DNA of 63,845 nucleotides, filler included, from Platydemus manokwari (lineage: Eukaryota), in assembly GCA_037951405.1 (NCBI GenBank). It is 6 parts of 6 records of this genome, joined end to end, with 100 filler letters (N's around TTAATTAATTAA, not from the genome) between each part and the next. Parts side by side here need not be neighbours in the genome. Positions count along the whole stretch, not along the records: positions 53,502 to 63,845 come from JBBMOY011142771.1; 5 more parts are not named here. One strand, written 5' to 3'. Numbering within the stretch: position 1 is the first letter of the stretch; each line of letters starts with the position of its first letter. The position numbers and the translations under genes were made by a program. The notes beneath the pieces are model-generated. The model worked only from the letters and a program-made list of their open reading frames with translations. It had not been told where the DNA came from and ran no database searches. This document shows positions 1 through 63,845 of the stretch, piece by piece.

Positions 1-14200: not shown

Positions 14201-17200
14201 CGAATTTTGATTTCGTTATTACAAATGAAAGATTCTGCGTTATAGCGTTGATAATATAAGTGGATGAGACGAAATAAATTATTTATTGAATCAAACAAAA
14301 CAGTTTAATAAAAGCTGTAATCTATTTCGATAATTTTTATACTTAAAAACCTTTAATTTTAATAATTTTTTAAAACACAATTAAAATTAAAGATTTCCAC
14401 AAAAATTAGTTTAATTTAATAAATCGAATTATAAATGATAGAAAATCAACTAAATTTCATGACTAATTATCACAATATCAAGGCATCTCATTTCGACACA
14501 CGGAAATATAGGTAGATGCAAACAAAATTTTAAATTTTACGGTTTTAACATTAATATTAGATGAAAACCTTTACCGTCTGATTATTAAGGCTTATTATAA
14601 TTTACATTTTGTAAATAACCTCCCATTATTTTGTTAACCGTATAAATATCTTCATCCAATTCTTTGTCACCTACATAATATCTGTTTATTATCACTTGAG
14701 GATTTTATAGGATTTTATATATAGTGATACTGCTTGAAATAGAGAAAACGTTCATTTATTTCGTGTTATTTAATGCCTTTTGAATCATTCAACCTTAATA
14801 TGGACTCAGGAGATCGAATTAGTAAGAACATAATTTATTATAATCGCAAAGCTAAATATAATATAAGACCCTAAAACTATACAATATAACCCTTTCCCAG
14901 CCTTCAAAAAATAATAATAAATTATAATAACCTAAACAATGATAATAATAATTATAATTATAACATATAATAATGATAATAATAATATTAGCATAATTTT
15001 TTTATATAATGATAATCACCGAATAATATGACGAATTGCGTAGAGCGAAGTTGAGAAAGAGAAAAGATGTTTGAAATATTTAACATCATTATCATAAATA
15101 CTCATCCTACACCATGGTGAATATCGACACAATTCGATAGTTATAACGACATATAATTACACTCGATGACAACCATTATTTGAAACATAAGAGACGCTAT
15201 AGAGTAGTCTACAGTAAACAACGCAGTTGTTTATAAGAATTATAAATTGTAAATAAATATGAATTCAGATCGATTTTAAACGTGTTCGACATGTTCCAGT
15301 TAAATAGACAGTAGGATTAATGAACCTTGAACTTTTTCCTGGAACTATTTCCGCATACCTCTGTTAATTCAAACAACCCATTACTATGCCAGATTCAACG
15401 GCAATTATTATATCATGTCTGACCTTCGAAAATGAAATATATTAGCTTGATAAACAAATACGTGGCTAAGCTTATCTATGATTTTGAAGCCTTCATTGAT
15501 TTCATTTTAGATATTAAGTCGGCATAAAATAAATTGATCCTGATGTAGGGTGTGTGTTGATGTGAAATCAATATATATATACTACAATTATGTGTGGAAT
15601 ATCTTTGGATTCAAATTCATCGAACAGAATACATGATTATGAAACCGTTCTATCATATAATGATTCTATCAGTATATTGCTTGTCACTCTTACATCATTT
15701 AACTCAAAAGCCCTTTAACATGACAGAATTTCGATCATCTTTGTGAAGAGTTGAATGTTGAATGTTGTCTTTAATTGTTGTTACATAACACTTGTATGTC
15801 GGGTTATTTGTTGAGATTCGAAATAGATTTAGATAAATCTGCGCGCAGTGTTCCAAACGGGTACTAAAATTGATTATAATTATGAGATGATATTTATTGG
15901 AATAAAAGTTAAAACAAAAATATACAACGATTGATAAAAACAAGAATAAAGCCAACAATAAAATAACATAACCATGGGTTATTGATTGTCATAGCCTTAA
16001 TTTTATTGATTAGTTTATGAATCGTAATTATTAAGTGTTCCCCAACAAAAATCCTCTGATCGAAGGTTGCCAAAGGCAATAGGCATCACTAACGTACATT
16101 AAGTACGAATCGATTGACAGGGTTTTTCTCGGACTGGATTTTAGATTTGGTAAATGCAAGAACTCTTCTGAGAGTAAAGAATGATTACGAAAATTTAGTT
16201 TATCTAGCAAAAAATGGGTTAATGAATCTTTCGAATGGTGAAAGACGATTTAATTTTGAATAGGTGATGAATTGTTGTGGCAGTAACGAACAAGCAAAAC
16301 ACAAATTTTAAAAGTAAATGTCGAGCATGATCATATTCATGATCATCGAATTGAAATGTCTGTGATTTATCTTCCGAATTCGAATTGACAATATAACTGA
16401 TTTTCTAATGATCGCTGATTCTTATATAAAATGATAAATGGGATCGTAATCAAGTTTCGATTAATATTTTGTCATGATGGTCATTTCTTCTAGTTGTCTA
16501 AATTCATGAATATTTTAAATAATCTTCTGTTCGTCATTGAAACCTATCTATCCGTGTTCCAACGTCTTATAGTTTCCACTGGATTTATCATTAAACCAGC
16601 CTGACTATGACAATTATTTACGCAAATCATTAAAATAGTTTGGAAGCTCCAATGATAAACGTACCATTAGCACTGAAGAAAAAGAACAATGACGCGAAGT
16701 TGATTATATTATTCGAAATAAACATTATATAATTTATTTGTATCCCAGTGTTAGAACTATAAAAGCCAACTTGGCACTCTATCTACTATTCAAGTGAAAT
16801 CCAATTCAAATAATTCAACAATAAATATCAAGATAAAATCTCTGTTGGAGAGTAATTAGAAACTATCGTTAGAATAGTCAGAATAAAAAGGAAAAGCTTT
16901 ACGTTTAAATTTTCATCGGTAATCCTTAAAATCTCTCATAAGATGGTTTATGAAGCTGGTTGAAATAGTTTCATTTTCTCTTACAGTCAAAAGAATCGGT
17001 TTCATTCATAATTTTCTTTCCCATAAATGACATGCTTTTGTCATCACGTGATTCTATTTAATTGTAGTCAATCCAAATTGTTTCTTGAATCGTCACACAA
17101 TCTCCTTCCCATATTTTCAATCCATCCAATCAAAACGAAGAATTCAAATCGATGAAATGAATTTTTCTATAATTTTATTTTCATTTTCAAATCTCACAGG

Positions 17201-20200
17201 CACACATTTGTCTAAGATTTTTCTATGATTCATACCGTTGAGTTTTCGCATGGAAACAGATATGAAGAAAACATTTATGTAATTCCTTTTTCAACCCCAT
17301 TTAATTCATTTCTAAAATCGAATTATGTGCTGATGTTAGGCTTCCTTAGAAATGACAGAGATTTCAGGAAATATTCAGATATTATAAAAGAGCATCAAAA
17401 CACTTCCATGAATGCTTGCATTCAGTTTTGTGAGATTCTCAAATAATGTCTTGCTCATATTTTAGATATAATAATCTCATCCGGTTGATTTGTTAGTGTT
17501 AAATTGGCTTCAGCAATATTATTTGATTTAAAAGCAAAATTAATGCGCTACCTGAATGATTTTGTCATATGACTGTGATTATATTTATTTATAATAGATG
17601 ATATCAGAAGTTTTTGCCTGAAAAAATCAATTCAAATCCTCATTTTATTGACTACTGACTATTTGTAAGCTTCTTGTCACAGGGCTTATGGAACAATACA
17701 CATATTGCATCTGATATCCCTTCAATTTGTGATTTGTTTAAGATTTTCATAAATTTAATGAAAAGTTTTTAACATAATTTCGATCGTTTTTTAGTACATT
17801 GTGCAAATAATCGATAATAATTATGATTTTCTTTTTTGATATATAAATATTTATATGAACTCATTTTTATTTTAATAAGACGGAATTTTCCAAGAGAGTT
17901 TTTAAATAAAAGTTCGAATAGATTCCAAATTGTACACGGAATCAGAAAGAATCAAGAATCATGGATGTGCTTGAAAAAATCGATTTTTAACAGATATATT
18001 GATTTTTAAAGAGTTCATTTATATTCAAAATAAGCTAATATATAATTTTTAAAAATTAGAATGATATTTTTGAAAAATCAATAAATTTCCAATAAATCTA
18101 AACAAAGCAATGAGAAATATAATTACACACATTTTAATATAAATTATTAAATAATGATTTAAATTTTATAAATATATTATCAAAATATCGATTTTATTAT
18201 TCAAATAATATGAATATAAAATTAATTCAGTTAATAAAATTAATTTAATTATATTAAATGTGATTATCTGATAGAAAAATCAATAAAAAAATATAAATTC
18301 AATATCACATCGATTTTTAAATCTTATTTCCACACCCTTATTTAATTATTGAAATCTTAGCCATTTAATTTAAACAAGAAATAAATCAATGAAATTTTTG
18401 TTGTTTTATCCAATGTACTTCACATCCAAATCAAAACAATAAATATTTCATCCAATGACAAGCATGAATTATGTATTTTCATCAAGACAAAATGGCTCCA
18501 ATAGGTCTGGAGTCTGTCAACTTGAAAGATAATTTATGTCAAAAAAAGAATTCGATAATTTAATATATTTTCAGCTCGAAATTTGGTAGAAATTATTGAT
18601 TTTTTCATTTCTAACAATGTTCATTTAATGGAATTAAAATTGTACGGGTTTCTCTTCAGTGAAAATTATTTTCATTTCTGATTTATTTGTTAAATAAAGC
18701 TTGATTTACTGGGATTGGTTAATAATATTTTAAACATTTGTTTTTAAATATTCGATCGATTTCTCCTCGTTATTAAAACTCACCCATTTTGGGATTTAAT
18801 CTCGTTTTACTAATGAGAGATATCGATGAAAAAATTTTCAACGAAATGGCAAATAGACCAAATAAAATAAAACGCCAAAAAATTCTGTCTTGGCGAAGAT
18901 TTTCATTGGATAAATCGGTTGGCTTCTGGTATTATTTATCTTTGAAAAAATATTTGTCATTAAAATGAAATTTTTATCGTCTATTTTCACTATAATTAGC
19001 CTGATGGTTTTGATCAACATTCGTTCACATGGTAACGAAAATATAGGTTTATTAATGTTTGTTTTAATCAAGTATAAAATTAAATTGAGGAAAAACAGAA
19101 AAAAATTCCCAAAAAATTATGGATGGAAGTAAAGAGGGTTTAAAGTTTAATTTTTTTTTAATAATTAAAATCTAAATATTTTTAAAATTAAAAAAAATGT
19201 AAAATATCTTCATAATAATTTGTTTAAATCAATTTGACCAATCATTCTGTTTCGGTGTTTTATACCGCTTGTTGTAATCAAATTCATACAGAACCATCGC
19301 CTCATTTCTGCAGATAAAAGTTTATTGATTTTCTGCCTTTGGCACTGTATTCAAATAGATAAAATAACTTAATAAGAAAAATCTTTTTTCACCAATTACG
19401 AATGTCAATATTATTAAAATTTAGAAAGTGAAATCATCGATTGAAATTAATATTTATTATCTTATGTTATTTTTTATAAAAACAAATTTTGTATAAACAT
19501 ATCAGATAAACATTCTTTAATTCGCAAAGATTATTAGAAAAATTGATGAATTCAAATCAAGATAAATATCAAAAAATCAATAAAGATTTATGATCGATTC
19601 CAATGGATTGTATTTCAATTCAAGTCAATCGGTTTAATAAGACATATTCTGACGGAATCGATATTAATTCAGCTTGATAAACATATGATAAGGATTACAC
19701 GATAATATATTAAAATCGGCAAAGGAAATTGATAATCGAATCAAATATAAGTTTAATCCAACAAAACAAAAAAAACGATAAGGGATATCAGATTATATCA
19801 AAGACGACAATGTTAATATATTCGTTATTATCATAACTCAATCGTTTAATTGCTGGTTATAACATATGCGGGACAATAAAATTACAAACAGACATCAATG
19901 GCAGAAAATTGGAACTATATGCTCCCATAGAAACACCATTGAAATAGTGAAACTGTCATTCATTACTGAATTAAAAAAAATATATAAATAATTTACTTCA
20001 TCTATTAGCGTTCATAATATCTCGTTGCTAGTCATGAGGCGGAATCTATTGTGCTATTATTATCCAATAGATTTTTCTGATGATTATTTTACTCTTGATT
20101 TTCATACAAAAACCAAATTTATAAATTTAAGATAGAAAAAATAAAGAAAACTCTTCGGATAAAAATATATTGAAATATAGATTTAACAATTTATCGAGCA

Positions 20201-20240
20201 AAATTAAAATGACCCCTCCCTTGCCAAATTCTTGAAACAA

Positions 20241-20372
20241 TCAATTCAAACCTTTAAATTTCGCCGCTAGTGATTTTGCTGTATTGGGAGGTGGATAATC
20301 ATCTTCAACAAGATCGTCATGTCGTATTATGTCGGTCGACTGGGATGACATTTCATTAAAATGTGATGTGCT
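20241..20372 (-). CDS. Terminal exon of gene C (STSHFNEM...EDDYPPPNTAKSLAAKFKGLN*)
   Basis: Acceptor ttttgcag|; 132 nt = 44 codons; TGA at 20241-20243; carries a copy of the internal motif. Confidence 0.8.
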   Translation of the reverse strand, partial: STSHFNEMSSQSTDIIRHDDLVEDDYPPPNTAKSLAAKFKGLN

Positions 20373-20850
20373 CTGCAAAAGAAAATCAATCATTTCACAT
20401 CAAACAAATGTAATTATATTGAACAAATCTCGGAAGCTCAGCAAAATGAAATTTAAAAAGCGAAAAATCTTTTATTGAGAATATTTATAGCGATAATCCT
20501 CTGATATAGATAAATATCTTAATATGTATAATTCTATTTCGATCAATATATTCAATAGACTCTAATCAGTTCACAACAAAAATTGATGAACACCCAATCA
20601 TTTTCTTAAGTAGCGAACAGATTATGCAGAATTAAGATGATTGATGACAACCAAAGAGCTGAATTGAGAGGGAGAAACATTTTCTGCTTTTTGTCACTTA
20701 TAAAATTAAAGCGATCTTAAAAATTCCGATATTTTTCATTTTAAAATTACTGGTCATTTCTTTAAAAAGGATTAAAATATGAGAATTAATAAAAATGGTA
20801 CGTAATAAAAACGCACGTGACAAAGAAATTAAACATGTAAAATATCGAAC

Positions 20851-21027
20851 TTTATTTGTTTTCCTAGGTGTGCCACAAGTTGATGACGGCGTCTTATCAG
20901 ATGAATATAATGATTTGCTCTCTATACTGCTCCAAAGAGATAAAAGATTCTTAGTAATTCCTGGAGTAGGCAATTCATCTAAGACATCTTCTGTTGATTC
21001 ATCCAAGCCAACACTGTTTGTCCGCAC
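20851..21027 (-). CDS. Penultimate exon of gene C (VRTNSVGLDESTEDVLDELPTPGITKNLLSLWSSIE...RKTNK)
   Basis: Acceptor caacag|, donor |gttcga; 177 nt, phase 0/0, in frame with both neighbours. Confidence 0.8.
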
Positions 21028-21078
21028 CTGTTGACGTAAATAAAATTAAATGATAAATATTGTAGACAAAACTAATAC

Positions 21079-21239
21079 ATTAGCGGATTTCATGTTTTGT
21101 TGGCCGGAAGACAACTGTCTTGGAAACAATGACTCAATTCCAGACGCTGATTCTAATTGGCGGAATTTTTCCACGATATTTCTTGTAATTTGTGGAGGAG
21201 GTAGATCATCTGTTTGGGTGTTTTCAGTTATTATATTTC
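21079..21239 (-). CDS. Exon of gene C (NIITENTQTDDLPPPQITRNIVEKFRQLE...KSAN)
   Basis: Acceptor gaacag|, donor |gtatta; 51-nt mini-intron to the next exon; open in frame. Confidence 0.8.
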
Positions 21240-23097
21240 CTGTTCATTATAATTAACATGACTCATTATGTTGTATTACGTAACATGCAGTCTATTAATT
21301 TTAATAGTCATAGCCAAAATAGCTTCTTTTACATGTGCTTTACAGAATTAAAATTCATGTTGACATAATAATAATTATTATAACAATAATAATTTTGTGA
21401 AGAATATTAAAAAAACTAATAAATTTTTGTAAAAATCTTTAAAAAAATAAAAAAAATCATATTTTTGTTTATGAAATTTAAATTCTGATTGAGATAGACT
21501 ATTTCAAACTCTCGGAAAATAATTAAATTATTGTGTTTAATGGGATATATTTTCAAAGGCTAAATAATAAGTGAAATCAATAATTCTGACAGTGTAAATG
21601 CTGTAGCTACCCCGCTAACAGTAATAAGTTCTTTGTACCCTTAAATCGAGCACATCATTAAGTGTGGCATTCCACGCTCACCAATATTTAAATTTTTTAA
21701 AACTATTTATCTTTTTCATTTATATAAATATAAATTGATTTGCTCGTAATTTCTGACATTCTATGTGAAGAGAACATTTTCAGACTTCTTCATTCCAACA
21801 TTAAAATAAATCGATTTACAAGATCCTCAATAATAGTTTTTAATAATTAAGCCGAACGGTTATTTAGTTAAAGTACTACAATATCCGTCGATGGACCCCT
21901 CATTTGAATTGTCATCCGTTCAATCACTAAACCACACATACTGATGAATAAGCCGAACATTGAACGATAAATATCGATCATGGATCTTGATGCCGATTTA
22001 TACAAACAGGTGTAGAGTAGAAAATCAGAATAGAAACGCGTAATGAAATCGGAAAATGAAATTGCAGCAAGTCAGGGGTATATAAATAATTAAAAGCAAT
22101 TTCCTCCTACATTTTAAATATATCATCACATAAACATAAAGACGGTAAAAAGTTCCTTTATTAATTCCAAAAACATTATAAATAATATTATAATTATTAT
22201 AATCGTGTTGAATACGCACGCTCACATAAGGATATAATGTATTTACAACAATTGCTCGCTTTTAAGTGCTAAATTACGGTAAATATGAGAAATAGTGTGG
22301 TGAATTACTAAATGTAGGCTAGAACTTTTATACTAATATCGATCAAACTATTCTATCTATGGACCACTCCTTAGAATTGTCATTGGTTATTGTAATCATT
22401 TTTTACATTATTAACAACAATATTCATTAAATGACACTCATAAAATCACAGTTCACCAATCGAATGTGCTCACTGTCCATAAAACAATTTTACAGAATCA
22501 CAACACTGCAATAGACGCATAAGCTAACTTCACTTATCACTGAAATTGTTTTGTCGTGTATTGTTCAGATATTTTATTCAGTCGTAATCAACATCGATAA
22601 ATTTATTTATGATTCGTGGAATCTCAGCCACAGCAACAAATGATATCGTTTATCTTGCAACCATAACAACGGAAATGTAGATTAATGATAAATTCTATAA
22701 ATAAATTGCGATCTATAATATTTATCAATTCTATCTATAAAAGCTCCAATGAGAATAAAATATTTGATACATCTCCTTTGTGCTCGAATTGCGAAATAGG
22801 TACAGATGGATGTTATTAATATTATGAATTAGACAATTGTTTAAGTGTATAGATAGATCTCGGCGTGCTCGTCAATGTCATATGTTGTGTTATTGATGAC
22901 TTGAGATATTATCCATGTGCTATATATACATACTGTAAAATCCCGAGTAAAAGCTGCAGATGACATTTTTATAAAAATGTATTTTTTAGCCGTATAAACT
23001 ACAGCACGTTTAGCTGCACAATTTGCGTTAAAAACACATGATTTTAAAATCAGCAACCTATCATTAAAAAACAAATTTCACCGTGACAATAACCATT

Positions 23098-23197
23098 NNN
23101 NNNNNNNNNNNNNNNNNNNNNNNNNNNNNNNNNNNNNNNNNTTAATTAATTAANNNNNNNNNNNNNNNNNNNNNNNNNNNNNNNNNNNNNNNNNNNN
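23098..23197. other. Artificial contig linker
   Basis: N44-TTAATTAATTAA-N44. Confidence 0.97.
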
Positions 23198-24719
23198 ATT
23201 CATTTATTTAAATAATTTTCAGATTTTATCAACAATTTTCAAACTCATTTTTACTAGAAAAGATTTCGATTTTTCTCTCAAAACTACTAAAAAGAAGCTG
23301 TCACATTAATTCATTGTCCTAAAATGTTATTTCAAAGAAATTTAAACGGATCAATCAATGTATAACGGTGATAAGAAATTCAATTACAAAAATCTTGGAG
23401 AAGAATAATAATGGGAATTTTTTCCTAGAAAATTGTAATGAATTAGAATGATAATTTATTATCATCAAAATTTTATACATCAATTTGCATGAGAAGATAA
23501 ATAAATAGATAAACAATTTATTATTAACTTGAATTTAATATAAAAATTAAGTGACCCGATAAAAAAATGCTTAACAACGACTAGTTTAATCTGCAGAAAA
23601 AATAATAAATGAATCAAATAAATTGTTTAAAATCTATTTACCTATCTATCTATTTTATTATCTATTTTATTGGTGGGGATCGGACATAGACAATGATTAT
23701 TGATATTGGTGTATTATTTTATTGATGTGACATTTTATCAATGTATCATTTTTAGTGTAACAATTCTTAAAAAATGATAATAATCGAATGGACCGATGTA
23801 TAAAAGTAGCATTTTATTTTATGCATGAATGTTCTTGCAAATGTAAAAATTATGTCAAGACAATTTTCATAAAAAGGAATTTTGATTCATTGAGCCTTTG
23901 ACAAATTTTTGGATTAATAATTAATAGGAAAAAATAATCATTATAAAATAATATTTATAATTACATTAGAAACGGATTTTAAAAGACAAATATACATTAT
24001 TGCGTAATAATGCGAAAATTTATAACTTAGAGAATTTGAAAATAATAATAATTATTAAATTTTAATAAAATCTGATATTTTACAAGGTGTTTTCAAGTTG
24101 AAACGAAAGGGCAATAGAATTAAACTAAATGCCTGAAGAATAAACTTTAAAAAATGTAACGAAAAAAAGTATTGTGATACAATAAAAGCTCAACTATCGG
24201 AACAATATGTAGGGGTTAAAATCATCAGAATCTTTACCTCAAATTCATAACTGGAAACCACTAGAAGATCTGTATTTGCTCGACAGAAGTATTTGCTATA
24301 ATTACCATTTGCGAAGTCATTTTCCGTTAACGTGAGTTTTAATTATGGTTAAACCACTGATCTGAGCCATATAGCTATCGTTTATTATTCTAAACTAGAG
24401 CTTTGTCTCACAAAAAACTCGTCAGGTATCTGGTTTTGCTCCAAGAGGAGAAGTTTATGATTCATTCTTCATTCCAGATTTTTGTTACGGCAATCGTTAA
24501 AGTGTATACAATATTTTGCCAAGATCATTGCTATTTGTAATTTTATGTTTCAGTTATCGTTGTAGTAATATGATCATAATAATAAATCAATAAATATTAA
24601 TGTATTAAATCGACTGCTCATGGATTGAAGTGATAATAAATATTAAGTTGTATAGGAATTAAGGTACCATAGAAATTGAGACTGATAAGTTATGTTTTAT
24701 AAGATCATTGTTACAATTG

Positions 24720-24800
24720 TTAGACAACTAATGTTTATTTCGCATAAAATGTCCCTCACGACTCTTTGAAAAATCCCCTACGTCGCCTTTGAAACATATA
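24720..24800 (-). mobile_element. Possible decayed Gypsy RT fragment (FQRVVRDILCE)
   Basis: Resembles the FQRxMxxIL segment preceding YxDD; very short. Confidence 0.25.
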
Positions 24801-25199
24801 ATGTTTTTTTATAGTTGTATTTTCCTGCTATGGGTCCGTAGCTCTAACGGGTTTCGAGTAACGGGGGCAGCAAATCTTTGAGCTACCCGGTGATTTTCTT
24901 TTGATCTTTTGGCTTTTTTCGAATGTAGACAAGTAGACTGTTACGAGAAGTTTAGTCGTGAATATTTCTAAGGAATTCGTTGTTATTGACAATTATGTGT
25001 TGACACCATATTTGCAGGATCTTCTATCGAGTTTGTGTTGGGAGCAGGTCATTTATTGATTGTCGATAGATTGATTGAAGATAAAAAATTTATGTGCTTA
25101 TTGTCTAAAGCCAATCACTTAAGTATTTTATCATTATATGGGTCCCATGATCATAAAGCTCCTACATTAAGGACATCTAGTTTTGTTTGGTGTTTTGTG

Positions 25200-25740
25200 G
25201 TGGTTGCGATTTGTAATGTAAAGGATTTGTATTTTTCATAATTTAAAGTACGGTGCAGGGTGAAATTTCTGACTATGTCATATGGAACTTTAAGGTCTAT
25301 TATAAATGCATGTTTTTCCTATCAGATCATGAAGTCCGGTCGAAGCTTAGAATCTTAGTATATTTTACTGCTTTTTCATGGTTTAGCTGAGCAGTGTACG
25401 AACACATGAGCAGCAGTTTGAGGCTCAGAGTTACATCTGCGGCAAAGGATGGATTTGTTGAATTTAATGAAGTATGTGAAGTAATTGAGTAGAACTAAAT
25501 TTTTACAGGGCCAGTTAGTGAAAATCCAGACTTCAGGAGCTAGGTGATGACCATAAGGGGTTTTCGTGAAAGAGGAGAGGAGGAGAAGCAGTGGGATAGT
25601 CGACTTTGTTTTTTAAGTAATTTCCATTGATTAAAGAAAGACATTTGGACCACGTCATGCACAATATCGGAGAGTTTATTCCTATTGTCGATTGAAAAGA
25701 AGTATTTTGGGTCATTATTGAGTAAACTGAAGAAAGAAAA
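25200..25740 (-). mobile_element. Decayed non-LTR retrotransposon 3' region (L1/Tx1-like zf-RVT)
   Basis: CRRCNSEPQTAAHVFVHC at 25391-25444 matches the CxxC...H...C zinc motif of LINE ORF2 C-termini. Boundaries approximate. Confidence 0.6.
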
Positions 25741-28369
25741 TATAATACGATTTATAGTTGTACCTTAGGACTTGAATCCAGAACTCATAGCAACTGATCA
25801 AGACAACTTCGATCTTCAATAAATTGCAAATAGCCTTAGAGAGTGATAATAAAATAAAACCTCTAAGCCCCAAAAACAAAATTATTATCTATTTTATTAT
25901 TTATTATTATTATTAACCTTGAGTATCAGATTAAAATTAGCCACTGTTGTTCCCATTGATCTAGCAGACATTCACAAGCTTTAATCAAGTTTTCAAATGA
26001 AAAGATGAATGAATTTTTTTCTATTCACGTAATATATTGATATTCGTTTTGCATTATTAAGTAGATGAAGACTGCCTGTTGGGGATTTGACAACAATATA
26101 AATAGAGTTGATTCGATCATTTGGGATTTGTTAATCCAACATTAGCTTCAAATCGAAACATTGCAATACATGCTGAACATGCACAAATCAATATGAATTA
26201 CCTACAATCTATTTCTGAAGGATTTGTAAAAATTTAAAATGCCTTTAATAAAAGACATTATTTTTGATATTTCAGTTTTAAAACATAGATAAGCACATCT
26301 AAAAAGTAATTCGTATTGCTAAATGAACTCCTAGGAGTTAATAGATTTGTTAATAAATTTAAATTCTAATATTAAGCAACCTTTGATGGTAATTTGATTG
26401 TTATTAATATTGTTTGTCATATATTTTTAGATCTGAAAATTAGTTCACATCATAAAAGTTGAAAGTGAAATCGTTGGACAAACAACTAGAAGAGAATTTC
26501 ATTTACTATAATGATACACGTTCTGGATTGGAATATCAATATGGAATATCAATGTTGAATTAAGAACCACGAAAATACAAAGTTTCTATATATAAAAATC
26601 AGGTCTTTATTCAACGTATAATATCATTATTATTACCATGACAGATTGGTTCAAAAGTATTTTATTTTATCAAAATTGACAAGCTAAACTCCAATTAAGC
26701 GATTACCATTTGTTTCACGAGACTAATTATTCGATCATGAGTCAAACGTGTGATAGAATGTTTGTCACATATTTTCAAATTATTGAAATCATTAATGTAG
26801 ATCAATGAAAATGAAAAATCAATGACAATGAAATATTATTTCGACAAATTGAAAGTTTGTGAACATATTCTAATGAATTGATAATTCATAAACAAACCAT
26901 GTGTAAAATGATGGTGAGATTTATTATTATTTGTCGTCATTACGTTTGATTGAAATCAGATCTTGATGATCGGATCATGAGCTAATTTTCGTCTAATGTT
27001 CACATTGTTTTTGAATGATATATTTATAATTATTTAAAGCTTAGAAATGGTTCTTGTAAACGTCATTGGTTGTTGTTATTTTCATCATTAGCTAGCTAAA
27101 ATTAGCTTAGATTTTATGATATATTGCTTTTTAAAATTTATTTTTAATAACCAAACGAATATCGATACAAATTAATTCTGTTTAAGAACTTCAATAAATA
27201 ATGTTGGTAGACATAATTATGACAAGAATAGTTAATTCAATGATCGATTTATTTTGTATTGAATCGCATACAGCCCTCAGTGATTTTTCTATAGACCTTA
27301 TTTTGCTTGATTATATGGTTTATTTAATCAAAATCTTATTCCTCTACTTGATTTTATTAACCTTGGTTTTTTAATTTCGAACATCAAAGCCAAACGACTG
27401 TCAATATTTTTAACAAACACGTTATATTTGCTAAAATGAGGGAATCGCGTTCAGTGTTTTAAAAATAAATCTTATGAGTTGTATTATCAATGATGTTACT
27501 GGCAATGACGCCACTCAAATAAATGCAGAAGCAACTACTAGAGAAATTACCAAAACAAGCGCAGGAAGTTCAGGAATCAAGATCGAAAAATTCGATTTAA
27601 GATATGCCAATAAAGCTGCAAAGCGGATAAGAGATACAGAGGAATGATTAATAATATAAATCGCGTTAGTGTGTTTGATTGAAATATATTGTGAGAAATT
27701 TTCGGTTTTTAGAAAAATTCAAAATTAAAAAATCCATCATGAATATGATTGTGGAAATAGCAAACGCATAGCAATCAGAGAGTCAAGGGTTCGTTCGGAA
27801 GAAAGTGAAAAGCCCAAAATTACATGATAACTCGATTACTTTTCATGGAGTTTTTTCTATAAGTGCCGAACGCTCACTGGAACGTGCAAAAGTAATTACC
27901 GAGTGCTGATTAAAGAAAAGAAAACTAGTTGTCATAATTGTAACTCGATTTAATAGAATGTGTGAAATATTCGAATTTCAGTGGAAAGAGGTAAACACAG
28001 TCTATATATGCATTAGCAAATGTATAGATGAGAAATCCGTTCACTAAACTGTGATCAACAGTTCAACATACTATCATCGAAAGAAGCTAGTGGAGGAGTT
28101 ATCAGGACATGAAAACAGCTTCAATCAAGAATAAAGTTCTGTATCAACGCATTTCATCAATCAACAAATTCTCGTACTTCGAAATTACCTACTGACGGAA
28201 GATCAATGCCCATATCGACTGGAGTCACATGAACTAGACTCGAGAGGATATTGCAGTAGTAGATATTGAATGTATCTTAAAAATTCAAAAGAAGCATATT
28301 TATTTACAAACATTGCATTTTCAGAATTTTTCTTTCGATCTACTCAAATATCACATCAGCTTCTTTACA

Positions 28370-29050
28370 TTGTTACGTGCGGTTAGTTGTCATTGTCCTC
28401 ATACGTAGTTCGTATGGATTGAGACCTGGATACCTCGTTTGAAATTGAAAGTAGTTGTTCACTTCTGCTCGTTTTCTTTTGGTTGTCAATAATAAGTTTT
28501 CTTGCTGTGTTTATCCGATATTGATTCGAGTTGTTTATGTATTTCGAATATATCCAAAGACTATCGATCTCCTTTCAATCGTTAACGCCTTGGTTTTGTG
28601 GGCAGCATCAGAATAAGTTGTATGATTTTTAATTAATCGTGATCTTGATCTCCTTTTAGCATTTTTATCATTATTTTGGGTTTGTCTTGTCTTGTTTCCC
28701 ATTTTAAGATAATCAATCGAAACCGAAATAATTTCGGTGATCTCCACATCCTCACTTATTTGGCCTTGATAACGCTGTATAACCTTTGAGTATAACTACG
28801 GGCGATATGTATAATACTTATCATATTTACAGTAGTTAATCTGATAAAGATGATGTCCCAGCAGATTGAAATTATATGGCCCCCTTCAAAGTGTTCAATT
28901 TTTCGGTACTTTGATAAAATGCAATTTTTTGGGAATCTTTTGATTGAGTTTCTCCTGCGGTTAGAGGCATAATTAGGTCTAAAACCCTGGTGATTATACT
29001 CATCGTAATGAACTATATTAGAGAACAGATAATTTTGTACCAAATGCAAA
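28370..29050 (-). mobile_element. Possible decayed LTR-retrotransposon integrase C-terminal region
   Basis: Broken frames with a TAGETQ segment (cf. TGxTP) and an SRSQSIR segment (cf. RRSxR tails); weak. Confidence 0.25.
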
Positions 29051-29129
29051 AGTATAATAGGATCAACAGATCAAAAATGCTGATTAAATTTTAATTAGTT
29101 CAAAACAGTCATCAGAGTTATTTGATCTA

Positions 29130-29400
29130 CTGATTTCTTTCTTTGATATCTAGCTAATATTATTTTTTCGAATTAAATCTGTTGTGTTTTGGCAAAAATT
29201 GTAATAATAGTTTCGGTTTTTTATTTTTTGCATTGATCCATTCTGCTTGATCGTCTTGAACGCATTCAATATTTGTTTATATGTATTATTTATTAATTTA
29301 TCTTTTCAATTTTTCACTATAAATCTATTATCGCTATTTCAAATGAATTTTTGACAAATACTATTTAATTCAAATCTCGACATCTTCAAAGAAAAATATT
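29130..29400 (+). repeat. Dispersed repeat, copy 1 (direct, diverged copy at ~30850-31200)
   Basis: Colinear shared blocks: tttctttctttg-tat, ctaatattatttttt-gaattaaatc, ggcaaaa-t-gtaata-tagtttcggtt, ttttcaatttttca-tataa, atactatt-aattcaaa. Confidence 0.75.
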
Positions 29401-29920
29401 TAATTTTATCTATAGAACTATTTGGAAAGTACCAATCCATAATTATTGCATGAACATTATTGCATGCTACCGTTCTCTTTTAAGAAAGTTGATCAAGGTA
29501 ACCTTTTTATTAAATAAACGATTTTTAAGCATTAATTTCATTAAAAATCATTTATATTTCTCTTATCTCTTTCTCAATTAATAGATGGTTAATAGTAAAC
29601 CCATCATGCAAGCATATTTTCGATAACAATGTTTATCAAAGAAAAATTCCAACGAACCAATTCGATTTATATTTATTCTAAAATGATCTGAATATCGTGA
29701 CAAGTGTGAAAAATACATAAAATAAAATAATCTTTCATGATGATCTATCACATTTCTTTATCAAAAAATCATGAACAGAAATGACTAATTTACAGAAGTC
29801 ACTAAAAAGAAAAATAAAGCTTGATTAAAGTCAAATGAATTACCGATCTTGGAATGTATGACGTGCAACAACATGCAAGACTAATGAAATAAATTCGACA
29901 AATGATTTTCCCGTCCATTA

Positions 29921-30231
29921 TTATTCCGACAACTTATGCCATTCGGCCATTTGTTTTCGGGGATTGTTAATAACTTCTATCCAATGCTGTTCTTCCTTTT
30001 CGCCATATCCATACCCAATCATCAATCGTCCAATGACTTCATTTTTCGTTACTCGATCGTAATCCATTATCAATAGTTCAATTGCGATATTCAGGAGATT
30101 GTCATTATCCATCAAATCAAACGAGAACGACTGATTATAAACTGGATTGAGAGTCCGTTTTTTGACATGGGTTTTTTTCTTTGCCAACCTTTGACCGTTT
30201 TGAACTATGTAGAGTTTTACATACGGATCAC
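29921..30231 (-). CDS. Syt4: Synaptotagmin-4/11 family, terminal exon (most of C2B)
   Basis: DPYVKLYIVQNGQRLAKKKTHVKKRTLNPVYN...DYDRVTKNEVIGRL...HWIEVINNPRKQMAEWHKLSE matches the invertebrate Syt4 C2B signature; acceptor tttcaccag|; phase 1. Upstream exons not found in this piece. Confidence 0.92.
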
Positions 30232-30849
30232 CTGGTGAAAAATCGAATTCATTGTTCATTTTTTAGAAGTGTAATATTTGAATGTATTATTAATATAAAT
30301 TTAAAACAACCCACTTATTTAACTAATATGGAATATTTTATTACATGACACAACAAACAAACCCGATATATCTAAGGTCTTCCTCACATACAATACGATA
30401 GTTAATAATATATTTGTTTATTTTCAATAACCAAGAACGTTATAAATAATTTATTTTACAACGAAATAAATGTTTCCTCTTTCTAAAAATAAAACTCTTG
30501 AAAATTTAATAAGCTATGTTTGAATTGATTAAATAGAAGCTTAACCAACAAAATAAATTTGATAAAAGTACATTACATGTCCTAAAACGATATTTTTACG
30601 GCCCAAAATTTTCGCTATTTAGGCAAATACACAAGGTGACAAATGTTAAAATTATTTCAATTTAATTTGATAAGAACATGTAATGAGATTATTTCGAAGA
30701 TTATATTGACATGCAAATATAGAAAATTGTATAGGAAGGATTTCTCCTATCTTTGTTATGATGACGTTCTCGCGGAAGATCAATATTCATACAAAGTGAG
30801 TAACAAGAATCAGGCTAAATTATATAAAAACAGTCATCGTGGTTATTTT

Positions 30850-31200
30850 CCTAGCTGGTTTCTTTCTTTGGTATTGAACTAATATTATTTTTTTGAATTA
30901 AATCCAAAAGCTTCTGGTATCTTTTCGGCAAAAGTGGTAATAGTAGTTTCGGTTGTTTATTTTTTACATTGGTCGATTCCAATTGGTCACCAGTTACACT
31001 TTCAAAAGTCACGTTAGTCATAATATTTATTCATTTAAACAAACGAATTTAATATTCATTTATAAATATTAAAATTATTTATTTATAAGGATTTTTTGTG
31101 AATTTATTGATAATTTATTTTTTCAATTTTTCAATATAATTTTGTCTTTATTCCAAACGAATTTTTATCAGATACTATTGAATTCAAAATTCCCTTTTGA
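30850..31200 (+). repeat. Dispersed repeat, copy 2 (in the Syt4 intron)
   Basis: Colinear similarity to 29130-29400 with an internal insertion. Confidence 0.75.
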
Positions 31201-32771
31201 TTGCAGTGTCATCTTGCAAAAACCACATTAGTCTATTACTAATACTAAATAAACCAACTCATACAAACTAAATAATAACACTTTTCATTGTCACCATATC
31301 GACATTTTCATTTGGAACAACAATAAAATCCAATTCAATATCCGAGAATTGTCATGAATTTCTCAATAGTTTACCTTTACCAGTTCTCACTTTGTTTCAA
31401 ATGTGCCTCCCGGCTAAAATGGTTTTCTTTTAAAAATCATCGCCTAAATGTTGGCCGTCACTATATGTGTTGCATGATTTTTGATTCAACTGATAAAATT
31501 TTCACTATACAGGTGCAGATAATATTTGAGTATTAATAATGTACTTCCAATTCCTCGAAACGATTAGCTTTCATGAACAAACGAATTTCGTGGTATTCTT
31601 TGGAATGTTGTCCCTCTTGGCATCTACCAGCGATCTCATATTCGTGATTAATATCTGCTGTGGAATATAGATTTCGTGAATGATTTCTGAACTTTTTGTT
31701 TGTCTTTTCTTTTACATTGGCTTCCAAATTCAATTATTCAGAATTTTCTTCGGGTTAGTAGGGATTTCTGAAGATCATTTAACTGCACAGTGTTCGAAAC
31801 TTCACAGCCTTCAAATATATACAAGACTCATATTGTTTGAAATGGCTTTTGAAAATCTAATATTTAAATTATAAACTTCTTATAAATAGCCTCCAAACAA
31901 TCTATAAATGAGCAAGAAAATAATGTAATGAGTCTAGAAAAATCATCGGTAAAGAATTCTTTTGAGGATAATTTTTTAAAAGCAATTTGCTTGCGCCTTA
32001 AATTTTGTATTTGATGTATGTTTCATTAAAAGAACGCATTACGCTGTTCGGTTATAATGGAATAACATAATTATGAGGTTTCATCATAGAAAGTAAATTT
32101 TCGTTAATAATAAGATCTTAAGTTTTAGATTTCATGGAAAAATTGAGATAAAATAATTTAAATTCTGTGAAATCGATCGTTTAATAGCAAATGTGAACAC
32201 AAGTCCACTGAACGAGTTTTGATTCGTTTTTAACGAAATGGAAATTTATTAGCAAGTGTTGGTCGAGATTTTGATAGGAAATTCGACTGTAAAGAATTTA
32301 ATCAATTATTTTCTAACTAAATTAATTAATATCAAATTAATTTTTGAAATCATAAAAGCTGATCAAAACATCGATTAAAATCAAGCTTAAAGTTTTTGCT
32401 ATAAATAAAATAACCAAATGAGAAAATTCGTTTCCAGTCTGAAGGTGATGTTTGTGTTTATGTCAGCAAGATTTTGAAAATATCTTTAACCCATTGTTAA
32501 TTTGGAATTTTTCTACAATTGATATTAATTCATTACACACAATCAATTGCAATGGAACCAATATTATCCAATGAGAATTATCTATTGATTTTTAGAAAAA
32601 TTAATATTGATTTTTAGAATAATTAAATGATGTTAAAATTGATGTTAAAGTTGAATAGATTTATTTTTGAAATATTATAAGAACAAATATTAGCCTGAGT
32701 CAAAAGTTATTCATGTTTTTTAGTTGTTTAAAGTTTTTGTTTTACCAAATCATTTAAACATAACATAGCTA

Positions 32772-32871
32772 NNNNNNNNNNNNNNNNNNNNNNNNNNNNN
32801 NNNNNNNNNNNNNNNTTAATTAATTAANNNNNNNNNNNNNNNNNNNNNNNNNNNNNNNNNNNNNNNNNNNN
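32772..32871. other. Artificial contig linker
   Basis: N44-TTAATTAATTAA-N44. Confidence 0.97.
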
Positions 32872-35800
32872 ATAAATTTGAATGGTTTAGATAATTCTAT
32901 TAGTGAACAAGATTTAAAAGGGGGAGATTTGAGAACTCTGACAATTTTTAAATAATTTATTTAAATAAAAATTATATTTATATTAAAAGCCTTCAATGAT
33001 CAAAAATATTTTTTAAAATTTGCTTAAAGTATTTTGTGATAAAATATTTTTATGGGTTTAACTTCTTAAATTTGTTTTTAAATCTCTATGAAATCTATTA
33101 GCACCAGCTAGCTAAAATTAGATGAGGCGTATTTTATGTGTTGAAATGCTGCATTTAATTCTCTCTGACCATGCATACAGGAATAACGATATTCATTTGT
33201 AACTCATTAAACACTCACAAAAACGGTTTCAACAAACTCGTTTCAATGGCGAAAACACTTGAGAATTGATGATGGAACTTATTGAAATAAATTATTTCAA
33301 TAATGACCGAACCGCTAATTGAAACAACAATTAATTAAGCCAATTAACCCATCCAATCAAGCTCCAATCGTGACTTTCCAAAGGAAATATTCTATCGTTA
33401 AATAAAATTGATTTATGCCAATTTATGGAAATTTTTTGGAATAAACTTGACGATAAAATCAAATCAACAAATTGTGCCGAATCGGAAAACAATCCGTCCG
33501 ATATACATCATTAAAAGAAAGAAACAACACTCATTTGATCGTTGGAAAATCAGTTAAAGCCGCAATAGATAATTAGTCGAGTCAGAGCCTTCAAAAATTC
33601 AAGTGATAAACTGTCGACAAATATTTCACAGAGATTTCATTGAATATTGACTTGTGATGTGGATTGTTCTTGTAGTTCCGATGAGTATTTGTCATGGAGT
33701 TGATATGAACACGAGTAATACGATGTGAGCATATTCTACTTGGGAATAATCAGGTTAATTAATTAGCAAAACAGTAGAAATAATCAGTAGAAAATCTAAA
33801 CGAAAAATACAAAGCGGATTAAAGGTAGAAAATGTAAAAAAGATAAAACAGTTCTTACAGACAAGCACGGAGAAATCTAAAAGCCATTGATAGATTATTT
33901 CATATTACTGAACAAAATTCCCTCTTGTTCTTGTTGAGGTTTCATTGTGAAAATAATATTCCATGAGATGACATAGAAATTGATACTACTCAGTGACGAA
34001 CATACATTTTTGATGGTGATTTATTCTTAGCTTTTTCGTGGTTTACTTTTGTCATCGGTAACATCCTCTATTTTTTGTGTAATGGAATTAGATCTGGACG
34101 ATGTCTTCACCAAAAACTTGATTCCTTTCAAAGTGAGGATTGCGTATAAAAATCAATAAGAATGATAACGAATAACAAATCTGAATATAATGATAGATCG
34201 ATTACACAAATGATACAAAATATTTGTTAAATGTTTATTTTATTGTACCGATTACAAGGTTAGAGATATCGAGACATGAAGAATGATTATGGAACAATAC
34301 TGGCAACAAGGCTAACGGTACCGATTCTAGTCCAAATAAAAGAAGCAATTAATGGAGTTATTTCTCGATAAATGTGGATTATGGGGGTGTCCACCCCAAA
34401 AATTCATTTCAAAACATGTTAAATGTAATTATATTAAAAGTGCTTATTATATAGTATCGATCAATCAAGTACCAAGAAATCAATACAAAACTATTGTAAT
34501 AAAAATTTATCAAAAAAGAACAAAGATATTTAAACCCCCATTTAACGAAACATTACGAAAACAAGCTTATAAATTTTAACTTGATCTATCTTTTGATATC
34601 CGATGTAGCAAGAATTAAGTAGCTTGAACGTCATTGAGACAAATAGACAGTTTCAGTTTTACACTAAACGCTTTGGTAAAACGTTGGGGAAAGCCAGTAA
34701 CCTTATTAATTAGCCATACGAGTCATTCAGATAGTGAGTAACATAATCAAAACATCTCTGACAGAAGAATATCGCGTTTGAAAAATATTCGGTAGAAAAT
34801 AAATTTCCACTTCGAGTCAGGATATACAATTTAAACCACCAGATATGATCTAGGAACGCTTATGACAAACACTTAGAAAGAAAGCAGTGATGGACAGAGA
34901 AAAATAAAATTCTCAATGTGAGAGAAAATATAATGGTTTCGGTTGATCGTCTAAAAAAATTGGAAAAATATCAAGTACCTATAAAATTCCAATATTTATT
35001 TGAAATCGAAACTCATTCAGTGGACGATATTTGCTTAAATTATTAGATATTGTTGAGTAGAAACGAAATCTTGAAAAAGAAAAACGGGTTTGCATCTTGG
35101 AACCCTTGGTTTAGCACTTTAAGCATTCACATGCCTACACAAAATACCGGCATGGCAATCAACGAGTCACAGTTGCATTAGATGGATAACGATAATTTGA
35201 AAAAAGGAATAGCCACACAGTAACACACACCAATCCCGGAAATACAAAACATGAGAAAGTATGATCAAATGAAAATGTGATATAAAAGTGATAATAAAAT
35301 TCTACACAGGTCTCGGGTATAAATACCGATGTCAAGATGGCCATTTGCCAGTTTGGAGCCAAGTTTTGTTTGCGTTTTTGAGATACTGTGATGAGTTTTA
35401 GAGTCGTATCGATTAACATGTGTAATAGAAATAAAGCTTGCAACCTTCGATTTTGCTGTCAGCAATTATTTGGTTATTCAGAATTTAATACCAATAATAA
35501 CGATCAATATCTTCACTGATTGTGTATAAAATAGCCTAAAGCACAGTCAATGAATAATAATAAATTTGGAATAAATAGCTTGGGTTTGCAAATGAAAATT
35601 ATTATTTTTATGTCTGATGTAGGGAATGCTGACATCCTAAACGGATGAAAATGTGTGATTATTATCACGATACCTCTCATTAAAACGGTAATATATAGAT
35701 TGAATGATATTAGAATATATTTAATTCTATCAATAATCGATATGATCTACTAGTTGATTGCGCTTATATTTCTATTAAACAAGACTGTTCTTCACTAATC

Positions 35801-35936
35801 GATATTTTCAATTACTTTCGAAGATATATATTTTTGATAATTCCAGAACTACTTATTCATCTTGACAAATACTGATGATATCAGCTTTTTTGAAATAATT
35901 TTTTTTCATTTTTATTTTCATTATTAAAAATGTGAT

Positions 35937-36559
35937 TGTGTGATAATTTAAATGAAATAAATTTTTAATTCTAATTTAATTCTAATTTTATATAAAATAA
36001 TATTGATATAAAATTAAATTGATTTGTTTAAATATTTGTATTGAAATAGCATTTTGATTTATCGACTTTTCAGCTCATTTTTAATGCGTGATTTTTAAAG
36101 TAGTAGCGTCCAGCATTGTCTGCGTCCACGCATCTGCATTCGATTCTGAAAAGATCAACCATTGAGATTTATAAAAAAGAAGGAGGAAGATACTGAGACT
36201 ATCTGGAGAACATAGAAAGAAGATATAAAGAAGTTGTAGAAGAGATAAAAGGGGGATAAAACGAAGATATAATGGAGATATAAAAGAAGATATAAAAAAA
36301 TAGAAGAATTTGAATTTTCGTGTATTGAAATATGTAGAGTATTTGATGCAGAGACAAGTAGCAAGATCAAAGATTTTAAAGAAAGAAGAGGGTGAGATAT
36401 TTTAATTGAAACAAAATTTTAATTCTAATTTTTTATAAAATGATATTTATATAAAATTAAATTGGTTTGTTTAAATATTTGCATTGAAATAGATGTTTGA
36501 GCGTCTTGACTTTTCAGTTCGTTTTTAATGTGTGGTTTTTAAAATAGTAGCTGCTAGCA
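35937..36559 (+). mobile_element. TRIM-like non-autonomous LTR element, full copy
   Basis: 5' LTR ~35937-36115 and 3' LTR 36393-36559 (TG...CA); decayed PBS tgcgtccacgca 36121-36132; PPT aaagaaagaagaggg 36378-36392; flanks gtgat/gtaat (4/5 TSD). Confidence 0.8.
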
Positions 36560-38179
36560 GTAATGAAATAAATTTTTTAATTTTTTCAATAAACACAGTG
36601 CTGCTGTTCCATGATAAAATGGCGAATCGATTATGAGATCGTATTGACGTAATATTGTTTCACAAATCAAATCTCAATTTCCGAATAATATTGAAGATGC
36701 CCTGTTTATTGATCGGGTTTATGTTTCGAGACCAGAGTCTAATAAAAATGAAAAATATATTCCATCAACAAAAATAGGAAATTGTTTCTGTAAACAAAAC
36801 ATTACAAACTCGATATGTATTTCTAACAATAATCGATATGAATGATCAATTTATTACCCTTTCGTTTATGTAAACGAGTGTTCTACAACAATCAATATTA
36901 TGCATCTATATTATTACTCAATTGGGCTAAAAACCAATAAAGCTATACCATGGTAACAAGTACTGCCACATGTCTGTATTATAATTGGTCTACCAAGGAT
37001 AACAATGCTGGCAAATTTCAATATCAAATTGTTCTCATTTCAGTTTCTGCATAACATCATTCGATTATCAATAATCCTATAACGTTTCTTAAAATTTATT
37101 AATTTAAACAAAAAATGAAATTATTGAACAAATTATTGTTCCAAATATATTACACACAATCTGCCAATAAATATTATTTTGTATTTTTCATAGAATATTG
37201 ATTATCGTTCGATTTTGGAGTAGTTTTCGTATTGTTACACTTGAATGAAATGAGTTGATTCATTATATGATTGGCAAGAAGAAAGGGCGATATGAAAGTG
37301 CGAAATAGAATCAATTTTTCAAACAGCACCAAGGCAGTGAGCAATGTGATCAAAGAGCGACAGATGGGCCTCTGTCAATATTCATTTATTGATTAATAAT
37401 CTCTACAGTGATTGGTATTTGAGACAAATGTGATTAATTGAGTTCTCAACGCACCAAAACACAAAAATAAACCAAGCCGAAAATTAAGCTTGGAAATCGT
37501 ATAAAATCTCGCATTGCCTTGAGAATTCATTTGGAATCGCCTATCAACATTATTTCTCTAAAGAGGCCTTAAGCATGAGTTTATCTCATCAAATATACAA
37601 TATCGATATTTTATTGATGTGCGTGGGTGGTACAATGGATGCTAAACAGGCAAAACCATTTGCGAAATCACTCAAATGTTATTAAATATAAGGTTTTGGA
37701 AAGGATTGCTTGGATACAGTTATGATATTGGCTATCTTCACCCTTCTGCGTCATTGATAAGCCCAGATATAAAAGATATTAGATGAGTGATTTTCTTTAG
37801 ATTCTGCTAGGGTAAAACTTGGATGAACTCATATCTAACAATAGCCGATTCTTAATCAGGAAATTTAGATTCAGATGTATGAAAATTGGTTGAGGACCAG
37901 AAAGGTTTCTAACGATTAAATGTTATAACCATATTGATTACCATTAAAATATTTTTGTATGACGCTGTTAAGCTACGAAGATTTAAAAAGCCATTGTTAG
38001 GAACTAATGATACTTAAATCTAGAAGAAAGGAAGATCTGTGGACACCAAGGTAGAAGAAGATGAAATGTCTATTTGGAATTATTACAGGGTTAATAATTA
38101 AAGACTGAGTTTCATTGTCTAAATTAGAGTCTGAATTTTTATGAGATTGCTTATAGTGACGAGTTTTCCTGAATTTACA

Positions 38180-38409
38180 GCCATCAGTCTTCTCAGAATC
38201 GAATCCAGATGCGTGGTCGCCATGTAAGCCGCTACTATTTTATACAACAATACGCATCGAAAACGAACTGAAAAGACTAGACATTCAATTCTATTCAATA
38301 CAATTATTTAAACAAAATAAATAAAATTTAATATCAAATAAAATTCAATATCAAATAAATTTAACATCAAACTAAATTCAATACAAATTCAATTTGATAT
38401 CCTCACACA
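38180..38409 (-). mobile_element. 5' LTR + intact PBS of the same TRIM family (partial copy)
   Basis: Reverse complement reads TGTG(TG)AGG...tagtagcggcttaCA|TGGCGACCACGCATCTGGATTCGATTCTGAGAAGAC, colinear with 36010-36155; no second LTR seen. Confidence 0.8.
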
Positions 38410-41025
38410 CGTAATTATAATATTAGTTCATTTAAAACGGAAACGATATTTAAATGCGAAAATCTCAGACATATTCGCGAGCAAAAATATCTGCAAAACA
38501 AACGAAATGGCTTGATTTATTAATCAATGTGGAGTTAGTTTTTCCATAATTTATTATTAATTTTTCCGATAAATTATGATTATTATATTTATAATATATT
38601 ATCGTTTATAACTTTTCAATATATTGATTCCTAAAAGAATTTTTATATTTTCATATTGTTTCTCAAACATATTATAATGAATTATATCGATACAGCACTG
38701 CTTTGATCTATCAATGTTTAATCGAGTCTATGAAAAGTATCTGGAATATATAAATGCGATCAAAACAGCATCTTCATTTTTCATTCGCTAGTTGATTTGA
38801 ATTTTGGCTAAATCTCAAAACATAACACTTAATATGTTTCCATAGCAATTTGTCGAAATTTTATTATATTTGCCATTAGATTTTTAAATTATTTTTTCAA
38901 ATCTTCTTCAAATTTATTTAATATTTAAATCCAAATAAAAGAACAAATAAATCGATAACAGAATAAACGATATTATTGTTAAACTTGACCTTATTTTTCA
39001 ACAGTAATCGATTTTATCAGTCGATACCATGATACCCACGATACACACGATATCATGATACGCTTTAAAAAAAATAAATAAAAACATTTATTTGATCGAG
39101 TTGACACAAATTGATTTTCTACACATCTCCGTGTGGCAAAAGCAATTAAAACAAAATGGCGAATAATATCAGAATCTTCAATTAATATGAAGACCATATC
39201 TCTGCTCCATTAATTCTAGTAACAACACTATATAATATTCACTGGAGACGGGTAACCAGATGAAAATGCCGCTAAAAGCTATTTCACTAATCAATATTTT
39301 AAACAAATATTTTTCGAGGGAATTCCAATGTAATCGACAGAGGAGATTTAGACAAGTATTTCTTCACTCTTTGCCATAGCAACGCAAGAAGTTTAACGGT
39401 TAATCTTTATTGATTACAGTTTTCAAACCAGAGAACATCGATGAATACCACAACATATTGAATTGTTGGCTATATTTAATTATTGATTATATTTTTATTT
39501 ATCATTTTTGTGAATTTCCATATTTTTGATTGACTGGAATCCTACTAGACTGTGCTAAATAGTATTTGGTGTGACCATTTAAATATAATTCAATTCGTAA
39601 TAACTCGTTTAATGATCGGTAGGTTAGAATCTAACCTTTAGATAAATATGATAAAAATCAGAACAATGGAGATTCCACTAACGATCTGATCCAAATTAGA
39701 ATAGTAGGTTGCGTGTAATTTGGATAATATAATAATGATATGATAATAAAATAATGAAACACTGATATGAATATTTTTATTATAATATAAAATTATCGAA
39801 TGTGCAATGCCAGAATATTAACAGTGATTTAGTGTTGTGCCCTGAAGATGAGAACAGCCGATGTAGGGATTTAGGTGCCACCTTATTTCGGACAATAAAA
39901 TAAAGAAGTGATTTTAGATTGCAAACCATTTTGGCTTTGCAATTAGTATTTTAGCCCTGCAAATCTCATCGAACTTTGAGAGGGATGAATGAAATTAAAG
40001 CGATAATATTTACCATTGACATACATTGGTAAATTTAACCGATCGCACTTATTGAAAATAATTATAGGATAACGCGGTACCGAGCTTAATGGTGAAGAAT
40101 ATCCTTAAACTGATGTCTGATGATTGATTAAAAGATTCCGCGGGATTTATGCTGATACTGAGAGTAAATGATTAATATTCCAAGTGAATGCGGTGAATTT
40201 ATCAGTAATGATGTTCCTCCTAAAATCCCAGTGATAATTCCAGAGCGGAATTTAAGAAGTTTTCTCCCAGAATAAATTTGCTTTGTAGTGCGAATTTAAT
40301 TATCATCTCATTGGTGGTATTTAATTATAAATTACTTCTGTTTTTAGGTTCTTAGAAGTTGTTCTAAATCGTTATAAATAAATATATTTATAGATAAAGA
40401 ATGTGAGTGCCTACATGTATTGATTATCGTTAATATTATAAATTACAAACATTACTATCTATTCCATGATCACGAGTAGATAAATGGGCCTGAAATAAAA
40501 TCAATAAAATAGCCCGTTGGAACAGAAATAAATTCGCACAATTTAACATGTTAATATAATAATAGAAAACAATACAAAGGAACATAAAATAGTTTGTGTT
40601 ATATTTTTGAATTTTGATAACAATTAGTTGATTAGTTCGAGATTTTGATTGATTTCATTCACATCACATAATAGTGATGGAAGTGCTATATTTTTCAATA
40701 AATATATGGAAATCAATAATAAATTACAATCTTTTAATGTATTTTCACCTTCTGGAATACATGATCGTCATTAGTATAGATGTTTTGATTGTCTTCAGAT
40801 GTTATGATAAGATATTCGTAATCCAGTTAACAAAGCTGACAATCGGCCTAACCCTCTTCAAATATGAAATAAAGCAGAAGAAAATGTCATAACTTTGAGG
40901 ACTTGTAATGAAATGAGGAAATTAGAATTTGATAAATATTTTTTGTCTAAATAATTTGGTGCCGTGGTATTTCAGGTCGTTTCACGTGCACTTTTTATGA
41001 AATAGTAGAGGGTTACAATACCGAT

Positions 41026-41319
41026 TTAATCAATATCTGTGAAAAACTTTTGAATTTTTCGTCCCGAATAAGCAAATGATTTGAAAATATTTCCCCTTTC
41101 ATTATTTTCGAGAAAATTGTCGTTGATAGTCTTTATCATTGACAAATAATTACAATTTTCAATCCAGTAAGAAAATATGGAATTCTTTAAGTTTTTGCAA
41201 TAAAATTGAAATAAAACATTTTCAATTGTTCTCAAATAGCCCTTCACATTTCCTGTTTCATCAAAATTATAAATAATCTTCAATATTTGGCCTTGAAGAT
41301 ACAGATGATAATAATTCAC
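41026..41319 (-). mobile_element. Possible pogo/Tigger DDE transposase remnant
   Basis: IYNFDETG matches the [IV]xNxDETG first catalytic motif; the remainder is not recognised. Confidence 0.3.
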
Positions 41320-41859
41320 TTCGAACGGATATAATTAAAAAGAGCTAGACGTGTATAACGGGAATATGACGTCAGCATGCAGTGAACAAGCAAATCTATT
41401 CATATCAAAGATAGAGGTTATTTGCAATTAAGGCTTTGCTGTAAAGAGTATCACATAAGTAGTTTATAATATATTATACAATGACTGCGAGGCTTATATC
41501 TATGGTTTATCAGGTTCTATTTATTGATTTTCTATACATGTTCCTTGAAGCTATAAAATTGCTTCCATACTTATTTGCAAACTTGAATTACTCCACAAAT
41601 TAAATACACAACTCTTTATTCCTTAAAACTCGCAAGTGCATTGAAAAATAGTTTGATCTGGAAATATAAATAAACATTGAAAAAATACATTGTGAGTGAT
41701 TAGTGAGGTTAGCATCACTGATTTCTATCACATCGGTAATGTTTCTTAGCTGCTTTTTTGTTTTAATATTTTATTTATTAAATAAAATCAATATCTGGCT
41801 AATCGAATAGCACTTCAGTAATAAAATTCTTCATGAAAATTTCTAAGTTGAAAATGATG

Positions 41860-42662
41860 TTCAGAACCTGAACTGAGCAGTTTTATTTTAACAGACTATC
41901 TTTTGGATTACGCAACGCACCAGAAACGTTTTGGAGTCCAATGAAATCAATATTCAAGGATTTGATCAAAAAAGGCATTCTTGTTTATCTGGACAATGTT
42001 TTAATGTATGGAAGAACAGTAGAATAACACAATGAGAAACTCCACAAGGTATTCAGGTTGATTAAATCATCAGATTTGAAAATCAATCCCGAAAAATGTG
42101 TATTTGGAATCAAAAAATTGAATTTATGAGTCATACGGTTAGAGCAGAAGGTATAGAAATTAATAACGACAAAGTGCAGAAGATAAGAGAGCAATAAAAT
42201 ACGGTTAACGTAATTCAGTTGAGGTTATTCCTATAATTATGCAATTATCACCGACGATTTATCAAAGAATACAGTTCTGCTATGCGCGATGATGACTGAA
42301 AGTGGACTTAGAGTGAAATTGATGTAGACTACAGAGTGTGAGGAAAGTTTTGTAAATCTAAAGGAACATTTATGCACGGCTCCGATATTGGCCTTTTCAG
42401 ATCTAAATAATGAGATGATTCCCCATATACCATGTCTAATTTCGTATCTCCATTTTTGGTAAGTTGGATGATACTGGAAAAGAGAGAGTAGTAGCCTATG
42501 GTTCTAGAACTCTTAACATTCATGAAAAAGGTTATTGTATCACAAGAAAGGAGCTTTAGCGATCCACAAATTCACTATACATTTCAAGCATTATTTGTTG
42601 GGAAAGAAATTTGTGACTCGCACTGATCACAAAGCCTTGACATACATGAAGAAAACTAACAA
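41860..42662 (+). mobile_element. Decayed Ty3/Gypsy pol (RT + RNase H)
   Basis: FNRLSFGLRNAPETF, VYLDNVL (YLDD mutated, 41986-41997), LKINPEKCVF, CNYHRRFIKEYS, LCTAPILAF, VAYGSRTL, ITRKEL, HYLLGKKFVTRTDHKAL; stops and frameshifts; truncated by the linker. Confidence 0.93.
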
Positions 42663-42762
42663 NNNNNNNNNNNNNNNNNNNNNNNNNNNNNNNNNNNNNN
42701 NNNNNNTTAATTAATTAANNNNNNNNNNNNNNNNNNNNNNNNNNNNNNNNNNNNNNNNNNNN
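42663..42762. other. Artificial contig linker
   Basis: N44-TTAATTAATTAA-N44. Confidence 0.97.
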
Positions 42763-45700
42763 AAATAGATTAATATTGTGCGAAAATTTCTAGGAACAAA
42801 TTTAATAATAATTTAACATCAGTATTCATGATACTTTTAATAATTTTATAATAATTTAAAGATGAAATACTTGGCACAACAAATATTTTAAATTTTATAA
42901 ATTTAACTGTAAATAAATATTTTTTAAAAAAAATATAATATGAAATGATGTTTAAATAATTTAAATATTTTAGATATATTATTCTTCTAATGATTCATAT
43001 AATTACATTTAAACAAAACTTTACTACTGTCAAAAAATGTGTTCAAACTTTTATATTAAATCGATATATTTTTACACTTTAATTATAGCGAAATTTAATT
43101 AAGAACTCGACATTCGATGTTTGATCAGTAAATAAAATCACATCGTTCAAAAATTTCATAGAAAATCAATTAGTTATTTGTGTCCATATTTGAGTTGTAT
43201 TTAAAATGTTTGGAATTTATTTTATTAATGTTTCCCCCAATATGTTATTCAAAGTTAAAAATTTAGTAAAAACAAAGCAATTATCGTTTTTGTGATGATT
43301 TTTTCAAACCAAATAAATGACATATTTTAGCAATTTAAATAATTCATAAAAGGACGAGTTTTAAATACTTAACAGCCAGCTTCACTAATTCTTTAAAATT
43401 TGATATTTATCTTATTTTACAATTTCTTATCTAATGTTTAAAAGATCCTTATTAAAAATATTTTGAATCTTTTGAACGAAAAATTCTAGTATGAACTTAA
43501 AGACTTTAAATTAGCGTAGATAAAGTAATGATGGATACTGTATTATATATATGCAACGTTATTTTTTTACCTATCATATTTCTTTTCATTACCGATTTAT
43601 AATTTATCTGATAAGTAACTCGGAATTTTTTCTTTTAGCAATAACCAATGAAATACACAAAAATTAATTTCAAAAACACAGTACTCTTAATTTATTGGAA
43701 CGTATATCGATCAGACCAACTAAAAAATAATTGAGTAACATTAAAACAAATAATGAGAACTGCGGAGTATAATATTCAATAATGGACTCTTTATTTAAGA
43801 AATAAATCTCTATAAATAACCGGAACGAGTTATTTTAGAAATAAATTCAGATTGAACATCTGATTACTTTATCTGATAAACTCCTGGAATGGAAATTATA
43901 TGATCTTATATTTTAAACATATCTTAAAAACATGTCAACTATTTCTTTATCCTTGTTTATATTCCATTCATTTTTCAAATAGATTCCTATAGATCTTCAT
44001 TGGCCTTATCTTGTACATCCCATTCTATTCTTCGTAATCTTGTCAATCCATCAATGCATTTCAATTGAAGTTAAGTTTTTGCCCGTTATATGTCAAGTTT
44101 TCTGTTTCTCAGATTTCTGACCTACATCGAATTTAAATTTATTACAGATTCTTCATTTTATTATTATTATCTGTTTTGATTACAGATTTGGTCATGAAGA
44201 GCTCAAATTTTATGGTACGGTCGTCAAAAGAAACTCCCAATATAATCTTTCAGATTACCGGTATCTTATTAAAAGTCCTTGTGTGTACCAATACATTGAT
44301 TTTATTATCATTCACAATCATTTTAAAAAAGGGTATTTTGTTCATTTATCATCATTATCATCATCCATACACGATACACCGTTCTTGTCTAGTCATCATT
44401 TTTATCTATCCTCTTTCTGAAAAGTATGGTGACAATACTTATGTGTAGTATTTGATACTGCTCTCGATCCACCAGAAATTCTTGAATTATAAAAACTTTT
44501 TTTACTTGTAATAAAACTTACTTTAAGCGATTTTTTATCAATTTTTAATTATACTATTAGATTTTTTAAGGAAATAGAAGCATTTGGCTCTGTCTTCAGG
44601 AACATATCTTACAGACAAATAAGGACCTGGTACATATCAAATCGATTTTAAATTTACATTTTAATGAAAAAATTGTTTAAAATTTCCAATGATTGAAATA
44701 ATATAACAAAGATGATTTTACTAATGTTGTGTTAGTCTACGATGTCAAATCTTAATAATCATCGATTTAAAGAGAAATGTCAATTTATTTGCTGTAAATA
44801 AACAAATAAATTTATTATATTTTATTATCGCGGTTATCATAATCGATTTTTTGTAAAATTTTCTCTTGTTTGATGAATATTTAAAATTTCAAAAAATTCA
44901 TTAATAAATAATAAGCCAGGATTAATGATTGCCGCACATAACTACACAAAGTATATTTCCAGAGATCTAAGTTTTCAGAGATAGACTAGATTATCCGATA
45001 TGTCATACACTGATCTCAAATGATTCAATAACTAATTGAAATTCAAAATCTAAGCTAATTCTAAAGGCATGACCTGCAGAAAGTGCCTATTTGAGTTTGA
45101 GTCAAAAATTCACGCTTTCGCAACGTGCATCCCCTTAAACTCATTTTCTTTATTTAGATATCAGAAATTCATGGAAATTATCTCCGATGAAGTAATTCAA
45201 AGCTCGAATTTCAGAAACAAATCTTTATTTCGTTATTATTTGGTTGAGATATTTAGCTGTGATTTGAAATAATGCTTTAATCGTGGATTGTTCGGGTAAG
45301 GCATACTTTTGAATTGTCTGTAGCGCAATCGATTTACGAATTTTATTTATCTCAAAATATAAATATGACCATTATAACTCCATTATTTATTAAATATTCA
45401 ATTAATTAGGTCCTAGAAGTCAGAATAAGTTTCAACTGGTCATATTGCCAAGATATCTCTCTCTTAAGTGACTAAATAAAGTAAGACAAGATGAAACTCA
45501 TATGTTTCTTATCAGGACCCAGAAGAGAGAGAACTTTGATTTTGTGATGGTGCAAGAAACCTTATACACTAATATCCAAAATATAAAAGTGTACATCGTA
45601 CCAAAAGTATTTTCAGATTTCCTCAAAAAGAGAGTTGTAGTTATCAAAGTTTAATGAATTGTAATTTAAGAAGTTCTTTTCAAGGTCATAAAGAATTTCG

Positions 45701-46613
45701 AGGTTTATAGTATATACTTATTTTTATTCTTGCATTAGAAAAATTATTACTTTAATTTTATTGAACCATTTATTTATAACAGGATTATTTTGGAATTGAA
45801 TTTACATGTAAAATTAGGAGAAAAGTTGTTAAAAGATTTATTTACGGAAAATTGTGTATTATTATTAATTTTATTATTAGAACGCTAACACAAGAAATTT
45901 AATGCCAACAAAAAGTATGTAGAGCTCAAGAAGCCAGTCGAAAAGGTTCAACAAAATTGACAATCAAACTGTGTATCCTCATTGTAGGACTACTTTGCAA
46001 TTGATGTACATTTTTAAAATGACATTTATGGAAGAACTTTGGTTTCCAACAAAAATTCATCAACTGAATTCACATCAAATAGATTTCCTTGAAAATTAAA
46101 ACAAGTTTCCTCCAGATGGAGATTAACCTTGGAATAAGGATTGCTAAGAATGTAAAAATACATAAAGTTGATGTAGGCACTGAAGTAAGCGAGGCTTTTA
46201 GCAATGAGCCGAAGATTGAGTTGAATGACATCCTCAATCCACCACTATGAAGATGAACTCATCAAATTGATAACAAGCTTGCTAGCCTATTAATAGTTCT
46301 AACAATGTTTTATTAATGAAAAGATGAGGAGCAAAAAAATTTGTGACTACCAAGTCAGTCTTTGAAAAGGCCTCTGTGATTATTCTGAAAAGTTAAGTTT
46401 TCGGACTCTTAGATTGTCAAGGTTACAACAGAATTACAATAAATATCGATTATTATGAGAATAAACAAAATAACATTAATAATAATGACAGCGAGCATAA
46501 TAATAATCACAATAATAATTACATTAAGAATCCAGATTTCTAAATAAGTTAAACAATTAAATTTTCAAATAATTAGTTAATACAGAAATCTCGTTAACAA
46601 TTTATCAAGACTA

Positions 46614-47564
46614 TCAATCTTTCGAATCATTACATTCGATGACACAAATCCAATGCAATACCCATTTTCTAAAATTTCTAAACAATATCAAATAAACCAA
46701 TGGGTTGACAACAGTGAGAATAAAATTACAATAAGGAAAATAATACATGTAATACTCATAAAATAGAAATGATATTTTACCATCCGCATACATGGTTTGA
46801 ATTGAAAAATTTATCGACAAAAAAAGTGCATAAGTTGTGTTTATAATGAAATTAGCTATAGTAAATTTGGTTATCAATTTCTTTCTGTTTTTATAATTCG
46901 TTGTTACCGAGTGGCTTTTCAAGCTTCGAAAAAGAAAGTAAATTGAAGTCAAGTTTAAAATTGATATAACAACTACAGGGCCAATGCCAAATACCATTAA
47001 AAAAAGTTTCAAAAATTCTTCCGTCTGTCGAGTTTCACAGAAATAATAATTTGATAAATTACCATTCAGAGTTTCATTGAAATCAATTTTCTGCACGATT
47101 GTGAAGTAACTATTGATTAAAATTATTATAATCCCAAATACAATGGCACTTATTATATATAGATGAATTTCATAAGGTCGCTTATTTCGATAATACATCG
47201 GAAATACAATACATATGAATCTGTCGATTGTAAGAGATACAATTAAATTGACACTGATAATTAACGGTAATAAAAATAACGGTTGCGAAAACATGAAATA
47301 ACAATAGAACTTCGCATACAGCTTGTAATCGGTTTGCAGTGGATTTTCTTCTTGAAATAATAGTGATACTGACAAAATCAATGAAATGATATCAAATATT
47401 GTTTGGGTTTTGATAAGAATAGTAGCAGTTCTTGAAGCGATTTTGTGTTTTGAGGTGAATAGTAGGAGAAAGAAATTAAATACCAGGAAAAATACAGCAA
47501 TAACGTATCGGATAATCACGAAACAAACTGAATCGCCAAGCTTTGTATTGATAAACAAATGCAT
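46614..47564 (-). CDS. Orphan rhodopsin-like (class A) GPCR, single exon, 316 aa
   Basis: Seven hydrophobic segments; LTIDRF (DRY-like); TM3 Cys (FYC) and ECL2 Cys (YFC); NPLVY plus FRNFRKW helix 8. Confidence 0.92.
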   Translation of the reverse strand: MHLFINTKLGDSVCFVIIRYVIAVFFLVFNFFLLLFTSKHKIASRTATILIKTQTIFDIISLILSVSLLFQEENPLQTDYKLYAKFYCYFMFSQPLFLLPLIISVNLIVSLTIDRFICIVFPMYYRNKRPYEIHLYIISAIVFGIIIILINSYFTIVQKIDFNETLNGNLSNYYFCETRQTEEFLKLFLMVFGIGPVVVISILNLTSIYFLFRSLKSHSVTTNYKNRKKLITKFTIANFIINTTYALFLSINFSIQTMYADGKISFLFYEYYMYYFPYCNFILTVVNPLVYLILFRNFRKWVLHWICVIECNDSKD

Positions 47565-48690
47565 CGCTCTATCACAAAGTTCATTAATGATAATAACTAA
47601 AAATCAATTTATTTTTCTTGTTTTTTGATAACCAATCAGCATCAACTCATATTTGATAAACAGATTTATGAAACTCGATAATTGTATAATATAATATTGA
47701 TTTGAAAATTATTATTACTATAACAAATTATACGAAATTCGATAGTTGAAGAAAGAATTATCCTATTTATGACAGAAATACGAAATATTTGTCAAAAGCG
47801 ATATGTAAAATTAAGAATGTTATGATTAAATTGCTTTTCAATCGTAACCAATTCAAGTACCGGCTACTGAGAATGAAGATTTATCCCAGCCATGGCGACT
47901 AGTTAAATACTGCTTAGAAAAAAATGATTACTTTCATAATTTAAAAATTACATCGAAATCGAATGTCACTGAACGTAAAGAATACGAAACGAAATTTAAA
48001 CAAATGCGTTCATCGACCCTGGTCAATAATGGTTAAGCGAATCGTTTTTCTATTCTAATTTTTACATTCTCAATCTTTAAAAATCAGTTTCTAATCTTTG
48101 ATTTGTTGATTAAATAAACACATAGCTTGTCATATTAAATTATCATAAAACATTACAAAATCTATTGTCTCCCGTATAACAAAATATGAATTTTCAACAT
48201 ATATAATAAATAACGAAAAGCTCGATAGTTTATAATTTTAATGTCTATTTTGACAAACAACTATTTATCCATTTCACTAACAAACGGGTTATTTGTTAAC
48301 ATGTTTAATCAAAAAGAATTGACATATATCAATATCAAGAGTTTGGAATTTGTAAAACAATACAAATTCAAAAGATGGATTATATCTGGTTTTCGTTTGG
48401 GAATTGTAACCATAATAACAAAATTTCAGAAGAATTCATCTTCACACTGCAATTATTTATACATTTTTGCTAATTATTTTCTAATACATATGAATACTTC
48501 CAAATTAATCGCTTTATTTCAATCCAATGTCATTGCCATCAGTCATAATAATTCTAAACAATATTGTATTATTTGGTCCATAACAAACATAATCTCACCG
48601 AAGTTACCAACATTAAAGAAGGCATCATTATATTAACCATTCAAAATATAAAATTCAAAATCAATCATATCCAACATGGTTTATTAGTAA

Positions 48691-48700
48691 NNNNNNNNNN
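48691..48700. other. Assembly gap (10 N)
   Basis: Run of N. Confidence 0.99.
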
Positions 48701-49173
48701 GACTGAATTGAGAGTATCAAAATTTAATTTATTATGCTTTATAGCATGCATCGAAATTTTTAAAAAAATGATTAATTAAAATAACGTTAAATTAATCAAA
48801 CAAAGCTTAAACAAATATTTATAATATTGGATTGAGTAAAAAATTAATTAAAGAAGTCAAAATGTAATACTATATTAAGATATGGAAGAATACTAATTCA
48901 CTTGATTTTAATTAATGCTTTCATTGTTTAATTATTAAGTCAGTAAAATTTTATTAAATCTGAAGTATTTAACTACTACTTTTATTTATCTCATTATAAA
49001 GTGAATGTAAAGTATTATCAATGAATTAAAAATTTTAAATGAAGTGAAATTCAATTATATTGATTGAAGTTGTAATATATACTTTTACTAAGGATTAACT
49101 TGTCATATAGATTGATAAATAATTACACAAATAATTATACAACACATTATGAACCTATTTGGAGTCTATCAGT

Positions 49174-49922
49174 TGTGGTGATAAAAGCAAACGAATTCGA
49201 GTATACTTTTAAAAATAAGAAGATGCCAGATAATGAAATTGAATTCGAAGATGCACCCTGACTAGTTGTAAGAAATAGCTTAGCAGTGACGAGTTAAAAG
49301 CAATAATCAGGATACTACTAAGAGGGGATACAAAAAAGTTATCATTAATTTTATATATAATAGGGAGAAACATGACTCGCTCAAACTAAAAGTAATAATC
49401 CTCGAGAAATATATGTCTTTGAGTAGATCAAAAACCCATCAAAAGGGTTGCAAAACCAAAGAAAAAACCATAAAAGGGCGATATACACAGACCAGATACG
49501 CACATGTCCCGTCAGCCAATCAGATTCGATTTAATATTAATTCATATTCAGTAGCTAAGAATCGACAAACACATACCTACGGAACACAGCAAACTCAAAT
49601 ATTAGCCAATGCATGGGAGATGCAAAGAAAATTTCAAGTAGACCGATCTACGAACAAATTAAACAAATGAAAAACGAAGATCCGTCATATCAAGCAGGCA
49701 TACCCGATAAATCTATAAAAGAGGCTGAGTTCCTTGCGGTTTTCAGTAATAACTCTTTTTGATTACTTTCTATTCTGTTTTTGACTGCCGAGTGCTTATC
49801 CCGTCTTGAGTAATTAACTATTGTGAGTTGTAAAGAGCCTTACTTGTAGTTATTGAGATTGCGATTGTGAAATTTTGAGTAATATAGTTTTCAGATCTAA
49901 TTTTTGATTAATACACTCAACA
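49174..49922 (+). mobile_element. Probable LTR between the two GPCR genes
   Basis: Starts TGT, ends ACA; ctataaaag TATA-like box at ~49713 followed by a tcagt Inr-like site and a T-rich U5-like stretch; pol remnant downstream. Confidence 0.45.
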
Positions 49923-50689
49923 ATGTGAAAAAAATAGAAGCTAAGGAAGAAAAATTATCAGTAAGAAGTAATTAAGTTTCATATCAATTCAAAAATGATA
50001 AATTGTAGCATTGAAAAATAACATAATGACATCATTAAAAACATCAAATAGTATATAGATTAAACGCGATAAAAATAATGAAAAGAAACAAAAACGACAA
50101 AATGTTTTACCCAAGAGAAATACCGACTATGAACAGATATAATAATAAGTAATATCTGAACATTAGAATTAGTTGTCACGAGAGCAGATATATCCGTAGT
50201 AAATGTTAAGTACTTAGTTAAATTAAAAACTATGTATTCAGCCGGATAAATGAAACTGATAGAAGCAGTATGAAATTGAAGTTCTTGGTAAGATCAATTT
50301 ATCAGTTTGAATAGATGATTAAGACATATATCATGTATTTTGGGTAACTGATAAATGGAGTAATGAAGCCATAACATGTATGGACTTGTTACGATAATTA
50401 AAAGGATTCAATTATTGAATTAGTCACAGGATGAGTGATAAAATGGAAAATAATATTTCATCAAAATACAAATTTTAGGAAAAAATTACATAACGAACAT
50501 ATAACAAGTAAACCAGAGATGTATGCAAAAATGGAAAAGGGAAAAACTCCAAAAACACAACAATAACCGAAACCGAAATAAAAAAAATCAGTTACTCCCA
50601 CTGAATGTTAATCTAATCCCGTCAGTAATGGTAAATGAAGCCAGACTAATGAGAGAGGGAAAAAAGGCTGCAGAAGATGCTTGATAAAT

Positions 50690-50865
50690 ATAAATACAGC
50701 GGCAAAATGTGAATTCGATGTCATATAGTATAAAATTCACATAGCAGATAATACACCAATAAAGTTATCACATCAAACCATACCTTTAAATTATCGGGAA
50801 AACGGAAAAAAGTTATCAACTTCTAGAATTTGGAATAATACGCTCAAGCCCATCATAGTATAAAA
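50690..50865 (+). mobile_element. Decayed Gypsy pol fragment (pre-RT region)
   Basis: YKIHIADNTPIK and QLLEFGIIRSSPS resemble HxIxTxDxxPI and LLxxGIIRPSxSP. Confidence 0.6.
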
Positions 50866-51483
50866 CCTATAATTTATTATATTATTTTCAAACTTTCCGA
50901 CATCCGACATTGATATATGATCAGTTTTAAATTATCAAATGAATAAATCAAAACATTGGTGTTGAATAAAAATATATCCATCCATTTGACTTTGATTTAA
51001 GCAATTCAAAGATTTTGCTAATTTATATGAAAAATTCATAACAAAATAGATATAAATTTATAAATCAATTAAAGAATATCAATAGCCTAAAAACAAATTA
51101 ATTATTGCAATAAAGCTATTATAAATATCTTTTAATGGATTTATTATTTCTGTAATATCGAAAAGTATTTTGCATATTGGAAACATGATGCATATCGATC
51201 AACCTATTGTCAATGAAATTATCAAATATATTTTAATTAAAACCAGAGTCCACACAAGTTGTGGTTTCCCAATAAAATCATAACGTAATTTTTATTCTCA
51301 ACGATATTTTAATAAATGACATCAATTTCCGAACATCAAGAATTGTGAGAATGTTGAAAAATCTTGACAGTTTTAAGTTACCATTGGCATATCAATGTGT
51401 CAATTCATTTGTGAGCATCCGAATAAATAATAATCGAATATTTAAATTGTAATGATACCATCAAATGCTTTGTGAAGTTTATA

Positions 51484-52452
51484 TTATTTATTCCAATATT
51501 TTGGAAATATTTTCAATATCATCCATTGAAATAGAGTAATTGAGAATTCGCGAAACTTTGGAAATATTATTAAATATGCTACTGGATTGATAATTGTCAG
51601 GTATCCAAATTCGAATTCATAATAATAATAGTAAAAATATGATATTCGTTTACCTATAAGTTTCGTAAAAATCATCAATTGCATTACTGAATCCATGACC
51701 AGTATGATGGCATAAAATGAATTGGAAACAAGATTAGCTAGAGTAAATCGTGTTAACATTTTCTTTCGAACATTATTGATGCTTTGGTTATTAATATTAG
51801 CTATGCTTTTCATACTCAAATATATAAAATAACCTGAAAAACAATTCAGAATTACGATTATAACCACTGGACCAACATTGCAGGTTATAATATAACTTAT
51901 CGTAAAAATTTGAGGTGTTTTATAATTACAGAAGTACAGCTTTGTGATGTTTTCAGCTGAAGTATTGAAAATATTTGTTCTTATTTCAGTAAAAGTTATG
52001 AAAACCATCATATAGGTAAATGGGATCAAAGTGAAAAAGATTGAGTAGACATATCCTGTAAACGATTTTCTCTTTTTGTAATAAATGGAAAACACGATGC
52101 ATATTGATCTATCGATTGTCAACGAAACCATCAAATAAATACTCATGTTTATAAAGTTCCAATAAATGACTTTCTCATGTACAACGTGGCAATAGAATAT
52201 AGCATAAATAATATTTTCAGAATGGAAATATATCTGTTCTTGGAACGGGGCAAAACACAACGCCAATAGTGCGAATATATCAAACATCGTACAAATTTTG
52301 ATGAGAAACTTAGCATTTCGTGATGCTATTTTTTCTTTTGAAACGAAAACTAACAAAACAATATTCAATAAAAGAAAAGCAAAAATGAAAATATATCGAA
52401 CTATCACAAATCCAATCGAATCACCGAGAGTGGCATCTATTATAAACAACAT
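51484..52452 (-). CDS. Orphan rhodopsin-like GPCR, single exon, 322 aa; tandem paralog of 46614-47564
   Basis: 7TM pattern; LTIDRS; FYC/YFC cysteines; NPVAY plus FPKFREF; shares LGDSxxFVIxRY, KIASR, GPVVxIxILN and TxFTxAN with the paralog. Confidence 0.92.
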   Translation of the reverse strand: MLFIIDATLGDSIGFVIVRYIFIFAFLLLNIVLLVFVSKEKIASRNAKFLIKICTMFDIFALLALCFAPFQEQIYFHSENIIYAIFYCHVVHEKVIYWNFINMSIYLMVSLTIDRSICIVFSIYYKKRKSFTGYVYSIFFTLIPFTYMMVFITFTEIRTNIFNTSAENITKLYFCNYKTPQIFTISYIITCNVGPVVIIVILNCFSGYFIYLSMKSIANINNQSINNVRKKMLTRFTLANLVSNSFYAIILVMDSVMQLMIFTKLIGKRISYFYYYYYEFEFGYLTIINPVAYLIIFPKFREFSITLFQWMILKIFPKYWNK

Positions 52453-52759
52453 TATTGAATGATATAAAAATATGAAGCAATGGATTTATTTAAAGAATAA
52501 ACAATTTTATACTGGCTAAAATAAATAACTAATGGCAAATAAGAATGTGGGAATATTTATTGATTTATAGATGTTTATTATAGGAAATTTACTTTGTGTG
52601 AATTGTTTAATCAAAATTTTTTATTTCAAATTCACTTTATCATATGATGGAAATTTTACTTTTTCAATGGCTGCTTGTACATATTTCCGATAGTCGCATC
52701 ATTATCTCATCATGCATCATCTTTTGCGATAATAACTCTATTTCCAATTTTCTTTCCTT

Positions 52760-52960
52760 GATTATAATTTCTTTGAATAATTTTATTCATCTTCTTACTA
52801 TAGGACCTATAAGTTGATGCATTTATTTTTCTGAAATCTTGAATTGGCTTATAAATATCTTATCAAATGTTTTGGAAAACGGATTCTTAACGGACTGTGT
52901 ATGACCAACTGATAATTCATGGGGATATTTCCCTCGGTTATAGTGTTCTGTTTTGTTCAC
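52760..52960 (-). mobile_element. Decayed Gypsy integrase C-terminal (GPF/Y-type) fragment
   Basis: VKNPFSKTFDKIFISQFKISEKINASTYR resembles KLxxxFxGPFKIxExxxxxTY. Confidence 0.5.
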
Positions 52961-53059
52961 TAAACTTCTTTCGTTTAAAGAGTTGCACACTTGTATAGGG
53001 AAAAGGCGTAAAATTACTTTTGTATAAATTTTACTTTGTGTTTTTATTTAGAATTAGCA

Positions 53060-53400
53060 TTTCGAGGAGGACTCTCGGGGGAAGGACTGGACAGACGATA
53101 CATCAATTATTGGCTTATTTTATTATCTCTCGATGACTTCGGGTTCTGGTCTGACCTCGGGGAGACTCGCTCGGACTATTTTGACGTAAAATAACTTCCT
53201 ATAATTTCTTACACAAATATTTTAATTCAGTTTCATCATTCGAGGACTCTCTGGGGGAAGATCAGTCAGACGATACATTGATTTAAGGTCTTAAGGAATT
53301 CCCCTCGCACTCTCCCAGTTTATTTCAATTATCAATCAATGACTTCGGTTTCGGGTTTTCCCTCGGAGAGAAACCTCAACTCATAACCACTAAAATCTAT
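53060..53400. repeat. GC-richer diverged tandem duplication (~180-210 nt period)
   Basis: Block ttcgagga..ctct..gggggaag...cagacgatacat at ~53061 and ~53239; block atgacttcgg.ttc.gg....cctcgg.gaga at ~53132 and ~53339. Confidence 0.8.
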
Positions 53401-53401
53401 T

Positions 53402-53501
53402 NNNNNNNNNNNNNNNNNNNNNNNNNNNNNNNNNNNNNNNNNNNNTTAATTAATTAANNNNNNNNNNNNNNNNNNNNNNNNNNNNNNNNNNNNNNNNNNN
53501 N
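53402..53501. other. Artificial contig linker
   Basis: N44-TTAATTAATTAA-N44. Confidence 0.97.
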
Positions 53502-55080
53502 CCAATTTTCAAAATGTTCCATAATTAAAACAAATATGATGCGTATAAACAAATCAAACAATGTTGACTGATTTTGATGACTTATGAATAGAGCTTCAAA
53601 ATGACGTGTATGTTAATAATTTGCTACAGCACATCTGGTGTCAAATTCCGGTTATTAAGTTATAGACCCAATATTAAAAAATTTATCTTTCACTTATGAT
53701 GTCTCACTGAATAATATCGATTTTACTATAACAAAACAAATTTTACACCCGGTAAAAATCTATTGATTCTAAAATATCTGACAACAGTTAATTATTTGGT
53801 ATCCCAGACAAGAGTAATATATAAGTACTACGCAAAAAACTGAGGGGAATATCGCTACCAATTTCATTTAATCTTATTCCGATGATAGTGCACTTTACAA
53901 TGATATACCAAAAATATGACGATAAAAGTGTGGGTAAATTAGTAAATAAATTATTAATTCACTATATTATAAACTCTTGATTGATATGGGATAATTGCCA
54001 TCGAATGAGCCAATTCTATTGAGAAAAACTCTTTTTATCGATGTGCATTTGGGGAATATCATACATGGTTCTATAAATAATTGATATCTATGTTTTGATA
54101 TATACATACACACGCATATATCTCTCTATATATATGTAGCAATTAATAATCACCCGGTGTGTTAGGTTTGTTAGAAGCACACGTGTTTAATTGATGCTGA
54201 ATTATCCGACTAGAACCAAAATAATTTTTCAATATCGACTGAAATGTCAACAATTGATAATCACTGTCAAGAAAGGAGTAACATTTGGAATCAAAAATCA
54301 AGATCAAATACCTCACTTATTTGTAAAAAATAAGAATTTTTCATTCGATATATCCTAATCTATGACAACCGTTACTTAAGGTCTTTAAAACAAAAGTTTC
54401 CAGAGCACCCAGATAAGTTGAATATATAATTTTTTAAACCTTAAATACTTTTTAAAATGATTATTCATAAAATATCATGTACTGATACGAAATCTCAATG
54501 AAATGATTACCAATATCAATAAGATCTCATCCGATACTGGCACCAATTTTCTAAATATACTCCACACATTATACTACGATTTCAGATTTTAAATGCTAAT
54601 TGTTATTTTTTCTCTTTATTTTTTCCAAAAATATTTATCGTTGATTATATGATTCTATTTCTGTTGAAACTACTTCAATCAATTTATCCACAATCAATGG
54701 AATAGAAAAAAAACTCGAATACTGTTCAAAATACTAATCTTATATTATGATGATTGTAAGGAAAAGAACTTGTCGATTTAACTATTTGAAATAATTTGGT
54801 AAAGGGCCAATAAACATGTTTCGTAGGGCTTTCATAATCAAATACGAAATCGACCATTTAATAATTTTCTTACGAAACTCCACATCCATTCTGCCACTTG
54901 CTCATGGGCAAGCATTTATTTATATTCAATTTTATAGTGGCTTGAATTTCTTAGAGGTTAATAAATCAAATATCTTAGGAACCATTGAAATAATCATTAA
55001 TCTGGGTCCAATATTTATAGAAAAGCTTTCAGTTATAAGATTCATGTATGATTATTTCGAAACAAACCCATCAAAAATAC

Positions 55081-55215
55081 CTGGTTTAAATTCTGTTTCT
55101 TCATCCACCGATTGTTTCATAGATGTAATGTCGTGAAAAGTTAGTAACAATAGCAGAACTTCTTGTTTTTCATTCGTGATTGGATGGACTTGTAACACGA
55201 TCCAAATTGGCCCCC
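55081..55215 (-). CDS. eag: eag-family voltage-gated K+ channel, exon 3 (PAC: RGPIWIVLQVHPITNEKQEVLLLLLTFHDITSMKQSVDEETEFKP)
   Basis: Acceptor ttcag|, donor cag|gtattt; phase 1/1; matches Eag PxWLLLQVAPIRNE...FLLTFRDITALKQP. Confidence 0.93.
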
Positions 55216-55319
55216 CTGAAAATTATTGATTGATAAAAGGTATTTCAAAATTGATGTTCACAAATTAAAAGTTTCGATTTCTTCTTTTATTGAAAGTTGT
55301 CAATGAGGAGCAAACTAAC

Positions 55320-55550
55320 TATTTTTCTTGTAGACCAATAATTCACATTGAAAATATTCGTATTTATTCAAGGCCGAATACCATTGCTCCAAACATTCCT
55401 TGTTCGTTTCTTCACCATGAAGAAATGAACATCGACTGCTTTTCTGCATCACTTCCGTTCGAAGATATCCGGTCAGTTTGGAGAAAGCTTCATTGACATA
55501 GATGATGGGATGGTCGACAATTTTTGCATTTGCTAGAATGAAACTGCTAT
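55320..55550 (-). CDS. eag: eag-family K+ channel, exon 2 (PAS: SSFILANAKIVDHPIIYVNEAFSKLTGYLRTEVMQKSSRCSFLHGEETNKE...ELLVYKKN)
   Basis: Acceptor ttttccag|, donor |gttagt; 231 nt; matches Eag SSFLLANAQIVDFPIVYCNE...EVMQKS...LLYKKN. Confidence 0.95.
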
Positions 55551-56899
55551 CTGGAAAAGGTTAATTAATAATTTGGTAAATTTATAAATTAAAACTTTTG
55601 TTTGAAAGATTTATTACATTAAAATAAAAACATATGATAATTCCCGAAAAATTGTGCTGAAAATACCGGAATCAGCAGATGTGATTTTCATTATAATTTT
55701 TCATAATCAGGATACATCTTGATAAAACATTTTAAAATCATGTTATCGTTTGTGAATGACTTCTATTATTTTATTATTATAAAATTTTTATATAGTAATT
55801 GAAGTAGTTTTTATTCTTAATGAAGCACACTCGTGATCTTGGTGCAGCGTGGCTATACCATTGGTTTGATTTTTGCAGATGTTGGTTTGGAGATCCTGTC
55901 TGATAATCGAATAGTGGAAAGGAGTGCAAAACAAGTTGATCTGTGAACCCAAAACAGTAGATATTTTATAAAGATTTACAAAATTATCAATATGTGTGTT
56001 CTTGAAGGCTGAATCAGTATTTAAATATCAAAAACTTGTTTCATCAATAGCAGTTTGAATGTTTAAATCTGAGAATACAATAGAGAAGAGTCCAGAATGT
56101 AGGAATAAAGTTAAGATTGTAGATGGAGTGAAGTTATCAGCTACCCGTTTTTAATACCACTGTTAACATTAACTAGATAAAGATATCTTAAATTCATGTT
56201 TTACTGTGAGCAAATTGTGATTGGTGAATTCGATATTCTATTTTATATATTTGAAAAGAAAAGCCTGTCTCGAATTGAAATTGTTGTACTATTATAAAAA
56301 TATTATATCAGCTTTTCTTTCATTTCATTTGAAATGACAAGATTTGATGAAAATCACTTTTTAAAAATAATTATAAATCCAAACGTTGTTAACTCAATTT
56401 AAAATGTCAAAAGGTCGTTTAAACCAATCAGAATGAGTGTGTAATATTATCTTTATCTGAATGTTTACAATAGCTTTCTTTATTTATTAATAATAATTTA
56501 TAAATTCATTATTTCGATAGACTACCACACCACAAGTGTTTGTTAAATCTATACTTCAAATAGTTTATTATGCAGTGATGCTGGTTCATCCTGGTCATGT
56601 ATTGGTTTATGAAAAATCAGAGCACGAGCATAACACGACTCTTTTACAAATATTCAAAGTGTTTTAATCATCTGGTCATAAAGTTAATCAAAAAAGTGCT
56701 TATTTACCACCTAGCAATTAATTTTCTGGTGACTGATTATCACAAACGATATTCGATGAAAAGATCAAGAAAATCGAAAATGTGATCTAGCTTTGAATGA
56801 TACAGTTAAAGTCGTTTCTGGGTATTTTTAGGGGTTCATTGAAGGCTGTACAATGATTATTGCGTCTTTATATTCAATATTTTCATCGAAATATCAAAA

Positions 56900-57150
56900 G
56901 ACTGAATGATTAAATGACCATTATCTTAGTATCGTCAGCAATTGCACAAAATGCACCATTTTAGGCATTTTGCATCTTCATGATGAATCGGTAAATCGGA
57001 GACTTGGTTTTTGTAAATATTATAGTACCTAGTATTGACCAGAATGATTTGGGGAAATTTTGATTAAAATCTGTTATGAATTGTTGAAATCATAGCAAAA
57101 TAGAAATGGTGATATCTGACCCGAATTTAGAGAAATGTGAGCCTGTGAGC
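56900..57150 (-). mobile_element. Decayed LINE (CR1/L2-like) RT fragment in eag intron 1
   Basis: ADDTKI at 56922-56939 with an upstream ISPFLF (cf. LSPLLF...YADDTKI). Confidence 0.5.
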
Positions 57151-57859
57151 GAAAATCGATGGTATACATGGATGACAATAAAAGAAGACATTTCACAAAG
57201 ATTAACTCGTTTCTTTCATAAAGTACGAAGATGCATTATTAGTGTGAAACTTATAGTCTAGTCTGAAAAACTAAAAAACTGGTATTGCCTAAACACGATG
57301 CAGACCATTTGAGAGAAATTGTTCATCAACTGTCTGTTGAATTTAATTCGGAATTCAAGTATTTCTTGTTAATCATTGAACGTTTCTGTAAGTTGACGAA
57401 TCTTGTTCTAGTTTCAAGACAAGGAGTACATTATCTTTGATTTCACTACGATTCATCTACCCATCAGATCAAAACTCATGTCAGGTCGTGGAAATTTCTT
57501 TATTAGGAAACTGATGAAACACTTAACTTTCAAATTTCTTATCAACCAGCTAAACAAATGATCAATATTGGGAAGAAGATTGTGATGACAACTATTAAAA
57601 CAATATTTTCAACAGTTAAGATAAAATCATTCTATGGATTGAGTTTACAATTAACTCCACTTAGATAGAGCAAACAAAAATTCTTTGCGCTATTTTAAGA
57701 CAAAAGTTTACAATGACAAAGAAAAATATAAGGGTTCCTATTAGATTATTAAGTACAACAAATTTTCCTGAAAAATCAAAGTCGATAAAAATTTATGATA
57801 AGAATTTATGATCCATCGTGTCGATTACATTACTCTTGTGTTATTTAAGATTTGGTAAT

Positions 57860-58010
57860 CTCCTTTTCATTAAATATGTTTCTTAAATGGCCCGCAACCT
57901 TACTACCTTAAAATCTAATTCCACACGATTATCTCAATCTTATTGATTTTATTAAGACTAAAAGGTATATTTACAGTTTCCTCGTGTTACTTGATCCTAT
58001 AAAAATACTT
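57860..58010 (-). mobile_element. Possible CR1-type LINE 3' end in eag intron 1
   Basis: NTRGN followed by VWN, resembling the TRGH...WNxL C-terminus of CR1 ORF2. Confidence 0.3.
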
Positions 58011-61000
58011 CTTCTTTTCTTCCATATCATATACCTTAAGTCACTATCTATGTTGTGTCTTTCATTTGAAGTAACAAGCTCAAAGTACACTTATTGAATC
58101 CTCAGTCTGCCATTGTTTCCAAAGTTTGAATCAACTATGGCTTATTTGTTTTGTTGTAAATTTAAAATTTTAAGTTAAAGGAATGTAATTGAATAAAAGA
58201 TTGTTTGGGATTAAAAGTGTATTAAAGTATAAAAAATATAATATGAATAATTATAATATAAATTGCAGAAAACCATCAGCTCTGTTTCGAAATACCGGCA
58301 AATCTAAAGAAAATTAATTTTTGACAATTAAATTTCAAATCAATGCAAACATTAAAAGAGACAAAGAAAGTTTACAAGGTTGATTCCAATCATTGGCAGT
58401 AATAATTCAAAACATTTCATATTAATATCATAGATTAGATTAAAACATGATTTTTTGTAATAAAATTATAAAATAAATCTAATTGATAAGCAAATATAAA
58501 ACTATTAGTGAAAACTATTTATATTTCTACCGCAAATGATAGTTTATTCCGATTTATTGATAACTAGAAAAATGACAAAGCAAATTTTATAATAATTTAA
58601 ATCAAAACATATCAAACAACTGGTTGTTTTAACGTTTCAAGTATTTCAATTTCCATCTCAATATATTTTCAAATAATTAATGTTTCATTGTTGATTACTG
58701 GATGATTAGAACGTCAAAATGTCAATCATTGTTAGCAGATTGTGGTCTCTGTTAACAGAATGTTGATATCCCCCGATAATATTTATAGTTGGTCTGATAG
58801 TCGAACTTTCATTTGCTTATACATCATGACGAACATTGACAAATTATTGGTGCAAAAATTACGATTAAAACATTATAATCTATTTCTCATTTCACAAGGT
58901 GATTTGATCATATAATAGCCATGCGTATGAATGAACGCACAAAGACATTTCTTCAAATAACAGTTTGAATTGAACTTGAACCCCTCAATCAATAAATAAC
59001 ATATTGTGCGAAATACACTTTTTTACATATTAATTTATTGTTGTAAAAAAACTGAATGACGTGACAAGAAGATAAATAATATAAAAATATTTTAAAAAAT
59101 AAGAGTTTTTAAATTAAGTAGAGAATAAAAAATAATTGCAGTCAATGTGAACACCACTGAACCAATTCTATGTTTATTTTTAAAATATTATGTGAAAGTA
59201 CATTAAAAATAACAGAAAGATTTCATTTATTATGGCACGTTTTATGTATTTGGAAACTAATAGAATCTCACATTTTCAAACCGTCTTCATTCTTTATCTT
59301 CTCGAATATTATTGATCAATTCCATACTTTATTAATCTTATCTGGGAGATTAATTTGAGAATGTTTTTAAAGATGTTTGACACATTGATAGTTTCGAATC
59401 CCGTCACAATTATTTCTTCTTAACTTTGAAACAGTGTCATCATTATTTGGTTCCAATTCTTCGGAATCTTCTTTTTATTCTTATCTACTAGATCAGGTAA
59501 AAGTTGTTCACCAATTTTTGGATCAGCTTCAAAGTAGAGAGACATCTATCACGTTCAAGGGACTTGGCAGAATAATAAGAGATAGTGGTTGATTTCATAT
59601 CATTCATTGATTTTGAAATCCAAATACATTAACTGTTTTCCATCACTCTTCATGAGCACCGTTATTACTGAAATCCAAATTAATTAAACCATGTCTTCTA
59701 CTATTCCTTAAAGAATTCAACCTGGACTTGATCAGGAGGATGTGGTTCATTATAAGATTATACGACTCCCTGCTTTCATTGCATTGATTAATTTTTTAAA
59801 AAATCTTGAAACGTAGTGAACGTCATTCAAGACTTTGTATTCGAATAGTAAAAAACCGAAAGGTTTTCTACTTATAATTGTTTAAAACAAAGAGAATCAT
59901 CTGACTTACATGATATCAATAACTAAGTTTTCTTCTTACATATTAACATCCGAGAGCATAGCTATCAGATGTGTGTTCATGTTGACTAAAGTTCGTACTG
60001 AATAAGTAATAAGCACTACAACATAAACATTTTTGTAAAAATAATTATAAAAATTGTAGCGTTATTGTATGCTAATACTTGGCCTGACTTTTAAAACTAA
60101 CTTTATCGAAATTCTTTGATAATTACTTTGACATATGAACTAAAATGCTGTTATTTTAATGGAAATGACAACGCCACAAATTCACTTCAAAACAGAATGT
60201 TATTTCATTCCGTGGTTTGAGCAATTCTGTGTGCATAGTATTTATGTCCACTGGAATCGATGAAAAAGTAACTATAAATTTAGGAAACAAAATAGAAATA
60301 ATCAGAAGAAAATTAATCAACACGAGGAAACCCAAACACTCAGATGAATCAGTAAAACTATTAGTCAACAATAATTTCAAAATATCCACTTAGCTTTGAG
60401 GATAACTTTATTTATATTTATATAAAATCATCGCCCTCAATGGAGTTGATAAATATTATATAAATATCTTACACAAGATACTCGCTTAAACTTTCAAATA
60501 AAATTCACAACTCTACTTTATATTGAAACAGTAGGTCCCATTATCTCCGACGTTAGCTTTTCTACAATCATTCTTTAGAGCAAGTCACCTTGAACATTCA
60601 AAATTGACTTCAGCACACTTTGAATTTCAATACTGTTTATTGATCATTGTATTACTATCAATATCACCTCATCAATTTTATTGTTATAATAGTAATAAAA
60701 TTTTGTTTTCTTCACTTTTATTAGTCATTTATACAAGCAAACTAGAATTCTATTGGAATCAGATTATCGATACAAACAGCCATAATCTCGTTCTATAAAT
60801 TGCATTTGAATGAAATTTGAGACAAACAACACAAGTACAATTCCATCAATGTAATGGCCAAGGATTATCCATTAGAGTAGAAAAAATATTTTGTAAAAAG
60901 CAATTGATCTTCATTGTTTTTATTGTAGAAGAGAGAACTTTTAAATCAATATTTAAATTTGTATATTTCAGCAGTATGAAAAAAACCGAAAAAATTTCTA

Positions 61001-62297
61001 TATATATATATACCCGAAATAATTCACCAGTTTTCTCGATAATAAGAAATTCTAAACACAATTAGCTACACCCAAAGATAACTAATACCTGCAATACAAA
61101 AATAAGAAATAATCTAATATGTTTTCTATTTCTGAACTTTATACTTCTTGTAATTGCTTAAATTATTAAAAAAAATCATCTAATTTAAAATACAAAAATC
61201 TGAAGAAAATCAAGAAATTAAAAAATTAAATTAATTATAGAAATATTTCTCAGAATGATTGTTTTTTAAAGGAATTGCTTGAATATTATGAGTATTTGAA
61301 AATCCATTAATATTTAAATGATTATTTTAGATAGAAAATATATTGATATTAAGAAATATAAATTATCAATTTAATTCGCCTGAACATTTTGATTAAAAAT
61401 ATTTTTGTGGGTTAACGTGATTAGATTATTTTTAGTACTAGAAACTGTATGATAATTTATAATTTGCTTTAAATTTTAAACATTAATACCCAGGAATAAA
61501 ACCAAATGTTACACATAAATGTCAGAAAAACATGAACACTACAGAAAATCTAATAGGAAAATTCATGAAAATTGATAGAAATTGTCAAAATTCGACAAGA
61601 TTGCAAAATGGTGATAATACTTCGGAACAAGATGAAGAGATTTGTATTTTGCTAATCAATTAACAATGACAGATTATATTCACCGATGTTTATTATATCG
61701 TTGGTGGAAAAAGTCCTTTGTGTCTAGCCTATCTTTTGATCTCATTTCTAGCTAAGCATATTCAAGAATTGATGAAAATGTTTAATAAAACCTATCATTC
61801 ATTTTAAACAAACATCTGCTCTCTGCTATTTTTATTTATATCGAATTGTACATTTTAAATGTGATATTCAAGTAAAATATCGATTTTAAAATACAAAAAC
61901 ATTTATATTAGTTCAATACCATTACTCTGCTATGTGGTGATCAATATATTTTCATGGTCTTGAACATGACAGAACCTTGTTCTGAAATCTATATCTTCCC
62001 CCAGAATTATCAAGACACTTATTGTAATATAGAAAATTTGTTTTTCCAGCTCAGATTCGAATATGATCACAAAAATTTTCAAAATTGCACAAAAAATTAC
62101 TCAAAACTTTATAGTAGAAATACTACATGATATTCAACCAACCGAATATCGTCAAATTTTTATATTAAATTTCTCGACTTGTTGGGATAAAGTTTTGGGT
62201 TTGATAAACTTTTCGCCAAACTAATGACAACATAAATTCCGACGATCGATTATTTAACCGCTTATTTATTCGAAAAATCAAATAATAATTAACTAAC

Positions 62298-62376
62298 GTT
62301 GACTATTACATCGACGAATAATGGTATCTAAGAGAGTATTCTGAGGTGCCACGAGACCTCTTCTAGATCCGGACAT
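62298..62376 (-). CDS. eag: eag-family K+ channel, exon 1 (MSGSRRGLVAPQNTLLDTIIRRCNSQ)
   Basis: PAS-cap signature RRGLVAPQNT (Eag subfamily; Erg has GHVAPQNT, Elk GLLAPQNT); start context accATG; donor c|gttagt; 79 nt, in frame with exon 2. Confidence 0.95.
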
Positions 62377-63015
62377 GGTTGGGAAGATACTTAAAAATAA
62401 TAAATGTCACAATTAGGTTGAAATCCAATCATATTTATTCCATTGCGTTGTAAATGAGGAAAAAACAGGAAATTAATTGAAATGGATTTTTTGAGAAGAA
62501 TTTCTATTAATTATGCAACTCACTGCTCATTGGATGCATATTAAAATCATTTAATTATATTATTTGCTAAACAATTGATCCTGGCTTGTTTTATTTTATC
62601 CTCTCTAAGTATTGGTTTGAATTCTTTTTTGCTGGATTTTATATTTATTCAATGTCTATCGGAACGTTTTCTTTGGTGACCTATGTTAAAGAATAGAGCA
62701 CATATTTTCAAATATCTGTTGAAGAACTTTTGATAATTTTATTTTTATTAATTCTTTAATTAAAAAAAATGATGATTTTTTAATGAAAAAGTTATTTGCC
62801 CAACATTTTCCAGGATTGCACTAACCGGTTGATTTAAAATATATCTTAAAAAGGAAAATTTCAAGGTCAGTTGATAATCAATAAATAAAAAGAATCACAA
62901 AAACAGTCAATTAGGTGTTGTATAAATTTGAAAGCAATTGTAAGTAATATAGACCTTAAAACTCGGTAGCGGTTATTATAATCAACTTATAATCGATTTT
63001 ATCCATCGTTATCGG

Positions 63016-63526
63016 TATAAGCCGCAACTATTTTATAAAACGCGCATTGAAAACAAACCGAAAAGTCACGACATCAAAATATAATTTTATATAAAATCGG
63101 AATTAAATCTTTAAAATGTTATTAAATTAAAAATCTTCACATCCCGTTTTTCTTAAAATTTTTAATTTTCTTTGTATTCTCACTTGGCGTTGTATTGTAT
63201 ACTCTAAATATTAATCTACATGAAAATCTCTTTTTTTATTCTTTCTATCTTCTTTACATCTTCTTTATATCTTCTTTATGTATTCTCTATACTTTCTCAT
63301 CATCTTCATATTTCTTTTCCATAATTTTCAGTCTTCTTAGAATTGAATCCATGTGCGTGATCGCCATATAAGGCACTACTATTTTATAATTAGCGCATTG
63401 AAAACAAACTGAAAAGTCACGACACAAAATTATGTTTGTAAATAAAATTAGAGAAACAAAATATATCATTTTATATAAAATTTGAATTAAATATCTAAAA
63501 TATTTTTTCGATTACAAATTTTCATA
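63016..63526 (-). mobile_element. TRIM-like non-autonomous LTR element, full copy with perfect TSD
   Basis: 5' LTR 63367-63526; PBS TGGCGATCACGCAC 63353-63366; PPT-like aagaaaaacggga ~63142-63154; 3' LTR 63016-63141 starting TGTGA; identical ATCGG at 63011-63015 and 63527-63531. Confidence 0.88.
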
Positions 63527-63845
63527 ATCGGGAAAATTAAATACAATGGAATCTCGTTCCTGATCGTTCGACATCATTTTAAATTAATCAGAGATTTTAT
63601 AAAATTAACTGAGCTTAAATATTAAATATAATCATATATAATCATTTTTATTTATAATAAATAATAATAATAATTTTATTATTATAAGCATAATAGATTA
63701 TTTTATATTAAAATTATGATAAAATATAACTAAAATTATATAAACATAATTTTTATAAAATGGTTTAAAAATATTAGGTTGTAAATAAAGTTCGCGGACA
63801 AAATTGTAAATAAAAATTTGCCATCACGTTTTGCCATCGATTTAT

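What the first reader, a model, noticed from the sequence alone, without database searches (positions are those of the whole stretch)
63011..63531. 511-bp miniature LTR retroelement (TRIM) with a perfect 5-bp target-site duplication
Seen on the - strand: a 160-bp LTR, then TGGCGATCACGCAC directly after the LTR end, a 225-bp GA-rich internal region with no RT or integrase, a purine tract, and a second 126-bp LTR. The whole unit is bracketed by ATCGG...ATCGG. Established: LTR-PBS-internal-PPT-LTR plus a short TSD is the definition of a TRIM, and a TRIM has been reported as highly expressed in tapeworm (Echinococcus) stem cells. Inference: this is a non-autonomous family mobilised by a Gypsy-type partner. 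I do not recognise it as described for free-living flatworms.
Basis: partly seen in the sequence, partly recalled or inferred. Interest (0 to 1): 0.82.

Follow-up and report, generated by a model that had tools for sequence, protein, structure and literature searches.

The report
Old miniature LTR retrotransposon (TRIM) copy
This is a real but decayed 511-bp copy of a small non-coding LTR retrotransposon (a TRIM) from a family repeated hundreds to thousands of times in an AT-rich animal genome, which is an ordinary kind of mobile element and not a new one.

Summary
These are a 160-nt and a 126-nt direct repeat, TGGCGATCACGCAC directly after the first repeat, a 225-nt purine-rich non-coding core, a purine tract directly before the second repeat, and CCGAT on both sides.

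The repeats are 85% identical over 126 aligned bases and differ by one indel of about 33 nt. Contigs of the one public run that holds the locus show single-copy depth (about 12-20) on both flanks and depth of hundreds to tens of thousands across exactly 63016-63526. About 146 matching contigs diverge into unrelated sequence at the outer LTR end. The majority letters of other copies give canonical TG...CA LTR ends and an unbroken purine tract.

The element has no Pfam domain and no tRNA, 5S or hammerhead signal. Its PBS resembles the 3' end of tRNA-Arg(UCG), matching 10 of the last 11 nt of the human tRNA. The host's own tRNAs could not be checked.

The TRIM reading is well supported. A Gypsy partner, a flatworm host, expression and novelty could not be tested. 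TRIMs are already known in ants, tapeworms, bivalves and other phyla, so this is a new member of a known kind and of low to moderate interest.

The parts
63527..63531 (-). Upstream target-site duplication, CCGAT (ATCGG on the + strand)
   Evidence: It is identical to 63011-63015 and lies directly outside the point where LTR homology ends.
63367..63526 (-). 5' LTR, 160 nt, TATGAAA...CTTATA. It carries the ~33-nt segment missing from the 3' LTR.
   Evidence: Alignment (85% identity to the 3' LTR). Summed depth is 900-47,000 against about 15 in the next bin, 63524-63635.
63353..63366 (-). Primer-binding-site-like motif TGGCGATCACGCAC, with no spacer after the LTR end
   Evidence: The last 11 nt of its complement match 10 of 11 nt of the human tRNA-Arg(UCG) 3' end, as printed in bioRxiv 10.1101/2021.02.06.430044. 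Host tRNAs were not available.
63155..63352 (-). Non-coding, A/G-rich internal domain with an 11-nt tandem repeat (63229-63291) whose unit number varies among family copies
   Evidence: No Pfam hit to the ORFs across it. Summed depth is about 330-6,800 throughout, never single copy. 'Goes back' joints fall within the tandem repeat.
63142..63154 (-). Polypurine tract AAGAAAAACGGGA, directly upstream of the 3' LTR
   Evidence: At 63146 most of the depth in other copies reads the complement of G instead of C, which makes the tract all purine (table 3).
63016..63141 (-). 3' LTR, 126 nt, TGTGAAG...CTTATA, with a ~33-nt deletion relative to the 5' LTR and to most family copies
   Evidence: About 146 contigs diverge into unlike sequence before 63018, and 124 contigs carry extra letters at the deletion point 63078 (table 7).
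63011..63015 (-). Downstream target-site duplication, CCGAT
   Evidence: Contig record 4 (61347-63055, one difference) bridges this junction in the public run.

Best explanation
This is one old, degenerate insertion of a TRIM-type non-autonomous LTR retrotransposon, part of a high-copy interspersed family in an AT-rich animal genome.

The mechanism is inferred from the known LTR-retrotransposon cycle. An element RNA made from the 5' LTR is packaged by the Gag, RT and integrase of an unidentified autonomous LTR element. A host tRNA, probably of the tRNA-Arg type, primes minus-strand synthesis at the PBS abutting the 5' LTR. The polypurine tract abutting the 3' LTR primes the plus strand. Integrase then inserts the cDNA at a 5-bp staggered cut, leaving CCGAT on both sides.

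Shown here: the anatomy, the absence of coding capacity, the repetitiveness of the family, and the coincidence of the family's limits with the LTR outer ends.

Inferred: the primer tRNA, the partner element and transcription.

This copy looks inactive. Its LTRs have diverged by 15%, the 3' LTR has lost about 33 nt, and its LTR termini differ from the family majority.
For: 1. Two direct repeats of 160 and 126 nt match at 107 of 126 positions, and their homology stops sharply at both outer ends.
2. A TGG-initial 14-mer lies directly after the 5' LTR. It is complementary to a tRNA-Arg(UCG)-like 3' end at 10 of 11 positions against the human tRNA.
3. A 13-nt tract with 12 purines lies directly before the 3' LTR. 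The majority letter of other copies at 63146 makes it all purine.
4. A perfect 5-bp duplication of a GC-rich 5-mer flanks the unit in a 27% GC piece. The chance of this is about 0.3-0.5%, or 0.06% for that specific word.
5. No Pfam domain is found in the ORFs across the element.
6. In the public run the flanks are at depth 12-20. The bins covering 63016-63523 sum to 6,600-13,700, and the next bin outward on each side is back at 15-16.
7. About 146 contigs diverge into mutually unlike sequence (agreement 0.48) just outside the LTR end at 63018. This is what insertions at many different sites would give.
8. The loose-end consensus strings show the family majority with TG at the LTR start and CA at the LTR end.
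9. The LTR core is 10-20 times deeper than the internal domain, as expected if solo LTRs or LTR-sharing relatives exist. A tandem satellite would not give this ratio.
10. This locus has no tandem arrangement.
Against: - No second full copy could be read, so TSD length, fixed boundaries and the short form as the unit of amplification are shown only indirectly.
- The summed contig depths are explicitly not copy numbers.
- This copy has TA instead of CA at both LTR 3' ends and TA instead of TG at the 5' LTR start.
- PBS complementarity was tested only against a human tRNA sequence from a paper, not against the host's tRNAs.
- No autonomous partner and no transcript were seen.
- The only run holding the locus may be the sample the assembly came from, so it is not independent confirmation of the insertion.
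Confidence: 0.8

Rival explanations
1. This is a one-off internally deleted remnant of a larger, once autonomous LTR retrotransposon, not a member of an amplified miniature family. The PBS-proximal and PPT-proximal parts would be repeated only because the full-length element is repeated.
For: Depth along the internal domain is uneven. It is about 1,700 near the PBS but 330-700 near the PPT. No contig was shown to span the whole 225-nt core in another copy (table 8).
Against: Every part of the internal domain is at least 25 times the flank depth. None of the six loose-end piles that one search printed (of 680) lies between the PBS and the PPT. Variants in the number of 11-nt repeat units among contigs show that the middle of the core is itself repeated. 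The two readings differ only in which form was amplified, because TRIMs are themselves deletion derivatives.
Confidence: 0.1
2. Two independent insertions of a short interspersed repeat, either SINE-like or solo LTRs, landed in the same orientation about 225 bp apart. The flanking 5-mer match would then be chance.
For: The conserved LTR core is far more abundant than the internal domain, with depth 20,000-47,000 against 330-2,400.
Against: The DNA between the repeats is itself repeated at least 25-fold, while the outer flanks are single copy. Contigs from other copies join internal sequence to an LTR (joints 63330>63027 and 63333>63032). The TGG motif and the purine tract sit exactly at the two inner LTR edges. 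The 5-mer match has a chance of about 0.3-0.5%. Rfam finds no tRNA, 5S or 7SL signal.
Confidence: 0.05
3. This is a local tandem duplication or a satellite monomer pair with no mobility.
For: Two direct repeats lie 351-384 bp apart. TRIMs and satellites are sometimes related (PMC6934838).
Against: There are only two repeats and no array at the locus. The flanks are single copy, and contigs from other copies run into unlike flanks at the LTR end. The LTR-to-core depth ratio is far from 1:1.
Confidence: 0.03

Closest known systems
Plant TRIMs as originally defined (terminal direct repeats of 100-250 bp, total under 1 kb, PBS, PPT; definition as given in PMC6934838 and PMC4717578)
   Same: LTRs of 160 and 126 nt, a total of 511 bp, a PBS-like motif abutting the 5' LTR, a PPT abutting the 3' LTR, no ORF and a 5-bp TSD.
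   Different: The host is an animal. The PBS resembles tRNA-Arg, not the tRNA-Met typical of plant TRIMs (the plant tRNA-Met point is from my own knowledge). No sequence relationship was tested.
ta-TRIM of taeniid tapeworms (Koziol et al. 2015, PMC4558846)
   Same: It is an animal TRIM with two short LTRs, TG...CA ends in the family, a PBS, a PPT, a non-coding core, solo LTRs and many copies.
   Different: ta-TRIM has LTRs of about 198 bp and a core of about 590 bp. Its PBS is complementary to tRNA-Leu and sits 4 nt from the LTR, its PPT sits 3 nt from the LTR, and its TSDs are mostly 4 bp. Here the core is 225 nt, the PBS and PPT abut the LTRs, the PBS is Arg-like and the TSD is 5 bp. Stem-cell expression is unknown here.
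PbTRIM of the harvester ant (PMC3532108) and biv-TRIM of bivalves (PMC6934838)
   Same: They are small non-autonomous LTR elements in animals with no identified autonomous partner.
   Different: biv-TRIM lacks a recognisable PBS, whereas this element has a canonical TGG-initial one. No sequence similarity was tested.
TRIMp3 elements: Cassandra, Helenus and Ajax (PMC10886601)
   Same: They share the TRIM architecture. Ajax, Cassandra and fungal and plant Helenus make 5-bp TSDs.
   Different: Their LTRs carry a 5S rRNA- or tRNA-derived Pol III promoter. An Rfam scan of this element at E<=10 found no tRNA or 5S match.

Membership tests
TRIM (terminal-repeat retrotransposon in miniature) | Two terminal direct repeats of about 100-250 bp | tested here: met
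   The repeats are 160 and 126 nt and 85% identical over 126 aligned positions.
TRIM (terminal-repeat retrotransposon in miniature) | Total length under about 1 kb with no gag or pol coding capacity | tested here: met
   The unit is 511 bp. The two longest stop-to-stop ORFs across it give no Pfam hit at E<=0.01.
TRIM (terminal-repeat retrotransposon in miniature) | PBS just downstream of the 5' LTR, complementary to a host tRNA 3' end | tested here: inconclusive
   TGGCGATCACGCAC abuts the LTR. It matches 10 of 11 positions of the human tRNA-Arg(UCG) 3' end taken from a paper. No tRNA gene lies in the piece, and the host's tRNA set was not available.
TRIM (terminal-repeat retrotransposon in miniature) | Polypurine tract just upstream of the 3' LTR | tested here: met
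   AAGAAAAACGGGA abuts the LTR start. The majority letter in other copies removes the single C.
TRIM (terminal-repeat retrotransposon in miniature) | Short target-site duplication flanking the whole unit | tested here: met
   CCGAT lies on both sides of this copy, with a chance of about 0.3-0.5%. TSDs of other copies could not be read.
TRIM (terminal-repeat retrotransposon in miniature) | LTR ends 5'-TG...CA-3' | tested here: inconclusive
   In this copy the 3' LTR reads TG...TA and the 5' LTR reads TA...TA. The loose-end consensus strings of other copies show TG at the start and CA at the end (table 7, at 63116, 63018 and 63396).
TRIM (terminal-repeat retrotransposon in miniature) | Interspersed multi-copy family whose limits are the LTR outer ends | tested here: met
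   Flank depth is 12-20 against 6,600-13,700 in the element bins. About 146 contigs diverge at 63018, and depth returns to 14.8 from 63524. This rests on contig summaries only, with no full second copy.
TRIMp3 (Cassandra / Helenus / Ajax) | 5S rRNA- or tRNA-derived sequence inside the LTR | tested here: not met
   An Rfam scan of 62950-63600 at E<=10 gave only three chance-level hits, none to tRNA or 5S. ARAGORN found nothing.
Retrozyme | Hammerhead ribozyme in the terminal repeats | tested here: not met
   There is no hammerhead match at E<=10.
ta-TRIM (taeniid family) | About 198-bp LTRs, a tRNA-Leu PBS 4 nt from the LTR, and mostly 4-bp TSDs (PMC4558846) | tested here: not met
   Here the LTRs are 160 and 126 nt, the PBS is Arg-like and abuts the LTR, and the TSD is 5 bp. 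Sequence homology was not tested.

The most novel reading that the evidence does not exclude
The host is indeed a free-living flatworm. This would then be an undescribed, very abundant TRIM family, with thousands of LTR equivalents, that is transcribed in pluripotent stem cells in the way ta-TRIM is in Echinococcus. It would offer a stem-cell marker and a test case for PIWI/piRNA control of non-autonomous LTR elements.
Probability: 0.08. Interest if true: 0.5.

Novelty: new member of a known kind. Interest (0 to 1): 0.25.

Why it matters
The main value is for annotation. A non-coding family of about 0.5 kb, whose summed contig depth suggests hundreds to thousands of copies, is easily missed or misclassed by protein-based TE pipelines. 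It can seed false LTR-pair calls, and it marks the past activity of an autonomous LTR element with a 5-bp integrase footprint.

This copy lies in the same orientation as a KCNH1/EAG-type potassium-channel gene and about 7.5 kb upstream of its PAS exon. Nothing suggests an effect on that gene. The element would become more interesting only if the family proved to be transcribed in a cell-type-specific way, as in tapeworms.

Tried and rejected
- **Other copies in public collections.** An exact-pattern scan for the conserved 26-nt LTR core found nothing in metagenome contigs or genome contigs. The host is not in those collections, so no second copy could be fetched.
- **Other copies in the piece.** A sensitive blastn of the LTRs and the core against the 10.3-kb piece found only the two LTRs.
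- **Expression.** Both run searches returned one DNA-type run and no RNA run, so expression is untested.
- **Host identity.** A word search with the 81-aa PAS exon found no candidate, probably because of the length filter. Four exact ORF look-ups were not on record. I therefore did not spend a second word search on spurious element ORFs, or the big representative search, on a side question.
- **Small-RNA-derived LTR or retrozyme.** Rejected by Rfam and ARAGORN.
- **Satellite or tandem duplication.** Rejected.
- **Literature string search for the PBS.** No paper holds this exact PBS as a PBS. The search served only to confirm the human tRNA-Arg(UCG) 3' end.
- **Planarian genome paper.** PMC11410931 does not mention TRIM elements. 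This says nothing either way, because the host is unknown.

Full report
**Observation.** Read on the minus strand, the stretch 63531-63011 contains the following:
- CCGAT.
- A 160-nt repeat at 63526-63367, running TATGAAA...CTTATA.
- TGGCGATCACGCAC at 63366-63353, with no spacer.
- A purine-rich stretch. The 225 nt between the repeats are 51% A and 20% G.
- AAGAAAAACGGGA at 63154-63142.
- A 126-nt repeat at 63141-63016, running TGTGAAG...CTTATA.
- CCGAT again.

The two repeats align at 107 of 126 positions (85%, K2P 0.17). They differ by one indel of about 33 nt, missing from the downstream repeat, plus two 1-nt gaps. Homology stops sharply at CTTATA in both repeats and starts at T(A/G)TGAA, so the boundaries are defined independently of the flanking 5-mers.

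In this 27% GC piece, two 5-mers at such a spacing agree by chance in 0.3-0.5% of positions. ATCGG itself occupies 0.06% of positions. The internal region holds an 11-nt tandem repeat at 63229-63291.

**Coding and RNA content.** The longest stop-to-stop ORFs across the element, 74 and 81 aa, give no Pfam hit. Rfam finds nothing at gathering thresholds in the whole piece. At E<=10 on the element it finds only three chance-level matches, none to tRNA, 5S or hammerhead. ARAGORN finds no tRNA. The element is therefore non-coding, and it is not a Cassandra, Helenus or Ajax element or a retrozyme.

**Family evidence.** Only one public run holds the locus. It shares 0.42 of the sampled words with the flanks included and 0.19 for the element alone. 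I laid its contigs on 60500-63845 at 80% likeness or better.
- Unique flanks sit at summed depth 12-23.
- The five bins covering 62964-63523 sit at 6,600-13,700.
- The bins just outside sit at 15.9 (62852-62963) and 14.8 (63524-63635).

The repeated DNA therefore ends within a few bases of the two LTR outer ends.

Per-position depths show three levels. The LTR core (around 63042-63059 and 63406-63426) is at about 17,800-47,000. The upstream, U3-like part of the LTR is at about 900-2,500. The internal domain is at about 330-2,400, rising to about 6,500 in the tandem repeat. The tool warns that these sums are not copy numbers. Even so, they lie two to three orders of magnitude above the flanks, and the LTR core is 10-20 times deeper than the internal domain. 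That ratio fits solo LTRs or relatives that share the LTR. It does not fit a 1:1 satellite.

About 146 contigs carry loose ends before 63018, with only 0.48 agreement among them, so they run into different flanks. The loose-end strings at 63018 and 63396 end or begin with TG where this copy has TA. On the element strand, the family majority therefore ends its LTR in CA. The string at 63116 runs through ...CACA, so on the element strand the LTR begins TGTG.

At 63146 most of the depth reads C instead of G on the plus strand. This turns the single C of the purine tract into a G and makes the tract uninterrupted in most copies. At 63078, 124 contigs carry extra letters, so the 126-nt LTR is the deleted form.

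Joints such as 63330>63027 show internal sequence followed by an LTR in other copies. 'Goes back' joints inside 63240-63279 show that the number of 11-nt units varies between copies.

Contig records 4 (61347-63055, one difference) and 8 (63404-63793, no difference) bridge both insertion junctions, so no empty site was seen. This run may be the sample the assembly came from.

**Primer.** The complement of the motif after the 5' LTR ends in ...CGTGATCGCCA. The human tRNA-Arg(UCG) printed in bioRxiv 10.1101/2021.02.06.430044 ends in ...cgtggtcgcca, which is 10 of 11 matches. The single difference lies in the acceptor stem. Whether the host's tRNA-Arg carries it could not be tested, so the primer assignment is a lead and not a result.

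**Host.** Two minus-strand exons, at 55318-55560 and 55055-55222, encode a PAS domain. The first matches the PAS domain of KCNH1 (EAG) potassium channels at E = 3.5e-22. The piece therefore comes from an animal.

Attempts to name the organism failed, and the run's organism is coded.

**Mechanism.** This part is inferred from the established LTR-retrotransposon cycle, as summarised in PMC4558846:
- Transcription starts in the 5' LTR.
- The RNA is packaged by a partner element's Gag.
- A tRNA primes minus-strand synthesis at the PBS.
- The PPT primes the plus strand.
- Integrase makes a 5-bp staggered cut.

The 15% LTR divergence, the 33-nt loss in one LTR and the non-majority termini mark this copy as old and probably immobile. 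No partner was identified. A 5-bp TSD does not point specifically to Gypsy, because in PMC10886601 the Gypsy-linked animal Helenus make 4-bp TSDs and the Copia-linked ones make 5 bp.

**Comparison and novelty.** The element meets the structural definition of a TRIM: repeats of 100-250 bp, under 1 kb in total, a PBS and a PPT (PMC6934838). The tRNA match and the TG...CA ends are only partly shown.

It differs from ta-TRIM, which has LTRs of about 198 bp, a core of about 590 bp, a tRNA-Leu PBS offset by 4 nt and 4-bp TSDs (PMC4558846). Animal TRIMs are already reported from ants (PMC3532108), taeniids, bivalves (PMC6934838), and, for the tRNA-bearing group Helenus alone, six animal phyla (PMC10886601).

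This is a new member of a known kind. I scored its interest at 0.25.

**Rivals:**
- A one-off deletion derivative of a larger element (0.10).
- Two independent insertions of a short repeat (0.05).
- A local duplication or satellite (0.03).

Each is weakened by the repeated internal domain, the single-copy outer flanks, the exact placement of the PBS and PPT at the inner LTR edges, and the 5-bp duplication.

Noticed in passing
window 55318-55560 and 55055-55222, minus strand: Two exons encode the PAS domain of a KCNH1/EAG-type voltage-gated potassium channel (Pfam PAS_9 at 1.3e-08; PDB KCNH1 PAS at 3.5e-22). The TRIM lies about 7.5 kb upstream in the same orientation, either in an upstream intron or in intergenic DNA.
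   Followed up: partly
window 63748-63845 (the edge of the piece): The last ~98 bases have a summed contig depth of about 248,600, against about 15 for unique DNA. The piece ends in an extremely abundant repeat that contains GATGGCAAA and TTGTAAATAAA motifs. It has weak similarity to the ~33-nt variable segment of the TRIM LTR (78% over 37 nt, E = 0.03).
   Followed up: partly
window 61284-61395: A segment of about 110 bp has a summed contig depth of about 5,100, with matches in more than 100 contigs. This looks like a second short interspersed repeat in otherwise single-copy DNA. I saw no obvious terminal repeats on a quick read.
   Followed up: no
window 63229-63291 (inside the element): An 11-nt tandem repeat (GATATAAAGAA-like on the element strand, 4.8 units) has a unit number that differs among family copies, judging by the 'goes back' joints and inserted letters.
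   Followed up: partly
window 63620-63727: An AT-only imperfect tandem array (period about 29, 3.9 copies, 69% matches) lies between the TRIM and the hyper-abundant edge repeat.
   Followed up: no
window 63016-63017 and 63367-63368: Both LTRs of this copy share the same departure from the family majority at the LTR end: TA instead of CA on the element strand. A shared departure suggests it was inherited from the source copy or subfamily, not acquired twice.
   Followed up: partly
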